Shown: positions 1 to 51,078 of the stretch, one piece after another | Layout of the letters: every line of letters begins with the position of its first letter | How positions within the stretch are numbered: position 1 is the first letter of the stretch | IMG/VR virus record: IMGVR_UViG_3300036830_000098 | Location: 1-51,078 of that record | Reading direction: 5' to 3' (one strand) | Length of the DNA stretch: 51,078 nucleotides | From: a virus | Lineage: Duplodnaviria > Caudoviricetes | The notes under the pieces: model-generated | Seen by the model: the letters and a program-made list of their open reading frames with translations, nothing else | Told to the model about the DNA's origin: nothing | Databases searched by the model: none | Position numbers and translations under genes: made by a program

Positions 1-127
1 CGAACTAGTGCGGCATCGGACCATATGCTACCCATGCAACCTAGCCCGGAAGCGCGACGTAGCCGCGCGAGCACAGTCCACGGAGGCCGGTGCTGTCTAT
101 AATCGAACAACTACGGCAGCATACAGG
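1..127. repeat. 127-bp terminal direct repeat (identical to 50952..51078), marking a circular assembly
   Basis: Bases 1-127 recur exactly at 50952-51078. The length matches a common de Bruijn k-mer overlap, and the repeat falls inside a CDS. Confidence 0.95.
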
Positions 128-475
128 CGCACTCCATTAGGACGAGCCGGCGTCTTAATTTTCTTTGCTGCAAAACGTGCACGCACGGCAGGCCGGGATT
201 TTAACCTAACGCGCGAAGACGTGGCGCGTCGTATCGCAGTCGGTAAATGCGAAGTGACAGGACTGCCTTTCGACATGGCACCCGGTCCTGGCAGTAATCA
301 TGCAAATCCGTGGGCGCCTTCTCTTGACCGAAAAAACAATGCTAAAGGATACACTACTGATAATGTACAGGTAGTCGTTGCGGCCTACAATTACGCGAAG
401 TCGGAGTGGTCCGACGACGTGCTTTTGCGTCTTGCGCATGCTATTGTTGACGCAAACCGCAAAACGGGTGTATGA
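1..475 (+). CDS. HNH-like (His-Me finger) endonuclease, 3' part; the gene starts at 50902 and wraps through the origin
   Basis: In frame with ATG 50902 (MRHRKVKTCSKCGKS...ICYPC, a Zn knuckle). The C-terminal CEVTG...PSLDRKNNAKGYTTDNVQVV..AYNYAK is typical of phage HNH-like nucleases. Confidence 0.75.
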   Translation, partial: ELVRHRTICYPCNLARKRDVAARAQSTEAGAVYNRTTTAAYRRTPLGRAGVLIFFAAKRARTAGRDFNLTREDVARRIAVGKCEVTGLPFDMAPGPGSNHANPWAPSLDRKNNAKGYTTDNVQVVVAAYNYAKSEWSDDVLLRLAHAIVDANRKTGV

Positions 476-477
476 CA
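447..477 (+). promoter_or_regulatory. Putative sigma70-type promoter for the portal operon, overlapping a TGTATGACA motif; probably leaderless
   Basis: TTGACG(447)-N18-TATGAC(471), ATG at 482, no obvious SD. Confidence 0.45.
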
Positions 478-481
478 AGTC

Positions 482-2425
482 ATGCGCGACCTTCCCGTGT
501 TAAAACTCGACCTGAGTAAGCCCGAAACCTTCGGTAATGTCGCGGAAAAACTGGACGCTGACGAACGCCGCCGGCTCGCTACCGACCTGATTGAACTCAT
601 TGGTATCGACGAACAATCCATGTCGGACTGGGCCGGGAAGGCCCAAGGCTACCTCGATAAAGTGGACGCGGAAGGCGACGACTTCCCGCAGGATCGCGAA
701 CAGGAAGGCGCTGCCGAAGAACCGCCACCGTCCACGGAAATGACGCTTGCCGCCGTCATCCAGTTTTCGGCACGCGCGACGGATGCCCTGCTAGGCGAGC
801 CCGATCTGGCACGCGCCAGCGAACCCGGCGGCGAAGGACTTGCCTCTTGGGTTTCAAGCCAGCTCCGCACGCGCGATCCGAACTGGACCCTGGATACCGA
901 TCCGCTTATCGTCCATATGTCGGTCACCGGCCTGGCATGGCGCAAGCGCGATTTTGACGACGACGATAAGGTATTCCACTCTTATTTTCTACCGTCTGTC
1001 GGCTCCAACTCCGTCATCATAAACAGCAACGTACGGTCGATCGAACGTGCTCCGCGCATCACGCATCAATTTGATCGCTACCCTTACGAAATCGAGCGTT
1101 CTATCGAGCGCGGCAGATGGATCGACTACGAACCGAATTACGACGAACAAGACCCGCAGGCGCCGAAACGCTTTTACGAAACCGACGCATGGCTCGATCT
1201 TGACGGCGACGAAATAGACGAGCCGTGGACGATTGTCATCTCGCGCGACGACATGGCGGAAGTAGTTCACATCCGCCCGCGCTGGTCGAAAAAGACGGTC
1301 GTAAACACCGAAGAAGCACTGTTCTTCAATCCTATCCGCCGATTCTATCCGTACCGCTTCCTGCCGGACCCGAAAGGCAGCTTCTTTCCGATGGGCTTCG
1401 GCAAATTGCTGGATCGCACAGAGAGTTCGGCAAACCGCTTGCTGGCGTCCATCGTAGAGACGGCAAAGAGCGAAAGCGAGAATGGCGGTGTTCTTGCCGG
1501 CGGCGGCTTCGGGCTGCCCGATAAAGTCGAACTGAAAAACAACCGCATTGCGACTGTCAACACAGACGGCGCTCCGCTTGCTAATAAGTTTTCGGCGTTC
1601 CCCGTCAAGTCGGTGTCGCCGGGCTCCGTAGCAGTCCTTGAAAAGATCATGACGCTGGGCGACCGCCTGGCCGGAACGCTCAATCTTTTGGAGAACGCAC
1701 CTGCGTCAATGACCGCTACGATGGCGAAGGGCATCATTGACACCGGAACGCAGGTACAGTCCGCCGTACACCGCCGCATGGTCGCGTCCATGACGCAAGA
1801 AATGCGCATGTTCGTACAGATGGCCGATGCCTACGGACAGCTTCCCAGCAGCGTCTCCGTATCGAACGCGAACGGCATTTCGGTAACGGCGGACCCGCAA
1901 CTCGCGACCGAAATGCAGCGCACGGCGCTGGCCGGCATCTATATGGAATTGATGAAAGACCCCATGACGAAATGGGATGAGGTGCGCTTGCGCCTATACC
2001 GCACTTTGCGGCTGCCCGACCCGCAGAAATTGCTCGGCTCGCCGCCGCAGCAGCCGGAAGCGACGCCTTATGAAAAGATCGAAGGCGGCGTAAAGGTGGC
2101 GAAAGTCAACATCGAAAAGATGAAGGCCACGGGTGCCGTTGCCGTACAGCTTACGCAGGCGCTCTTGAACATGGTTGAGGCGAGCGGCGGAATGCTTGAC
2201 AACCGTACAGCGCTGTTGCAAATGGCGCAGTTGGAACAAGCCGTACAATCCTTGATGCAGGACGCGAACAATGCAGGCAGCAGCCTTAGCGGATTGGCTC
2301 CGCAGCCCGGAAACTCAGGCGCTTCTAACGTACCTGCGGTTCCGGCAGGAACCGGCGATATCAATGCTGCTCCAGGGGCTCCCGGTGCCGCCGGAAACGC
2401 AAGCCAAGGCGGCGGGATGCAATGA
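482..2425 (+). CDS. Portal protein
   Basis: 647 aa; acidic N-terminus, GLAWRK, WLDLDGDEIDEPW and F.PMGFGKLL segments, helical C-terminus; precedes the GroES-like and scaffold genes as in related podophages. Confidence 0.8.
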   Translation: MRDLPVLKLDLSKPETFGNVAEKLDADERRRLATDLIELIGIDEQSMSDWAGKAQGYLDKVDAEGDDFPQDREQEGAAEEPPPSTEMTLAAVIQFSARATDALLGEPDLARASEPGGEGLASWVSSQLRTRDPNWTLDTDPLIVHMSVTGLAWRKRDFDDDDKVFHSYFLPSVGSNSVIINSNVRSIERAPRITHQFDRYPYEIERSIERGRWIDYEPNYDEQDPQAPKRFYETDAWLDLDGDEIDEPWTIVISRDDMAEVVHIRPRWSKKTVVNTEEALFFNPIRRFYPYRFLPDPKGSFFPMGFGKLLDRTESSANRLLASIVETAKSESENGGVLAGGGFGLPDKVELKNNRIATVNTDGAPLANKFSAFPVKSVSPGSVAVLEKIMTLGDRLAGTLNLLENAPASMTATMAKGIIDTGTQVQSAVHRRMVASMTQEMRMFVQMADAYGQLPSSVSVSNANGISVTADPQLATEMQRTALAGIYMELMKDPMTKWDEVRLRLYRTLRLPDPQKLLGSPPQQPEATPYEKIEGGVKVAKVNIEKMKATGAVAVQLTQALLNMVEASGGMLDNRTALLQMAQLEQAVQSLMQDANNAGSSLSGLAPQPGNSGASNVPAVPAGTGDINAAPGAPGAAGNASQGGGMQ

Positions 2426-2504
2426 AATCGAACGACTGCTGAAGCAGTCGCCGGACAAGATAAAAGAAATCTTCGAGAACGCAGCCAAGGAAATGAATAA
2501 ATGA
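2271..2504 (+). CDS. Small conserved head-region protein, overlapping the portal 3' end
   Basis: 77 aa helical protein (ADWLRSPETQ); stop abuts the GroES-like ATG; occupies the usual slot between portal and GroES-like genes. Confidence 0.6.
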   Translation: MQAAALADWLRSPETQALLTYLRFRQEPAISMLLQGLPVPPETQAKAAGCNEIERLLKQSPDKIKEIFENAAKEMNK

Positions 2505-2971
2505 GCAACGTCGGAGTCCACGATTTCGCTATACCCCACGAGTTCGTGCAGCCGACGCGCGATATGGTTATCATCCGCATGCCGTTGCCGCCGAAGATGG
2601 TCGGAAGTGTTCATGTTCCCGACCTGGTGCGCGACATGGCGCAGCACAATGTCATGGCTGGTCGCGTCGTCGCGATGGGTCCGCTGGCATTCACCTACAA
2701 AGACGGCAACGGCTTGGCGCGGCAGGATGTAAAAATTGGCGATTGGGTCGTCATCCGTCCTTTCGCCGGTACGCTCATGCAAGGCGGCAAATTGCAGATC
2801 ACGAGCGGCTGGCGCTACGTATCCAGTTTCCAAGACGTGCTTGGTTTGCTGCCGGCCGACAAGATGCCGGACCCGTCAACCTTGGTATGGGACGACGCCG
2901 AAGAACCGCCGAAGACCGCAACGCAAGCGGAATGGCCGAGCAACGTGCGAGAAACGATAAGGATGCCATGA
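2501..2971 (+). CDS. GroES-like co-chaperonin
   Basis: P..D.VII, GSVHVPD, GRVVAMGP and VKIGDWV motifs of the Cpn10 fold. Confidence 0.85.
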   Translation: MSNVGVHDFAIPHEFVQPTRDMVIIRMPLPPKMVGSVHVPDLVRDMAQHNVMAGRVVAMGPLAFTYKDGNGLARQDVKIGDWVVIRPFAGTLMQGGKLQITSGWRYVSSFQDVLGLLPADKMPDPSTLVWDDAEEPPKTATQAEWPSNVRETIRMP

Positions 2972-2972
2972 C

Positions 2973-3635
2973 ATGAGCGACTTTAACACTATGCTGCGTG
3001 AACAGGCGCGCAACGGGCTCCAAGCCCAGCTTGACGCAGCCGTGACCAACGGTGACGCGGCAGCCGCGCGCAAGGTAACCGCCGACCTGGAAAAGCTGGC
3101 GGTGTCCACTGCGCCCAAAGCGCCGCCGTTTTCCGATACGGAAATCCGCGCCGAACTGGACAAGTTGCCGTGGTTCGGCACCGATCCGAAAAAGTCGGCC
3201 AAAGCGGTAGAGTTCGGCAAGACGCTGGACCCGAAGAAATTCGCTACCGCGGCACTGTTTGCGGCTGCGCTGGTCAAGGCCGTCGATGATGAGTTTAAGC
3301 CGCCGGTTGCCGAAACTAAGGAAGAAGACGCCGAAGGCGAGGAAGAGGGCGCCGAAGGCGAGGAAGAGGGCGCTGAAGAGGGCAAGACCAAACCACCGAA
3401 GAAACGCGCCACGGACGGCCCCAACGATGGCGACACGGCAGGGAATCGTACCCGGCGCCCATCCGGCCCGTGGGCGAAAATTACCGATGCGCCGGCCGAC
3501 GTGCAAAAGGAAATCAAACGCCAGGCCGACAAGTTCGTGGCCTCCACGGCTCCCAAAGAGCTGCGCGAGAAATTCGTTACGAAGGCACTGGAAAGCCATT
3601 ACGCAACCTACCTGCGCACCAAGGGAAAGAAGTGA
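2973..3635 (+). CDS. Putative scaffolding protein
   Basis: Helical, PWFG motif, acidic linker with a 21-bp tandem repeat (3329-3373), basic C-terminus; position after the GroES-like gene. Confidence 0.6.
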   Translation: MSDFNTMLREQARNGLQAQLDAAVTNGDAAAARKVTADLEKLAVSTAPKAPPFSDTEIRAELDKLPWFGTDPKKSAKAVEFGKTLDPKKFATAALFAAALVKAVDDEFKPPVAETKEEDAEGEEEGAEGEEEGAEEGKTKPPKKRATDGPNDGDTAGNRTRRPSGPWAKITDAPADVQKEIKRQADKFVASTAPKELREKFVTKALESHYATYLRTKGKK

Positions 3636-3639
3636 CGCC

Positions 3640-4179
3640 ATGAGCACCGATCCTTTCAAGGGAATGCCGGACTTTCTCACGCCGAACCCGCCGGCAGAAA
3701 TGCCCGAGCCGCAGGCGCCCGGCAATGGCGTGGCAGCCGCTTCGCCATTCAAGGAAGCGCTGGACGTGGACGCGATCATAGCCAATCTGACGCTCGATCG
3801 CCCGCTGAAGCTGTTCATCCCCAACCGCGAAAAATTCCCGGATTGGGAGTTTCGCATCATCAACAGCATCCCGTCTGAAATTGCCGATGCCCATAACAAG
3901 GGCTGGAAGGAAGTCACCGACCCGGAAATGACGAAGCTGTTTGTCGAACTGGTCGCCGGGACCGACAAGGACGGCAAGGCGTTCCGCCCGATCCTGTGCT
4001 CGCGTCCGAAGAAAGTCGGAGATCACATCCGTAAGCGTAACCGCTTGCAGCTCGCCAGTCTCTACGCCGGCATGGACCCGAAGAACAAGGAACTGAACGG
4101 GAAGTACACCGCCAACGTGGACGCGAAGGACGGCACGCTGGGCCAGTTCTCCGGTCCCGGTTTCCGCATCAGGGTTTAG
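3640..4179 (+). CDS. Conserved head-region hypothetical protein
   Basis: Start MSTDPFKG at 3640 after AAGGGAAAG; WEFRIIN...KGWKEV motif seen in genes next to scaffolds. Confidence 0.65.
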   Translation: MSTDPFKGMPDFLTPNPPAEMPEPQAPGNGVAAASPFKEALDVDAIIANLTLDRPLKLFIPNREKFPDWEFRIINSIPSEIADAHNKGWKEVTDPEMTKLFVELVAGTDKDGKAFRPILCSRPKKVGDHIRKRNRLQLASLYAGMDPKNKELNGKYTANVDAKDGTLGQFSGPGFRIRV

Positions 4180-4193
4180 CGGCGCACGACCAC

Positions 4194-4286
4194 TTAGCCA
4201 ACCATCCACATCTCGAATGCAGTTGCTAGGGACCAAATCAGCGCCGCGCAACCCGCAAGCAACAGTACTGCCTCAAATGGCGTCAC
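4194..4286 (-). CDS. 30-aa membrane micro-peptide
   Basis: GTG overlaps the upstream stop; MTPFEAVLLLAGCAALIWSLATAFEMWMVG (translated by hand). Confidence 0.4.
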   Translation of the reverse strand: MTPFEAVLLLAGCAALIWSLATAFEMWMVG

Positions 4287-4429
4287 CTGATTTTCCCGAT
4301 TGCTTCGATAACAAGGCTCGTCACGGTTCGGCGTAGTTTCTTTGCCTTGGCCGTGATGCGCGACTTTTCGGCTTTTGACAGCCGGATATCAAGGCGTGCG
4401 AGCTTCTTGATTTTCGCTTCGGATTTCAT
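4283..4429 (-). CDS. Ribbon-helix-helix (Arc/CopG-like) DNA-binding protein, 48 aa
   Basis: MKSEAKIKKLARLDIRLSKAEKSRITAKAKKLRRTVTSLVIEAIGKIR; SD-like AGGGAAAG; TTGACC-N17-TATGAC upstream. Confidence 0.65.
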   Translation of the reverse strand: MKSEAKIKKLARLDIRLSKAEKSRITAKAKKLRRTVTSLVIEAIGKIR

Positions 4430-4483
4430 GACTTTCCCTGTACGGTTGACGCCGGATAGTCATACAGTACAGTTGTGTACAGG

Positions 4484-6025
4484 TCAACCGTCTACGGCCA
4501 TAGAAATCGCGCAGCAATCCCACCTGTCCGGCGAGCGGCCCAGTACGGCGCGTACTTTCTCTTTCAAAGTCATGAAAAGCCGTGCGTTTTCGTCACGACG
4601 ACATCCAGTTTGTCCCCATTTGTAAGCTGCCGCCTCTTCCTGTGCCAGTTTGTCGTTCGGCATCGATACGTTGCCTTGGAGCCAGCGCAGCAACTTGTCG
4701 TGCAGCTCGGCGCGGCGGTTGCCGTACATGACCGAGTTATTCGCGCCGTGGCTGAATACCACGGGCACGATCTTTTCATCACCAAGAGTGCGCATGCGCA
4801 GGCGGCAACCTGCTATCAGGTCGCGCCCATAACCGCCTGTGGCGTCAATAAGTATAGCGTCCATATCGAAACGCTTGAACGTCGCTACCAGCCAATCCGA
4901 TGCTACATTACCGTCCCGGCTCGCCAGCTCGCCCCATACGCGGGCGCCGATCGCGGAACCTTGCCGGTCGCACACAAAAGGCTTGTCCTGGCCGTCGCCA
5001 GCCGGATCGACACAAAGCAGCTTCAAAGCGCCCGCGGACGGCGCAGCTTTGTTCGCCATCGCGGCGGCCACGATAGACGCGGGGTAGAAGTCCAGCGTGC
5101 TATCGGCCATGAAGCATTCACTGTACACGGCGGGATACTCTTGCCGCGTCAGTCTGTGGATTGTCTCAGGCTGGCCGCCGTTCATTGTCGCAATGGTGTA
5201 GTTCTGCAACCAGAACCAATAAAGTTGTTCGGGGTCCAGCCCGTGCATTCGACCGTAGTCCGTGAAGTCCTTCGGCGCGTGCCAGTTGGGTGGGACCGCT
5301 GTGCGGTATTCCGGCATGATGGCCCACGGCAGGAAATGAATGCGCCACGGTCCCTTGTTTTGCTGGCGATTGGCTTCCTCGCACATACTAAAGAACATGC
5401 CGGACTGTCCGTTGCCGGTGCTCTCCATTGCGATCTCAGTACCGGGTAGGTTTTGCACGGTTTGCAGCAAGCCCGAAGACAAGTCTTCCGTGCTGTCGAA
5501 AAATGCGGCTTCCGACAAATGCAGCAAATGAAAATCGTCCGAACGCCCAATATCGCCGCCATCGGCCGATGCGACCTTGTACAGCGATTCCAACTTGTCG
5601 AATATCAGCTCTCGCGCGTTCGACCCGCCAAGATGCGGACGAATCGACTGCGGTAGCTCTTCGTAAAAATGCTTCACTTCGCGATGCAAATTAGTCGCGC
5701 TGTCTGTCCGGTGCGCTACAACTTGTGCGCGGCGCCCCGTTTCCGTGGCCGTGTGGTGGAAGTACCGGCCGCTTATATAGGTGCTGACGCCCATACGGCG
5801 AGCCTTGGGGATTAGCGCCCGCACGGTTCCGAATACTTCGCGCTCGCGTTCAATGCGGGCGTGCAGAAGTTTCTGAGCGTTGTTGAGAATAAAAGGAATG
5901 CGCTCGCCGCCTGATCGGGGACGCACGCGCAAGAACTTTTCCCGGTAATAGTCGAAATTGCGCAACTTTGTCCGAACAGACTCTCTAGCCTGCGTTGACG
6001 ATTCGGGTTGCCACGGGAAGTTCAA
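4484..6025 (-). CDS. terL: Terminase large subunit
   Basis: Q-motif LNNAQ, Walker A-like KARRMGVST, Walker B LHLSE, motif III EST, nuclease CVDPA and SPDRWD. Confidence 0.93.
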   Translation of the reverse strand: MNFPWQPESSTQARESVRTKLRNFDYYREKFLRVRPRSGGERIPFILNNAQKLLHARIEREREVFGTVRALIPKARRMGVSTYISGRYFHHTATETGRRAQVVAHRTDSATNLHREVKHFYEELPQSIRPHLGGSNARELIFDKLESLYKVASADGGDIGRSDDFHLLHLSEAAFFDSTEDLSSGLLQTVQNLPGTEIAMESTGNGQSGMFFSMCEEANRQQNKGPWRIHFLPWAIMPEYRTAVPPNWHAPKDFTDYGRMHGLDPEQLYWFWLQNYTIATMNGGQPETIHRLTRQEYPAVYSECFMADSTLDFYPASIVAAAMANKAAPSAGALKLLCVDPAGDGQDKPFVCDRQGSAIGARVWGELASRDGNVASDWLVATFKRFDMDAILIDATGGYGRDLIAGCRLRMRTLGDEKIVPVVFSHGANNSVMYGNRRAELHDKLLRWLQGNVSMPNDKLAQEEAAAYKWGQTGCRRDENARLFMTLKEKVRAVLGRSPDRWDCCAISMAVDG

Positions 6026-6038
6026 GAGGTCGCCGCAA

Positions 6039-7403
6039 CTAACCTGTCTGGCTGAAAATGCCAGGGTTAATGTTGTCGTTCGCAGGTTTGTCGAGCGCGC
6101 CCTGTTTTTCTTCCAACACTAGGGCAGCAGGTATGGCTGCGGCGTTCCACAGGCCGTTTCCCGCGGCAGCCCAAAAGTACACCGTGTAACTTGTTGATGT
6201 TACGACACCTGGGGCGTCGAAAGCGTACATCGGGACGGCACCCTGGCTACTCTGTCCTGCGATTCCCTGACTGCCGATAGCAGTAGAAGTCCCGCGATAG
6301 ATAGACGATATGGCAGCGCCGGTTGAAGAACCGCCCAGCATTCCGAATGCTTGCGCGCGAATCAAATTGGCGGCAGAAGTGGGAGTGATCGCTCCGGTAA
6401 GATGCGTCGCGGTCGGAGTCGTTCCCGAACCCGTCGTCGCTTGTGAATTTGTAAAATATAGCGTCCGCACTACGGCGCCCGGCTTCGGAATGCCAGGACC
6501 AAACATTTGTAAAGTCGTACATGAACTAGCCCATGTGCCGGCAGTAGCCATCCCGCTGGAGAAATCGCAGTAGCCGATGATACGTACCGCGTCCAAGTTA
6601 ACGCCCGTAGTGGCATACAGCGTCCCAGCGGTGCCGGCACTCCCACTTATGGTAGTGCTGGTTACGAGCGTACTTTCCCATGCCGCACACGAAAAAATAG
6701 TCGTAGTGTTACTGCACGTCGCAACACCCAGCTCAGGCGTCCCTCCATTGTACTCAACAAAAATCCAAACGCGAAAAGGGCATGTACTGCCGTTGGCGCA
6801 ACTGCCGCTATTCGACGAAGTACCGAGTGTCGCACCGGAAGGAACGGTGATGGACAACGGCGCAGAAATGGTGCTCCACGTCACCGTACCTGTCGTCAAC
6901 GCAGTAGACCGGAACGGCACCAATACCGGATTGTTACTGGTCGGCGCGCTGCCATTTGCTTGCGTCAAGTTGATAACCAACGCGCCGCCAGAAGGACTCG
7001 GAACCGACAGACCGAGATTGATCGGCATGTCGTAGCCGGTCTGCACGGCGATGTTTCCGCAACTTTCCCCGACGCCTGCGGTATAGCGGAGCGCTTGATT
7101 GACAGCCGTACACGGCGCCCTAGGAACGTCCACGACAGTCGTTCCGTTCAAACTGCCTTTGTAAGTGTCGGCAGCGCCGGCCGCAAAACCGCTATTGGCG
7201 ATATTGCCGAAAGCCGGATCAGTCGTCGGCCCGGTGCTGACAAACGGCTGGCCCGCGGTTCCGGGTACGGCGGCACCAAAGCCCTGATAGCCGCTACCTT
7301 TACCGATCGGTACGGAGTGATTTGGCGTCTGCCATTGCGCAAACGCAGGAGTGCCAACCAGCAACAATGCAGCGGCGAAGAAGGCGCGGAACGTTTTCAT
7401 CAT
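6039..7403 (-). CDS. Ser/Thr/Gly-rich tail-fibre-like protein with Sec signal peptide and ANDN tail
   Basis: MMKTFRAFFAAALLLVGTPAFA/QWQ; C-terminal ITPTSAAN.I and DAPG...YTVY motifs resembling phage fibre domains; ends KPANDNINPGIFSQTG. Confidence 0.65.
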   Translation of the reverse strand: MMKTFRAFFAAALLLVGTPAFAQWQTPNHSVPIGKGSGYQGFGAAVPGTAGQPFVSTGPTTDPAFGNIANSGFAAGAADTYKGSLNGTTVVDVPRAPCTAVNQALRYTAGVGESCGNIAVQTGYDMPINLGLSVPSPSGGALVINLTQANGSAPTSNNPVLVPFRSTALTTGTVTWSTISAPLSITVPSGATLGTSSNSGSCANGSTCPFRVWIFVEYNGGTPELGVATCSNTTTIFSCAAWESTLVTSTTISGSAGTAGTLYATTGVNLDAVRIIGYCDFSSGMATAGTWASSCTTLQMFGPGIPKPGAVVRTLYFTNSQATTGSGTTPTATHLTGAITPTSAANLIRAQAFGMLGGSSTGAAISSIYRGTSTAIGSQGIAGQSSQGAVPMYAFDAPGVVTSTSYTVYFWAAAGNGLWNAAAIPAALVLEEKQGALDKPANDNINPGIFSQTG

Positions 7404-8017
7404 CCAATAACCCATGAGTTCAGGTTCGGGGACGGCCTAAGAACAATACTAGCGAGTTGGTCAGCAGTGGACAAAAGAGTCCACGAATTTTTCTGCATAA
7501 TTGTTGCGCCATCCGGCGTCGTCAACGCGATTGCGTGGTTCGCCACGTTGGTAGAAAAGTCCACGATTTGAAGTCTGTTGCTGTATATAGAGAACTGCGC
7601 GCCGAGTGGCGGAAGTATGACCGAAGTAGTCGCCGGGTTATTTCTCTGTACGGCTGCCAGCGTAACGCCCGGATTTACGGTGTTGATTGGATCGACCATG
7701 GATTGAAAATCATAAGGCGCTACGATGCCGGCAAGAAACTCAGTCCATAATGTCGGCGTGGCTACCTCGTATTCCGTCGTGACTGAGTTCCATAGGTAAA
7801 ACGTTCCTTCTGCCACCCACGATGGAAGCGCCGGTTTCAACCATGCCGTCGTAGCCTGGTTAACCGTAGGCGCCACCTGTCCAACGGAGAGGCTGAAAAA
7901 TCCGGCACGCGCAAGCGCGGCAATAATGTAATCCAGCCCCGGCATGCGTTCCGAGCGCACGCCGCCGGCCGTGAGCCGCAGCAAGCCTAGAAAATCGGTG
8001 GCTGGGTTGTAACTCAT
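7400..8017 (-). CDS. Virion structural protein (tail-associated)
   Basis: Start MSYNPATD overlaps the upstream stop; beta-rich; lies in the late operon. Confidence 0.6.
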   Translation of the reverse strand: MSYNPATDFLGLLRLTAGGVRSERMPGLDYIIAALARAGFFSLSVGQVAPTVNQATTAWLKPALPSWVAEGTFYLWNSVTTEYEVATPTLWTEFLAGIVAPYDFQSMVDPINTVNPGVTLAAVQRNNPATTSVILPPLGAQFSIYSNRLQIVDFSTNVANHAIALTTPDGATIMQKNSWTLLSTADQLASIVLRPSPNLNSWVIG

Positions 8018-8442
8018 ATGGCGTGCTCGTTTTCCGCCGAATAGAGTGGGTTTAAAGCGACCGCTACGGCTGCTGGATTCGCCGGCCACACGCCAGCCGC
8101 CTTCGGCCCTAAGATAGACGGTTGCAGGCCGTAATTCGGATAGCCGCCCCACATCAGGCAATAATCCCCATCTACGCCTAAATCATTTGTCGGGTGCGCA
8201 GCACTAAACCAATTCAGTGCGGCTTGGTAGGTCGCGGGAACGACGAACAAATAGTTACCCCACGGGCTCGTTTTGTCGTTGCTGCGTTTGGCGTACAGAA
8301 AAAACGTCTGCGTATCTACGTATACATCGCCAACGACGCCGGCACCCGGCGCGGGGTCGCCAGTTCCGCGCAGGACCGGACCAAACTGTTTGGTCTGCGC
8401 AAAAACGCCGCCTTGAAGTGTGCCGTTATCGTAGCCAGACAT
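8014..8442 (-). CDS. Virion structural protein, paralogue of 8446..9078
   Basis: GYDNG...GVVGDVYVDTQTFFLYAKR motif shared with the neighbouring gene. Confidence 0.7.
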   Translation of the reverse strand: MSGYDNGTLQGGVFAQTKQFGPVLRGTGDPAPGAGVVGDVYVDTQTFFLYAKRSNDKTSPWGNYLFVVPATYQAALNWFSAAHPTNDLGVDGDYCLMWGGYPNYGLQPSILGPKAAGVWPANPAAVAVALNPLYSAENEHAI

Positions 8443-8445
8443 GAC

Positions 8446-9078
8446 CTACACCGCGTGCGAATCGGTTGCCGTGTAAAGCGGATTTATTGCAACGCCTGCC
8501 ATCGGAGTCGGCATCGACAAAAGACCCAAATCCGTAACAGGTGAATCAGGAATTTGCGCCACCGGAATGGCCAGAATGTATTCATCGGCTAGCCCAGCTA
8601 CGACCAACTGCGACGACGTACTGTACGCGATCGGAGTGCCTTCATCCGCTAGGCCGACAGGAAGCGCGTAGCCCGCATACGCCGGGTCCAGCAATAGATC
8701 AGGACCGTTACCGCTTTCCGGCCAACTGCCGCCGACTTTCGGGCCGTACACAAAAGGCTCAACGCCGTAGTCACCGTAACCACCCCAAAGCAGGCAATAA
8801 TCACCCGCCACACCTATGCTGTCGTCCGGCAACGAAGTACTGAACCACTTCAAAGTGTTTTGGTACACCGCCGGCACTTCAAACAGATAGTGGCCCCACG
8901 GGTCAGTCTCTTCGGACGCTCGTTTGGCGTATAAGAAGAAAGTTTGCGTGTCGATGTACAAGTCACCGACCACGCCAGCCAGCGGTGACGGCGGCCCAAG
9001 ACCGCGCAAGATTGGGCCGAGCTGCTTTGTCTGCGCTCGTATGCCGCCCCATAACGATCCGTTGTCGTAGCCGCCCAT
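8446..9078 (-). CDS. Virion structural protein, paralogue of 8014..8442
   Basis: GYDNG...GVVGDLYIDTQTFFLYAKR; shared C-terminal NPLY.A...HA. Confidence 0.7.
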   Translation of the reverse strand: MGGYDNGSLWGGIRAQTKQLGPILRGLGPPSPLAGVVGDLYIDTQTFFLYAKRASEETDPWGHYLFEVPAVYQNTLKWFSTSLPDDSIGVAGDYCLLWGGYGDYGVEPFVYGPKVGGSWPESGNGPDLLLDPAYAGYALPVGLADEGTPIAYSTSSQLVVAGLADEYILAIPVAQIPDSPVTDLGLLSMPTPMAGVAINPLYTATDSHAV

Positions 9079-9441
9079 TTAAGTCACGGCCCCGTCGTCG
9101 CCAGTACGCGAAACCTGCATATCCATGACAACACCAGTGCCGTCACTGTTATTGATATTGATGATGCGCAACCGCACCCAGCCGGCGCGTTGCGCCCGCC
9201 GCGATGTAGCGACGACAAGATTCTGCCATTGATCGATGGGGCGGGCTGAAGCATCCGGGTCGCCGCCGAATATTTTCAACTCCATCACTACTTGGACTTC
9301 AGGCGCTACCGGCGATGGCGTTATGAGGCTTTGCGCGACAGACTGAAACGTAAGCGCCGCGCGCGAAACGTTGACAGCGATGTTATCGCCTCTGTTGATC
9401 GGCAGCCAGCCGGTCGCGCCGCCGATAAAGTCAGCGTACAC
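9079..9441 (-). CDS. Hypothetical beta-rich virion protein
   Basis: 120 aa; stop abuts the next ATG; GWVRLR strand motif. Confidence 0.6.
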   Translation of the reverse strand: MYADFIGGATGWLPINRGDNIAVNVSRAALTFQSVAQSLITPSPVAPEVQVVMELKIFGGDPDASARPIDQWQNLVVATSRRAQRAGWVRLRIININNSDGTGVVMDMQVSRTGDDGAVT

Positions 9442-9504
9442 CGTATCGTATTGTGCGGATATCCGCGCTGCGGCGCCGCCCGGCCTATAGAAAATAGAAG
9501 CCTC

Positions 9505-9762
9505 CTACTTGCTGCCGCGATTGAAGGCCGTATTTCCTGAGAACCGCGTACCGCTGCCATCGCCGTCGCCGTGTTCGGATTTCGCCATGCGACGATTGCT
9601 CATGCCGATATCGGCCACGGCACCGGGGTATCGCTTCAAACCGCCTTCGGGTAGTCCGCCGCGCCCCGTGAATCTCGTCGTCGGCGGACCCATAGGGTTA
9701 GGCACGCAATCGTTACTGCCCGTGGGGTTAAAGCCGGTCTTTTGGCCCTTGAATTTGGTCAT
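9505..9762 (-). CDS. Small basic Gly-rich disordered protein
   Basis: MTKFKGQK start with GGGAAAGG SD-like sequence. Confidence 0.55.
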   Translation of the reverse strand: MTKFKGQKTGFNPTGSNDCVPNPMGPPTTRFTGRGGLPEGGLKRYPGAVADIGMSNRRMAKSEHGDGDGSGTRFSGNTAFNRGSK

Positions 9763-9826
9763 TTTCGCTTGCCTTTCCCGTGGTTGCCGCGAGACTAGCA
9801 CAACGGAACTGCCGCGGAAAGCCCCG

Positions 9827-10189
9827 CTATTTGCCGGATTTGCCGCCGTCTAGCTTTGTTTCCATGCGTTCAAGCCGACTGTCGAGCCGGGTAAACTGTG
9901 CCTTTATGTCTGCACTCAGCAGCTCCCAGGATTTGTAGAAGCTGTCCCGGCGTACGAACGTGTCCCGCGTAAAAAGTTCGACCTCCCGAACTTTCTCCCT
10001 GACAGCCGCCACGCTTTCGCCAAATGATCTCCCTAAATTATCTATGTCCGCCTCAAAGCGATCCCGGTTATTATCGATTTCTTCCCGAACGGCGTCGCGA
10101 ACGCGGCTGAGTCCCCATGTAAGGGCGATCACCGCAGCGACAACGTTGAAACAGAGAGATGATAAAGCGATCGATTCGGTAAACGTCAT
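9827..10189 (-). CDS. Single-TM coiled-coil lysis-region protein
   Basis: N-terminal hydrophobic helix plus coiled coil ending LERMETKLDGG. Confidence 0.65.
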   Translation of the reverse strand: MTFTESIALSSLCFNVVAAVIALTWGLSRVRDAVREEIDNNRDRFEADIDNLGRSFGESVAAVREKVREVELFTRDTFVRRDSFYKSWELLSADIKAQFTRLDSRLERMETKLDGGKSGK

Positions 10190-10536
10190 GGCTTAGGCGG
10201 CGCGGGCAGCGCGGGCGCGGGAGGGCCACCGTCGAGTTTTGCCTCGACGCGCTGCACCTGAGAGCTGATGTAGACGATGGCCGTTTCGACGCGGCTCAGT
10301 CTTTGGTCAGCCAGGGTCTGCGCATCGCGGGTCTTGGCGAGCGATTGATACACGGTCTGGAACCGAGTATCGGAGCCTTTTGCGACCTCTTCAGTCCTTG
10401 ATGAAACCTGGTCGAGCTTGTCGGAAAGGCCGCGGTAATTCGACGACGCGATCCAGATATTCGTGGCGATAATTCCAACCGTGCTGATGACTGCGACAAC
10501 GGCAGCTGGCCCTATCGTACTGTCAAATTTCAGCAT
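10186..10536 (-). CDS. Single-TM coiled-coil lysis-region protein
   Basis: N-terminal TM, coiled coil ending VQRVEAKLDGG, Pro-rich tail. Confidence 0.65.
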   Translation of the reverse strand: MLKFDSTIGPAAVVAVISTVGIIATNIWIASSNYRGLSDKLDQVSSRTEEVAKGSDTRFQTVYQSLAKTRDAQTLADQRLSRVETAIVYISSQVQRVEAKLDGGPPAPALPAPPKP

Positions 10537-11204
10537 TCTTTCGTCCTTTTGCCGGGAGCGCTGCGATAGAGCTGCATATGATGGTAACGCGCCGCGCCGT
10601 TGTCGCCCAACGCTGGTGCCTGATAGAGATGGATCAACGGCGTCGGACGCCTAAAAGGTAACCTTGGGGGGCTTGGAATTGGCGAATCTGTCACGAGATC
10701 GTGACCGCCCTCATCCTCGTTACAGTAGCTCGATTGCCACGGGATCGGATTCAGCAGATCGCAAAAAGAAGCAAAACCGGGGTACGGTTCACCAAAGACA
10801 ACGCGCCCGGTCGGCACGTCTCCGTCGAGGATCGCCAACCCGCAGAACACATCCGCACGCGCGGCCCCTAGTGAATGGCCGCCAACCCAAAGCTGCTTTT
10901 CTGGCCGGCGCAACGATTTTGCCTTAACCCACACAGCTCCCATGAAGAGGAGAAAACCATTGTGAACTTGCCCGAGGCGCGCATCGACTGAAGGCGCTAC
11001 GATAAAATCGAGGTCAACTAACCATTCGGCAGGGTCATAAGTGCCTCGGAAAATGAAAACGTCAGCGTCGTCGAAATACTTCACGCCGAAGCGGACACCA
11101 GTAAAGCCGCTCGCTTCGGACAGGTAATCCCAGGCGATTGGGGCTTCACCCGGATAGGCGTAAATGCCGCAGCAAAGGTCTGCAATGTCTTGGTCAGTCG
11201 GCAT
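10530..11204 (-). CDS. Class 3 lipase (alpha/beta hydrolase)
   Basis: FRGT, VHNGF, nucleophile elbow GHSLG, DLV, C-terminal HHM catalytic His. Confidence 0.85.
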   Translation of the reverse strand: MPTDQDIADLCCGIYAYPGEAPIAWDYLSEASGFTGVRFGVKYFDDADVFIFRGTYDPAEWLVDLDFIVAPSVDARLGQVHNGFLLFMGAVWVKAKSLRRPEKQLWVGGHSLGAARADVFCGLAILDGDVPTGRVVFGEPYPGFASFCDLLNPIPWQSSYCNEDEGGHDLVTDSPIPSPPRLPFRRPTPLIHLYQAPALGDNGAARYHHMQLYRSAPGKRTKEC

Positions 11205-11219
11205 TGCGGACTTTGCAAG

Positions 11220-12104
11220 TTAGAATTTGTAGTCCAGCCCAACCTTCACGACGTTGATAGACGGGCAACTCTGGCCCGTTGCACAGTTCGATGCCCCGGA
11301 CGGAAACTGATAGTTCTCGTAGCGTGCGTCAACGAACCAATGCTGCTGATCGATTGCGAACGTCACGCCTGCGCCGCCGACCATTCCAGTCGTACCCCAA
11401 CCGCTTTGCGCGGCGCCAAAGAAAATGTAAGGCGCAATCGTGTTCGCGGTCAGGATCGACGAAAGGCCTGTGGTGTTTGCCGGCGCAGGCGCCGATCCGA
11501 AGAATGTCGAGAACGGCGTACCGAGCTTGATGATCTCTTCCGCCAGATAGTGCGGGCTGGACTGCCCCGCGACCGGGCCGGAAGTACCGCCGTAGGTGTA
11601 GTCGATTGCAACCTCGGGACCGAAGAAGAAAGTACCGTTCCAGAACTGGTAGCCGCCTTGGACACCGATATTCTGGCCGCCAGCCGCGACCGAACCGTTG
11701 ATGCCGCCCGCCAGTACGTTCACATTGGTCGAAATGCCAGCAATATTGAAGCCGCCGTACCAGCCTGTGCAGGCGATCGGCGTGCATGGCGTAAAGGCCG
11801 CGAGCGCCAGTTTAGGCACAGGCTTGGCCGCATCGGCGGCGCGGGCCGAATACGGGCTCAAGATCAGCAGGGCGAAAACGACGGCGCCGGCCGCGCCGAA
11901 TTTCGACGATGACGGGCCGCCGGTATCGACGGGCTTTGACGGAGCCTTATTCGGCACCGCGTAGACCAATATGGTTCCGAGGACGCTGGCAAGCGCGGCC
12001 ATGTTCTCGGGCGACACGTCAAATGAAAATCCGTACTTCTGATTGAGCCAAAGAAGAATGCCGGGGAGCAGCGCCGCAATGGCTTTGTCGAGAACGGTCA
12101 GCAT
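11220..12104 (-). CDS. Holin-like two-TM domain fused to an Omp25/RopB-type outer-membrane beta-barrel
   Basis: Strong SD AGGAGAGG before ATG 12104; two TMs ending YAVPNK; internal signal-like segment ...LSPYSARA/AD; barrel TGWYGG, GVQGGYQF, GGAGVTF; terminal Phe beta-signal KVGLDYKF. Confidence 0.7.
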   Translation of the reverse strand: MLTVLDKAIAALLPGILLWLNQKYGFSFDVSPENMAALASVLGTILVYAVPNKAPSKPVDTGGPSSSKFGAAGAVVFALLILSPYSARAADAAKPVPKLALAAFTPCTPIACTGWYGGFNIAGISTNVNVLAGGINGSVAAGGQNIGVQGGYQFWNGTFFFGPEVAIDYTYGGTSGPVAGQSSPHYLAEEIIKLGTPFSTFFGSAPAPANTTGLSSILTANTIAPYIFFGAAQSGWGTTGMVGGAGVTFAIDQQHWFVDARYENYQFPSGASNCATGQSCPSINVVKVGLDYKF

Positions 12105-12114
12105 GTTGCCTCTC

Positions 12115-12588
12115 CTACCTGGATACAAATTCAAAGTGCATGGGATCGGTGCGACCTTGGTAGTCGCCGCCCCATAGCGCACCCTGCTTTTTGAAAGCAT
12201 CGACAACCATGTTGTCGATCGTGCCGTGCCCGGTGTTGAATCCGTTGGTGGTTGGCGAAATATCGACCGCGCAGGCCCACGAATGATTAGACCAGTTGTT
12301 GCTGCCGGCGATGTTGCGGATATTGAAACAGCCGCCCCAGTCGCTCGCGCCAGTTTGATCGACGGCTGCCTGATCCTGACCGCATTGCGCCCAAATGTCG
12401 GCAAACACGGCGGTCAACGGCGGTACGATCAACTTATGAACGAGAATGCCGTGCGTCATTGGCTGCTTGTCATAGTACATGACGAACGGCGCGTTCATGT
12501 GCACGAGATTCAAATCCTGCCAGCCCGGCGAGTGAAAATCGCCGTAAAAGGCGTTTTTCGATATAGTGTCGTCGTGCGGCCAGTTCAT
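12115..12588 (-). CDS. Endolysin, peptidase M15 family
   Basis: R.IAG...WSNHSWACAVDI (SxHxxxxAxD), WGG, DPMHFE. Confidence 0.88.
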   Translation of the reverse strand: MNWPHDDTISKNAFYGDFHSPGWQDLNLVHMNAPFVMYYDKQPMTHGILVHKLIVPPLTAVFADIWAQCGQDQAAVDQTGASDWGGCFNIRNIAGSNNWSNHSWACAVDISPTTNGFNTGHGTIDNMVVDAFKKQGALWGGDYQGRTDPMHFEFVSR

Positions 12589-12594
12589 AGCGGG

Positions 12595-12624
12595 AATGTA
12601 CTACGAAGGGTTTCAGTATGTCAA
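12595..12624 (-). promoter_or_regulatory. Sigma70-type promoter, probably giving a leaderless endolysin mRNA
   Basis: TTGACA-N18-TACATT-N6-ATG with no SD. Confidence 0.5.
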
Positions 12625-12717
12625 TTAGCTACGATCTGCTGTTTTTCTGTAAAACGACAGCCAAATCACGGCGATCATTGATGGCGCCAAAATCCAGAAG
12701 ATAAAGGGAGGAATCAT
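12625..12717 (-). CDS. 30-aa single-TM peptide
   Basis: GGAG SD; MIPPFIFWILAPSMIAVIWLSFYRKTADRS. Confidence 0.5.
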   Translation of the reverse strand: MIPPFIFWILAPSMIAVIWLSFYRKTADRS

Positions 12718-12771
12718 TTTTGCGCTCCAAGTGACAGAGGTCGAAAGTGTAGTACGGCTAGGCTTTAACGT

Positions 12772-15700
12772 CTATCCCGCCTCCTTCAAGAACGCCGGGC
12801 TGTTGTCGTTTGATGCTGGGTCGAGATCGCGTTTAAGCAGGTAGTTGGTCTGGATGTAGCAGTAGCCGTTGCCGCCCGTGCCGATATAGACGCGCCCCGG
12901 CACTACTTGGTCACCATCCATGCTTACGACGCCTTCAATTGTCCCGCACTGATAGGTCGAAATCTTCGCCCACGTCGAGGCATTATCGTCAGATTCCCAA
13001 ATTCCATAAACACCATTATACCAAGCACTGACGTAGATCGACGGCCACGACTTGCCTGATTTGATCGCCCCAAATCCGAAATACCCTGGCTCCTTCATAT
13101 TAGCGACCGCCGCCCATGTTGCTCCGCCATCTTGTGAGTACTCGAATGTTTCTGCGGCCGGATGTGTCGAGTATGAATTGCCCTGCGGTCCCATGCTTGC
13201 GTAAAGATAACCGGAGTGCCCCGGCATCGCCTTAAGCGTCTGGTTTGCGCCGCCGCCACCGAAGATCGTTGATGATTGCAGGACCGGAGTGCTGCAATTG
13301 GTCATCTTGTAGGTGCCGAATAGCGAATTGTAGAAATAAAATGTGTTTGGCGTAACGCGATCTGCCGCAACTATGTTTGCATCGAGATAGTAAGCAAATG
13401 GAAAACCAGAACCGGGCGGCACGATTTGACCAAAGCCTGTTGCTGGGGATGACCCTGGGTCTGAGGCATTTACCGTAATAGTCGTGCCGTGGCCAACGTT
13501 CGTTGCGGTGAATGTCCCGTTGTAGCCGGATGGAGAAAAACCATAGACGGTGAACGTCTTGTTGTTCGTCGCGTTGAATATGTATGGATCAATGTCTGTC
13601 GTGAAGGTAATTACCCCTCCGCTGTAGCTCGCCGCCGTGATCTTCGCAGGCGTTGGAACGCCGGGAAACTTCGGCATATTCCAAGTTTGACCACCGTCAA
13701 GCGTGCAATAGGCGTAGTCGTTATTAGCTATGACCACAGCCATGTTAGTTGGTGACGCCGCGGCGATTGCCCCACCGCGCTGATCGAACCATTGCACATA
13801 GCCGCCGCCTGTATAAGCATTCGTGAAAGCGGAGTCAGTGAGCTCGAAGGTCTGATTTGTATTGTTCTGGTTTGCTTCAATCCAGCAGCCGTTTGCCTCC
13901 GTCGTTCCCGTCACGCCATAGATGCAAATCTTATCGCCATTGCCGAGGCGGTTTACAGCAACGGGAACGGTGACTTGAATTTTCCCGCTTCCGTTATTTT
14001 GGACGTTGGTGATGCCAAGCTGACCTGCAAGCGATGTTCCCGGCTGCGTTGTCGCGGCAACGAGATAGTTTCCGATTTGATTGACAACGTTAGCGTAGAT
14101 AGAATGATTAAGCGTGAAGTGTGTCGCGTCATCCACAGTGACCGTGTAGTAGCCCGTCACGCCATTATTCGGGGCGTCGTTATAACCAAAGACTTGAACC
14201 ATGCTACCCGCACCCGCCGACCAAGTGGTGAGCGCCGCCGTTGATGGAACTAGGAATTGTATCTTGCCTCCATTATTCAGGACGTGTGTATTATCGTTAG
14301 TCAGTGTCTGGCTGTAAGTTCCGAACAGTGTCCATGTTGCTCCACCATCGTTCGAATAGCCGCTTTGGTTGCCGCCAAGAATAAAATAACTAATATATCC
14401 CGCGATGAAATTTGGATCGCTCGTCGCCCAATCCAGACCAAAACCGACTTCTAGCGAACTTGTATTAAGTGTCGTTGTATTTTGCTGCGTCGGATAAGTG
14501 CTTGGGTTAGCCGTAAGTTTATAGATCGATCGATCCTGCACGCCAACAATGGGCGAGCCGTTAGGTGAAATGACGGTCCAAGAATCCAGCGTCTCCGTCC
14601 CGGCAAGCCTGCTATTCCAGACAAAGCTTACAGCCGTGCTAGGCGGATTTGTGTACCAAGGGCCGATGCCTTCGCCAAACCACAGGCCGTTACTGTCCGA
14701 TTTATCAAACTGAATGTCACCAGCCGACATGGCATATTCGTTCGTCCATGCAGCCCAAGGTACATCGGTTGCCGAGCGCGTGAAATTAAGCGAGCCAGTC
14801 CAGGTTGATCCAGTATTAGACGAAACGTTCAAGTGCCCGAAACCTGATACGGTCACAATATGCGTCGCGTCATTCGGATCGACAGCAACGGAATGTAGAC
14901 CGCTTGCTCCCGCCGCAGTTACGTTCGTCCACGATCCAGAAGAATATTTCCAAAGGCTACCGCTCGAATTGGAAACTGTCGTACCGCCGTCGATGGCCCA
15001 TACGTTGCCGCCGCTCGCTGCCACGACCATATGCTGCATCGACGTAGGACCGCCAGGGATTTCCGCCCAGGTCGATCCAGCGTTTGTTGTTTGGTAAGTC
15101 GTACCATCGTAAGCCGTGCCGCCAGAAACATAGCTGCCTGGGTTGCTCGCAAGATTGACGACGACGCTTGTGCCACTCGTCCCAGCCTGTGCAATGTAGA
15201 TGCCGTTATAACTGGAAGGGCTAACGCCTTGGATACTAATGCGGCTACCTACTGCGAAATCAGAGCGGAGATTGGGGATCGTAAAAGTCGCTTGGTTCGT
15301 CGCCCAACTTGCGGCGCTGACGGCAACGACATGGTTCGTGAAAACATATGCCGTGTTTGTCGCGCCACCCGTGGTGCCTGAAGATGGGTCAAAGGCAATG
15401 TTGTAATTCGGATAGTTAGACCCTCCAACGCTATCGGCAGTCGCCATAGGAATTGCTGAAATCAAAGTCGAAGTATTGAAACCATCGGTCGTTGACCAAA
15501 GACCGTTTCGCTCCGTGCCTGCAATGACGATGTTAGCGTTGTTCGGATCAACAGCCATCTTGCGGCCGTTCATGCGATAAGTACCGTTGGGCGTCATAGC
15601 GGCGCCGACTTGCATCGCTTCGCCGCCTACGGTCTGCGATATGTTGACTGTGTAAGTTCCAGTGCCTCCAGTACCAGCCGTGGTTATTTCGGTGCCCGGT

Positions 15701-16218
15701 AAGATGCCGGCTCCAGTAACAAAACTATATTGCGTGATGTTGCCGGTGATCGCCGTAACGGTAAGTGTCGTGCCAGAGATCGATCCGGTGGTCTGCGCGC
15801 CACCAAAGTTAGTGCGCACCCACGACGCCCCACGATCAGTCGAAAGAAACACACCGCCTAGATATTGAACATAAATCGTGGACGATAGGCTTGGCGCGCT
15901 GGTGATCTCTTCGCAGGGACCCCCAAAGAGAAAAACCTGGTTGTTTCCGGTTCCGACAACGCCGGCCCAATTCACAGGAAGCGTTGTGGCCGTCAAGAGC
16001 CCGCTGAAAGTCTGAGTTCCTTTATTGTAAATGTACGGAGTTGAACTATCCTGCCGCGCGATGATGGTATTGCCATCAGGCGAAACGTCAAGCCCAACAG
16101 CCCACCCGCCACCGCCGATCTTGAGAGTAAATTCGCCCGCTGGATTAACCGGGCCCCCTGTTCCGTGTATCCAGCCAGCGGCAACAACGGCGATAGCTAC
16201 GAGTAAAAGGCGCTTCAC
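12772..16218 (-). CDS. Large GH74/BNR-repeat beta-propeller protein (putative receptor-binding protein or depolymerase) with signal peptide
   Basis: IGGGGW, ARQD, MAVDPNN, several S.DGG.TW Asp-boxes, GVQDR, RVYIGTGGNG; inserted Thr-rich beta repeats; N-terminus MKRLLLVAIAVVAAG. Confidence 0.75.
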   Translation of the reverse strand: MKRLLLVAIAVVAAGWIHGTGGPVNPAGEFTLKIGGGGWAVGLDVSPDGNTIIARQDSSTPYIYNKGTQTFSGLLTATTLPVNWAGVVGTGNNQVFLFGGPCEEITSAPSLSSTIYVQYLGGVFLSTDRGASWVRTNFGGAQTTGSISGTTLTVTAITGNITQYSFVTGAGILPGTEITTAGTGGTGTYTVNISQTVGGEAMQVGAAMTPNGTYRMNGRKMAVDPNNANIVIAGTERNGLWSTTDGFNTSTLISAIPMATADSVGGSNYPNYNIAFDPSSGTTGGATNTAYVFTNHVVAVSAASWATNQATFTIPNLRSDFAVGSRISIQGVSPSSYNGIYIAQAGTSGTSVVVNLASNPGSYVSGGTAYDGTTYQTTNAGSTWAEIPGGPTSMQHMVVAASGGNVWAIDGGTTVSNSSGSLWKYSSGSWTNVTAAGASGLHSVAVDPNDATHIVTVSGFGHLNVSSNTGSTWTGSLNFTRSATDVPWAAWTNEYAMSAGDIQFDKSDSNGLWFGEGIGPWYTNPPSTAVSFVWNSRLAGTETLDSWTVISPNGSPIVGVQDRSIYKLTANPSTYPTQQNTTTLNTSSLEVGFGLDWATSDPNFIAGYISYFILGGNQSGYSNDGGATWTLFGTYSQTLTNDNTHVLNNGGKIQFLVPSTAALTTWSAGAGSMVQVFGYNDAPNNGVTGYYTVTVDDATHFTLNHSIYANVVNQIGNYLVAATTQPGTSLAGQLGITNVQNNGSGKIQVTVPVAVNRLGNGDKICIYGVTGTTEANGCWIEANQNNTNQTFELTDSAFTNAYTGGGYVQWFDQRGGAIAAASPTNMAVVIANNDYAYCTLDGGQTWNMPKFPGVPTPAKITAASYSGGVITFTTDIDPYIFNATNNKTFTVYGFSPSGYNGTFTATNVGHGTTITVNASDPGSSPATGFGQIVPPGSGFPFAYYLDANIVAADRVTPNTFYFYNSLFGTYKMTNCSTPVLQSSTIFGGGGANQTLKAMPGHSGYLYASMGPQGNSYSTHPAAETFEYSQDGGATWAAVANMKEPGYFGFGAIKSGKSWPSIYVSAWYNGVYGIWESDDNASTWAKISTYQCGTIEGVVSMDGDQVVPGRVYIGTGGNGYCYIQTNYLLKRDLDPASNDNSPAFLKEAG

Positions 16219-17127
16219 TCAAAAGCCCCAATAAGTGTGCTGATTGGAGTTCAACGCAGAAAAGTTTGCTGAAATATCACTCGACCAAAAACCTCCTTCT
16301 TCGAATTTTCCATCAAGGCCGAGCGCGCCGCCACTGCTCAAGCCAATATTTATTGTCGTGCCAAAGCCAGTAGACCCTGCGCTTACTGCGTGGTTAGTGC
16401 CATCAATATAAAAAGCACTAGAGGCTCCATTCGCTAGTGCTCCTTCTGCATGCCAAGTACTATCGGCCGCCGACACGTTAGCGTGAGCGCCAAAATAGGC
16501 GCCAAGCTGATTAGCAGAGTTACCAAATTCAGGACCGCCCCCGGACGACACAAGGATTTCATTATATGATGTGACTGTTCCGGTTCTCACAGCAACAATT
16601 GAAAAACTAAAAGGTTGAGAAAACGTAGGTACTGACGACGTTTTCTTAAGCACCATTGAACTAGCGGCAACGAATACGGCACATACTTTACTTCCCAGGC
16701 AACTAAATGAAATCGTCGGACGACTGAGAATCGTGGCTTGCGTCACATCACACGCAGTAGAACCGGTGCAGGCCAGTGCGCCAGATTGGTCATAAAGTGT
16801 TTTGATTGTGCAAGTACCACCAACGCCTCCGCAGTTAAGTGGAGACCCTTGCGCCGTCGCGGCATCAAAATCGCCATTAGAAAGTGAATTTATATCCGCA
16901 CAATTTGCATCAGCGGCATTGCAAATATTAGCAATTTTAGTTCCTACTTTAGCCGAGCTGTAGGCGCGCAGGCCATACCACATTGTAGCTGATACAATAT
17001 CGCCAGGGCCGCTATATGCGCTACTCGCGACGCTTTTGTTGTAGTTACTATCCCGCGATTGCCAGAACGCACTTGCAGGCGCGGCAGTGCAGAGCGCAGC
17101 AATGATCAGCCAACGAATATATTTCAC
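16219..17127 (-). CDS. Secreted concanavalin A/arabinofuranosidase-B-like lectin domain protein
   Basis: GTG start in a GTGA overlap; signal MKYIRWLIIAALCTAAPASA/FWQ; YGLRAY and TLYDQSG motifs; four close Cys pairs. Confidence 0.65.
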   Translation of the reverse strand: MKYIRWLIIAALCTAAPASAFWQSRDSNYNKSVASSAYSGPGDIVSATMWYGLRAYSSAKVGTKIANICNAADANCADINSLSNGDFDAATAQGSPLNCGGVGGTCTIKTLYDQSGALACTGSTACDVTQATILSRPTISFSCLGSKVCAVFVAASSMVLKKTSSVPTFSQPFSFSIVAVRTGTVTSYNEILVSSGGGPEFGNSANQLGAYFGAHANVSAADSTWHAEGALANGASSAFYIDGTNHAVSAGSTGFGTTINIGLSSGGALGLDGKFEEGGFWSSDISANFSALNSNQHTYWGF

Positions 17128-18344
17128 AGCGTAAAGCCCCAAGCCGTAACGGACACGACGCCGCCCGTTCCCGGTGCTGCGGAAATCACCGCAATGCCAG
17201 TGTTGACCGCACTGGCCGGGATGCAAGGTGTGAATATCTGCTCAGTCACGCCAAGTCCTGAAGCATTGGGCGCGGTCCATTGTGTGTAGTTCAACGTGCC
17301 CGTGATCGTGCCGGTTACGGTCGCGTTGCCTGTGGCCGCCGCCGTCGCATTTGCGCGGATCGAAAAACCGCAAATGTACGTCGTAACCGATGCGCCGGTA
17401 GCAAGTGTTGCCGTCGTAGCGCCCGTGGTTCCGGTGCCAGAAATCGTGATTGGCGTAGAACCAATGGGATAGCCCCCGCCCCCGATAAGCAAGCCGCCGC
17501 GCGGACCAACTTGCAACGGAACCGTTTGCCCAGTTGTCAGTGTCGGGGCGGTCGAATTGTAAATGCCGCCAATGACCTGCGTGTTCGTCGGCGCGGTGCC
17601 AGGAGTTGTTCCTGACATCAGTCCCCAAGTAGCGATGGTAGCGGGATCAACGGTGCCGATTTTATTTGTACCGGCAGGAATCGAACCGGCAATCCCGCCT
17701 GCGATATTTTTTAAGATCGCAATAGCCGTGCCACTGCCGCTCGACCAAGCCGCGTCCGAAGTCGTACCGAGTGCAACGTCCGCGCCGTCTGCTATTGTGA
17801 CTGCGCCACCTGAGCCTCCCCCGCCGCCGCCCCATCCTGTCGGCAGCCCGGAACCACCCGAGGCAATGACCACGTTCGACGCCGAGCCGGACTGGTCGAT
17901 GCAGGCGAAGTGATCGTAAGTCGTCGCGCCATAGACTGTCGCAAGCGGCAGACCGCTCGACGCGGGTATTTGCAGTTCACCAGTCGTGCCCGTCGCCGCG
18001 CCCGAAGCAAGCGTACAACTAACCGTGGTCGTGCCGGCGTTGAAGAGAATGACCGAGCCAGTGTTGGTCGGGATTGCTGTAGATGCGCACGCCGAGTTTG
18101 TCGCCGTGCAGGTTGCGTAGGCCAGGCTTGGGGCAAAGCCGCTTACCGTCGCGGTAACCGCCGCGGTCGTGCAAACATTTCCGTTTACATCCTGCACAAC
18201 CGGCTGGCGCTGGCCCTTTGTATAAGTGTAAGGCGCTGTGCCGCACGACTGGACAACGATGGCCAGCGCCGTCTGCTGCGCAACAGCAACGTGCGGCGCG
18301 AGTGCAAAGATCAAAAACAGGAATGCAGATAGCGTCTTTTTCAT
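17124..18344 (-). CDS. Secreted Thr/Gly/Ser-rich structural-like protein
   Basis: Signal MKKTLSAFLFLIFALAPHVAVA/QQT; poly-Gly linker; IADGADVALG and YNSTAPTLTTGQ motifs. Confidence 0.65.
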   Translation of the reverse strand: MKKTLSAFLFLIFALAPHVAVAQQTALAIVVQSCGTAPYTYTKGQRQPVVQDVNGNVCTTAAVTATVSGFAPSLAYATCTATNSACASTAIPTNTGSVILFNAGTTTVSCTLASGAATGTTGELQIPASSGLPLATVYGATTYDHFACIDQSGSASNVVIASGGSGLPTGWGGGGGGSGGAVTIADGADVALGTTSDAAWSSGSGTAIAILKNIAGGIAGSIPAGTNKIGTVDPATIATWGLMSGTTPGTAPTNTQVIGGIYNSTAPTLTTGQTVPLQVGPRGGLLIGGGGYPIGSTPITISGTGTTGATTATLATGASVTTYICGFSIRANATAAATGNATVTGTITGTLNYTQWTAPNASGLGVTEQIFTPCIPASAVNTGIAVISAAPGTGGVVSVTAWGFTL

Positions 18345-18366
18345 CGTGTCAGCTCCGTTGTGCCGC

Positions 18367-27267: not shown

Positions 27268-27372
27268 TCAGGCGGCGTCCCGCAGAACAATCGAAGGGCC
27301 ACCCATGATGTACGTCCAGTGCACCCCGTCGTGCGAAAACAAAATGACGCCTTTGTAAATTCTAAATCGCAT
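27268..27372 (-). CDS. 34-aa hypothetical protein
   Basis: Same GGAGAAACGTA-ATG leader as the neighbouring gene. Confidence 0.5.
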   Translation of the reverse strand: MRFRIYKGVILFSHDGVHWTYIMGGPSIVLRDAA

Positions 27373-27841
27373 TACGTTTCTCCGTTTTCTCGACCCTGCG
27401 AGCGTACAACAGCGAGGTTTCGGTGTCCATGCCGAGCAACCAGGCCAGCTTGCCCAGCTCGTACCCCTCGCAGATAGCGTCCCAGTGGCTCACGGCCGCT
27501 CTGCCGTTGATTGGCGAGGCAACTATGGCGCATCGTAGCGCCGACGCGGCAGGCTCGTCAGCAGCCGCCAGAACGCGCTGCTTTCGCTTCGTGCGTTCGA
27601 AATCCGATCGAGCGAGCTGACCGATCCTCACCAGATCGTCAACCACACTTGCGAGCAATCCGCCGCACAACTCTGCCAATTCGATAGGCAATCCGGCTCG
27701 CCTGCAAGCCGCGGTCAACGTAGGCGATTCGAGCCGTACCAGCCGTCTAATCCGTTCCTGGTGCTGCAAAGCCGTCTCCACTGCGATCTGTGGAAGCCGT
27801 TGCGCTTGGTCCTGTTGACTTGCCGTAATTGTGAGGTCCAT
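27362..27841 (-). CDS. Hypothetical protein adjacent to the palindrome hub
   Basis: 159-aa ORF; the start is uncertain. Confidence 0.5.
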   Translation of the reverse strand: MDLTITASQQDQAQRLPQIAVETALQHQERIRRLVRLESPTLTAACRRAGLPIELAELCGGLLASVVDDLVRIGQLARSDFERTKRKQRVLAAADEPAASALRCAIVASPINGRAAVSHWDAICEGYELGKLAWLLGMDTETSLLYARRVEKTEKRNAI

Positions 27842-28085
27842 CCTTGGACCATAAGGTCCATTCCCCTTCCCGTCTAGGGTCCCAGCGTAGCGACTAGGGA
27901 CCCATCCTTAGGGAAGGGAAGTGGGACTGTCTATAGGACTGTCCCTATCCATAAGGATGGACATCCTAAGGAGCGTCCATTGATCCGTCCTAGGACTGTC
28001 CTACGGACATCCTTAAGTATGTCCATTGATAATCCTTAAGGACGGCTTTTATTAGACTAAAGTATAAGTTGACAGTCCCTAGGGA
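27841..28085. repeat. Cluster of short TCC-N(2-4)-GGA palindromes and nested hairpins; candidate origin or packaging/terminus site
   Basis: TCCTTGGA, TGGACCATAAGGTCCA, TCCATAAGGA, TCCTAAGGA, GTCCTAGGAC, GTCCTACGGAC, TCCTTAAGGA and TCCCTAGGGA in 245 non-coding bp. Confidence 0.8.
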
Positions 28086-28126
28086 GTGTGTATTGTGCAT
28101 CCTTAGAGACAACGCTGGAGAGTGAA
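28069..28126 (+). promoter_or_regulatory. Rightward early promoter plus RBS module
   Basis: TTGACAGTCCCTAGGG..TATTGT..AACGCTGGAGAGTGAA-ATG. Confidence 0.7.
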
Positions 28127-28339
28127 ATGCACACGGATAAAGCGCACTACTACGTTTCTGCAATCGACGGCACAAAACGCTACTTGATAGCCGGCCCGTA
28201 CACTGCGCATGCTGAAGCGTTGGCGCGTGTCGATGCTGTCAAAAATTACGCATGCGACAACGACGGCCGCGCTCACTTCATGGCATGGGGCACCGCCGGC
28301 AGCGATGAAATTTTCAAAACGCCTTTGGGAGTTTACTAA
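28127..28339 (+). CDS. Early hypothetical protein
   Basis: MHTDKAHYYVSAIDG...AGPY..HAEAL; strong SD. Confidence 0.7.
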   Translation: MHTDKAHYYVSAIDGTKRYLIAGPYTAHAEALARVDAVKNYACDNDGRAHFMAWGTAGSDEIFKTPLGVY

Positions 28340-28340
28340 A

Positions 28341-28694
28341 ATGAGCATCCACTGCAACACAGAGCCGCAAGAACTGGTAGATTACCTGCGCGAAATGTAC
28401 ATACAGTACGGCGCCAAACCACAGATGATTCAGGCGATCGACAATCTGTATGATGCACTGGGCGCGGAATACGAGCTAAAAAAAGTCGGCGAAGAACTGG
28501 TGCAGGTCGAGGAAGAAAGGGACGACTTGCGTGAGGAACTGAGACTAGCAACCGAATCGCTGGAACTGGCGATCGACACAATAGCCAGCATTGCCAAGAG
28601 CCCGGCGGATGCTGTGGACATGATCAATATTAACGAACTGCACCAGTTGCGCATGCAACTTGGAAACAGCAAGAGAGTGCTTGACAATCCCTAA
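28341..28694 (+). CDS. Coiled-coil hypothetical protein
   Basis: GGGAG SD, ATG at 28341. Confidence 0.65.
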   Translation: MSIHCNTEPQELVDYLREMYIQYGAKPQMIQAIDNLYDALGAEYELKKVGEELVQVEEERDDLREELRLATESLELAIDTIASIAKSPADAVDMININELHQLRMQLGNSKRVLDNP

Positions 28695-28735
28695 AGACAG
28701 GCGTACACGTACACACAACTGATGGAGATCGAAAA

Positions 28736-29040
28736 ATGCAAACGTACTACGTACTCTACTCCCCGCCCCGCAATCAATACGTCAACGTCGAAGGCGATTT
28801 CGCCGGCTTTGCCGACGCGGAAAAGCACGAACAGCCCTGGTTCACGCCTGCGCTCGACGATGTGAAGTGGGTCGGACCTTGTGAAGAGGGGATTGAGCCA
28901 TGACCAACGCGCAAGCCGCCAAAGCAAGTCAAATCTGCGAAAAGGCGTTGCAACTGATCGACGCATTGCAGAAAAATCTCGACGAAATGAAAGCCGCACA
29001 AGATCAATATGAACGCTGGCTGAAGGAGCGCGAGAAATGA
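28736..29040 (+). CDS. Two small early ORFs: 28736..28903 (55 aa) and 28900..29040 (46 aa)
   Basis: Promoter-like TTGACAATCCCTA at 28681, GGAG SD, ATGA coupling. Confidence 0.55.
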
Positions 29041-29438
29041 GCATGACCAACGTCAGTCCATGCTACACTTGCAAGTGCGATATGTGGATACCGACGCCAC
29101 TGTACGAAGCGGCGCAACGCGGCAAAGGCAAAATTTCTTTTCACTGTGCTTACGGGCACTCAAACGTGTTCTGTGTCGGGGACAACGAAGAAACTAAATT
29201 ACGCCGCGAGCGCGATCGGCTCCAACAGCGGCTTGCGGAAAAAGACGATGAAATTAAACGCCAACGCGACATGCGCGAAGGGACTGAGCGCCAGCTATCC
29301 GCCACGCGAGGCGTCGTAACCCGCATTAAAAATCGCGTCGGTCATGGTGTCTGCCCATGCTGCAACCGGACGTTCGGTGACCTGGCCCGGCACATGCACA
29401 CGAAACATCCGACATATGCGGCCGAAGCCGCTGAATAA
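29037..29438 (+). CDS. Zinc-finger / coiled-coil protein
   Basis: CYTC, CAYGH, C2H2-like CPCCNRTF..LARHMHTKH. Confidence 0.7.
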   Translation: MSMTNVSPCYTCKCDMWIPTPLYEAAQRGKGKISFHCAYGHSNVFCVGDNEETKLRRERDRLQQRLAEKDDEIKRQRDMREGTERQLSATRGVVTRIKNRVGHGVCPCCNRTFGDLARHMHTKHPTYAAEAAE

Positions 29439-29455
29439 AAGCAGGAGCGCACATC

Positions 29456-29635
29456 ATGAGCTACGGAAATCACTCAGGACACGGCGGCGGCCTGTTTGGC
29501 ACCGCGGCAATCGTCTACGTTATCGCGTACGTGTTCGGCAAGCATGTCGCACGCATGGTCGTCGGCACGGCATCGCTTGTCGTGCTGGCGTGTTTCGCCT
29601 ATGTCATGTTCCGCATTGTGACGGGGACTTTGTAA
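29456..29635 (+). CDS. 59-aa two-TM membrane protein
   Basis: AGGAG SD; translated by hand. Confidence 0.55.
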   Translation: MSYGNHSGHGGGLFGTAAIVYVIAYVFGKHVARMVVGTASLVVLACFAYVMFRIVTGTL

Positions 29636-29636
29636 G

Positions 29637-30011
29637 ATGCGCGACCGCTCCGAATGGATACGCGGTGAAACCGGGCCACAGAAAATCGGCACCAGGAGTT
29701 ACAAGCGGCTCACTGAGTTTTCGCGACCATGCGCGACGTGCAAGCAACCGTTCTCGATCTTCGTCACTGAGAAGATTGCCGAGGGGTTGGCCGATTCCAA
29801 TAATTTCGGTCTGAGGAATTGCGAGGTACACCGACGCGGCGCCGCGCCCATCGATAGCGAAGAACTCGAATCGCTACGTACAAAGGACCGCGTTATGGCC
29901 GATGAATTGTCGGGCCTCTATGCGACGATCCGCGATTTGAAAGAACGGTTGGCGAAAGCTGAAGCGCGTCCAGCGCCAAAAGGCTTGACGTTTCCTTGGG
30001 GCCAGCGTTAA
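29637..30011 (+). CDS. Zn-binding coiled-coil protein with FPW tail
   Basis: CATC...CEVH; ends LTFPWGQR. Confidence 0.65.
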   Translation: MRDRSEWIRGETGPQKIGTRSYKRLTEFSRPCATCKQPFSIFVTEKIAEGLADSNNFGLRNCEVHRRGAAPIDSEELESLRTKDRVMADELSGLYATIRDLKERLAKAEARPAPKGLTFPWGQR

Positions 30012-30079
30012 AAGAAAAACCCGCCCCGGCGCTGGACACCGGGACGGGCTAACGATGCACACCCAGGCTCGGGGCCTGA

Positions 30080-32137
30080 ATGCCGCCATTTCCAGATAGC
30101 ATCCAATCGTTCTGGGTACAAGCCCAGGCCCGGGGACTGTTCCCGCTCGCCATAGCACGCGGGAGCAAGGCCCCGATCGGCGAAGGCTGGAACGTATGGA
30201 CACATCCTATCGCTCATCCGGGTGCCGGCGCTGTTGGGCTGCGCTGCGGCGACGGCGGATTATCGGCGTTTGATTGCGATCATTCCGACCCGGTGATGGC
30301 GCAACGCCTGCTGGGTGCATTCCGTTCCGTGCTGGGTCCGGATATTCCGGTACGCTGGGGCCGCGAACCGCGTTTTCTGATTCCTTATTTTCTTACCGAT
30401 GCGCCCGTACAGGGCCGTACATTCTCATTCCCGGACGGCCAAAAATTGCAACTCATGGGCGGTCAGTTCATTGCCTTTGGCGAGCACAAAGATACAAAAC
30501 AACCCTACCGCTGGGAAAATTGGGGGGTTGACTGGCCGCGAATAACGACGGCGCAGCTCCAGCAAATACTGACCGAAGTGCCGTTAAAAGCCGGGACCTC
30601 ATTGCGGTTTTCGGCCGAACATGAAACCGCCAGCGTCGATGAGCTAAAGTACGCCGCGCCGCAGACGCAAGATGAATGGCAAGCCGGCCGCGACGCCGCG
30701 ATGCGCTATCTAGGGCTGCTCAAGCATGAACTCATGGGCAGGACGGAGGGGCGCGGCTCGACCATTTTCGCAATCGTCGGCGTGCTGAAATTTGCCGAAC
30801 GTAACGGCATGTGCACACGGCGCGAGATCGAGGACGCCATAACCGACGCCGGGCACAGCCTGGATGAAGGGCTCGGCGGTCGCACGCTCGGCCAGGAAAT
30901 CCAGCGCCAGGACGAACTGCCGGTGCTGCGCGGTAACCTCATCATGCAAGCGATCATGTCACGCCGCACGATTCTGCAAGGGCTGGCCGACGCGCAGAAA
31001 ACGCCCGCGCTGGCGGCGCGCACGGGTTTTGAAATCTCATTGGAGGACCACACTAACGAGCTGCCTTGGCTGCTTTACCAGCGCATTCTATGTGGCGAGG
31101 TACATTTTTTCACCGGGCATAGCGGCTCGGGAAAATCAACCGTCATCACTGACATGGCTATCAACTACCTTAAAGGAACTGCCTGGCTTGATGCCGACAT
31201 CGAGAAAGCAAACGGTCATGTTTTGTGGATCGCGTCCGAAGATGATTATGGCACGGAACGGCGCGTGCGGCATTTACTCAGACAGGAATCGGACGCGCGC
31301 AATCTGGCATCGCGCTTTCACTTAATCCGCGGTATCAACGAACCGATGGCGTTCGAACAGCAATGTGTCGCGCAGACTCAGGCGATGGCCGCAATGGGCA
31401 TGCGCGTCGATATGATCGTACTCGATACGTGGGGTGCGTCGGGCTTGTGCTTTGCGGACAACGACACCGAAGCCGTGTTGAAAGCCATGTTTATCCTGAA
31501 GAACGTAGGCAAGCGCACCGCTGCCGCCGTACTGGTAACGGACCACTTGCCGCTCGGCAACGAAGAAGCATGGCAGAAAGGCAACGGCGCCAAATCAGGC
31601 AATAGTGGTTTTGTCTACCGCATCACGGCCAATCGAAAAGACATGGTATCGATCGATTGTGGCAAGGCGCGCGGCGCCCCGAAAGCGAAAAGTTTCCTTG
31701 GTCGAATCGTATCCGAAAACTACGGCAGGGACATAAAGGGCCGCACAACCACGGTTAACGTATTCAAGCGCGACCTGATGCCGTCGCAGACTGAAAAAGA
31801 ACAAAGCGTCGTTATGCGTCTGGCCGCGGTGCTGCCTGGCGTCGTTGCCGCCGGCATGGATGCCTTGCGTTCGGGCTCCATTGTCAGATTCGATAGCGTG
31901 GCCGCCGACATCGGCCATGCGGTCAAAGGCGAAGTGCCAGGCTACGTCATAACCAAGGACGCCGCGTTGAAAACATTTACCAAAGATGGCATGCAAAGCT
32001 TGCTAAACAGTGGTCATCTCCGTACAATGCATGGAGTCCCGTTTCTTGCTGTTTTCGCGCCGTCAGGATCGACGAAAGAGAGTCTGATAATTCCTTGGGC
32101 AATCGAGCCGCCAAAAGTGGAGACTTTTCCGTGGTAG
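30080..32137 (+). CDS. Bifunctional primase-polymerase (Prim-Pol) fused to a RepA/AAA_25-type helicase
   Basis: KAP...W, GLRCG, AFDCD; Walker A GHSGSGKS, WIASED, Walker B IVLDT, DH. Confidence 0.88.
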   Translation: MPPFPDSIQSFWVQAQARGLFPLAIARGSKAPIGEGWNVWTHPIAHPGAGAVGLRCGDGGLSAFDCDHSDPVMAQRLLGAFRSVLGPDIPVRWGREPRFLIPYFLTDAPVQGRTFSFPDGQKLQLMGGQFIAFGEHKDTKQPYRWENWGVDWPRITTAQLQQILTEVPLKAGTSLRFSAEHETASVDELKYAAPQTQDEWQAGRDAAMRYLGLLKHELMGRTEGRGSTIFAIVGVLKFAERNGMCTRREIEDAITDAGHSLDEGLGGRTLGQEIQRQDELPVLRGNLIMQAIMSRRTILQGLADAQKTPALAARTGFEISLEDHTNELPWLLYQRILCGEVHFFTGHSGSGKSTVITDMAINYLKGTAWLDADIEKANGHVLWIASEDDYGTERRVRHLLRQESDARNLASRFHLIRGINEPMAFEQQCVAQTQAMAAMGMRVDMIVLDTWGASGLCFADNDTEAVLKAMFILKNVGKRTAAAVLVTDHLPLGNEEAWQKGNGAKSGNSGFVYRITANRKDMVSIDCGKARGAPKAKSFLGRIVSENYGRDIKGRTTTVNVFKRDLMPSQTEKEQSVVMRLAAVLPGVVAAGMDALRSGSIVRFDSVAADIGHAVKGEVPGYVITKDAALKTFTKDGMQSLLNSGHLRTMHGVPFLAVFAPSGSTKESLIIPWAIEPPKVETFPW

Positions 32138-32340
32138 ACTTCCCTTGGTCCGTGCCTCCACGTTTCAAAGTCGGCGACGAAATATATTCGCATGTCGATC
32201 GCGGTCGCGTTATCGAAGTGGACGCCGTTGCTGGAATCATGCGGGTAACTTGGGACGATGGCGACGGCGGCACCATAACGTATCCGCTGGACGCAGATTA
32301 TTTCGAGACGGAGCCGCCGGAGAAAATGCCGTGGGAGTAG
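32131..32340 (+). CDS. Small SH3-like protein with PW motifs at both ends
   Basis: GTG start with GGAGA SD; FKVGDEI.HVDRGRVIEV..MRVTWD. Confidence 0.65.
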   Translation: MVDFPWSVPPRFKVGDEIYSHVDRGRVIEVDAVAGIMRVTWDDGDGGTITYPLDADYFETEPPEKMPWE

Positions 32341-32645
32341 ACCGATTCCCTTGGGAAAATCCGCCGCTGAACGACACCGTTGCAGCGTTGCAGCGCGATT
32401 TCGCTTACGCTGTGAGAACGACCTGTGTTATCGTTCACAGCAATAATCCGGCGTTCAAGGCGATGGCAAACACCGCACGCGGGCAGCTCGTACCGCGCGG
32501 CGAAGTCAAGTTCACGGACGGCACGACGGTCGAGCTGCATGACATCGGGATGTGTCAGCCGAACGTATCTGAAATGACCGTACAAGAGATCATGTCGCGC
32601 GTGTGGGAAATGGCAACGAATTTAGGTCTGGAGCTGGTAGTATGA
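32331..32645 (+). CDS. Hypothetical protein with N-terminal FPW
   Basis: GTG at 32331 with GGAGA SD; MGVDRFPWENPP. Confidence 0.6.
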   Translation: MGVDRFPWENPPLNDTVAALQRDFAYAVRTTCVIVHSNNPAFKAMANTARGQLVPRGEVKFTDGTTVELHDIGMCQPNVSEMTVQEIMSRVWEMATNLGLELVV

Positions 32646-32947
32646 ATTATTGGCCGGCTTCGCTGTTCATCCGCAGTCCGTATTTGCTGCCCGCGGGCCA
32701 GTGGGAGATTGCAAACATTGGGCGCCCCGGTGCGGTAATCTCGGAAAGTACTCTTGTCGCATGCCACCAGATCGCGGAAACAACGCCGGGCAGCGGCGCG
32801 TCGCTGGTGTTGATTTGCAGCGAAGGTGCGCCCGTGCGCCGTGCATATCTGAACCACCCGACCGATGTAGAATGGACGGCGCTGGAGCGTGGCGGCTTTG
32901 TGGCGAATGGCGGCAATTTCGGTTTTGTGCTTGACGCGCTGCACTGA
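32642..32947 (+). CDS. Hypothetical protein
   Basis: ATGA coupling, GGAG SD. Confidence 0.6.
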   Translation: MNYWPASLFIRSPYLLPAGQWEIANIGRPGAVISESTLVACHQIAETTPGSGASLVLICSEGAPVRRAYLNHPTDVEWTALERGGFVANGGNFGFVLDALH

Positions 32948-33522
32948 TGAGGATGCCTTGGGAGCCTCCTGTGTACGGCATGCTGCGCGCTGCGAACAAC
33001 GGCGGCGAGCGGCGTGCGAATGATTTTTACCCGTCACCACGCGAACCGGCGCAAGCACTAATCCCGAAACTGACTGGATGGCCGCGCGCTATTTGGGAGC
33101 CTGCATGCGGTGACGGTGGAATCGCGAAACCGTTTGAAGAAGCGGGCTTCCAAGTTACGGGTACGGATTTAGTCTATCGAGGCTATGGATGGGGCGGGGT
33201 GGATTTTCTTTCAACTGCGACGCGCGCAACCGACGCGCTTGTGACTAATCCACCATACGGAAAATTGGTAACGCGCTTCATAGAGCACGCACTTGATTTG
33301 GGCGTGCCCCATATCGCCATGCTTCTTAATGTCAACTTGTGGCATGCAGAACGACGTACTAAACTATGGAACAGACGCACGCCAGAAGCTATTTACGCGC
33401 TAACGTGGCGCCCAGATTGGACAGGGAGTGGCGCTCCTTATTTTAACGCGATATGGACCGTGTGGGCGCCGAAGAGCGCAGCGTTTACGCGCTACGAGCT
33501 ACTTGACTTCCCTTGGAAATAA
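32947..33522 (+). CDS. Amino (N6A/N4C) DNA methyltransferase
   Basis: DFYPSP, SAM-binding WEPACGDG, catalytic TNPPY. Confidence 0.82.
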   Translation: MRMPWEPPVYGMLRAANNGGERRANDFYPSPREPAQALIPKLTGWPRAIWEPACGDGGIAKPFEEAGFQVTGTDLVYRGYGWGGVDFLSTATRATDALVTNPPYGKLVTRFIEHALDLGVPHIAMLLNVNLWHAERRTKLWNRRTPEAIYALTWRPDWTGSGAPYFNAIWTVWAPKSAAFTRYELLDFPWK

Positions 33523-33551
33523 ACGTACAAATACGTACAAGGATTCCGACT

Positions 33552-33818
33552 ATGGACGATGGCCTGCGTATCGAAGCCGCCGCGAGCATCACAGCGCGCG
33601 ACATGATAACAAAGCACCTGGGCGCATTTTCGCACGCCATACAGCGCGATCGGATCGCCGGGCAGGCTACCGTCGCGGCCTACATCGACGGCTTGGCGGG
33701 TGTCGCCGCTTTAGTGATCGCGGGTGGCTATGGCAGCAAGTCCGAAGTGATCGAATCAACGATAAAGTCCCTGTGTGAAGCAATCGAGCGCGATCTGCGC
33801 CATTTGAAAGCAAGATGA
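33552..33818 (+). CDS. Hypothetical protein
   Basis: AAGGA SD, ATG at 33552. Confidence 0.6.
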   Translation: MDDGLRIEAAASITARDMITKHLGAFSHAIQRDRIAGQATVAAYIDGLAGVAALVIAGGYGSKSEVIESTIKSLCEAIERDLRHLKAR

Positions 33819-33819
33819 C

Positions 33820-34023
33820 ATGCCAAACACCGAACCCAATGCGATGCCGCCGGCATTCGATAGCTGGGAAGACTGGCGTGGGCTTTACGCGCAGCACGTT
33901 GCCGATTTCAAAGCAACGCGAAAAAGCGCCAGTGACGTATTGCAACTCAAAATCCGGCTGCGCCGCATGGGCTACTTCGGCAAGCGGCTGGAAGATGAAA
34001 TCGAGTACGTAAAGAACGACTGA
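33820..34023 (+). CDS. Hypothetical protein
   Basis: Tiles between its neighbours; TGATG coupling to the helicase. Confidence 0.6.
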   Translation: MPNTEPNAMPPAFDSWEDWRGLYAQHVADFKATRKSASDVLQLKIRLRRMGYFGKRLEDEIEYVKND

Positions 34024-35648
34024 TGCACGCGCCCTATCCATTGCCGTTGTTCGTACCGCGCCCGCATCAAACCGATGGCGTCCGCGCACTCATCAATTAC
34101 GACGGGCGTTTTTCAGTTTCCGAAATCGCCGTGGCCGGCGGCAAGAGCGCTATGCTGGGAATGCTGGCGCAGCATTACAGTCAGTTCGGCCGCGTGCTTG
34201 TCGTGGCACACAATAAAGAACTGGTAAGACACAACGCTGCTGCCTGCAAGATGATAGGCGTCAACGCCGGCATTTGTTCGTCGTCCATCAGCACGAACGC
34301 ATTCGCGCGCGTTACTGTTGGCACGATCGGCAGCATCATAAACCGCGCCCACCTGTTCCGCGATTTAGTCGCCATCCTAGTTGACGAAGTTCATATGGTG
34401 CCGCCGGCCAAATCGTCGCAATATCGTAAATTGTTCGACAAGATTCCCAATACCAAAGTTCATGGTTTAACCGGGACGCCTTTCCGCGCTGATGGCACAG
34501 GCGACCTTGCGAAGACTTTCGGCCCGATCGTCTACCGTTACACGTTCTTGGATGCATTGCGCGATGGCTACGTTAAGCCGCTCGTGCCGGTGGATGCTGG
34601 CGAAGACGAAACAATCGACACCGAAGGATTGAAAACGACTGCCGGCGACTTCGATCTAGAGGACATGGCGCCGCGCGCGATCAAACTAGCGCCGAGCCAC
34701 GCTAAAACCGTCGTTGAAGTCATGCAGAAATACAAGCGGCGCCGAACGCTGGTGTTCTGCTGCAACATCGAACACGTTGACAAAATGGAATCCGCGTTGC
34801 GAAAGCTGGACGTGCGAGCTGTCGGCGTGCATTCGCGTTCGGTCACAGGTAAGCGCGATAAGGCCGTGGACGCATTCAAGGCCGGCGCTGCCGAAATCCT
34901 GGTATCGTGCATGATGTTCACTACCGGATTCGACGTGCCGGACATCGATTATATGGCGTTCTGCCGCGCAACTAAATCGGCGGTTTATTATGCCCAGGGC
35001 CTAGGCCGCGGCGCCCGCATAACGCCGTATGCGGCTAATTGTCTCGTGTCGGACTTCGGCGGCAACATCGCGCGCCACGGTACGCTTGACGCCGTAATGG
35101 CGGCGCCGGGTCGCATGTTGGAGTGCGACGAATGCGGGCAAGAATGGGAAACATGGGAGCACGGCAAGACGTGCCCAAAGTGCAAAACGTTGCATCGCAG
35201 CGCGCCGAAGTGCAAAAATTGCAACGAACGATTTGATCCGCATTATCACGGCATGCGCTGCCCGAACTGCGGCCAACAGCAGTCCGAAATAAAACAATGC
35301 GCGGCGTGCGAAGAAACCTACGCGGCGTTCCTGCACCCAATCTGCCCGTTTTGTCAGTTTGACAACACGATAACGATTTCCGCTGGCAAAGACCTGAAAA
35401 TGCGCGGCGGCGCTGGCGAAGCTGTCAGCGTGCGGAAAATGGTGGAGCTGGAGCCTTGGCAGGAGATCGTCAGCCCGCCCGTAAAAAACAGTTCTGGCGG
35501 CTGGATTTTGACGACGCGATTTACGACCGCGATCTGGCCCTACGAGACACTGCCGTCGCCGCGCTCTGTCTACCTAAAGCGATCGCCAAACGGCCGGTAT
35601 CTCGCAGCCGGGATTTACGACACGCATGGAAATGTCCATCAACGATGA
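34023..35648 (+). CDS. SF2 DExH helicase (RadD/YejH-like) with multiple C-terminal zinc ribbons
   Basis: RPHQ, AGGKS, DEVH, LTGTP, TTGFDVP, QGLGRGAR; six CxxC motifs. Confidence 0.92.
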   Translation: MHAPYPLPLFVPRPHQTDGVRALINYDGRFSVSEIAVAGGKSAMLGMLAQHYSQFGRVLVVAHNKELVRHNAAACKMIGVNAGICSSSISTNAFARVTVGTIGSIINRAHLFRDLVAILVDEVHMVPPAKSSQYRKLFDKIPNTKVHGLTGTPFRADGTGDLAKTFGPIVYRYTFLDALRDGYVKPLVPVDAGEDETIDTEGLKTTAGDFDLEDMAPRAIKLAPSHAKTVVEVMQKYKRRRTLVFCCNIEHVDKMESALRKLDVRAVGVHSRSVTGKRDKAVDAFKAGAAEILVSCMMFTTGFDVPDIDYMAFCRATKSAVYYAQGLGRGARITPYAANCLVSDFGGNIARHGTLDAVMAAPGRMLECDECGQEWETWEHGKTCPKCKTLHRSAPKCKNCNERFDPHYHGMRCPNCGQQQSEIKQCAACEETYAAFLHPICPFCQFDNTITISAGKDLKMRGGAGEAVSVRKMVELEPWQEIVSPPVKNSSGGWILTTRFTTAIWPYETLPSPRSVYLKRSPNGRYLAAGIYDTHGNVHQR

Positions 35649-35735
35649 TTTGTACGGAAATTAGGGTGTTGACGCAACCTTAGAAATTTGTCATACAGTC
35701 GCATCGCATTCTAAACGACAACGGGAGCCCGCAAA

Positions 35736-36164
35736 ATGAAACTCTGTTTCGACAGTATCGAGGAAGTCAAGCTTTTCGTCGCCGCTCTGAAAGGCACGCG
35801 CGGCAAGAAGGGTGAAGAGGAATCCGGTGATGCCGCCGTGCACCAAGCCCCGGCGCCGCTCATGCCGCCCCAAGCCGCCCCACAGGCTTTCCAGGCTGCC
35901 GCAGCACCGCAGTTTTCACCGCCTGCCGCGTTCCCAATCGGCCCGGGTACTGACCCTGCCGTGATGGCGCTCGTGGGCCGCATCAATACGCGCATCGACG
36001 GTGCCATTGCTTCGGGCCAGCCTGCCGACCAAGTTCTAACGTGGTTCCGCGGCCAGTGCGGCGCGGAAGCGGGCAACGCCACTATGGATCAGATCAAGGC
36101 GAATTTTCTGCCGAAGCTTTCGATGGCTGCGCTGGAAAACATCGCAAAATTGATGAACGCTTAG
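35736..36164 (+). CDS. Hypothetical protein with Pro/Ala linker
   Basis: GGGAG SD; TTGACG promoter-like sequence at 35669; usual slot before DUF2800-like genes. Confidence 0.7.
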   Translation: MKLCFDSIEEVKLFVAALKGTRGKKGEEESGDAAVHQAPAPLMPPQAAPQAFQAAAAPQFSPPAAFPIGPGTDPAVMALVGRINTRIDGAIASGQPADQVLTWFRGQCGAEAGNATMDQIKANFLPKLSMAALENIAKLMNA

Positions 36165-36175
36165 TAAGGACTGAC

Positions 36176-37159
36176 ATGGCCGGCCACGCCATCTACGCAC
36201 CTTCGTCGTCGGCAACTTGGCTGAAGTGCTCTTTCAGTGCGCGTAACAGCGTACCGGAAGCACCGAAGCCGCTGGCGACGAAGTTGGCGGCCGACGAAGG
36301 CACGCGCGGCCATGCGCTGCTAGAGGCTGCAATTTCCAAAATGGAAATGCCGGACGAAGGCGACAGCAAAGCCGAAGCAATCGCACTCGGAATGGACTTC
36401 ATCGATCAGTTAGAAGACGGCGAAATGGGCGCCGAAGTGGAAGGCGAGCTGGCCCCCGAATGCGGCGGCACGACCGATCTTTTGAACCTGCATCCGCACA
36501 TAACAACCGTTTTCGACGCGAAGTTTGGCAAGTGGGACGTGGATGCCTACCACAATACGCAAATGCTGACTTATGCGGCCATTCACCTACCGCGCACGAC
36601 AGCGGAGTGGTTCCGGCTTGTGATCTTTCAGCCGTTCGGTTTGGACGAGACGCCTTTCAAGCAATGGCTGGCACACCGTAGCGAAGTCGAGGCGCATCGC
36701 GAGCGCGTGCTTCGCGCTATCGTGGATCGAAGTGCGCCGACGCCGGGGCCGCATTGCCGCTGGTGTCGCGCATTCCAGCAGTGCCCCGCGATGGCGACCG
36801 ACGCCGGGTTTTTAATGGGCGCCATGTCGCGCGATCCGGCGACACTGACACCCGACGAACTGGTGCGCATGCTGCGCCTGATTCGCGCTCTCGGGGACGT
36901 GAAGGCGGTCTACGATGATATTTTGACGGCGAAGCTAAAGCTGGGCCACGCGGCGGCCGGCGCAACGCTGAAACCGGGACGTAGCTTCCGGGCCTGGAAT
37001 GACCAGGAACAGGCCGCCAAAGTGCTTTACGAAGCTTTTGGCCCCCGTGGGATCAAGCCGGTGTCGCCCGCGCAGGCCGAAAAACTTGGGCTGGCCGGAA
37101 AGCAGTATGCGGTTGTGGGCGCGCACAAGCCCGAAGCGGAACTCAAAGTTTTTTATTAA
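36176..37159 (+). CDS. DUF2800-like Cas4/PD-(D/E)xK exonuclease
   Basis: HA..APSS..W..C, EGT..H, GTTD, DAKFG, Q...YA, CRWC.....C Fe-S-type cysteines. Confidence 0.85.
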   Translation: MAGHAIYAPSSSATWLKCSFSARNSVPEAPKPLATKLAADEGTRGHALLEAAISKMEMPDEGDSKAEAIALGMDFIDQLEDGEMGAEVEGELAPECGGTTDLLNLHPHITTVFDAKFGKWDVDAYHNTQMLTYAAIHLPRTTAEWFRLVIFQPFGLDETPFKQWLAHRSEVEAHRERVLRAIVDRSAPTPGPHCRWCRAFQQCPAMATDAGFLMGAMSRDPATLTPDELVRMLRLIRALGDVKAVYDDILTAKLKLGHAAAGATLKPGRSFRAWNDQEQAAKVLYEAFGPRGIKPVSPAQAEKLGLAGKQYAVVGAHKPEAELKVFY

Positions 37160-37293
37160 TGGCAGCCGCCTTCCCGTCTATTTTGATTATGCTCGACGCA
37201 TGCGCTGGTATCGCCTACGCTTTCGGGGGCGATTGGCGGCGCTCTGTGTACTGGTTCGCTGCTGCCATACTGACGGCTTGCGTGACTTTTTAA
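37159..37293 (+). CDS. 44-aa membrane protein
   Basis: TAATG coupling; MAAAFPSILIMLDACAGIAYAFGGDWRRSVYWFAAAILTACVTF. Confidence 0.6.
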   Translation: MAAAFPSILIMLDACAGIAYAFGGDWRRSVYWFAAAILTACVTF

Positions 37294-37367
37294 CCTTGAC
37301 TACGCCTACTCGTGTCCGTACGCTACCCAAGTTGAAACTTTGACAAACTGACAAAAGGAACTGACAA

Positions 37368-38132
37368 ATGGCAAGCAACAGACAGTATGAAGCAGCTACA
37401 GTTTTTAATGCTCGCATTGTGGATATGCGCCACCTTTGGGAGCCGTCCCGCGAGTACCAAGGCAAGCCATCCGCAAAACCGAACTACTTTGCCATGTTCA
37501 TCGTGCCAAAGACGCAGGCACAGTGGCACATGGAACCAGCACTTGCTGGCATCACTGCCGCGTGCGGCAAGCTCTACGCTACTAACCCGCACGTTATCGC
37601 ATGGCCCGTCGTTGACGGCGACATGCCAAGTCCCCAAGGCAAGACTTCCGAGTTCGCCAAGGGGCACTGGCTGTTCTCGGCATCTACGAGCAACCCGCCG
37701 AACGTCGAAATCGTGCAAGCGGGCGGCGTACTGACAAAGCTGACGCAGAAAGTCGGGGTCAAGCCGGGCGATTATGTAATGGCCGGCGTGACTGCGGCCG
37801 TGAAACAGAATGATGCCCGTGGTGTCAAGCTGTACCTCAACGCCGTGGTATTCTCCGGTCCTGGTGAAGAAATCGTATTCGCCAACTCGGTCAGCGGTGC
37901 CGAGCTGATGAAGATGGCACAACAGCAGGGCCTCCAGGTTACGGGTTTCTCCGGTGCGCCTGGCGGCTTCGGGGGTCAGGGTGGCGGGGGTTTTACGCCG
38001 CCGGCCGGAAGCTTTGCCCTTACGACGGGAAACAATGCTACTCCGGGTGCCCAGGCCCAACCTGGGTCGGCTTTCGGTGGGAATGCGACATTCCCTTCTA
38101 ACCCGCCGGCTGGTCCTTTCGGCCCGCGTTGA
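37368..38132 (+). CDS. Single-stranded DNA-binding protein (DUF2815 / gp2.5-like)
   Basis: LWEP, P.Y...F..PK, DGD, GV..YLNAV; Gly/Pro-rich tail; AAGGA SD; follows the DUF2800-like gene. Confidence 0.8.
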   Translation: MASNRQYEAATVFNARIVDMRHLWEPSREYQGKPSAKPNYFAMFIVPKTQAQWHMEPALAGITAACGKLYATNPHVIAWPVVDGDMPSPQGKTSEFAKGHWLFSASTSNPPNVEIVQAGGVLTKLTQKVGVKPGDYVMAGVTAAVKQNDARGVKLYLNAVVFSGPGEEIVFANSVSGAELMKMAQQQGLQVTGFSGAPGGFGGQGGGGFTPPAGSFALTTGNNATPGAQAQPGSAFGGNATFPSNPPAGPFGPR

Positions 38133-38146
38133 GGATTGAAAATTAA

Positions 38147-38186
38147 TTAGGGGCGCAGAACTTCGGTTCTGCGCCCCTAAGTTTTT
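38147..38186 (+). terminator. Rho-independent terminator
   Basis: Perfect 15-bp stem TTAGGGGCGCAGAAC-TTCG-GTTCTGCGCCCCTAA followed by GTTTTT. Confidence 0.92.
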
Positions 38187-38201
38187 GAGTGGGCTATCCT
38201 G

Positions 38202-39324
38202 TCAGATTAAAGTAGTGCCGAATTGGCTAGGTTGATTTTCAGGATCGAAGATAGCACGTAGATGAACGGCGGCGACGGCCATAAGCTTGTTGGCACCGAG
38301 AATGTCCGGCGTGTTATCGCCAAGTTGGGTTGGTCGGCGCTGCACCCCGCGCTCAAGAAGCGTGATTAGCGTTTCCGTGCTTATTGGCTGCGGCCATTCC
38401 GTGAATGATTTTATCGCTAGATCAATCGCGCGTTCAAGATTAGTTTGCGGTTCCGGCATCGGGGGTGTCCTGACAGGCTATTGCGCCCTAGCTGGCGCAG
38501 GAAAAAGGGAGACTACATTGCCGAACTCAAGGGCGCGGATTATCAGCGCGGCCTGCTCAGGGTATTGACCGTTCTGATTGCAACGGGCCACGAGCAGCCC
38601 CTTGTATTCGTTCTCATAGATGCTGGTGGCAAAATTATCGTTGCCAACTTCATCAACGGCGGTCCAGCGCGGTTCGGCCATCGGGCCTATTCCTCCAACT
38701 CGCCGGTTCCCATTACGAACCGAGCAATGCGTTTACAGACTGAGCGCCGTTCCTTGTCGAGTGCTTCGAGTGCCTTCTTGGCGAGATCGAGAGAGTTTTC
38801 TTGGCACCAGCAATCGGCGCGGTTCTGACCCCATCGACAATCCTTGCTGCAATCGCCAGCTTCGGCGTCCCAAATGGCGCGGCCAGCAATCTCGATTTCC
38901 TGCTCGCGCTTCATTGCGGGGTCCTCTGACAATCTGCTAGTGCATTTCATCGAGCGTTTCGGCAACTTGTTTGAAGTCGCCGTAAGTCATCTTTCTGACG
39001 TGCGTGGCGTAAGGGTCATGGCCACTACGAACCGGATGCTCCGGGGACCACTCAAAGCCATCGGAGCCAGAGAACGCATAGCCAGGATCGGTGTCTTGGG
39101 GGCGGGGCTCTGCCATCGGGCATAATCCGTTAGGCAGCCGGCTTCATCCGGCGCGTCTCTACGACGCCTTGAATTTCCTGCGTACCGATCAGCTTGTAAA
39201 CGCCAACCACAGTCTTGACGCCAAGCTCGCTGGCCTGGAGAACGTCGTCATATGGCTGGAGATAGTCCGGCCCGTCGCCGCCGTTTTCGCGCTTAATGAT
39301 CAACTGTTTTGGAAACTTTTTCAT
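38202..39324 (-). CDS. Five small accessory ORFs: 38202..38459, 38478..38681, 38687..38914, 38937..39116 and 39130..39324
   Basis: Co-oriented and closely spaced, most with SD-like sequences; transcribed away from the resolvase. Confidence 0.6.
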
Positions 39325-39334
39325 GTGGCCTCCG

Positions 39335-39400
39335 TTTCTGTAGCTTTACATACGCCTCTTGACTCATGGTGTCAAGTGAGCGTATGCTTATCTACAGAAA
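39335..39400. promoter_or_regulatory. Long imperfect inverted repeat: candidate res site and divergent promoters
   Basis: TTTCTGTAG..CATACGC..CTTGAC-tcatggt-GTCAAG..GCGTATG..CTACAGAAA. Confidence 0.7.
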
Positions 39401-39418
39401 TAGGGGCGTCCACGCCGC

Positions 39419-40054
39419 ATGGCAAAAAAGACGAAAATCGAGCCGCAGGGCTTCTTGGTGGGATATGCGCGAGTTTCGACCCAAGATCAGAATTTGGACC
39501 TCCAACTTGATGCCCTGCGAAAAGCAGGCGTCAAAGAGGACAATCTGCACGTCGAAAAGATATCCGGCGCGGCTTCCAAGCGCCCGGCGCTCGATCTCGC
39601 CATCATGGACCTACGCGAGGGCGACACGCTGCTGGTCTGGCGGCTCGACCGCTTCGCCCGGTCCATGCGCGACCTCTACGCCAGGCTCGATCGGGTCTAT
39701 GCCAAGGGCGCGAAGTTCCGCAGCCTTACCGAGTCCTTCGACTTCGACACCTTCACGGGCAAGTTCGTCCTCGGCATCCTTGGACTGGTGGCCGAGCTGG
39801 AACGTCAGATCATCGCGCACCGCACAAAGGCGGGCATCGACACATGGAAGGCCAAGGGTAAGGGCCAGTGGGGCCGACAGGCCATTCTCAGCGAGGCCAA
39901 GGTCAAGCAGGCTGGCAAGATGCTGAACAAGGGAATGAGCGGGCCGCAGGTGGCGAAGCACTTCAAGGTTTCGACACCGACCATATATCAGCACTATGCG
40001 CTGAACCGTTCTGGCCGTGGCCTGCGGTTCATCCGTAAGACCAAACCAAAGTGA
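39419..40054 (+). CDS. Small serine recombinase (resolvase/invertase) with C-terminal HTH
   Basis: GYARVSTQDQ, SG...RP, GDTLLVWRLDRFARS, AELER, VSTPTIY. Confidence 0.95.
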   Translation: MAKKTKIEPQGFLVGYARVSTQDQNLDLQLDALRKAGVKEDNLHVEKISGAASKRPALDLAIMDLREGDTLLVWRLDRFARSMRDLYARLDRVYAKGAKFRSLTESFDFDTFTGKFVLGILGLVAELERQIIAHRTKAGIDTWKAKGKGQWGRQAILSEAKVKQAGKMLNKGMSGPQVAKHFKVSTPTIYQHYALNRSGRGLRFIRKTKPK

Positions 40055-40065
40055 GGAGACTGAAC

Positions 40066-41541
40066 ATGCCGGCAGAGGACGTGCACATAGCCCACCTAAC
40101 CCAGGTCATCGGGCATCTGAAATCCATGACGGCTTGCGTCATCCGCGGCTATGAGCAGGCAGTCGAGGAACTTGGTCGCGAAGGCGATCATCGCGGCGAG
40201 GATTGGTCAGCCGCACACAAGTTCTTGAGATCGAGACTAGACACGTTCAAGACCGGCGGCGGCGATCTGCCGACGCGCGACGATTATCCGCGATAGTGCG
40301 GAAGGAACAGGAACGCCGAGATGGGCAAAAGTCGCTTGGAAGAATTGGCCGATATTTTTGAGACTGCGTCTAAGCAGCCGACTAATATCATCGATCCACC
40401 GTTCGACTGTGTGACGGTCAACCTGCGGCCAGAGACATGCGCTGAGATTTCTAAAAATCTGCGCGCGATGCAAACCTTGGCCGATCAGGCCACCAAACCA
40501 TTTGTAGGATGAGGAATTTGAAATGACTTTCGGTGGTCCAGAACCGGACAACTACCCGATGATGGAACGAATAGCGCGCGAGCGCAGATTGTGCGTCGGT
40601 CAAATTGTCAATGTTGTCTATCTGCGCGAGGTTGACGCGGGCACTGATAACGCTTGTTGGGTCGTTTGCAACAAGGTTGATCCTGGCGCTGTTCGTTTCA
40701 CTGACGAGTAAACAAAAGAGAACTTACCGCGCCCGGCGGCTCCGGGCATAGAAGCAGGAGAAGAAGCGATGTTTACGTTGAAGCTCTATCGGAACGGACC
40801 TCTGCCGCCTTCGGGGCGGACTATCATTCTCGAAACGGTCGGCCTTTGGGTCAACCATTGCGAAGGTGACGTGAAACATATCCTCGCCTTCAAAAAGAAA
40901 GTCGGCGTCCAAGATGAGGATGGCACGCCAGAGTTCTATGTCGGCGGCACGCCGATCAAATATGAGGACTTGCCGAAGGATGCACCGTCCGCCTCTTTCA
41001 GCGACCGCGACGATAACTATTTCGGTTGGGGCGTCCTCGAAAACGCTCAAGGCAAAACAACTGAAATGTTTCGATAGGTGAAGCCGGGCGCTGGCGGTGT
41101 TCGTCAGCGCCCACGAGGATTATGAGTTTGCATGTCGCCCGGGGAGAAGCGCAGACGGCAGGCCAAGCGAGCGCGTGACCGCGCCGCGTATGATCTATTA
41201 ATGGCGCCGTTGAGGGCTTCCGGTTCCGTTTGTGGTACATGCGCCCACTTCGCCAAGGCACCCTACGACAAGACGAAACATATTTGCGAAATAGACACCG
41301 ACAGTGACGGCTATACGGTCGTCAAGGCTGATGGCCTGTGTCCACAATGGACGCACAAATAACAGGATCGACCATGACGGCAACCGACAAACAGCGGGCG
41401 CTTATCTTGACCGGATGGGTATGCGCGCGTCTCTCTAGCGGTGATTGGAAGCTTGCACTATTCGATACCGCCGTCGGTATCGGATTGCTCGCTATCGCGC
41501 ACTGGATCGACGAAAGTTGGTTCTCACCCCTAAAGAACTAG
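40066..41541 (+). CDS. Six small accessory ORFs: 40066..40296, 40321..40512, 40523..40711, 40769..41077, 41132..41362 (Cys-rich) and 41374..41541
   Basis: Co-oriented behind the resolvase, mostly with AGGA/GAGG SDs. Confidence 0.6.
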
Positions 41542-41553
41542 GAGCCCGTTCAA

Positions 41554-43491
41554 TTGCTTCGCCCTGACGACCTGCCTTGTGACCTGGAAACACGCAGCCG
41601 CGTCGATCTTAAACGCGCAGGTGCACGGCGGTATTCCGCCGACGCGAGCACGCAGATCACGACGGCGGTGTGGCGTTTTCGCGGGGTGAAGAAACGTGCT
41701 TGTACGGTGCATCCGCATTTAGGAACGCATTCGATTTATCAACTCTACGACGATATCCGGCAATGCAGCCGTTTCGTCGCGCATCATGCAAACTTCGACG
41801 TGAACGTACTCATAAAGCAAAATCCTTTTTTCACGTTGCCGCTGTCAAAAATTGATTGCACGATGGCGAGGGCGCAGGCGCTTGCGCTCCCCGGCGGACT
41901 CGACCAAGTTTGCACCGCGTTGGGTATCAAGGGCAAAGACCCGCGCGGGCGCGCACTTGTCATGGCAACATGCAAGCCGCAACGCGATGGTACTTTTAAC
42001 GAAGATACGCAGACGTTCCGCGAACTGCTCGAATACAACGACCAAGATACCGAATGTCTTATTGAGCTGGATAGCAGGCTGCCCCCGCTGTCGCCGGACG
42101 AACGGCTGATATTTGAACGAACATGGCGCAAGAACGAACTGGGGCTGCCGATCGATGTACATCTTGCCACGGCCATCGCCATGCGCCGGCAGGAGATCGA
42201 GCACCAGAGCACCGCAACACTGATGGAGCTGACCGGGAACGCGGTAACTAAACTTTCGCAACGCCAACGCATCATTGAGTGGTGCAATAGCGGCAACCGC
42301 GCTGCCGGGTTGGAGAGTACGCAAAAGCACGTCGTCGCGGAAAAACTGGCCGATGAAAACCTGCACCCCAATGTGCGAATTGTTCTTGAATTGCTGCAAT
42401 CCGAAGGCGGTTCCGCACCTTTAAAAGCGCAAGCACTGTTGGACCGGCACGTTGGCGGCTACTATAAAGACGCAACGCGGTACTTCGGGGCACGATCGGG
42501 ACGCGGCACGTCGGAAGGCGTCAACACATTCAATATCGCGCGCCCATCCGGCAAGTATGATGGGCAGGACGGGCGCCCAACAATAGACAGCGTTATCAGT
42601 GGACTAAAGCAGGGTTTTAAGTACGACAACATTGCGCTTACTGACTGTCTGCGCGGCATGATTGTCGCCCCCGAAGGCTGGATGATTTGCGATAACGACC
42701 TATCGAACGCAGAATACCGCATTGCTTTGTGGATGGCTGGCGACACCGATCGTTTGAACGTACTGGCGACGGGCGGCGATCCCTACATCTACAATGCAAT
42801 AGCGATGGGCCGCTGTCCGCCGGACTCAACTAAGCATACGCATCCGCACGAGAGGCAAAGCTATAAGTCCGTGACGCTGGGGGGCAATTATCAACTCGGT
42901 TGGAAGACATACATGGCGCATCAACGCCGCGCCGGCAACAGCATGGACGAAAACAAAGCGCGTTCCGACATTGACGGTTACCGACAGGCGAATCCGCTAC
43001 TTGTGCAGCTTTGGTATGCACTTGCTGACGCATTCAAATTTGCCATCTACGAGCTGCCGGGCCGCATTTTCCCGGCTGGCAAAGTATCTTTCCAAAAAGA
43101 CGGGCATGGCACCGTCTGGATGCTGCTGCCGTCCGGCCGCGCCGTGCCGCACTACTCCGCGCACATTACTTACGGCGGTGAGATGGCTTTCTTCCGCGGC
43201 AAGTATGGCGCTATGCTCAGGCAAAAGGCGTTTGGAGGGAGTCTTTTAGAAATCGCCTGCCAGTCCATGACGCGGGACTTAGTAACCGCCGCCGAAGCCG
43301 ATATCGAGCGCGAACTGCCGGACGTACATTTGATTTTGGATGTGTACGATTCCATACTGGCGCTTGCGCCCGCTCGCATTGCAAAGCAGCGATCCGAACA
43401 AATGCGTCAAATTATGAAACGCCCGCGTTCATGGACTTCGGGGCTGCCGCTGGATTGCGAAGGCTATGAAAGTTTAAGAATGTCCAAATGA
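41554..43491 (+). CDS. polA: Family A DNA polymerase with 3'-5' exonuclease
   Basis: ExoI DLET, ExoII HANFD, ExoIII YNDQD; motif A DLSNAEYR, motif B RQSYKSVTLGGNY, motif C VYDS; AGGAG SD with TTG start. Confidence 0.9.
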   Translation: MLRPDDLPCDLETRSRVDLKRAGARRYSADASTQITTAVWRFRGVKKRACTVHPHLGTHSIYQLYDDIRQCSRFVAHHANFDVNVLIKQNPFFTLPLSKIDCTMARAQALALPGGLDQVCTALGIKGKDPRGRALVMATCKPQRDGTFNEDTQTFRELLEYNDQDTECLIELDSRLPPLSPDERLIFERTWRKNELGLPIDVHLATAIAMRRQEIEHQSTATLMELTGNAVTKLSQRQRIIEWCNSGNRAAGLESTQKHVVAEKLADENLHPNVRIVLELLQSEGGSAPLKAQALLDRHVGGYYKDATRYFGARSGRGTSEGVNTFNIARPSGKYDGQDGRPTIDSVISGLKQGFKYDNIALTDCLRGMIVAPEGWMICDNDLSNAEYRIALWMAGDTDRLNVLATGGDPYIYNAIAMGRCPPDSTKHTHPHERQSYKSVTLGGNYQLGWKTYMAHQRRAGNSMDENKARSDIDGYRQANPLLVQLWYALADAFKFAIYELPGRIFPAGKVSFQKDGHGTVWMLLPSGRAVPHYSAHITYGGEMAFFRGKYGAMLRQKAFGGSLLEIACQSMTRDLVTAAEADIERELPDVHLILDVYDSILALAPARIAKQRSEQMRQIMKRPRSWTSGLPLDCEGYESLRMSK

Positions 43492-44054
43492 CCTACAAGT
43501 TTTACAAAACTGTCAAAATTAAAAGTGGGCGTCCTCGCTGCCCGTACCGCGAAATGGCGGTGCGCATGAGCGTGCCTCGCTATGTCGATAAAAACGGCGT
43601 CGCTCGCATGACTGCTAGCGGCAATAAAATAGAGGGGCGTAAAGAACAACAAAGAACTGAGGCACGTATCAGAGGCGTGCAGCCTAGAAAACCAAAAGCT
43701 TCGCTGGAAGTAATTTCGGCTAAGAACGTAGCTCACGTTAAAAAGTGGCGCGAACAAAACCCGGACAAAAATAAGGCTTTGCGTTCTAGCGAAAATTTCA
43801 TGCGTCGTTCTGCCGTACGCGGTCGCGTGATGGAAAAAATAGGCGCTCAATTTTTAAAAGAACAACGTGACCGTCAGAACGATCTCTGTGCATACTGCGG
43901 TACTGATCTAAACGGCAGTGGTCACCAGGACCACGTAATTCCGGTGGCCAAGGGTGGCGCGCACGTACGAATAAACATAGTTTGGGCCTGCGAGTTGTGC
44001 AATCTGCGCAAAGGCGCTAAACTCGGTTGGGTTCCTTTTTGGGGCGGCAGATGA
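43488..44054 (+). CDS. HNH endonuclease
   Basis: CAYCG, DHVIPVAKGG.H..N...ACELCN..KG. Confidence 0.92.
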   Translation: MTYKFYKTVKIKSGRPRCPYREMAVRMSVPRYVDKNGVARMTASGNKIEGRKEQQRTEARIRGVQPRKPKASLEVISAKNVAHVKKWREQNPDKNKALRSSENFMRRSAVRGRVMEKIGAQFLKEQRDRQNDLCAYCGTDLNGSGHQDHVIPVAKGGAHVRINIVWACELCNLRKGAKLGWVPFWGGR

Positions 44055-44224
44055 AACCAACAATATGCAGAGAGCCGCACGACGAAACAAGACCCGACGT
44101 GTTGGATTACGAAACTGCGATGCTCATAATGGGTGACATAGAAAGTAGATCATCGTGGAGCACGCCATTCGTACTTGCCCAATGGGTCGCCAAAATAAGA
44201 AAATACGAACGAAACGTTAAATGA
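44051..44224 (+). CDS. Small hypothetical protein
   Basis: ATGA overlaps at both ends. Confidence 0.55.
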   Translation: MKPTICREPHDETRPDVLDYETAMLIMGDIESRSSWSTPFVLAQWVAKIRKYERNVK

Positions 44225-44736
44225 GCCAATTCGCGCAAGTCGGCCGCTTTGTTCTTCGTGATATTGAGCCCTGGGAAGGACCTGGACTTTTCGCCATGAC
44301 AGGCGACCGGCACGTCACGAAATACATGGGTTTCAAGGCCCACGACAGCGTTGACGACGCCACGCGGCTTATCCAGAGCTACAAAAATTCTCCGTCTACG
44401 TTCAAGGCCGTTTGCGTGGACGGGAGCCTAGGCGACATGATCGGCGTAGTTGGCATTGAGATAAGCAGGCACCAGGCCGCGATCACAATCATGTTTCGCC
44501 GCGACTGGAAAGCGCGGGGCGCGGGGCGCGAGTTCTCGGTGCCGTTTGTCAAGTGGGTTTTCACGCACCCTCAAATATGGCGAGTGTGGGCTTTTTGCCA
44601 CGTTGAAAACATTCCGGTACAAAGGGTACTTGAACGAATGGGCGCGAGACGCGAAGGTTTGCTGCATCGATTCGAGATATTCCCGAACATAAGCACGGAG
44701 CCTCAATCATGTTTCATTTACGCCATTACGCGGTAG
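44221..44736 (+). CDS. GNAT (RimJ/RimL-type) acetyltransferase
   Basis: D..VTKYM, IWRVWAFCHVENIPVQRVLERMGARREG. Confidence 0.85.
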   Translation: MSQFAQVGRFVLRDIEPWEGPGLFAMTGDRHVTKYMGFKAHDSVDDATRLIQSYKNSPSTFKAVCVDGSLGDMIGVVGIEISRHQAAITIMFRRDWKARGAGREFSVPFVKWVFTHPQIWRVWAFCHVENIPVQRVLERMGARREGLLHRFEIFPNISTEPQSCFIYAITR

Positions 44737-45218
44737 CCGCTATTGTTTTTGTTTTACTGGCATCGCCTGCGGAAGCGCGCGGGTGGCAATGGTTCGTCAC
44801 TCACATCAAACCAGGAAATCAGTGCAGTGGCAGGCCGATACCGACTACATATTATGGTGAAGGGCACCACAACGCCGATGGATCGCATTTCAACCCCTCC
44901 GGGCTTAGCGCCGCGTCGTGGGACTATCCTTTCGGCACCGTACTTGAAGTTACGAACTGCGCAAATGGGCGCAGTGTCAACGTCGTCATAAAAGATCGGG
45001 GTCCTGGCAGGCTTCAAGTTCGGCTAGGTATTCGACTGGACCTGTCGACCGGCGCAGCCCGCGCTATCATGCTTGGGCAAAATGGGCGCTTTGAGAGCGG
45101 GTACACGACGCACAGAGTCGTGTCGGTAGGCAGCGGTGAAGTATTTTCGCGTCACCGCAACAAAGGCAGTCATGTCATAATTAATGATATTGCTGCGCGG
45201 GCTCCGTATCCGTTCTAA
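44709..45218 (+). CDS. RlpA-like double-psi beta-barrel lytic transglycosylase with signal peptide
   Basis: TTYYG...NADG..F.P..LSAA...PFGT.LEVTN...VVIKDRGP...LDLS..AA; signal ending AEA/R. Confidence 0.85.
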   Translation: MFHLRHYAVAAIVFVLLASPAEARGWQWFVTHIKPGNQCSGRPIPTTYYGEGHHNADGSHFNPSGLSAASWDYPFGTVLEVTNCANGRSVNVVIKDRGPGRLQVRLGIRLDLSTGAARAIMLGQNGRFESGYTTHRVVSVGSGEVFSRHRNKGSHVIINDIAARAPYPF

Positions 45219-45838
45219 AACATCGCAGCAATAGAACCGATACCGCCGAACATCGAACCGAGGCCACTGCCTTTGCCGCTGCTGTTCTTGGCTTGCGCCG
45301 CTGCAAGACTCGCGTCCGCGCTGTTTTGTGAGGCAGTGACGCCGGCCTGCTGTCCCGTCGCCGTCGTGCCGACACCGATCGCCTGGAACATATTTCCCAG
45401 CGCGCTTTCGAGCTGCCCGAATTGCTGGTTGTTGCCCGTCAGGTATTCGTTGTACGCATTGTTCGCGTTCTGCGCCACAATACCGCTGTCAATGGTGCCA
45501 AGCGCCCGCTCGTTTGCGCCCGATAGAAGACCGCCCTGCGCCGCTGCGCTGTTGTTCTGCCCTGCGTTGGCCTGTTGCAACTGGTACTGCGCTGCCGGCG
45601 TGTTCGTGTAGCCGGACATAAACTGATCGTAGCCCTGCGTATTGGCTGCCGCAGTCTGCACGCCACCGATTGCATTGGTTGCCGGCTGGAGAAATGACTG
45701 ACCGAACGTATTGTATGGCGCAACGGCGCTATTAAAGCTGCTGGAGTTGTTGCTGACGTTCTCGATGCCTTGATTTAAGTCTTGTGCGCCAATCTGTGCG
45801 CCGATTACTTGACCTAGGCCAGAACCGAAACTGCTCAT
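45215..45838 (-). CDS. DNA pilot / small ejection protein (P22 gp7-like)
   Basis: APYN.FG, TP..QYQLQQ, NNSAAAQGGLLSG motifs; Gly/Ala/Gln/Asn-rich. Confidence 0.78.
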   Translation of the reverse strand: MSSFGSGLGQVIGAQIGAQDLNQGIENVSNNSSSFNSAVAPYNTFGQSFLQPATNAIGGVQTAAANTQGYDQFMSGYTNTPAAQYQLQQANAGQNNSAAAQGGLLSGANERALGTIDSGIVAQNANNAYNEYLTGNNQQFGQLESALGNMFQAIGVGTTATGQQAGVTASQNSADASLAAAQAKNSSGKGSGLGSMFGGIGSIAAMF

Positions 45839-45885
45839 ATCCTAGGCCCTTGCAATGTATGACATTTAAGCCTAGTCTAGCATCC

Positions 45886-46092
45886 ATGTCGGCGGAACGC
45901 AAAAAATCCACAATGATTTCGGCCAGACTGCCCACGACGCTCGTAGAACGCGCGGACTACGTAACTCGCAACATAGACAGCAAAACCGTCAAAAATCGGT
46001 CCACGGCCGTCCGCGCTGCCCTGGAAGGGTGGCTTCCGGCGCAGGAGGACCGGCTTCGGGAGCTAGGAATCCTTGCGAAAAAAGCCCGTTAA
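45886..46092 (+). CDS. Ribbon-helix-helix transcriptional regulator
   Basis: MISARLP..LVERAD.....NRSTAVRAALE; promoter TTGCAA-N17-TAGTCT ends 7 nt before the ATG. Confidence 0.72.
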   Translation: MSAERKKSTMISARLPTTLVERADYVTRNIDSKTVKNRSTAVRAALEGWLPAQEDRLRELGILAKKAR

Positions 46093-46450
46093 AAAGAAGC
46101 GCAAGACCGTCGAGAACGACGAAACCTGCCTGCATTTACACTGCGCCAAGTGGGTCAGAGACACGCACCCTGATCTGCTGATTTTCCACGTAGCCAACGA
46201 ACGCAAGGCGGCGGTGCAGTACCACGTCAAGCTGAAACGCATGGGCGTCCTGGGTGGCGTGGCCGACTTTCTGGCATTCCCGGTTAGCGGTGCCAAGGTC
46301 GCGGTTGAACTGAAAGACGACAAGGGCACGCAGGACGCGGATCAAATCGCTTTTCAAAAACGATGGGAGCGCGCGGGCGGTGTTTATCACCTTGTCCGCA
46401 CGCTGGCGCATTTTCAAAATGTCGTGTCGGCGCTCGTGTTGTTTTCCTAA
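46073..46450 (+). CDS. VRR-NUC domain nuclease
   Basis: FHVANE, G...GVADF, VELK...G.Q...Q..F. Confidence 0.88.
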   Translation: MRKKPVKKKRKTVENDETCLHLHCAKWVRDTHPDLLIFHVANERKAAVQYHVKLKRMGVLGGVADFLAFPVSGAKVAVELKDDKGTQDADQIAFQKRWERAGGVYHLVRTLAHFQNVVSALVLFS

Positions 46451-46869
46451 ATAACAAGACTCCAGGCACCCGCGACTTTAACGTAAATATGCAATCCAAC
46501 AGTGTCCGCGTACCAATCGCCGTTAACGCCCTGGCCGACAACTGGCGCAATGATTCCGTTCAAGACCTGATTGCGCGCTTGCAAAGTTGCCACTTCACCG
46601 TTCAACGTAACTATGCTGGCGGTGTTCGCCGCCACTTCGCCATTAAGTATGCCTATGCTGGCGGTGTTCGCCGCCACTTCGCCATTCAGCGTGGCTATGT
46701 CAGCGACGTTTGTTGCGACCTGCGCAATGGTCGCGGGTAAATCTTGCACAGTAGACGGATCAATCAGACCGCTCGAATTAAGAATCGATTGCAATTCTAT
46801 GAGCCAGCGATTAAGCGGCTGCAATGCGACGGGCAGCGTCGGAGGCGGGGGAAATTTCAGAACCGCCAT
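46447..46869 (-). CDS. Tail needle-like trimeric coiled-coil protein (P22 gp26-like)
   Basis: Repeated LNGEVAANTASI heptads; directly follows the gp10-like gene. Confidence 0.65.
   Translation of the reverse strand: MAVLKFPPPPTLPVALQPLNRWLIELQSILNSSGLIDPSTVQDLPATIAQVATNVADIATLNGEVAANTASIGILNGEVAANTASIVTLNGEVATLQARNQVLNGIIAPVVGQGVNGDWYADTVGLHIYVKVAGAWSLVI
46611..46686. repeat. 34-bp direct repeat with 42-bp period (14-aa coiled-coil unit)
   Basis: CTATGCTGGCGGTGTTCGCCGCCACTTCGCCATT at 46611 and 46653. Confidence 0.9.
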
Positions 46870-46870
46870 T

Positions 46871-48334
46871 TCACGACCCTGGAGTTATATTCGCAAACAG
46901 CTCATCGATAGTAAACGGGGCCTGCGTACCGCCGTATTGCAAACGAAACTGTCGCCGTCGTCCAGTGCCGAACTCGCGTCCGATGGCACGCCTTGTGCCG
47001 GGTTGCGGCATTACGATTTGGCGCGCGCCGCGCCATGTCACCGCACGATCTTCGGACCAGTCAAGTTGAAAACTGCCGGCCGCCGGACCCATAGACGAAG
47101 TAATGTCGATCGAATTGTATGTTTGTCGCGCCTCTTCGCTGCCGACCCACGGCGTTTGAATAAGCCTCGGCATCACGCCCGCCGGTTCCGAGCTGTTGTT
47201 GAGATCGATCGTGCAGACCTCGCCGGTATCGAGGCCGACATACGTAATGCCACCACTGTCTTCCGTAGCGCAGCGGCCTGCGTGGTCGAGACGGCCCGGC
47301 GTCTGCCGGTACGACCACACGCCTGAAGTCGAGCACAGTTCTAGGGACCATGCACCGGGCAATGTCAGCACGTAGAAATCGCCACCGCCCTGACCATAAG
47401 CGTAGGCTACAAGGGTAGAGAGCTGGGCAGCCGTCAACTGTTGCAAAAGCAAATCGACCCAAGGTGGTGAGATTGGCTGGCCTGTCTGCCCTGAACACAT
47501 CCATACGCGGCGATCAGTACCGACGAAAGCAATCACGTCGCGCAACACGGATAGCGACAGGCGCGCGGCAATTCCGACCGAGTACAGCGAATTGGGGTAC
47601 GCGGTGAATGCGAAGTCAGTTTGACCGCCTGGCGCATACCACTGTTCAAGCGAACGGGCGCCGAGCGGCCACAGCACGAGGCCCGATACAGCCAAATCGA
47701 CAACGCGATCGGCGCGGGCTTCCTTCGTGGCAAAGCTGTTCGGCAATACGGTTGCCGGCGCCAGCGGATTTGAGCTGTACATTTTGGCGTCTTGGCTGGC
47801 GTAGAAATTAGACGCTCCCGAATACACCGCGAAGTTGTTCATTTCGGCGCACGTGGAAGGATCAAAATTTATAGATGCGTCAAAACCGCAATTGACGACG
47901 CCTACGCCCTGAGTGGCAGTGTAGGCCGTGCCGTATTCCGCGGCATTATTTATATTCCGGTTTGAAGTAATGACCAGCGCCGTGCGGTCTTCCGCAAACC
48001 GGATTATCGGTTGCTGCGCGTTCACGGCGACGAAGCCCGCCAGCGCGGGCACGCCGGTTTCCACGCCGTAGTAGATCGATCCGTCCGCGTGCCCCGTCCA
48101 AATGTTATTGAGTGCGTGCGACATGGCGATGCAGGGCGCGGCCGTAGGCTTGCATTTTGTTGGCAATCCTGGAGCGCCGACAAGCCGCACGGGCGGCCGG
48201 TAAGGCGAGCCGTCTACACCCGGCCTGTCTTCCTTCATGTCGCGGGGGACAACGCGCACGTTTACTAGTTTAGCCGAACCTTCATCCAGGTTTTTGGGGT
48301 CTTGAAAGGAGCCGAGTACGCTAATGGCGGGCAT
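46871..48334 (-). CDS. Packaged-DNA stabilisation / tail hub protein (P22 gp10-like)
   Basis: 487 aa; PGL, FATKE..AD, G..S.EQW, PIS, FYVLT.P, WSED...W and R.FR motifs. Confidence 0.82.
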   Translation of the reverse strand: MPAISVLGSFQDPKNLDEGSAKLVNVRVVPRDMKEDRPGVDGSPYRPPVRLVGAPGLPTKCKPTAAPCIAMSHALNNIWTGHADGSIYYGVETGVPALAGFVAVNAQQPIIRFAEDRTALVITSNRNINNAAEYGTAYTATQGVGVVNCGFDASINFDPSTCAEMNNFAVYSGASNFYASQDAKMYSSNPLAPATVLPNSFATKEARADRVVDLAVSGLVLWPLGARSLEQWYAPGGQTDFAFTAYPNSLYSVGIAARLSLSVLRDVIAFVGTDRRVWMCSGQTGQPISPPWVDLLLQQLTAAQLSTLVAYAYGQGGGDFYVLTLPGAWSLELCSTSGVWSYRQTPGRLDHAGRCATEDSGGITYVGLDTGEVCTIDLNNSSEPAGVMPRLIQTPWVGSEEARQTYNSIDITSSMGPAAGSFQLDWSEDRAVTWRGARQIVMPQPGTRRAIGREFGTGRRRQFRLQYGGTQAPFTIDELFANITPGS

Positions 48335-48482
48335 TGATATCCCAATCCATGCTTACGACGTACTTCCAAACTTCATGTAACCGCCACCCCATCATGTATT
48401 TTAGTATCGGTGCAGTACGGGTGACGTGCGTCTCCGCGACTATGCCGGCTACAAAATGAGGTGCCGTAATCCTGTACAGCAT
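48321..48482 (-). CDS. 53-aa hypothetical protein
   Basis: MLYRITAPHFVAGIVAETHVTRTAPILKYMMGW; fills the gap between the gp4-like and gp10-like genes. Confidence 0.6.
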   Translation of the reverse strand: MLYRITAPHFVAGIVAETHVTRTAPILKYMMGWRLHEVWKYVVSMDWDINARH

Positions 48483-48483
48483 A

Positions 48484-49167
48484 TCAATTCCTGACGAATC
48501 TCAACCATTGCTGGCCGCGAGCGTAGTCGCGCCATCGCGCGTTCACGCGCTCCGCGTCGATGATGATCGGATCGGTAGGGCTCAGAACGCGGCCGTAGGA
48601 ACCCATGATACGCCGCCCAAGGAGCAACGCCGCGTCGTGCAGACCTTCGGGCGGCAGCGCAACCACGTCGCTACCGTCCGCCGCCGAAATGAGAGGCAGC
48701 CGGCCTCCATACTCGATCAGGGCCTTGGCCGTGGCGCGCGGGGGCTGCCATGCGGTAACGAGCACTGACCCATCGGTTTGCCGTTCCTGGTGCCATTTTG
48801 TGATGATGCCGGGATACGTCGTTCGCACTACATCGGCAATCGGTGCCATGCGGGTTTCACGATTGACGGTCAAATTTATGTCGTTCATCCAAATAGCGCG
48901 CACGGCCACCGCATCGGCTTGTACCAAGTAATCCGCGCTCGCCGTGCCTACCGAAAACGAATAAATTTGCTGCGGCGTGCCCGGCGGAAGCTGTACGTTG
49001 GCCCGCTTAATGAGATACTGGCAGGCGCCGTCTGCCTGTTCCTGGCGCAACAAATCGTTAAGCACGGCTACGTTGTTCGCTATATCCGTAGGCGTACCTT
49101 GCTCAGTTTGATCGATTATTCCGAAAAGATGCAGAGCTTTCGTGATGATATCCGCAGCCGTTGCCAT
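48484..49167 (-). CDS. Head-to-tail adaptor (P22 gp4-like)
   Basis: TA.DII..AL...G...LNDLL N-terminus and LP......L..LL C-terminus. Confidence 0.75.
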   Translation of the reverse strand: MATAADIITKALHLFGIIDQTEQGTPTDIANNVAVLNDLLRQEQADGACQYLIKRANVQLPPGTPQQIYSFSVGTASADYLVQADAVAVRAIWMNDINLTVNRETRMAPIADVVRTTYPGIITKWHQERQTDGSVLVTAWQPPRATAKALIEYGGRLPLISAADGSDVVALPPEGLHDAALLLGRRIMGSYGRVLSPTDPIIIDAERVNARWRDYARGQQWLRFVRN

Positions 49168-49170
49168 GTC

Positions 49171-49788
49171 CTATACCTTAATCGCGGCGGCCCAGGGCGG
49201 CGACCACAGTTGATCGTTTGGAAAGTCTCGATCGGTTTTGGCCACGTCCGCCAACTCGTCGGCTTCGTTTGGCGGCGTTACCGTTCGGACTGACGAACTA
49301 GGCAAAAAAGTACCGTCATAGTCGGCCGGTACGATCGTCGTCAGGTTGAACACCTTGGCCGAAAGCGGCGCATTCGGTCCTACGAATGCGGCCGACTTGC
49401 CCATGCCGGAATAGTAAGGGACCGTACTCAGCAGGTTGGCTAGCCGCGTAGCGTCGTCCGGCGCTGCCGCAGGCGCATTTGCAAATACCGCCGTGTTGCC
49501 ATATCGCGGCCCGTTGCCCCATATGGCGTCGAGGTTGTAGCGCAGCGGTAACGGTTCCGGTGGCGGCTCTATGGACTTATCGGGGAACGCCTGGAAATCG
49601 TAAACAAGCGGCCAAGGGTCCCAGCAGGACCGCGTTGCGCGTCCCGACGATTTGCTGCACACGAGCAACCCGGTCAGCCGCTCTCTTTTCAGACTTGAAT
49701 AAAGAACTCGTGCGTTACATCGTGCGCATGCGCCCCACAAAGCCGCGTTGCGGAATTTTGGCTTGACCGTGTGGTTTGCAGAAACCAT
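49171..49788 (-). CDS. Zn-binding head-completion region protein
   Basis: CARC...GLLVC...CWDP. Confidence 0.7.
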   Translation of the reverse strand: MVSANHTVKPKFRNAALWGACARCNARVLYSSLKRERLTGLLVCSKSSGRATRSCWDPWPLVYDFQAFPDKSIEPPPEPLPLRYNLDAIWGNGPRYGNTAVFANAPAAAPDDATRLANLLSTVPYYSGMGKSAAFVGPNAPLSAKVFNLTTIVPADYDGTFLPSSSVRTVTPPNEADELADVAKTDRDFPNDQLWSPPWAAAIKV

Positions 49789-49804
49789 CCGCCGACCTTA
49801 AAGC

Positions 49805-49840
49805 AAAAAGGCCCCCGGTAGTTTTCTTTTACCGGGGGCC
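49805..49840 (-). terminator. Rho-independent terminator after the major capsid gene
   Basis: 11-bp stem GGCCCCCGGTA/TACCGGGGGCC followed by TTTTT on the minus strand. Confidence 0.88.
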
Positions 49841-49866
49841 AAGTTTGGGAGGAACCCGCCTAAGAA

Positions 49867-50799
49867 TCAGACGCCATCGGCGCCGGGACTGCCGTACACG
49901 CAACGGAAATCGACGATCGAAGCGGCGCAACGCATCCAGATCGCGATCAGCGATGCTTGGTTGCTCCAATTGCTGTCTTCGCGAGTTTCGAGCGCCGACC
50001 GTTCCCAGAACGTGAAACCCTGGCCGTTGTCTTTTTCCTGCTCGCTGGTCTGGATGAAGTAGTTATCCTTGTCCACGAGGTAGGGGGTCTCGACAACCTC
50101 GGGAAGCGCGCCGGTCGAACGCAGGACGTTGATGTTGTTGGTCTGCGCGTTCCACTGCAACGGCGAACCGAGAATACGCCGCGTTTCGGGGCCGCTTTCC
50201 GGCGACAGTATGACGCGCTTCGGCAGTTCGTTGATGATGAAGCCGCGGCCATTGCGCGTGTATGAAATCTGGATCACGGCGTTTTCGAACGCCAGTTCCG
50301 ACACGTTGGCCGAAATGAGCTGGTTCGATTGCAAGCCGCTTGCGGTCGGATGGCTGGGCGAGATAAGCGGAACGCCATCGGCGCGCAGGCCGTTGACGGC
50401 ATCGACAGCGACTTGCAGCGGCGCGTGTGCGATGTACTCTTCGGTCTGCCGCGCGCTGAATGCCAGTTCCTTCATCATGCGCGAGCCGACATCTTCGTAC
50501 AGATTGTCGTCCTTCGCTTCGCGCGAGATGGCGACAGCCAGACCGTACGACGCATGCGTGACCTGCGTACGATAGCCTTCGTTCGGCACGTCGAATTGGA
50601 CAGGTTCGAGTTCGGGCTGCTGCACGGCAAGACCGAGGCCGGCGCGCTCCGTCATGAACTCTTCGAACGCTTTCTCCGATGGCTTGGTATCGAAGAACTG
50701 AGTGTAGATCGGCATAAGCCTTTCGTAGTCCAAACCAAAGAGCGCGTAGAGGCCCGGCCAATAAGAACTGGGCTGGAGACTCCTATCGATGACCTGCAA
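49867..50799 (-). CDS. Major capsid protein
   Basis: GGAG SD with TTG start at 50799; PGLYALFGLDY, S.KAFEE, ISREA.DDNLY, DGVPL.S.SHP, NNIN; strong terminator downstream. Confidence 0.9.
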   Translation of the reverse strand: MQVIDRSLQPSSYWPGLYALFGLDYERLMPIYTQFFDTKPSEKAFEEFMTERAGLGLAVQQPELEPVQFDVPNEGYRTQVTHASYGLAVAISREAKDDNLYEDVGSRMMKELAFSARQTEEYIAHAPLQVAVDAVNGLRADGVPLISPSHPTASGLQSNQLISANVSELAFENAVIQISYTRNGRGFIINELPKRVILSPESGPETRRILGSPLQWNAQTNNINVLRSTGALPEVVETPYLVDKDNYFIQTSEQEKDNGQGFTFWERSALETREDSNWSNQASLIAIWMRCAASIVDFRCVYGSPGADGV

Positions 50800-50901
50800 T
50801 TTAATTCTCCGTACGTTTGCGGCTCGTGCGAGCCTAGACTTGACTTCCGACGAAAAGGCCAATACACAAGGCCACCAGAAAGCACCGTAGACAAGAGTAC
50901 C

Positions 50902-51078
50902 ATGCGCCATAGAAAAGTCAAAACGTGCAGCAAGTGCGGTAAATCAGTTACCGAACTAGTGCGGCATCGGACCATATGCTACCCATGCAACCTAGCCCGG
51001 AAGCGCGACGTAGCCGCGCGAGCACAGTCCACGGAGGCCGGTGCTGTCTATAATCGAACAACTACGGCAGCATACAGG
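50902..51078 (+). CDS. 5' part of the origin-spanning HNH-like endonuclease
   Basis: ATG 50902 reads through the terminal overlap into 1..475. Confidence 0.75.
   Translation, partial: MRHRKVKTCSKCGKSVTELVRHRTICYPCNLARKRDVAARAQSTEAGAVYNRTTTAAYR

Follow-up and report, generated by a model that had tools for sequence, protein, structure and literature searches.

A phage late gene joining a two-helix membrane domain to an outer-membrane beta-barrel through a predicted internal signal peptide

The way in which phages without a recognisable spanin breach the outer membrane is a largely open question, especially where beta-barrels rather than Lpp fasten the outer membrane of the host to its wall. 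Approximately 15% of the phages of Gram-negative hosts are without a recognisable spanin, according to one preprint account (bioRxiv 10.1101/515445). The DNA analysed here, a metagenome-assembled virus of the Caudoviricetes (IMG/VR record IMGVR_UViG_3300036830_000098; the whole stretch of 51,078 nucleotides is hereafter referred to as the window), carries directly behind its endolysin gene a single ORF, P0001, in which a two-TM domain is followed by an outer-membrane beta-barrel. A preliminary description made from the sequence had proposed either a polyprotein that is cleaved into an inner-membrane holin and an outer-membrane protein, or an uncleaved tether between the two membranes acting as a new type of unimolecular spanin. 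The question raised by the locus is what is made from this gene and whether the products serve in lysis. The features of the gene and of its neighbours are as follows.

11220..12104, minus strand: whole ORF P0001, 294 aa, ATG at 12104 and stop at 11222-11220; two-TM domain, linker, internal signal peptide and outer-membrane beta-barrel
11946..12104, minus strand: N-domain (residues 1-53), TM1 at about residues 2-20 and TM2 at about 35-50, ending YAVPNK; N-domain family designated type A
11901..11945, minus strand: linker (residues 54-68) with three Lys and one Asp, containing GGPSS; predicted cytoplasmic
11838..11900, minus strand: h- and c-regions of the predicted signal peptide (residues 69-89), ending S-P-Y-S-A-R-A
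11223..11837, minus strand: predicted mature barrel (residues 90-294), eight strands, N-terminal Ala-Asp (11837-11832), C-terminal YKF
12588..12115, minus strand: endolysin, 157 aa, Peptidase_M15_4 (Pfam PF13539, 2.2e-13; phrog_17001 endolysin, 4e-15)
10530..11204, minus strand: Lipase_3 / alpha-beta hydrolase, 224 aa (Pfam PF01764, 4.7e-10; phrog_21992 esterase/lipase, 2.1e-11)
10186..10536, minus strand: TMCC1, 116 aa, N-terminal TM, hydrophilic helical region and Pro-rich tail
9827..10189, minus strand: TMCC2, 120 aa, N-terminal TM and charged helical region; 4-nt overlap with TMCC1

P0001 is a genuine phage late gene for a two-part precursor. It was found as a single ORF at exactly the position after the endolysin that had been described for it, on the minus strand, 11 nt downstream of the endolysin gene, and the GGAGAGG Shine-Dalgarno sequence 4-7 nt ahead of its ATG overlaps the endolysin stop codon. 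The lipase gene, whose product has a GHSLG motif and no signal peptide, lies 15 nt downstream of the barrel ORF and is overlapped at its 3' end by TMCC1 (10530-10536), giving the order M15 endolysin, P0001, Lipase_3 and two TM-coiled-coil ORFs with tight or overlapping spacing. TMCC1 has no significant family in Pfam, PHROG or NCBIfam and TMCC2 has a weak match to DUF1664 (0.006, Pfam); both resemble i-spanins in outline as judged by eye, with no family match, and have in common only the C-terminal ...ER.E.KLDGG motif. No NCBIfam match was obtained with the endolysin, with the lipase or with any of five barrel proteins, and TMCC1 and TMCC2 gave sub-threshold rows only. As stated in the preliminary description, no lipobox o-spanin candidate was found in a heuristic regular-expression scan of 9300-12700 and 2.5 kb to either side; the same scan gave none that was convincing at 15 related loci, and P0001 itself carries no lipobox Cys.

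The association of the barrel with lysis genes extends to other phages. The locus L014 has the same order as the window, a fused barrel followed by Lipase_3 (7.4e-16), and six of the eight candidate upstream ORFs tested from 15 distinct related loci are Phage_lysozyme, GH25 or PG_binding_1. The barrel thus accompanies the lysis genes in otherwise unrelated phages using four different endolysin types, and when the endolysin, the lipase, TMCC1, TMCC2 and the neighbours of the window were compared with 17 related loci by tblastn, the barrel alone was in common.

The C-terminal part of P0001 was examined for its fold. An AF2 model of the C-terminal 205 residues, based on an 84-sequence alignment, has eight strands (pLDDT 84, pTM 0.78), and the best structural match by VIA-align is the N-barrel of OprF (Z 15.3, rmsd 2.2, 123 aligned), with OmpA (Z 13.8, rmsd 2.6, 124 aligned), PagL (Z 13.8, rmsd 2.7, 130 aligned) and NspA (Z 13.3, rmsd 3.0, 137 aligned) next; the top Foldseek matches are OmpA (E 1e-6), Ail and NspA. 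In Pfam the window protein gave OmpA_membrane at E 0.28 (11.4 bits, cut-off 21) and no PF13505 row; PF13505 (OMP_b-brl; cut-off 28.7) is matched with 39 bits by the relative P0035, and precomputed PF13505 annotation is present on P0019, P0021 and P0022. The designation of the barrel as Omp25/RopB-like is right at the level of the fold and probably so at that of OMP_b-brl, and the Ala-Asp N-terminus lends it further support. The C-terminus reads ...G-L-D-Y-K-F with F294 conserved at >=90% in alignment A1, in agreement with the terminal Phe noted earlier and with an aromatic BAM signal, and the plain homologues begin with Met-Lys-Lys and a hydrophobic core, an export signal ahead of the barrel. 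A conserved Cys-x4-Cys loop formed by Cys107 and Cys112 (11786-11784 and 11771-11769) precedes strand 1, the two Cys being invariant in alignment A1 and conserved at >=90% in alignment A4, and a long conserved periplasmic turn lies between strands 4 and 5. Among the 84 sequences the invariant columns are Gly and Tyr only, to which the >=90% set adds only Cys, Pro and one Ala. The catalytic residues of PagL are His-Ser-Glu; a PagL-like lipid A enzyme was considered and rejected, for the fold is shared but no Ser, His or Glu column reaches 90% conservation in the 84-sequence alignment.

The segment between the two parts has the organisation of a signal peptide. Three hydrophobic segments were identified by Kyte-Doolittle analysis (residues about 2-20, about 35-50 and 69-84), and both the basic linker and the third segment with its A-R-A/A-D site are as they had been described: the three Lys lie between segments 2 and 3, and Lys68, the core at 69-84, Ser-Pro-Tyr and Ala87-Arg-Ala89 followed by Ala-Asp agree with a signal peptidase I substrate, the predicted cut falling after Ala89, between nucleotides 11838 and 11837. 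The linker, whose GGPSS motif is common to close relatives carrying different N-domains, is predicted to serve as the n-region. Two TM peaks were detected in 46 fused homologues, and among these Lys and Arg average 3.37 in the linker as against 0.67 in the TM1-TM2 loop, the linker having more of them in 42 of the 46, and this distribution of charge places the linker in the cytoplasm.

The residues around the site were counted from the alignment. Ala occupies position -1 in 70/74 fused and 62/71 plain forms, -3 in 59/74 and 64/71, and +1 in 54/74 and 60/71, respectively, while Asp occupies +2 in 59/74 and 61/71; Pro or Gly is present at -3 to -7 in 58 of 72 fused forms. Since Ala-x-Ala and Ala-Asp are as conserved in the fused as in the plain forms, cleavage of the precursor by signal peptidase I is considered likely from these sequences. 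Moreover, Ala-Asp acts only as a free N-terminus, so that its conservation in the fused forms also speaks for cleavage. Ala at -1, -3 and +1 is frequent in any Ala-rich region. The median length of the h- and c-regions together is 21 residues in the fused and 17 in the plain forms, and the additional four residues or so might lower the efficiency of cleavage.

The distribution of the fusion was examined across the barrel family. Homologues of P0001 numbered 21, and a barrel profile search gave 3366 matches at E<=1e-3, 130 of them at <=1e-30. Among the 143 representatives covering the profile start, 72 carry an N-terminal extension of 56-132 aa, usually with two TM helices, and 71 have <=25 aa ahead and a plain signal peptide, with no extension length in between; 71 of the 72 extended forms begin with Met. 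The recurrence of the fusion, which had been set as a check, is thereby established at a level far above chance, and the two halves also occur as separate adjacent genes. In L003 a small TM ORF upstream of a plain barrel gene, with an ATGA overlap of stop and start, is homologous to a fused N-domain (4.8e-8), and such upstream ORFs at plain barrel genes were also found in L008 (3e-11), L018 (1.7e-5) and L006 (1e-8). On a FastTree tree of the representatives, in which many branches are weak and 51 of 142 open, there are 43 changes between fused and plain as against 48.6+-3.2 for shuffled labels, and the well-supported branches alone force at least 28. The fused/split state changes almost at random on this tree, and the fusion appears to be functionally equal to the split arrangement of its relatives, a small TM gene followed by a signal-peptide-barrel gene.

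The junction behaves as a boundary between modules. P0004 has a barrel 98% identical to that of the window with a different N-domain and signal, the switch falling at SARA / AD, and a direct connection of 11840 with 12125, at this same boundary, is present in contigs from two runs. When clustered by strict BLAST, the N-domains of 85 fused forms and six stand-alone type A proteins fall into 23 components (looser single linkage merged 60 sequences via shared linker and hydrophobic matches), and hhalign joins only the families H and J (95.5%) and G and J (91.6%). The extensions are thus many unrelated families, one of them Phage_holin_10.

The M15 endolysin has neither a signal nor a SAR segment and therefore needs a holin to get to the wall. 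The N-domain, with TM1 and TM2 confirmed by hydropathy up to the terminal YAVPNK, is a small membrane protein of two TM helices within 53 residues, encoded beside this endolysin; AF2 places the helices at 4-24 and 32-49 with low pLDDT. Free-standing type A homologues (P0023-P0028) are 57-69 aa long and 69-83% identical to the N-domain of the window, and the look-alikes in the structure atlas are viral proteins of about 69 aa without names; the IMG/VR search gave no match for the type A domain. The holin-like character proposed earlier is partly supported: among the homologous fusions, the family H N-domain of P0035 matches Phage_holin_10 (Pfam PF23987; 8.8e-14, 51.7 bits, cut-off 27) and P0039 scores 25.1 bits, under the cut-off of 27. 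It is not borne out by the N-domain of the window itself, which belongs to no described holin family: neither P0001 nor the free P0023 nor the other type A members match a holin family in Pfam or PHROGs, and the PF23987 profile gave no match to it. Type A aligns with family H at an hhalign probability of 0.3% and, weakly, with family G at 18%, G being tied to H through J. The label holin is itself putative for Phage_holin_10, since a literature search found no paper on its prototype, Pam3 gp28. The chances that the N-part serves the M15 endolysin, which has no signal of its own, as its holin (or antiholin) are about even; the TM-coiled-coil proteins could be the true holin and antiholin instead.

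Taken together, we lean slightly towards a polyprotein from which signal peptidase I of the host would produce two members of the lysis cassette, a three-TM protein of the inner membrane and an outer-membrane barrel tethered to peptidoglycan, with the holin activity and the role of the barrel in lysis inferred. TM1 and TM2 would insert as a hairpin with the N-terminus and the linker in the cytoplasm, and the third hydrophobic segment would enter SecYEG in the N-in/C-out orientation, whereupon export of the barrel would begin. A cut by the host signal peptidase I behind Ala-Arg-Ala89 would leave a three-TM protein of about 89 residues in the inner membrane and free a barrel of about 205 residues, which BAM would put into the outer membrane. 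The new Ala-Asp N-terminus of the barrel would probably be linked to peptidoglycan by host L,D-transpeptidases, as in the Omp25-type proteins of the Rhizobiales. That the precursor yields an inner-membrane and an outer-membrane protein, as one of the two earlier proposals held, is well supported indirectly, by the conservation of the site, the charge of the linker, the split genes and the interconversion of fused and split forms.

Other explanations of the ORF bear on whether a single precursor is made and cut at all. The chance that a lost stop or a frameshift merged two genes is practically negligible: although the window is metagenome-assembled and the comparison covered contigs of related samples, the architecture is common to half of the representatives, full-length fusions from other sources exist in P0002 (97% identical) and P0003 (77%), an independent 1401-nt contig from another study spans the lipase, the barrel, the junction and the start of the N-domain, remaining in frame across the junction despite the replacement of 69 nt by 78 nt, and no insertions or deletions were reported in four runs. 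It also seems very improbable that the barrel is made mostly from an internal start just before its signal peptide, the long fusion being a minor or regulatory form in the manner of phage genes nested in frame. In-frame starts do occur at the beginning of the signal peptide in L010 (GTG-Arg-Lys) and L017 (ATG-Pro-Glu-Asn-Gly-Ala-Lys), a Met follows GGPSS in P0005, P0008, P0010 and P0014, and in 25 of 72 fused forms a Met lies no more than 12 residues from the n/h boundary. Such a Met is, however, missing from the other 47 and from the window, where, as had been described, there is no in-frame ATG between Met35 and the internal signal core and the only start-type codons, TTG (Leu46) and GTG (Val50), lie inside TM2 without a Shine-Dalgarno sequence; L014 is likewise without an internal start, and translation from the upstream SD-led ATG must run into the barrel regardless. 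The other earlier proposal, three inner-membrane helices and an outer-membrane barrel left in one piece as a unimolecular spanin, would suit the scan for o-spanins at the gene and at the related loci, the more anchor-like length of the fused hydrophobic segment and the share of Gram-negative-host phages (about 15%) listed without recognisable spanins (bioRxiv 10.1101/515445). In the AF2 model only about 24 residues separate the cut site from strand 1, and the median distance to the first Cys is 18 residues across the family. About 24 residues are too short for crossing the periplasm, so P0001 lacks the periplasm-spanning connector of a spanin. The cleavage motif is moreover under selection as in the plain forms, in half of the family the barrel is secreted as a protein of its own, an apparently equivalent arrangement, the two states interchanging freely, and we know of no precedent for the assembly by BAM of a barrel whose N-terminus is held in the inner membrane. 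The tether is therefore not supported and is very improbable.

A different issue is whether a cleaved polyprotein need be a lysis device. The barrel could derive from a captured host gene of the Omp25 type and serve as an accessory protein of the surface, the two-TM domain, of unrelated or unknown role, being fused to it only as a neighbour; Ala-Asp and the position in the lysis cassette could then be no more than a legacy of that gene and of the place next to the lysis genes where it came to lie. Superinfection exclusion, masking of receptors on debris and stabilisation of the envelope during infection would be conceivable roles. Eight-stranded barrels are common in phages (BFVD matches to many phage entries named outer membrane protein beta-barrel), accessory genes such as lambda bor do adjoin lysis genes in known phages, the barrel has no catalytic or pore-like signature among its invariant columns, and the N-domain of the window is without a holin family match. 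This is nevertheless fairly unlikely, as the barrel goes with the lysis genes in unrelated phages with four endolysin types, has among the N-domains fused to it a holin family of Pfam and lies within a tightly packed late operon of a phage whose complete genome has no tyrosine integrase, and as its conserved parts, the Cys loop and the strand 4-5 turn, face the periplasm, which is unusual for a surface decoy. Slightly less than an even chance is given to a barrel that acts when lysis reaches the outer membrane, jointly with the lipase, the TM-coiled-coil proteins or both, as opposed to a surface-modifying accessory. A more specific version, regarded as unlikely, would make the barrel the missing outer-membrane lysis factor of phages infecting Lpp-less alphaproteobacteria: owing to the common precursor it would be supplied 1:1 with the holin, and it would be exported before lysis, inserted by BAM, stapled through Ala-Asp and inert until the endolysin frees the tether, after which the Cys loop and the long turn would break the outer membrane, either unaided or together with the lipase and the TM-coiled-coil proteins.

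Comparison with known systems gives partial parallels for the favoured polyprotein. An N-terminal Ala-Asp is described as the motif by which L,D-transpeptidases link the outer-membrane proteins of Brucella and Agrobacterium to peptidoglycan (PMC10787603, PMC12729407), and the peptidoglycan-tethered beta-barrels of the Rhizobiales/Hyphomicrobiales, of the Omp25/Omp2b type, are attributed there to Godessart et al. 2021. The barrel resembles these proteins in its small OMP_b-brl fold, its predicted mature Ala-Asp N-terminus (Ala90-Asp91) and its C-terminal ...YKF. The phage family differs in occurring only in viral or metagenomic sequence, in the Cys-x4-Cys loop and the long periplasmic turn, and in the two-TM domain that precedes half of its members, making the signal peptide internal; its link to peptidoglycan is predicted from the motif. 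No match to P0001, P0035 or P0032 was obtained by tblastn in 50,697 GenBank phage records, none to the barrel in 72,556 plasmids, and two pattern scans of 185,579 species genomes gave no relative; the family is known only from uncultured-phage or metagenomic sequence. Only the Ala-Asp motif ties it to the Rhizobiales.

As in the canonical lambda S, R, Rz/Rz1 cassette, P0001 lies directly behind a cytoplasmic endolysin and has i-spanin-like neighbours in outline; unlike it, there is no lipoprotein o-spanin, and the barrel precedes the TM-helical ORFs, in contrast to the i-spanin/o-spanin order. Like the class II holins (S21 68), the N-part is small and has two TM helices, for which an N-in/C-in topology is predicted, but it differs from canonical holins in having no family match and no highly charged C-terminal tail and in being fused to an exported barrel. 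The family H N-domains, which are Phage_holin_10 domains, occupy the same position as the type A domain of the window, which does not match that profile. The unimolecular spanin gp11 of phage T1, with an N-terminal lipoprotein signal, a periplasmic domain of about 90 residues and a C-terminal TM, is likewise one polypeptide with targeting signals for both membranes; in P0001 the order is reversed, the outer-membrane part is a barrel, the connector is short and a signal-peptidase site lies between the parts. The cytochrome b/c1 precursor FbcH of Bradyrhizobium and viral polyproteins, some of them familiar from animal RNA viruses, share with P0001 a polytopic membrane domain ahead of an internal signal; in them a cut by the host signal peptidase frees a second, exported protein, as is predicted for P0001, although the proteins and the purpose are different. 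A literature search found no such strategy in a phage. Non-spanin lysis factors include the disruptin gp28 of phiKT (bioRxiv 10.1101/515445) and, for the last barrier, the mycobacteriophage esterase LysB (PMC5707550). The adjoining Lipase_3 gene of the window parallels LysB in position, but LysB has mycolyl-arabinogalactan as its substrate and disruptin is a cationic peptide, and neither is a beta-barrel or a polyprotein.

P0001 thus defines a large family from uncultured phages whose lysis cassettes have an outer-membrane barrel as a constant component; half of the sequence clusters have this barrel fused to a holin-type domain via an internal, apparently cleavable signal peptide. The literature search found no description of a holin-OMP fusion or of a barrel-type substitute for spanins, and the architecture looks like a previously undescribed way to make two lysis-cassette proteins from one gene. 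If the processing is true, it would show clearly how a phage can employ the host signal peptidase to obtain from one ORF two membrane proteins for two membranes; if the barrel also replaces a spanin, the substitute would be a beta-barrel and not a lipoprotein, delivered by a processed polyprotein. The family is a tractable system for asking whether an o-spanin can be replaced by a barrel, and the mature Ala-Asp end suggests a Rhizobiales-like host range for an otherwise host-less group. For annotation, a two-TM extension before a signal peptide and an OMP barrel should not be taken as a mis-called start.

Some minor observations were made on the window. An intrinsic terminator considered at 11898-11882, within P0001, was rejected, as the terminator-like sites (6, against 4.8+-2.6 in shuffled sequence) are at the shuffle level. 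No tRNA genes were found in the window. The genome encodes a small serine recombinase, and a temperate lifestyle is possible.

As a virus record, the window is complete (51,078 bp, with direct terminal repeats), and the 294-residue open reading frame (ORF) under study, hereafter P0001, lies on its minus strand at exactly the coordinates of the preliminary description. Its Shine-Dalgarno sequence (GGAGAGG) shares nucleotides with the endolysin stop codon, and the P0001, lipase, TMCC1 and TMCC2 genes share one strand with 15-nt spacing or overlaps. Tail-fibre-like genes upstream and the large terminase downstream are on the same strand, and the replication genes on the opposite one.

Lysis region and other genes of the window
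12772-16218, minus strand: BNR/Asp-box repeat protein of 1148 residues directly upstream of the endolysin, without a PHROG match; its probable identity is a tail fibre or spike containing a beta-propeller of the sialidase type
12588..12115, minus strand: endolysin (Peptidase_M15_4; Pfam and PHROG), 157 residues, without any signal; precedes P0001
12104 (ATG) to 11222-11220 (stop), minus strand: P0001, the barrel fusion
11204..10530, minus strand: signal-less class 3 lipase (Lipase_3; Pfam 4.7e-10; PHROG esterase/lipase 2.1e-11) with a GHSLG motif, directly after the barrel gene
10536..10186, minus strand: TMCC1, 116 residues, by sequence a hydrophobic stretch at the N-terminus and then a charged, helical part
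10189..9827, minus strand: TMCC2, 120 residues, by sequence of similar build (N-terminal TM and charged helical domain)
39419-40054, plus strand: 211-residue ORF, small serine recombinase (Resolvase domain, 2.2e-41), which could be an invertase or resolvase rather than an integrase

The preliminary description of the ORF was correct on all points that could be checked, including the endolysin neighbour. Hydropathy places the hydrophobic segments of P0001 at residues ~2-20, ~35-50 (ending YAVPNK) and 69-84; a linker with three Lys separates the second from the third, which terminates in Ser-Pro-Tyr-Ser-Ala-Arg-Ala|Ala-Asp, and the protein ends in YKF. Folded together with 84 relatives, the remainder after the signal gives a confident 8-stranded barrel (pLDDT 84, pTM 0.78), an ordinary outer membrane protein (OMP) fold whose nearest solved structure is the OprF N-terminal barrel (Z 15.3, rmsd 2.2, 123 aligned; Foldseek concurs), followed by OmpA (Z 13.8), PagL (Z 13.8) and NspA (Z 13.3), and which many phage 'outer membrane beta-barrel' proteins in BFVD share. 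PagL-like catalysis is unlikely, since the 84-sequence alignment has no column of Ser, His or Glu with a conservation of 90% or above. The conserved parts of the barrel are two Cys just ahead of strand 1, forming a Cys-x4-Cys loop (window 11769-11786, minus strand) that is kept throughout the family and longer in some subfamilies, and the long turn joining strands 4 and 5 (residues ~196-221; 26 residues with two short helices); one surface loop has only 3 residues. With periplasmic N and C termini, the modelled topology would place both conserved elements towards the periplasm, an atypical feature for small OMPs that points to a periplasmic partner for the barrel.

A word-indexed protein search with P0001 retrieved 21 homologues, among which P0002 (97% identical) and P0003 (77%) are full-length fusions, others are plain forms of ~220 residues, opening with the signal peptide, and still others are forms of ~300-320 residues with differing N-termini. 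A profile of the signal plus barrel, built from 20 sequences and searched against 1.84 billion representatives, matched 3366 proteins at E<=1e-3, of which 130 reached <=1e-30. In 143 of the best 150 matches the alignment reaches the profile start, and the extension ahead of the signal peptide is either 56-132 residues (72/143) or at most 25 residues (71/143), with none intermediate. All but one of the 72 extended forms are Met-initiated, and two hydrophobic peaks precede the signal in 46 of them, one in 21, three in 3 and none in 2. Independent assemblies likewise speak against the lost stop or frameshift considered earlier: a 1401-nt contig from a soil run spans the lipase, barrel, junction and ORF start with 69 nt swapped for 78 nt and the frame intact, and no indels were reported across four runs. 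The fusion, whose halves had been proposed for separate searches, is thus confirmed as a widespread architecture of uncultured phages and not a one-off; searches of cultured phages, of plasmids and of 185,579 species genomes found no member of the barrel family.

The N-terminal domains are diverse. BLAST clustering of those from 85 fused forms and 6 free proteins, with linkers trimmed, gave 23 components, and profile-profile comparison of the eight largest joined only families H and J (95.5%) and G and J (91.6%). Family H corresponds to Pfam PF23987 Phage_holin_10 (P0035, a barrel homologue: 8.8e-14, 51.7 bits against a cut-off of 27). Family A, to which the window belongs, has no match in Pfam or PHROGs and only an 18% hhalign link to family G. 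The 'holin-like' designation holds for the size, topology and position of the N-part, which resemble those of class II holins, but family membership was not found for the window's own type. Type A also occurs as free proteins of 57-69 residues (P0023-P0028; 69-83% identical to the window's domain), and its look-alikes in the ESM Atlas are unnamed viral proteins of ~69 residues.

Among barrels closely related to the window's, four N-domain types occur, namely A, B (P0006, 80% identical), C (P0005, 77%) and D (P0004, 98%). For P0004, SARA|AD is the exact point of the switch, and contigs from two runs join position 11840 (the Ala89 codon) to 12125 (the endolysin end), marking the same module boundary. 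At four plain-barrel loci the small TM ORF upstream is a homologue of N-domains fused elsewhere (L003, 4.8e-8, its stop overlapping the barrel ATG as ATGA; L008, 3e-11; L018, 1.7e-5; L006, 1e-8, ~700 nt upstream of the barrel gene). On a FastTree phylogeny built from 145 rows and 197 columns of mature barrel sequence, the distribution of fused and plain forms requires 43 changes versus 48.6+-3.2 with shuffled labels, and at least 28 are needed on the strongly supported branches by themselves. Therefore, fusion and fission, or module replacement, have occurred many times, a pattern which argues that the fused and split arrangements are functionally equivalent.

The comparative evidence supports cleavage of the P0001 precursor after Ala89. 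In the profile alignment, Ala occupies position -1 in 70/74 fused and 62/71 plain forms and position -3 in 59/74 and 64/71, respectively, so that the signal-peptidase motif is retained in fused forms at least as well as in plain ones. Pro or Gly is found at -3 to -7 in 58/72 fused versus 45/71 plain forms, and the uncharged h+c stretch has a median length of 21 in fused forms, somewhat above the 17 of plain ones. In the 46 two-peak forms the mean number of Lys and Arg is 3.37 in the linker versus 0.67 in the TM1-TM2 loop (linker higher in 42, equal in 4, loop higher in none), charges that fit the positive-inside rule for the required topology. Ala at +1 (54/74 fused, 60/71 plain) and Asp at +2 (59/74 and 61/71) are also kept, Asp91 being invariant in the first alignment, and the barrel N-terminus resembles the peptidoglycan-tethered Omp25/Omp2b class. 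According to two reviews (PMC10787603 and PMC12729407), L,D-transpeptidases of Brucella, Agrobacterium and other Hyphomicrobiales attach outer membrane barrels covalently to peptidoglycan via a conserved N-terminal alanyl-aspartyl motif. Such a motif is meaningful at a free N-terminus only; as fused forms conserve it equally, it gives the strongest single argument for the cut.

Two other routes were considered. An internal start cannot be the general route to the barrel, because a Met lies near the n/h boundary in only 25/72 fused forms and P0001 has none there; as noted previously, no ATG with a Shine-Dalgarno sequence precedes the internal signal, there being no ATG between Met35 and the signal core and only TTG (Leu46) and GTG (Val50), both without such a sequence. 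The GGPSS linker motif common to P0003, P0005, P0006, P0008, P0009, P0010 and P0014, across four N-domain types and followed by Met in some, could owe its conservation to the protein sequence or to the nucleotide sequence, where it might supply a GG-rich ribosome-binding site for internal initiation. At 11882-11898 (minus strand), exactly where the internal signal peptide begins, a GC-rich hairpin with 6 GC pairs precedes a T-rich tract; it is probably mere Gly/Ala-rich coding sequence, because terminator-like sites in the region occur at chance level. The alternative of an uncleaved tether between the two membranes found no support. P0001 has neither a lipobox nor a periplasm-spanning domain and shows none of the defining spanin features checked. 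The cleaved polyprotein is favoured by the signal-peptidase motif, the Ala-Asp end, the charge pattern and the split equivalents.

In the cleaved precursor, TM1 and TM2 would enter the membrane as a hairpin whose N-terminus and linker stay cytoplasmic, and the third segment would enter the Sec translocon N-in/C-out and export the barrel. Signal peptidase I would cleave after Ala89, leaving an N-fragment of ~89 residues with three TM helices in the inner membrane, and the barrel would assemble into the outer membrane via its YKF end and probably be stapled to the wall via Ala-Asp. As export requires an energised membrane, the barrel would have to be in place before the holin fires. Such processing would resemble that of the Bradyrhizobium FbcH cytochrome b/c1 precursor and of viral polyproteins cut by signal peptidase. 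No paper was found that describes a fusion of holin and OMP or a barrel standing in for a spanin.

The barrel is a lysis-cassette member in phages that have nothing else detectable in common with the window. Eight candidate upstream ORFs from 15 distinct related loci were submitted to domain search, and 6 of them contain Phage_lysozyme (L005), GH25 (L007, L008) or PG_binding_1 (L002, L012, L018). The lipobox scan gave no o-spanin candidate near P0001, in agreement with the preliminary description, and no convincing one at the 15 loci; no tyrosine integrase was found in the complete genome, but the small serine recombinase is present. A serious rival explanation is that the barrel is an accessory protein and not a lysis device; a role in lysis is nevertheless favoured for each of the two products. 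The N-part may be a holin, or holin partner, for the signal-less endolysin, and the barrel may function at the outer membrane, perhaps alongside the lipase and TM-helical proteins. As a whole, a cleaved two-part precursor with both products in the lysis cassette is the best explanation, held with moderate confidence.

Locus L014 repeats the order of the window, with a fused barrel, Lipase_3 (7.4e-16; 1330-1935, plus strand) and a TM-helical ORF, and in L010 a weak alpha/beta-hydrolase match (0.0036; 2410-3615, plus strand) lies just upstream of the fused barrel. By analogy, the cassette lipase is possibly a Gram-negative counterpart of mycobacteriophage LysB, a holin-released lipolytic factor for outer membrane lysis. 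As judged by eye, an ORF of 95-167 residues that opens with a hydrophobic segment and is otherwise hydrophilic and helical directly follows the barrel in the window and in six of the 15 loci (L003, L005, L006, L007, L010, L014). TMCC1 and TMCC2, whose sole common feature is a C-terminal ...ER.E.KLDGG motif (BLASTP 9e-5), could be i-spanin-like proteins or a holin/antiholin pair. At three loci the neighbour is a coiled-coil protein with a C-terminal TM (tail-anchored), the mirror of the N-terminal-TM type: L017 4664-5029 (plus strand), L004 5424-5741 (minus strand) and L018 2542-2769 (plus strand).

Follow-up and report, generated by a model that had tools for sequence, protein, structure and literature searches.

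Many unrelated DNA enzymes, in eukaryotes a DNA methyltransferase among them, have short clamp-binding or PIP-box motifs at one terminus or the other, sometimes in two copies. Motifs of the clamp and SSB types are typically terminal and may be repeated in tandem; in the bacterial SSB system one hub protein carries the tip and many client proteins have pockets for it. In phage T7 basic patches on the polymerase are the docking sites for the tails of the helicase and of gp2.5, and gp5 has been solved with a tail peptide (PMC8472574, PMC12339929).

The window analyzed here (the whole 51,078 nucleotides of IMG/VR virus record IMGVR_UViG_3300036830_000098) encodes a tag that has features of each of these systems. 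Its core is a hydrophobic residue (F more often than Y, M or L) followed by Pro and an invariant Trp; K or R often precedes the core, and E or Q and Pro often follow it (K, S, T and R account for most residues at −1, with E or Q at +1). Like the T7 gp4 and gp2.5 tails, it is short and flexible, has its aromatic residue at the end or close to it, and is common to unrelated replisome proteins; its carriers include a primase-helicase here and gp4-like primase/helicases or SSBs in other phages. It is unlike the T7 tails in that it is non-acidic, in that about half of the copies are at N-termini, and in that T7 has two replisome proteins with such tails whereas about 7–9 proteins per genome carry the tag here, most of them (terminase subunits and methyltransferases included) not replisome proteins. 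Like the bacterial SSB tip, it is a hydrophobic-Pro-aromatic core that comes after a long disordered linker (variable P/A/S-rich linkers precede the [FYML]-P-W), but it has no acidic run, and the arrangement is reversed, with many clients carrying the tip. It is like the clamp-binding motifs in being short, terminal and present on many unrelated DNA enzymes; family searches of the phage genes recognized no clamp gene. A T4-type capsid-targeting sequence is N-terminal, marks virion-internal proteins and is cut off by the head protease; the carriers here, by contrast, are Prim-Pol, methyltransferases, TerL and others, and both termini are used.

A reading of this DNA from its sequence only had listed ten tag copies, and all of them are present (Table 1). 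Four of the five N-terminal copies need a TTG or GTG start, the methyltransferase having an ATG. In relatives an ATG lies 0–7 codons ahead of the motif, often just past an in-frame stop, which supports the starts in the window, and the TerL start is the same in independent gene calls of the protein database; the starts lie upstream, not downstream, of the motifs. The C-terminal end of Prim-Pol reads IIPWAIEPPKVETFPW-stop.

Table 1. Tag copies in the window, the candidate reader and the tag-free SSB
Feature	Position (bp)	Strand	Gene and context
TerL, N-terminal F-P-W	6011..6019	−	gene 4484-6025, TTG start 6025, M-N-F-P-W-Q-P; phrog_2
HTH protein (~102 aa, TerS candidate), N-terminal F-P-W	21469..21477	−	gene 21172-21480, GTG start 21480
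Zn-ribbon/coiled-coil protein, C-terminal F-P-W	29991..29999	+	gene 29637-30011, ends TFPWGQR-stop
Prim-Pol/helicase, sub-terminal first copy I-P-W (IIPWAIEPP)	32090..32098	+	
Prim-Pol/helicase, terminal F-P-W-stop	32126..32134	+	gene 30080-32137; PF09250 + AAA_25
Small beta-barrel protein, N-terminal F-P-W(SVPP)	32140..32148	+	gene 32131-32340, GTG start, V-D-F-P-W
Small beta-barrel protein, C-terminal M-P-W(E-stop)	32326..32334	+	gene 32131-32340, ends KMPWE-stop
Protein 32331-32645, N-terminal F-P-W(ENPP)	32346..32354	+	GTG start 32331, G-V-D-R-F-P-W-E-N-P-P
DNA methyltransferase, N-terminal M-P-W(EPP)	32953..32961	+	gene 32947-33522, starts MRMPWEPP
DNA methyltransferase, C-terminal F-P-W(K-stop)	33508..33516	+	gene 32947-33522, ends DFPWK-stop
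Family A DNA polymerase (PolA), candidate reader	41554..43491	+	phrog_17
gp2.5/Enc34-type SSB, tag-free	37368..38132	+	family match

The tag is real and larger in extent than first reported. All nine coding-frame [FYM]PW matches in the window are terminal and none is interior; the remaining eight six-frame matches are all in non-coding frames. In the window TTYCCNTGG occurs 14 times against 2.93 ± 1.87 expected, and 0 of 100 shuffles reached 14. In 11 complete podophage genomes of the family, 66 of the 80 called-gene matches lie no more than 15 residues from an end, and residue shuffles with conservative longest-ORF starts gave 2.81 ± 1.74 terminal matches (maximum 9 in 1000); for the window alone the same test gave 0.31 ± 0.56 (maximum 3) against 6 observed. 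Terminal enrichment over shuffled controls holds, as the sequence-only reading required. The genes were called with a custom, crude hexamer caller. A few rows in the automatic classes (45 copies C-terminal and 42 N-terminal, with 5 classed as interior, 6 as “up only” and 71 as non-coding) are doubtful: G000 5740; G001 36, which duplicates 53919 through the terminal repeat; G002 30822, which is of another family (W-M-x-W); G007 8892; and the cluster of overlapping ORFs at G000 18709 / G007 21821. In 38 of the 45 C-terminal copies 0–3 residues separate the Trp from the stop, and in only three is the Trp itself the last residue; as one to three residues usually come after it, the aromatic residue has no conserved free carboxylate. 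At the N-terminal copies a free carboxylate could not be used, an observation that counts against a docking tail.

Selection acts on the peptide, as had been proposed. There are 80 matches in the sense frame and 8–21 in each of the other five phases, the tag is encoded by 12–15 distinct 9-mers, and it is retained in orthologues whose neighboring sequence has diverged; the tag is therefore a peptide signal and not a DNA site, and the DNA word is not conserved out of frame.

The carriers are TerL, a TerS-like protein, the Prim-Pol/helicase, DNA methyltransferases of four unrelated families, a ParB-like protein and several small proteins. Every carrier of known function acts on DNA, and the set does span replication, methylation and packaging, as the sequence-only reading had it. 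No relatives were found among GenBank phages or GTDB genomes. TerL has an N-terminal x-P-W in 11 of 11 family genomes, and 101 of 120 database TerL homologues have one in the first 30 residues (11 have two copies), with a variable-length linker between tag and conserved core and no interior [FYM]PW; the AF2 model of TerL is poor (mean pLDDT 58.6) and adds little. Eight orthologues of the ~102-aa HTH protein start M(SL)FPWL; its putative identity as TerS is a deduction from sequence, and a family profile search with it gave no match. In the 29637-30011 family, all 13 members (window plus 12 orthologues) end in [FYM]PW plus one to three residues after 30–100 residues that cannot be aligned, and all 13 members of the 32331-32645 family (again window plus 12) have [FYM]PW-[ED]-x-x-P near the start. 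Prim-Pol ends in [FMY]PW plus 0–3 residues in 12 of 13 relatives (13 of 14 with the window), and its sub-terminal copy reads IPW, IPF, IPY, MPW or VNW in orthologues, IPF and IPY being SSB-like substitutes for IPW. The C-terminal tag of the small beta-barrel protein is less constant: of the other nine rows of its alignment (A2), seven end in [FML]PW and two do not. In the AF2 model of this 69-aa protein a folded barrel (block pLDDT 81–89) is flanked by low-confidence tails (54 and 64).

The methyltransferase at 32947-33522 belongs to phrog_799 (E 1.7e-43), whose profile covers residues 12–182; the N-terminal tag lies outside this profile and outside the alignment to the 43% identical homologue of Roseobacter phage CRP-901, which has no such tagged end. 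To judge from these comparisons the tag is an add-on to the enzyme. Three other methyltransferase families in the relatives end in [KP]MPWE[TI]-stop.

It is probable that the tag is a binding handle. As to what it binds, complex modeling covered one client (the last 30 residues of Prim-Pol) and one reader (PolA); the three runs scored 0.61, 0.01 and 0.65 (median 0.61), and the best of three controls scored 0.04. Of 80 solved complexes 58 attain the mark used for such scores, as do two of 110 mismatched pairs. In this model the partner has a pLDDT of at least 31 and the contacts agree to at least 12%; the fold of the partner is uncertain. The modeled docking surface on PolA comprises residues 110, 121–124 and 175–180 and the hairpin 505–535; contact hairpin 512–530 aligns with T7 gp5 residues 587–600 in an alignment that anchors motifs A, B and C correctly, so that the predicted site would be like that of T7. 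Most of the contacts, and the strongest, are made by the sub-terminal IIPWAIEPP and not by the final FPW, and conservation at the contact residues of PolA does not significantly exceed that at random positions (0.87 vs. 0.81, p about 0.11). The T7 polymerase-tail complex has been solved, and the pass may also stem from likeness to it or from the model's having learned it. PolA as the reader of the Prim-Pol tail is a tentative proposal, and it is rather unlikely that all carriers use one and the same site. There is no obvious reason for TerL and TerS to dock on a polymerase, which counts against PolA.

The strongest competitor, though an unlikely one, is that the tag docks on something other than PolA, either a host replication protein, for example the sliding clamp or the usual reader of the host SSB tip, or a different phage protein, for which the SSB, the Prim-Pol hexamer, the SNF2 helicase and the small SH3-like barrels 25791-25991 and 32131-32340 are candidates; an SH3-like reader would go well with the P-x-x-P context. 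A scan of IMG/VR for K-M-P-W-E-stop bears on this. Of the 80 loci listed, only four are in the window's family; by tail context 52 are ~570-aa primase/helicases (two of two tested match phrog_239), three are SSBs (phrog_6015) of uncultured phages and one is a TerL. The phages with this tail on SSBs and primase/helicases range from 27% to 63% GC, and no PolA of the window's subfamily was found in the flanks of the 80 loci, so another reader, perhaps a host protein, is possible there. The likeness to the SSB IPF tail that had been suggested earlier holds in spirit: homologous primase/helicases end either in ...KMPWE or, in the nearest cultured one (Cellulophaga phage phi10:1), in an acidic, SSB-tip-like ...VPF at the equivalent position. 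The window's own SSB differs from those three SSBs; it and its 10 orthologues all end in a non-tag tail, in most orthologues a conserved ..NPF-x-P-R-stop after a low-complexity linker. Terminal and tandem motifs of the clamp and SSB types agree with a reader of this sort, but by eye the tag does not match the clamp-binding consensus, and modeling of the sole pair, the Prim-Pol tail and PolA, gave a pass and clean controls, with the tail at a site homologous to the T7 tail-binding patch.

Much less probable is a role in virion loading, comparable to that of the T4 capsid-targeting sequence: tagged enzymes (methyltransferases, Prim-Pol and small anti-host proteins) would be packed in the head and injected with the DNA, and TerL would bind their receptor at the portal. 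The carrier set does recall the domains found in injected “polyvalent” proteins, and a gene for a 1428-aa ejection-like protein has the 102-aa carrier just downstream of it; however, the carriers are mostly early replication-module genes, TerL is not packaged, there is neither a protease site nor virion support, and in other phages the same tail is found on primase/helicases and SSBs, for which T7 offers replisome docking as the precedent. Slightly less credible again is a degron, or a protease or chaperone recognition tag that times protein turnover. Degrons are terminal, short, hydrophobic and on flexible ends, as the tag is, but the tag is found at either end, in tandem on some TerL proteins, on essential enzymes that are needed all through the lytic cycle, and on primase/helicase and SSB tails whose known role is partner binding, and no protease is linked to it.

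The least probable origin is at the nucleic-acid level, with the tag a by-product of overlapping Shine-Dalgarno and start signals or a boundary for recombinational gene shuffling. Both junctions in the window place the GTG of the next gene inside CCG-TGG (that of the Prim-Pol terminal tag among them) with GGAG 6–8 nt upstream, CCR-TGG is present in all 13 tag-ending Prim-Pol sequences (window plus 12 relatives) with varied downstream genes starting there, and tags flank the methyltransferase insert. TTYCCNTGG is in mild excess even outside the tags (7 vs. about 2.9 expected overall). On the other hand, the sense-frame excess and the varied 9-mers speak against it, CCR is used in 33 of 45 C-terminal tags compared with 67% genome-wide, and it accounts neither for the N-terminal copies nor for C-terminal copies before intergenic gaps, such as that at 29991, which overlaps no gene because a hairpin and a 68-nt gap lie downstream. 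As the main cause it is largely refuted; such a feature could have contributed to the spread of the tag.

On balance we lean towards a docking tail that is portable and resembles those of T7 gp4 and gp2.5, with PolA its most likely reader. By function it would stand beside those tails and the IPF tip of bacterial SSB, which hold the partners of a replisome together. The tag would sit on a flexible protein end, with a variable linker between it and the fold, and would be held by the phage's own family A DNA polymerase at the beta-hairpin between polymerase motifs B and C, the counterpart of the T7 front basic patch. From the primase-helicase the tail may have passed to one end or the other of many further proteins that act on DNA, with newly captured genes gaining it, and priming and unwinding, methylation of new DNA and packaging would thereby be concentrated at the replication machinery. 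A bolder and doubtful extension is that PolA, or another single reader, is a toolbelt-like hub and that a three-residue handle at either end recruits at least eight client families to it, among them the primase-helicase, both terminase subunits, whichever methyltransferase has been captured, the ParB-like protein and small adaptors. If this were true, replication, protective methylation and genome packaging would be physically coupled in these phages, and the handle would be an unrecognized, widespread alternative to the acidic SSB/T7-type tail on the primase/helicases and SSBs of many uncultured phages.

A short tag, [FYM]-P-W (also L/I-P-W), is carried by seven proteins of the window, at both termini, and all ten copies listed by the sequence-only reading were found where, and in the frame in which, it had placed them. 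The consensus is an optional K/R followed by F/Y/M/L, P, W and E/Q/D; N-terminal copies have Pro or Ala two to three residues downstream, the stop codon follows 0-3 residues after the Trp in 38 of 45 C-terminal copies, and tag and conserved fold are joined by a linker of varying length with many P, A, S and Q residues. A census of [FYM]PW in six frames, combined with a hexamer coding-potential test, places 9/9 coding-frame matches in the window at a terminus and none in the interior, the other eight lying in non-coding frames. Automatic classing across 11 genomes (the window and ten relatives) put 45 matches at the C-terminus, 42 at the N-terminus and 5 in the interior, with 6 one-sided and 71 non-coding; a handful of these rows are doubtful. 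When the called genes of these genomes are given conservative longest-ORF starts, 66 of their 80 matches lie at most 15 residues from an end, against 2.8 ± 1.7 terminal matches (maximum 9 in 1000) in residue shuffles, so that the terminal enrichment withstands permutation; the 14 interior matches are neither enriched nor depleted relative to the shuffles. Four of the N-terminal copies in the window rest on TTG/GTG starts and the methyltransferase copy on ATG. Orthologues have an ATG 0-7 codons ahead of the motif, often directly after an in-frame stop, and the TerL start called here matches independent database gene calls, both of which bear out true starts upstream of the N-terminal motifs.

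The evidence points to the tag acting as a peptide and not as a DNA site. The word TTYCCNTGG occurs 14 times in the window (2.9 ± 1.9 expected), but the full word set (TTY/TAY/ATG + CCN + TGG) is found 80 times in the sense frame of called genes versus 8-21 times in each other phase, and 12-15 distinct 9-mers encode the terminal copies. In the 29637 family (named, like the 32331 family, after the window ORF's first position) 13/13 sequences, the window and 12 orthologues, finish with [FYM]PW plus 1-3 residues; the tag begins 13/13 sequences of the 32331 family and ends 13/14 sequences of Prim-Pol, the primase-polymerase/AAA_25 helicase. The peptide is kept in orthologues though the adjoining sequence has diverged beyond alignment. 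Selection at the peptide level, which the sequence-only reading had mildly favored, is supported by these frame counts, 9-mer variety and conservation, and its DNA-site alternative was rejected on the phase and codon statistics. The original observation is confirmed and generalized: throughout the lineage, unrelated DNA-acting proteins share a terminal motif that is kept at the peptide level. Seven TTYCCNTGG words lie outside coding-frame tags (see table), where about 2.9 are expected in the whole window. Separately, an overlapping-frame ORF has [LI]-F-P-W-[DSN]-R-[IV] 11-17 residues before its end, kept in two relatives (G006 and G007); it could represent a genuine gene or a frameshift product, or be coincidental.

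The window is a complete virus record of 51,078 bp and 57% GC. Thirteen related contigs were found in IMG/VR, with Prim-Pol proteins 72-78% identical to that of the window, and ten of these records were taken whole for comparison. A search of GenBank phages with the window DNA gave no DNA-level relative, the Prim-Pol protein gave only weak primase matches there, and neither the TerL protein nor a TerL alignment brought up any relative in the GTDB genome set. One TerL homolog carries a Planctomycetota MAG label, which is not counted as host evidence. A block between the SSB and PolA (the family A DNA polymerase) holds a resolvase/invertase and about nine small ORFs and is probably an inserted mobile block. 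The 136-aa ORF and the DUF2800 exonuclease both finish with a similar ..KPE-x-x-x-K-x-x-Y tail.

Features of the window, and of related loci where a locus is named
Feature	Coordinates	Strand	Remark
Weak GroES-like protein	2501-2971	+	core gene, 10/10 relatives
TerL	4484-6025	-	recognizable gene
Overlapping-frame ORF	18656-19027	-	over 18675-19748 (-)
136-aa ORF	26277-26687	-	paralog of C-terminal part of DUF2800 exonuclease
29637 family ORF	29637-30011		
Prim-Pol/AAA_25 helicase	30080-32137		early module
69-aa double-tagged protein	32131-32340		
32331 family ORF	32331-32645		
phrog_799 DNA methyltransferase	32947-33522		early module
SNF2-type helicase			early module
DUF2800 exonuclease	36041-37159	+	early module
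gp2.5/Enc34-type SSB	37368-38132	+	early module
Probable mobile block	~38200-41540		no counterpart in 10 relatives
Resolvase/invertase	39419-40054		in block
PolA	41554-43491	+	early module
GNAT acetyltransferase, RimJ/RimL-type (PF13302)	44221-44736	+	core gene, 10/10 relatives
Capsid, head-closure and needle-like proteins			recognizable genes
1428-aa ejection-protein-like gene			
TTYCCNTGG outside coding-frame tags	732, 2485, 3619, 5740, 9775, 18701, 31693		
Near-duplicate junctions	32110-32160, 32310-32360		
Candidate ribosome-hop spans	32126-32148, 32326-32354		rejected
Interrupted ortholog of 69-aa protein	L041:11236-11870		genome G008
45-65-aa ORF	L021:2681-2869, L042:4913-5059, L027:10489-10896, L034:9229-9387		absent from window

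About a dozen protein families carry the tag across the lineage, and those with a recognizable function all act on DNA. In the 11 genomes they comprise Prim-Pol/helicase, TerL, a ~102-aa HTH protein (the TerS candidate), a Zn-ribbon/coiled-coil protein, two small proteins, four DNA methyltransferase families (the phrog_799 type, two N6_N4_Mtase and one Dam type), a DUF6551 protein, an HNH-type ORF and a 45-65-aa protein. The tag is an add-on to its carriers, since in the methyltransferase it lies outside the family profile and is absent from the 43%-identical homolog of Roseobacter phage CRP-901; the window methyltransferase has homologs in only 3/10 relatives. AF2 predicts a small beta-barrel with confidence for the 69-aa double-tagged protein; its tails are of low confidence and do not dock on the barrel, and the idea that this barrel grips its own tags was dropped. 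In G008 the ortholog of this protein is interrupted by an HNH-type ORF, in which a tag-like QRFPW stands 8 residues before the end. The 45-65-aa ORF lies beside the TerS-like gene and begins with an x-P-W-E tag followed by D/E-x-[IL]-P-x-F-L-[KR]-R, which resembles the conserved C-terminal peptide of FtsZ; some versions end with a second x-P-W-E. The SSB and its 10 orthologs have a different conserved end, an aromatic residue, two residues (usually with Pro) and a terminal Arg, for example ..NPFGPR-stop after a long G/P/A/Q-rich linker, and this is probably another docking tip.

TerL begins with the tag in 11/11 family genomes, including G007, whose gene is called too short in the database. 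Among 120 TerL homologs listed from a large protein collection, 101 have x-P-W within the first 30 residues, eleven of the 120 with two copies; the hydrophobic residue is F in 74 copies, Y in 16, L in 12 and M in 6. Of the other 19, 18 sequences begin no earlier than the conserved core and one carries two F-P-Y copies. None of the homologs has an interior [FYM]PW. The AF2 model of TerL is poor (mean pLDDT 58.6) and shows only that residues 1-11 are unstructured. The tag also offers a simple guide to start-codon correction: one database TerL start, at least, comes from a short gene call, and another 17 of the 120 listed homologs resemble it.

A scan of IMG/VR for K-M-P-W-E followed by TAA/TAG matched at least 119 stretches, 80 loci of which were listed and classed by eye. 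In 52 of these the tail ends a ~565-575-aa protein whose pre-tail context is conserved, and in 7 a ~130-aa protein finishing in a tandem pair of copies; the window's family accounts for 4 loci, SSB-like proteins for another 4, Lys-rich ~127-aa proteins for 3, baseplate proteins for 2, and a TerL C-terminus and an unassigned 136-aa protein for 1 each, and 6 are too short for genes. When 13 of the KMPWE proteins were compared with PHROG, both ~570-aa proteins in the set matched primase/helicase, 3 proteins matched SSB, 2 baseplate and 1 TerL, and 5 had no match. The nearest cultured primase/helicase, that of Cellulophaga phage phi10:1 (44% identity), has an acidic tail finishing in V-P-F, not KMPWE, and at locus L128 the SSB finishes in KMPWE and the adjoining helicase in an L-P-F tip; hydrophobic-Pro-Trp(-Glu) is thus interchangeable with the other aromatic tails borne by replisome proteins. 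Matches in cultured phages to the KMPWE-tailed SSB cover the OB fold only, the flanking sequence covered at the 80 listed loci contained no PolA of the window's subfamily, and literature searches found no description of a KMPWE-type tail on uncultured primase/helicases and SSBs.

Terminal tails that tether a replisome are known from T7 and bacterial SSB, but on one or two proteins only. Two papers supply the T7 precedent (PMC8472574 and PMC12339929): the tails of the T7 helicase touch basic patches of the polymerase, and their removal lowers processivity threefold (PMC8472574); the front basic patch (K587, K589, R590, R591, K594 and R599) is where the tail of gp2.5 is anchored; and a structure of gp5 with a gp4-tail peptide exists (PMC12339929). 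The present tag differs in its hydrophobic-Pro-Trp chemistry, its use at both termini and its wider client set, which includes terminase and methyltransferases. Literature searches found no description of it; the only "FPW motif" paper found concerns an actinobacterial sortase partner (PMC9282373).

PolA was modeled with the C-terminal 30 residues of Prim-Pol, using a PolA alignment of the window plus 103 of 150 listed representatives (single-stretch matches of ~620-690 aa) and 13 of 14 Prim-Pol tails, L008 being omitted for its deviant end. Three runs scored 0.61, 0.01 and 0.65 (median 0.61) and three controls 0.04, 0.00 and 0.00, with partner pLDDT of at least 31 and contact agreement of at least 12%; the score mark is reached by 58/80 solved complexes and 2/110 mismatched pairs. 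The model favors binding of the Prim-Pol tail to PolA without showing it. Modeled contacts involve PolA residues 110, 121-124, 175-180, alternate residues of a beta-hairpin at 505-535, 547, 553-556 and 627, and on the tail SLIIPWAIEPP, V and the final FPW. When T7 gp5 from GenBank was added to the alignment, its motifs A, B and C were correctly placed and T7 587-600, the front basic patch, aligned with window PolA 512-530, the contact hairpin; this agreement is the strongest point for PolA as the reader (the protein that would bind the tag). The pass may partly be recall of likeness, because a T7 polymerase-tail structure exists, and the contact residues are not significantly more conserved than random positions (p ~0.11 in the family, 0.31 in the broad alignment). 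PolA residues 597-600 (motif C) are V-Y-D-S in all 9 family sequences aligned, where 96 of 104 rows have H and 97 have E at those places, an unusual catalytic-site variant. The PolA match is broken at ~572-579 in G003 and G005, which were left out of the family conservation alignment; this may be an insertion or a split gene.

Docking, as proposed in the sequence-only reading, is the best-supported role, and the tag is probably a binding handle. The Prim-Pol tail has the phage polymerase, at the T7-equivalent patch, as its leading candidate reader, a tentative assignment, and it is rather doubtful that all clients are read there. The main rival is that a host protein or another phage protein is the reader. 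The 1428-aa protein was dropped as a hub, since it looks like an SLT/ejection protein. That the tag is a virion-loading address, or the degron also proposed at the outset, are minor alternatives to the binding handle.

An explanation at the nucleic-acid level is likewise minor. At two junctions of the window the GTG of the following gene falls within the tag's CCG-TGG with GGAG ahead of it, and CCR is used at the Pro codon in 13/13 tagged Prim-Pol genes (window and 12 relatives). This embedded start codon cannot be the general cause of C-terminal tags and holds only at the Prim-Pol junction, since C-terminal tags overall have CCR in 33/45 versus 67% genome-wide, the 29637 tag is followed by a hairpin and gap, and N-terminal tags fall outside this explanation altogether. 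A ribosome hop or frameshift joining the genes (take-off TGG-TAG, landing TGG) was rejected because tagged genes in relatives lie 200-300 nt apart or beside other genes. The two junctions are near-duplicate DNA (CCGTGG..TAGAC..TTCCCTTGG).

The tag, as a probable handle, belongs with replisome tethering tails; its chemistry, use at both termini, terminase and methyltransferase clients and previously undescribed KMPWE tails on many uncultured primase/helicases and SSBs set it apart. The four tagged methyltransferase families are independently acquired, and the use of one tag, at either terminus, by about a dozen families, these four and terminase subunits included, implies strong selection for each DNA-acting newcomer to join one partner. 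The tag marks accessory genes that are functionally integrated and, if the polymerase does read it, would give a testable model in which replication, self-methylation and packaging are coupled.
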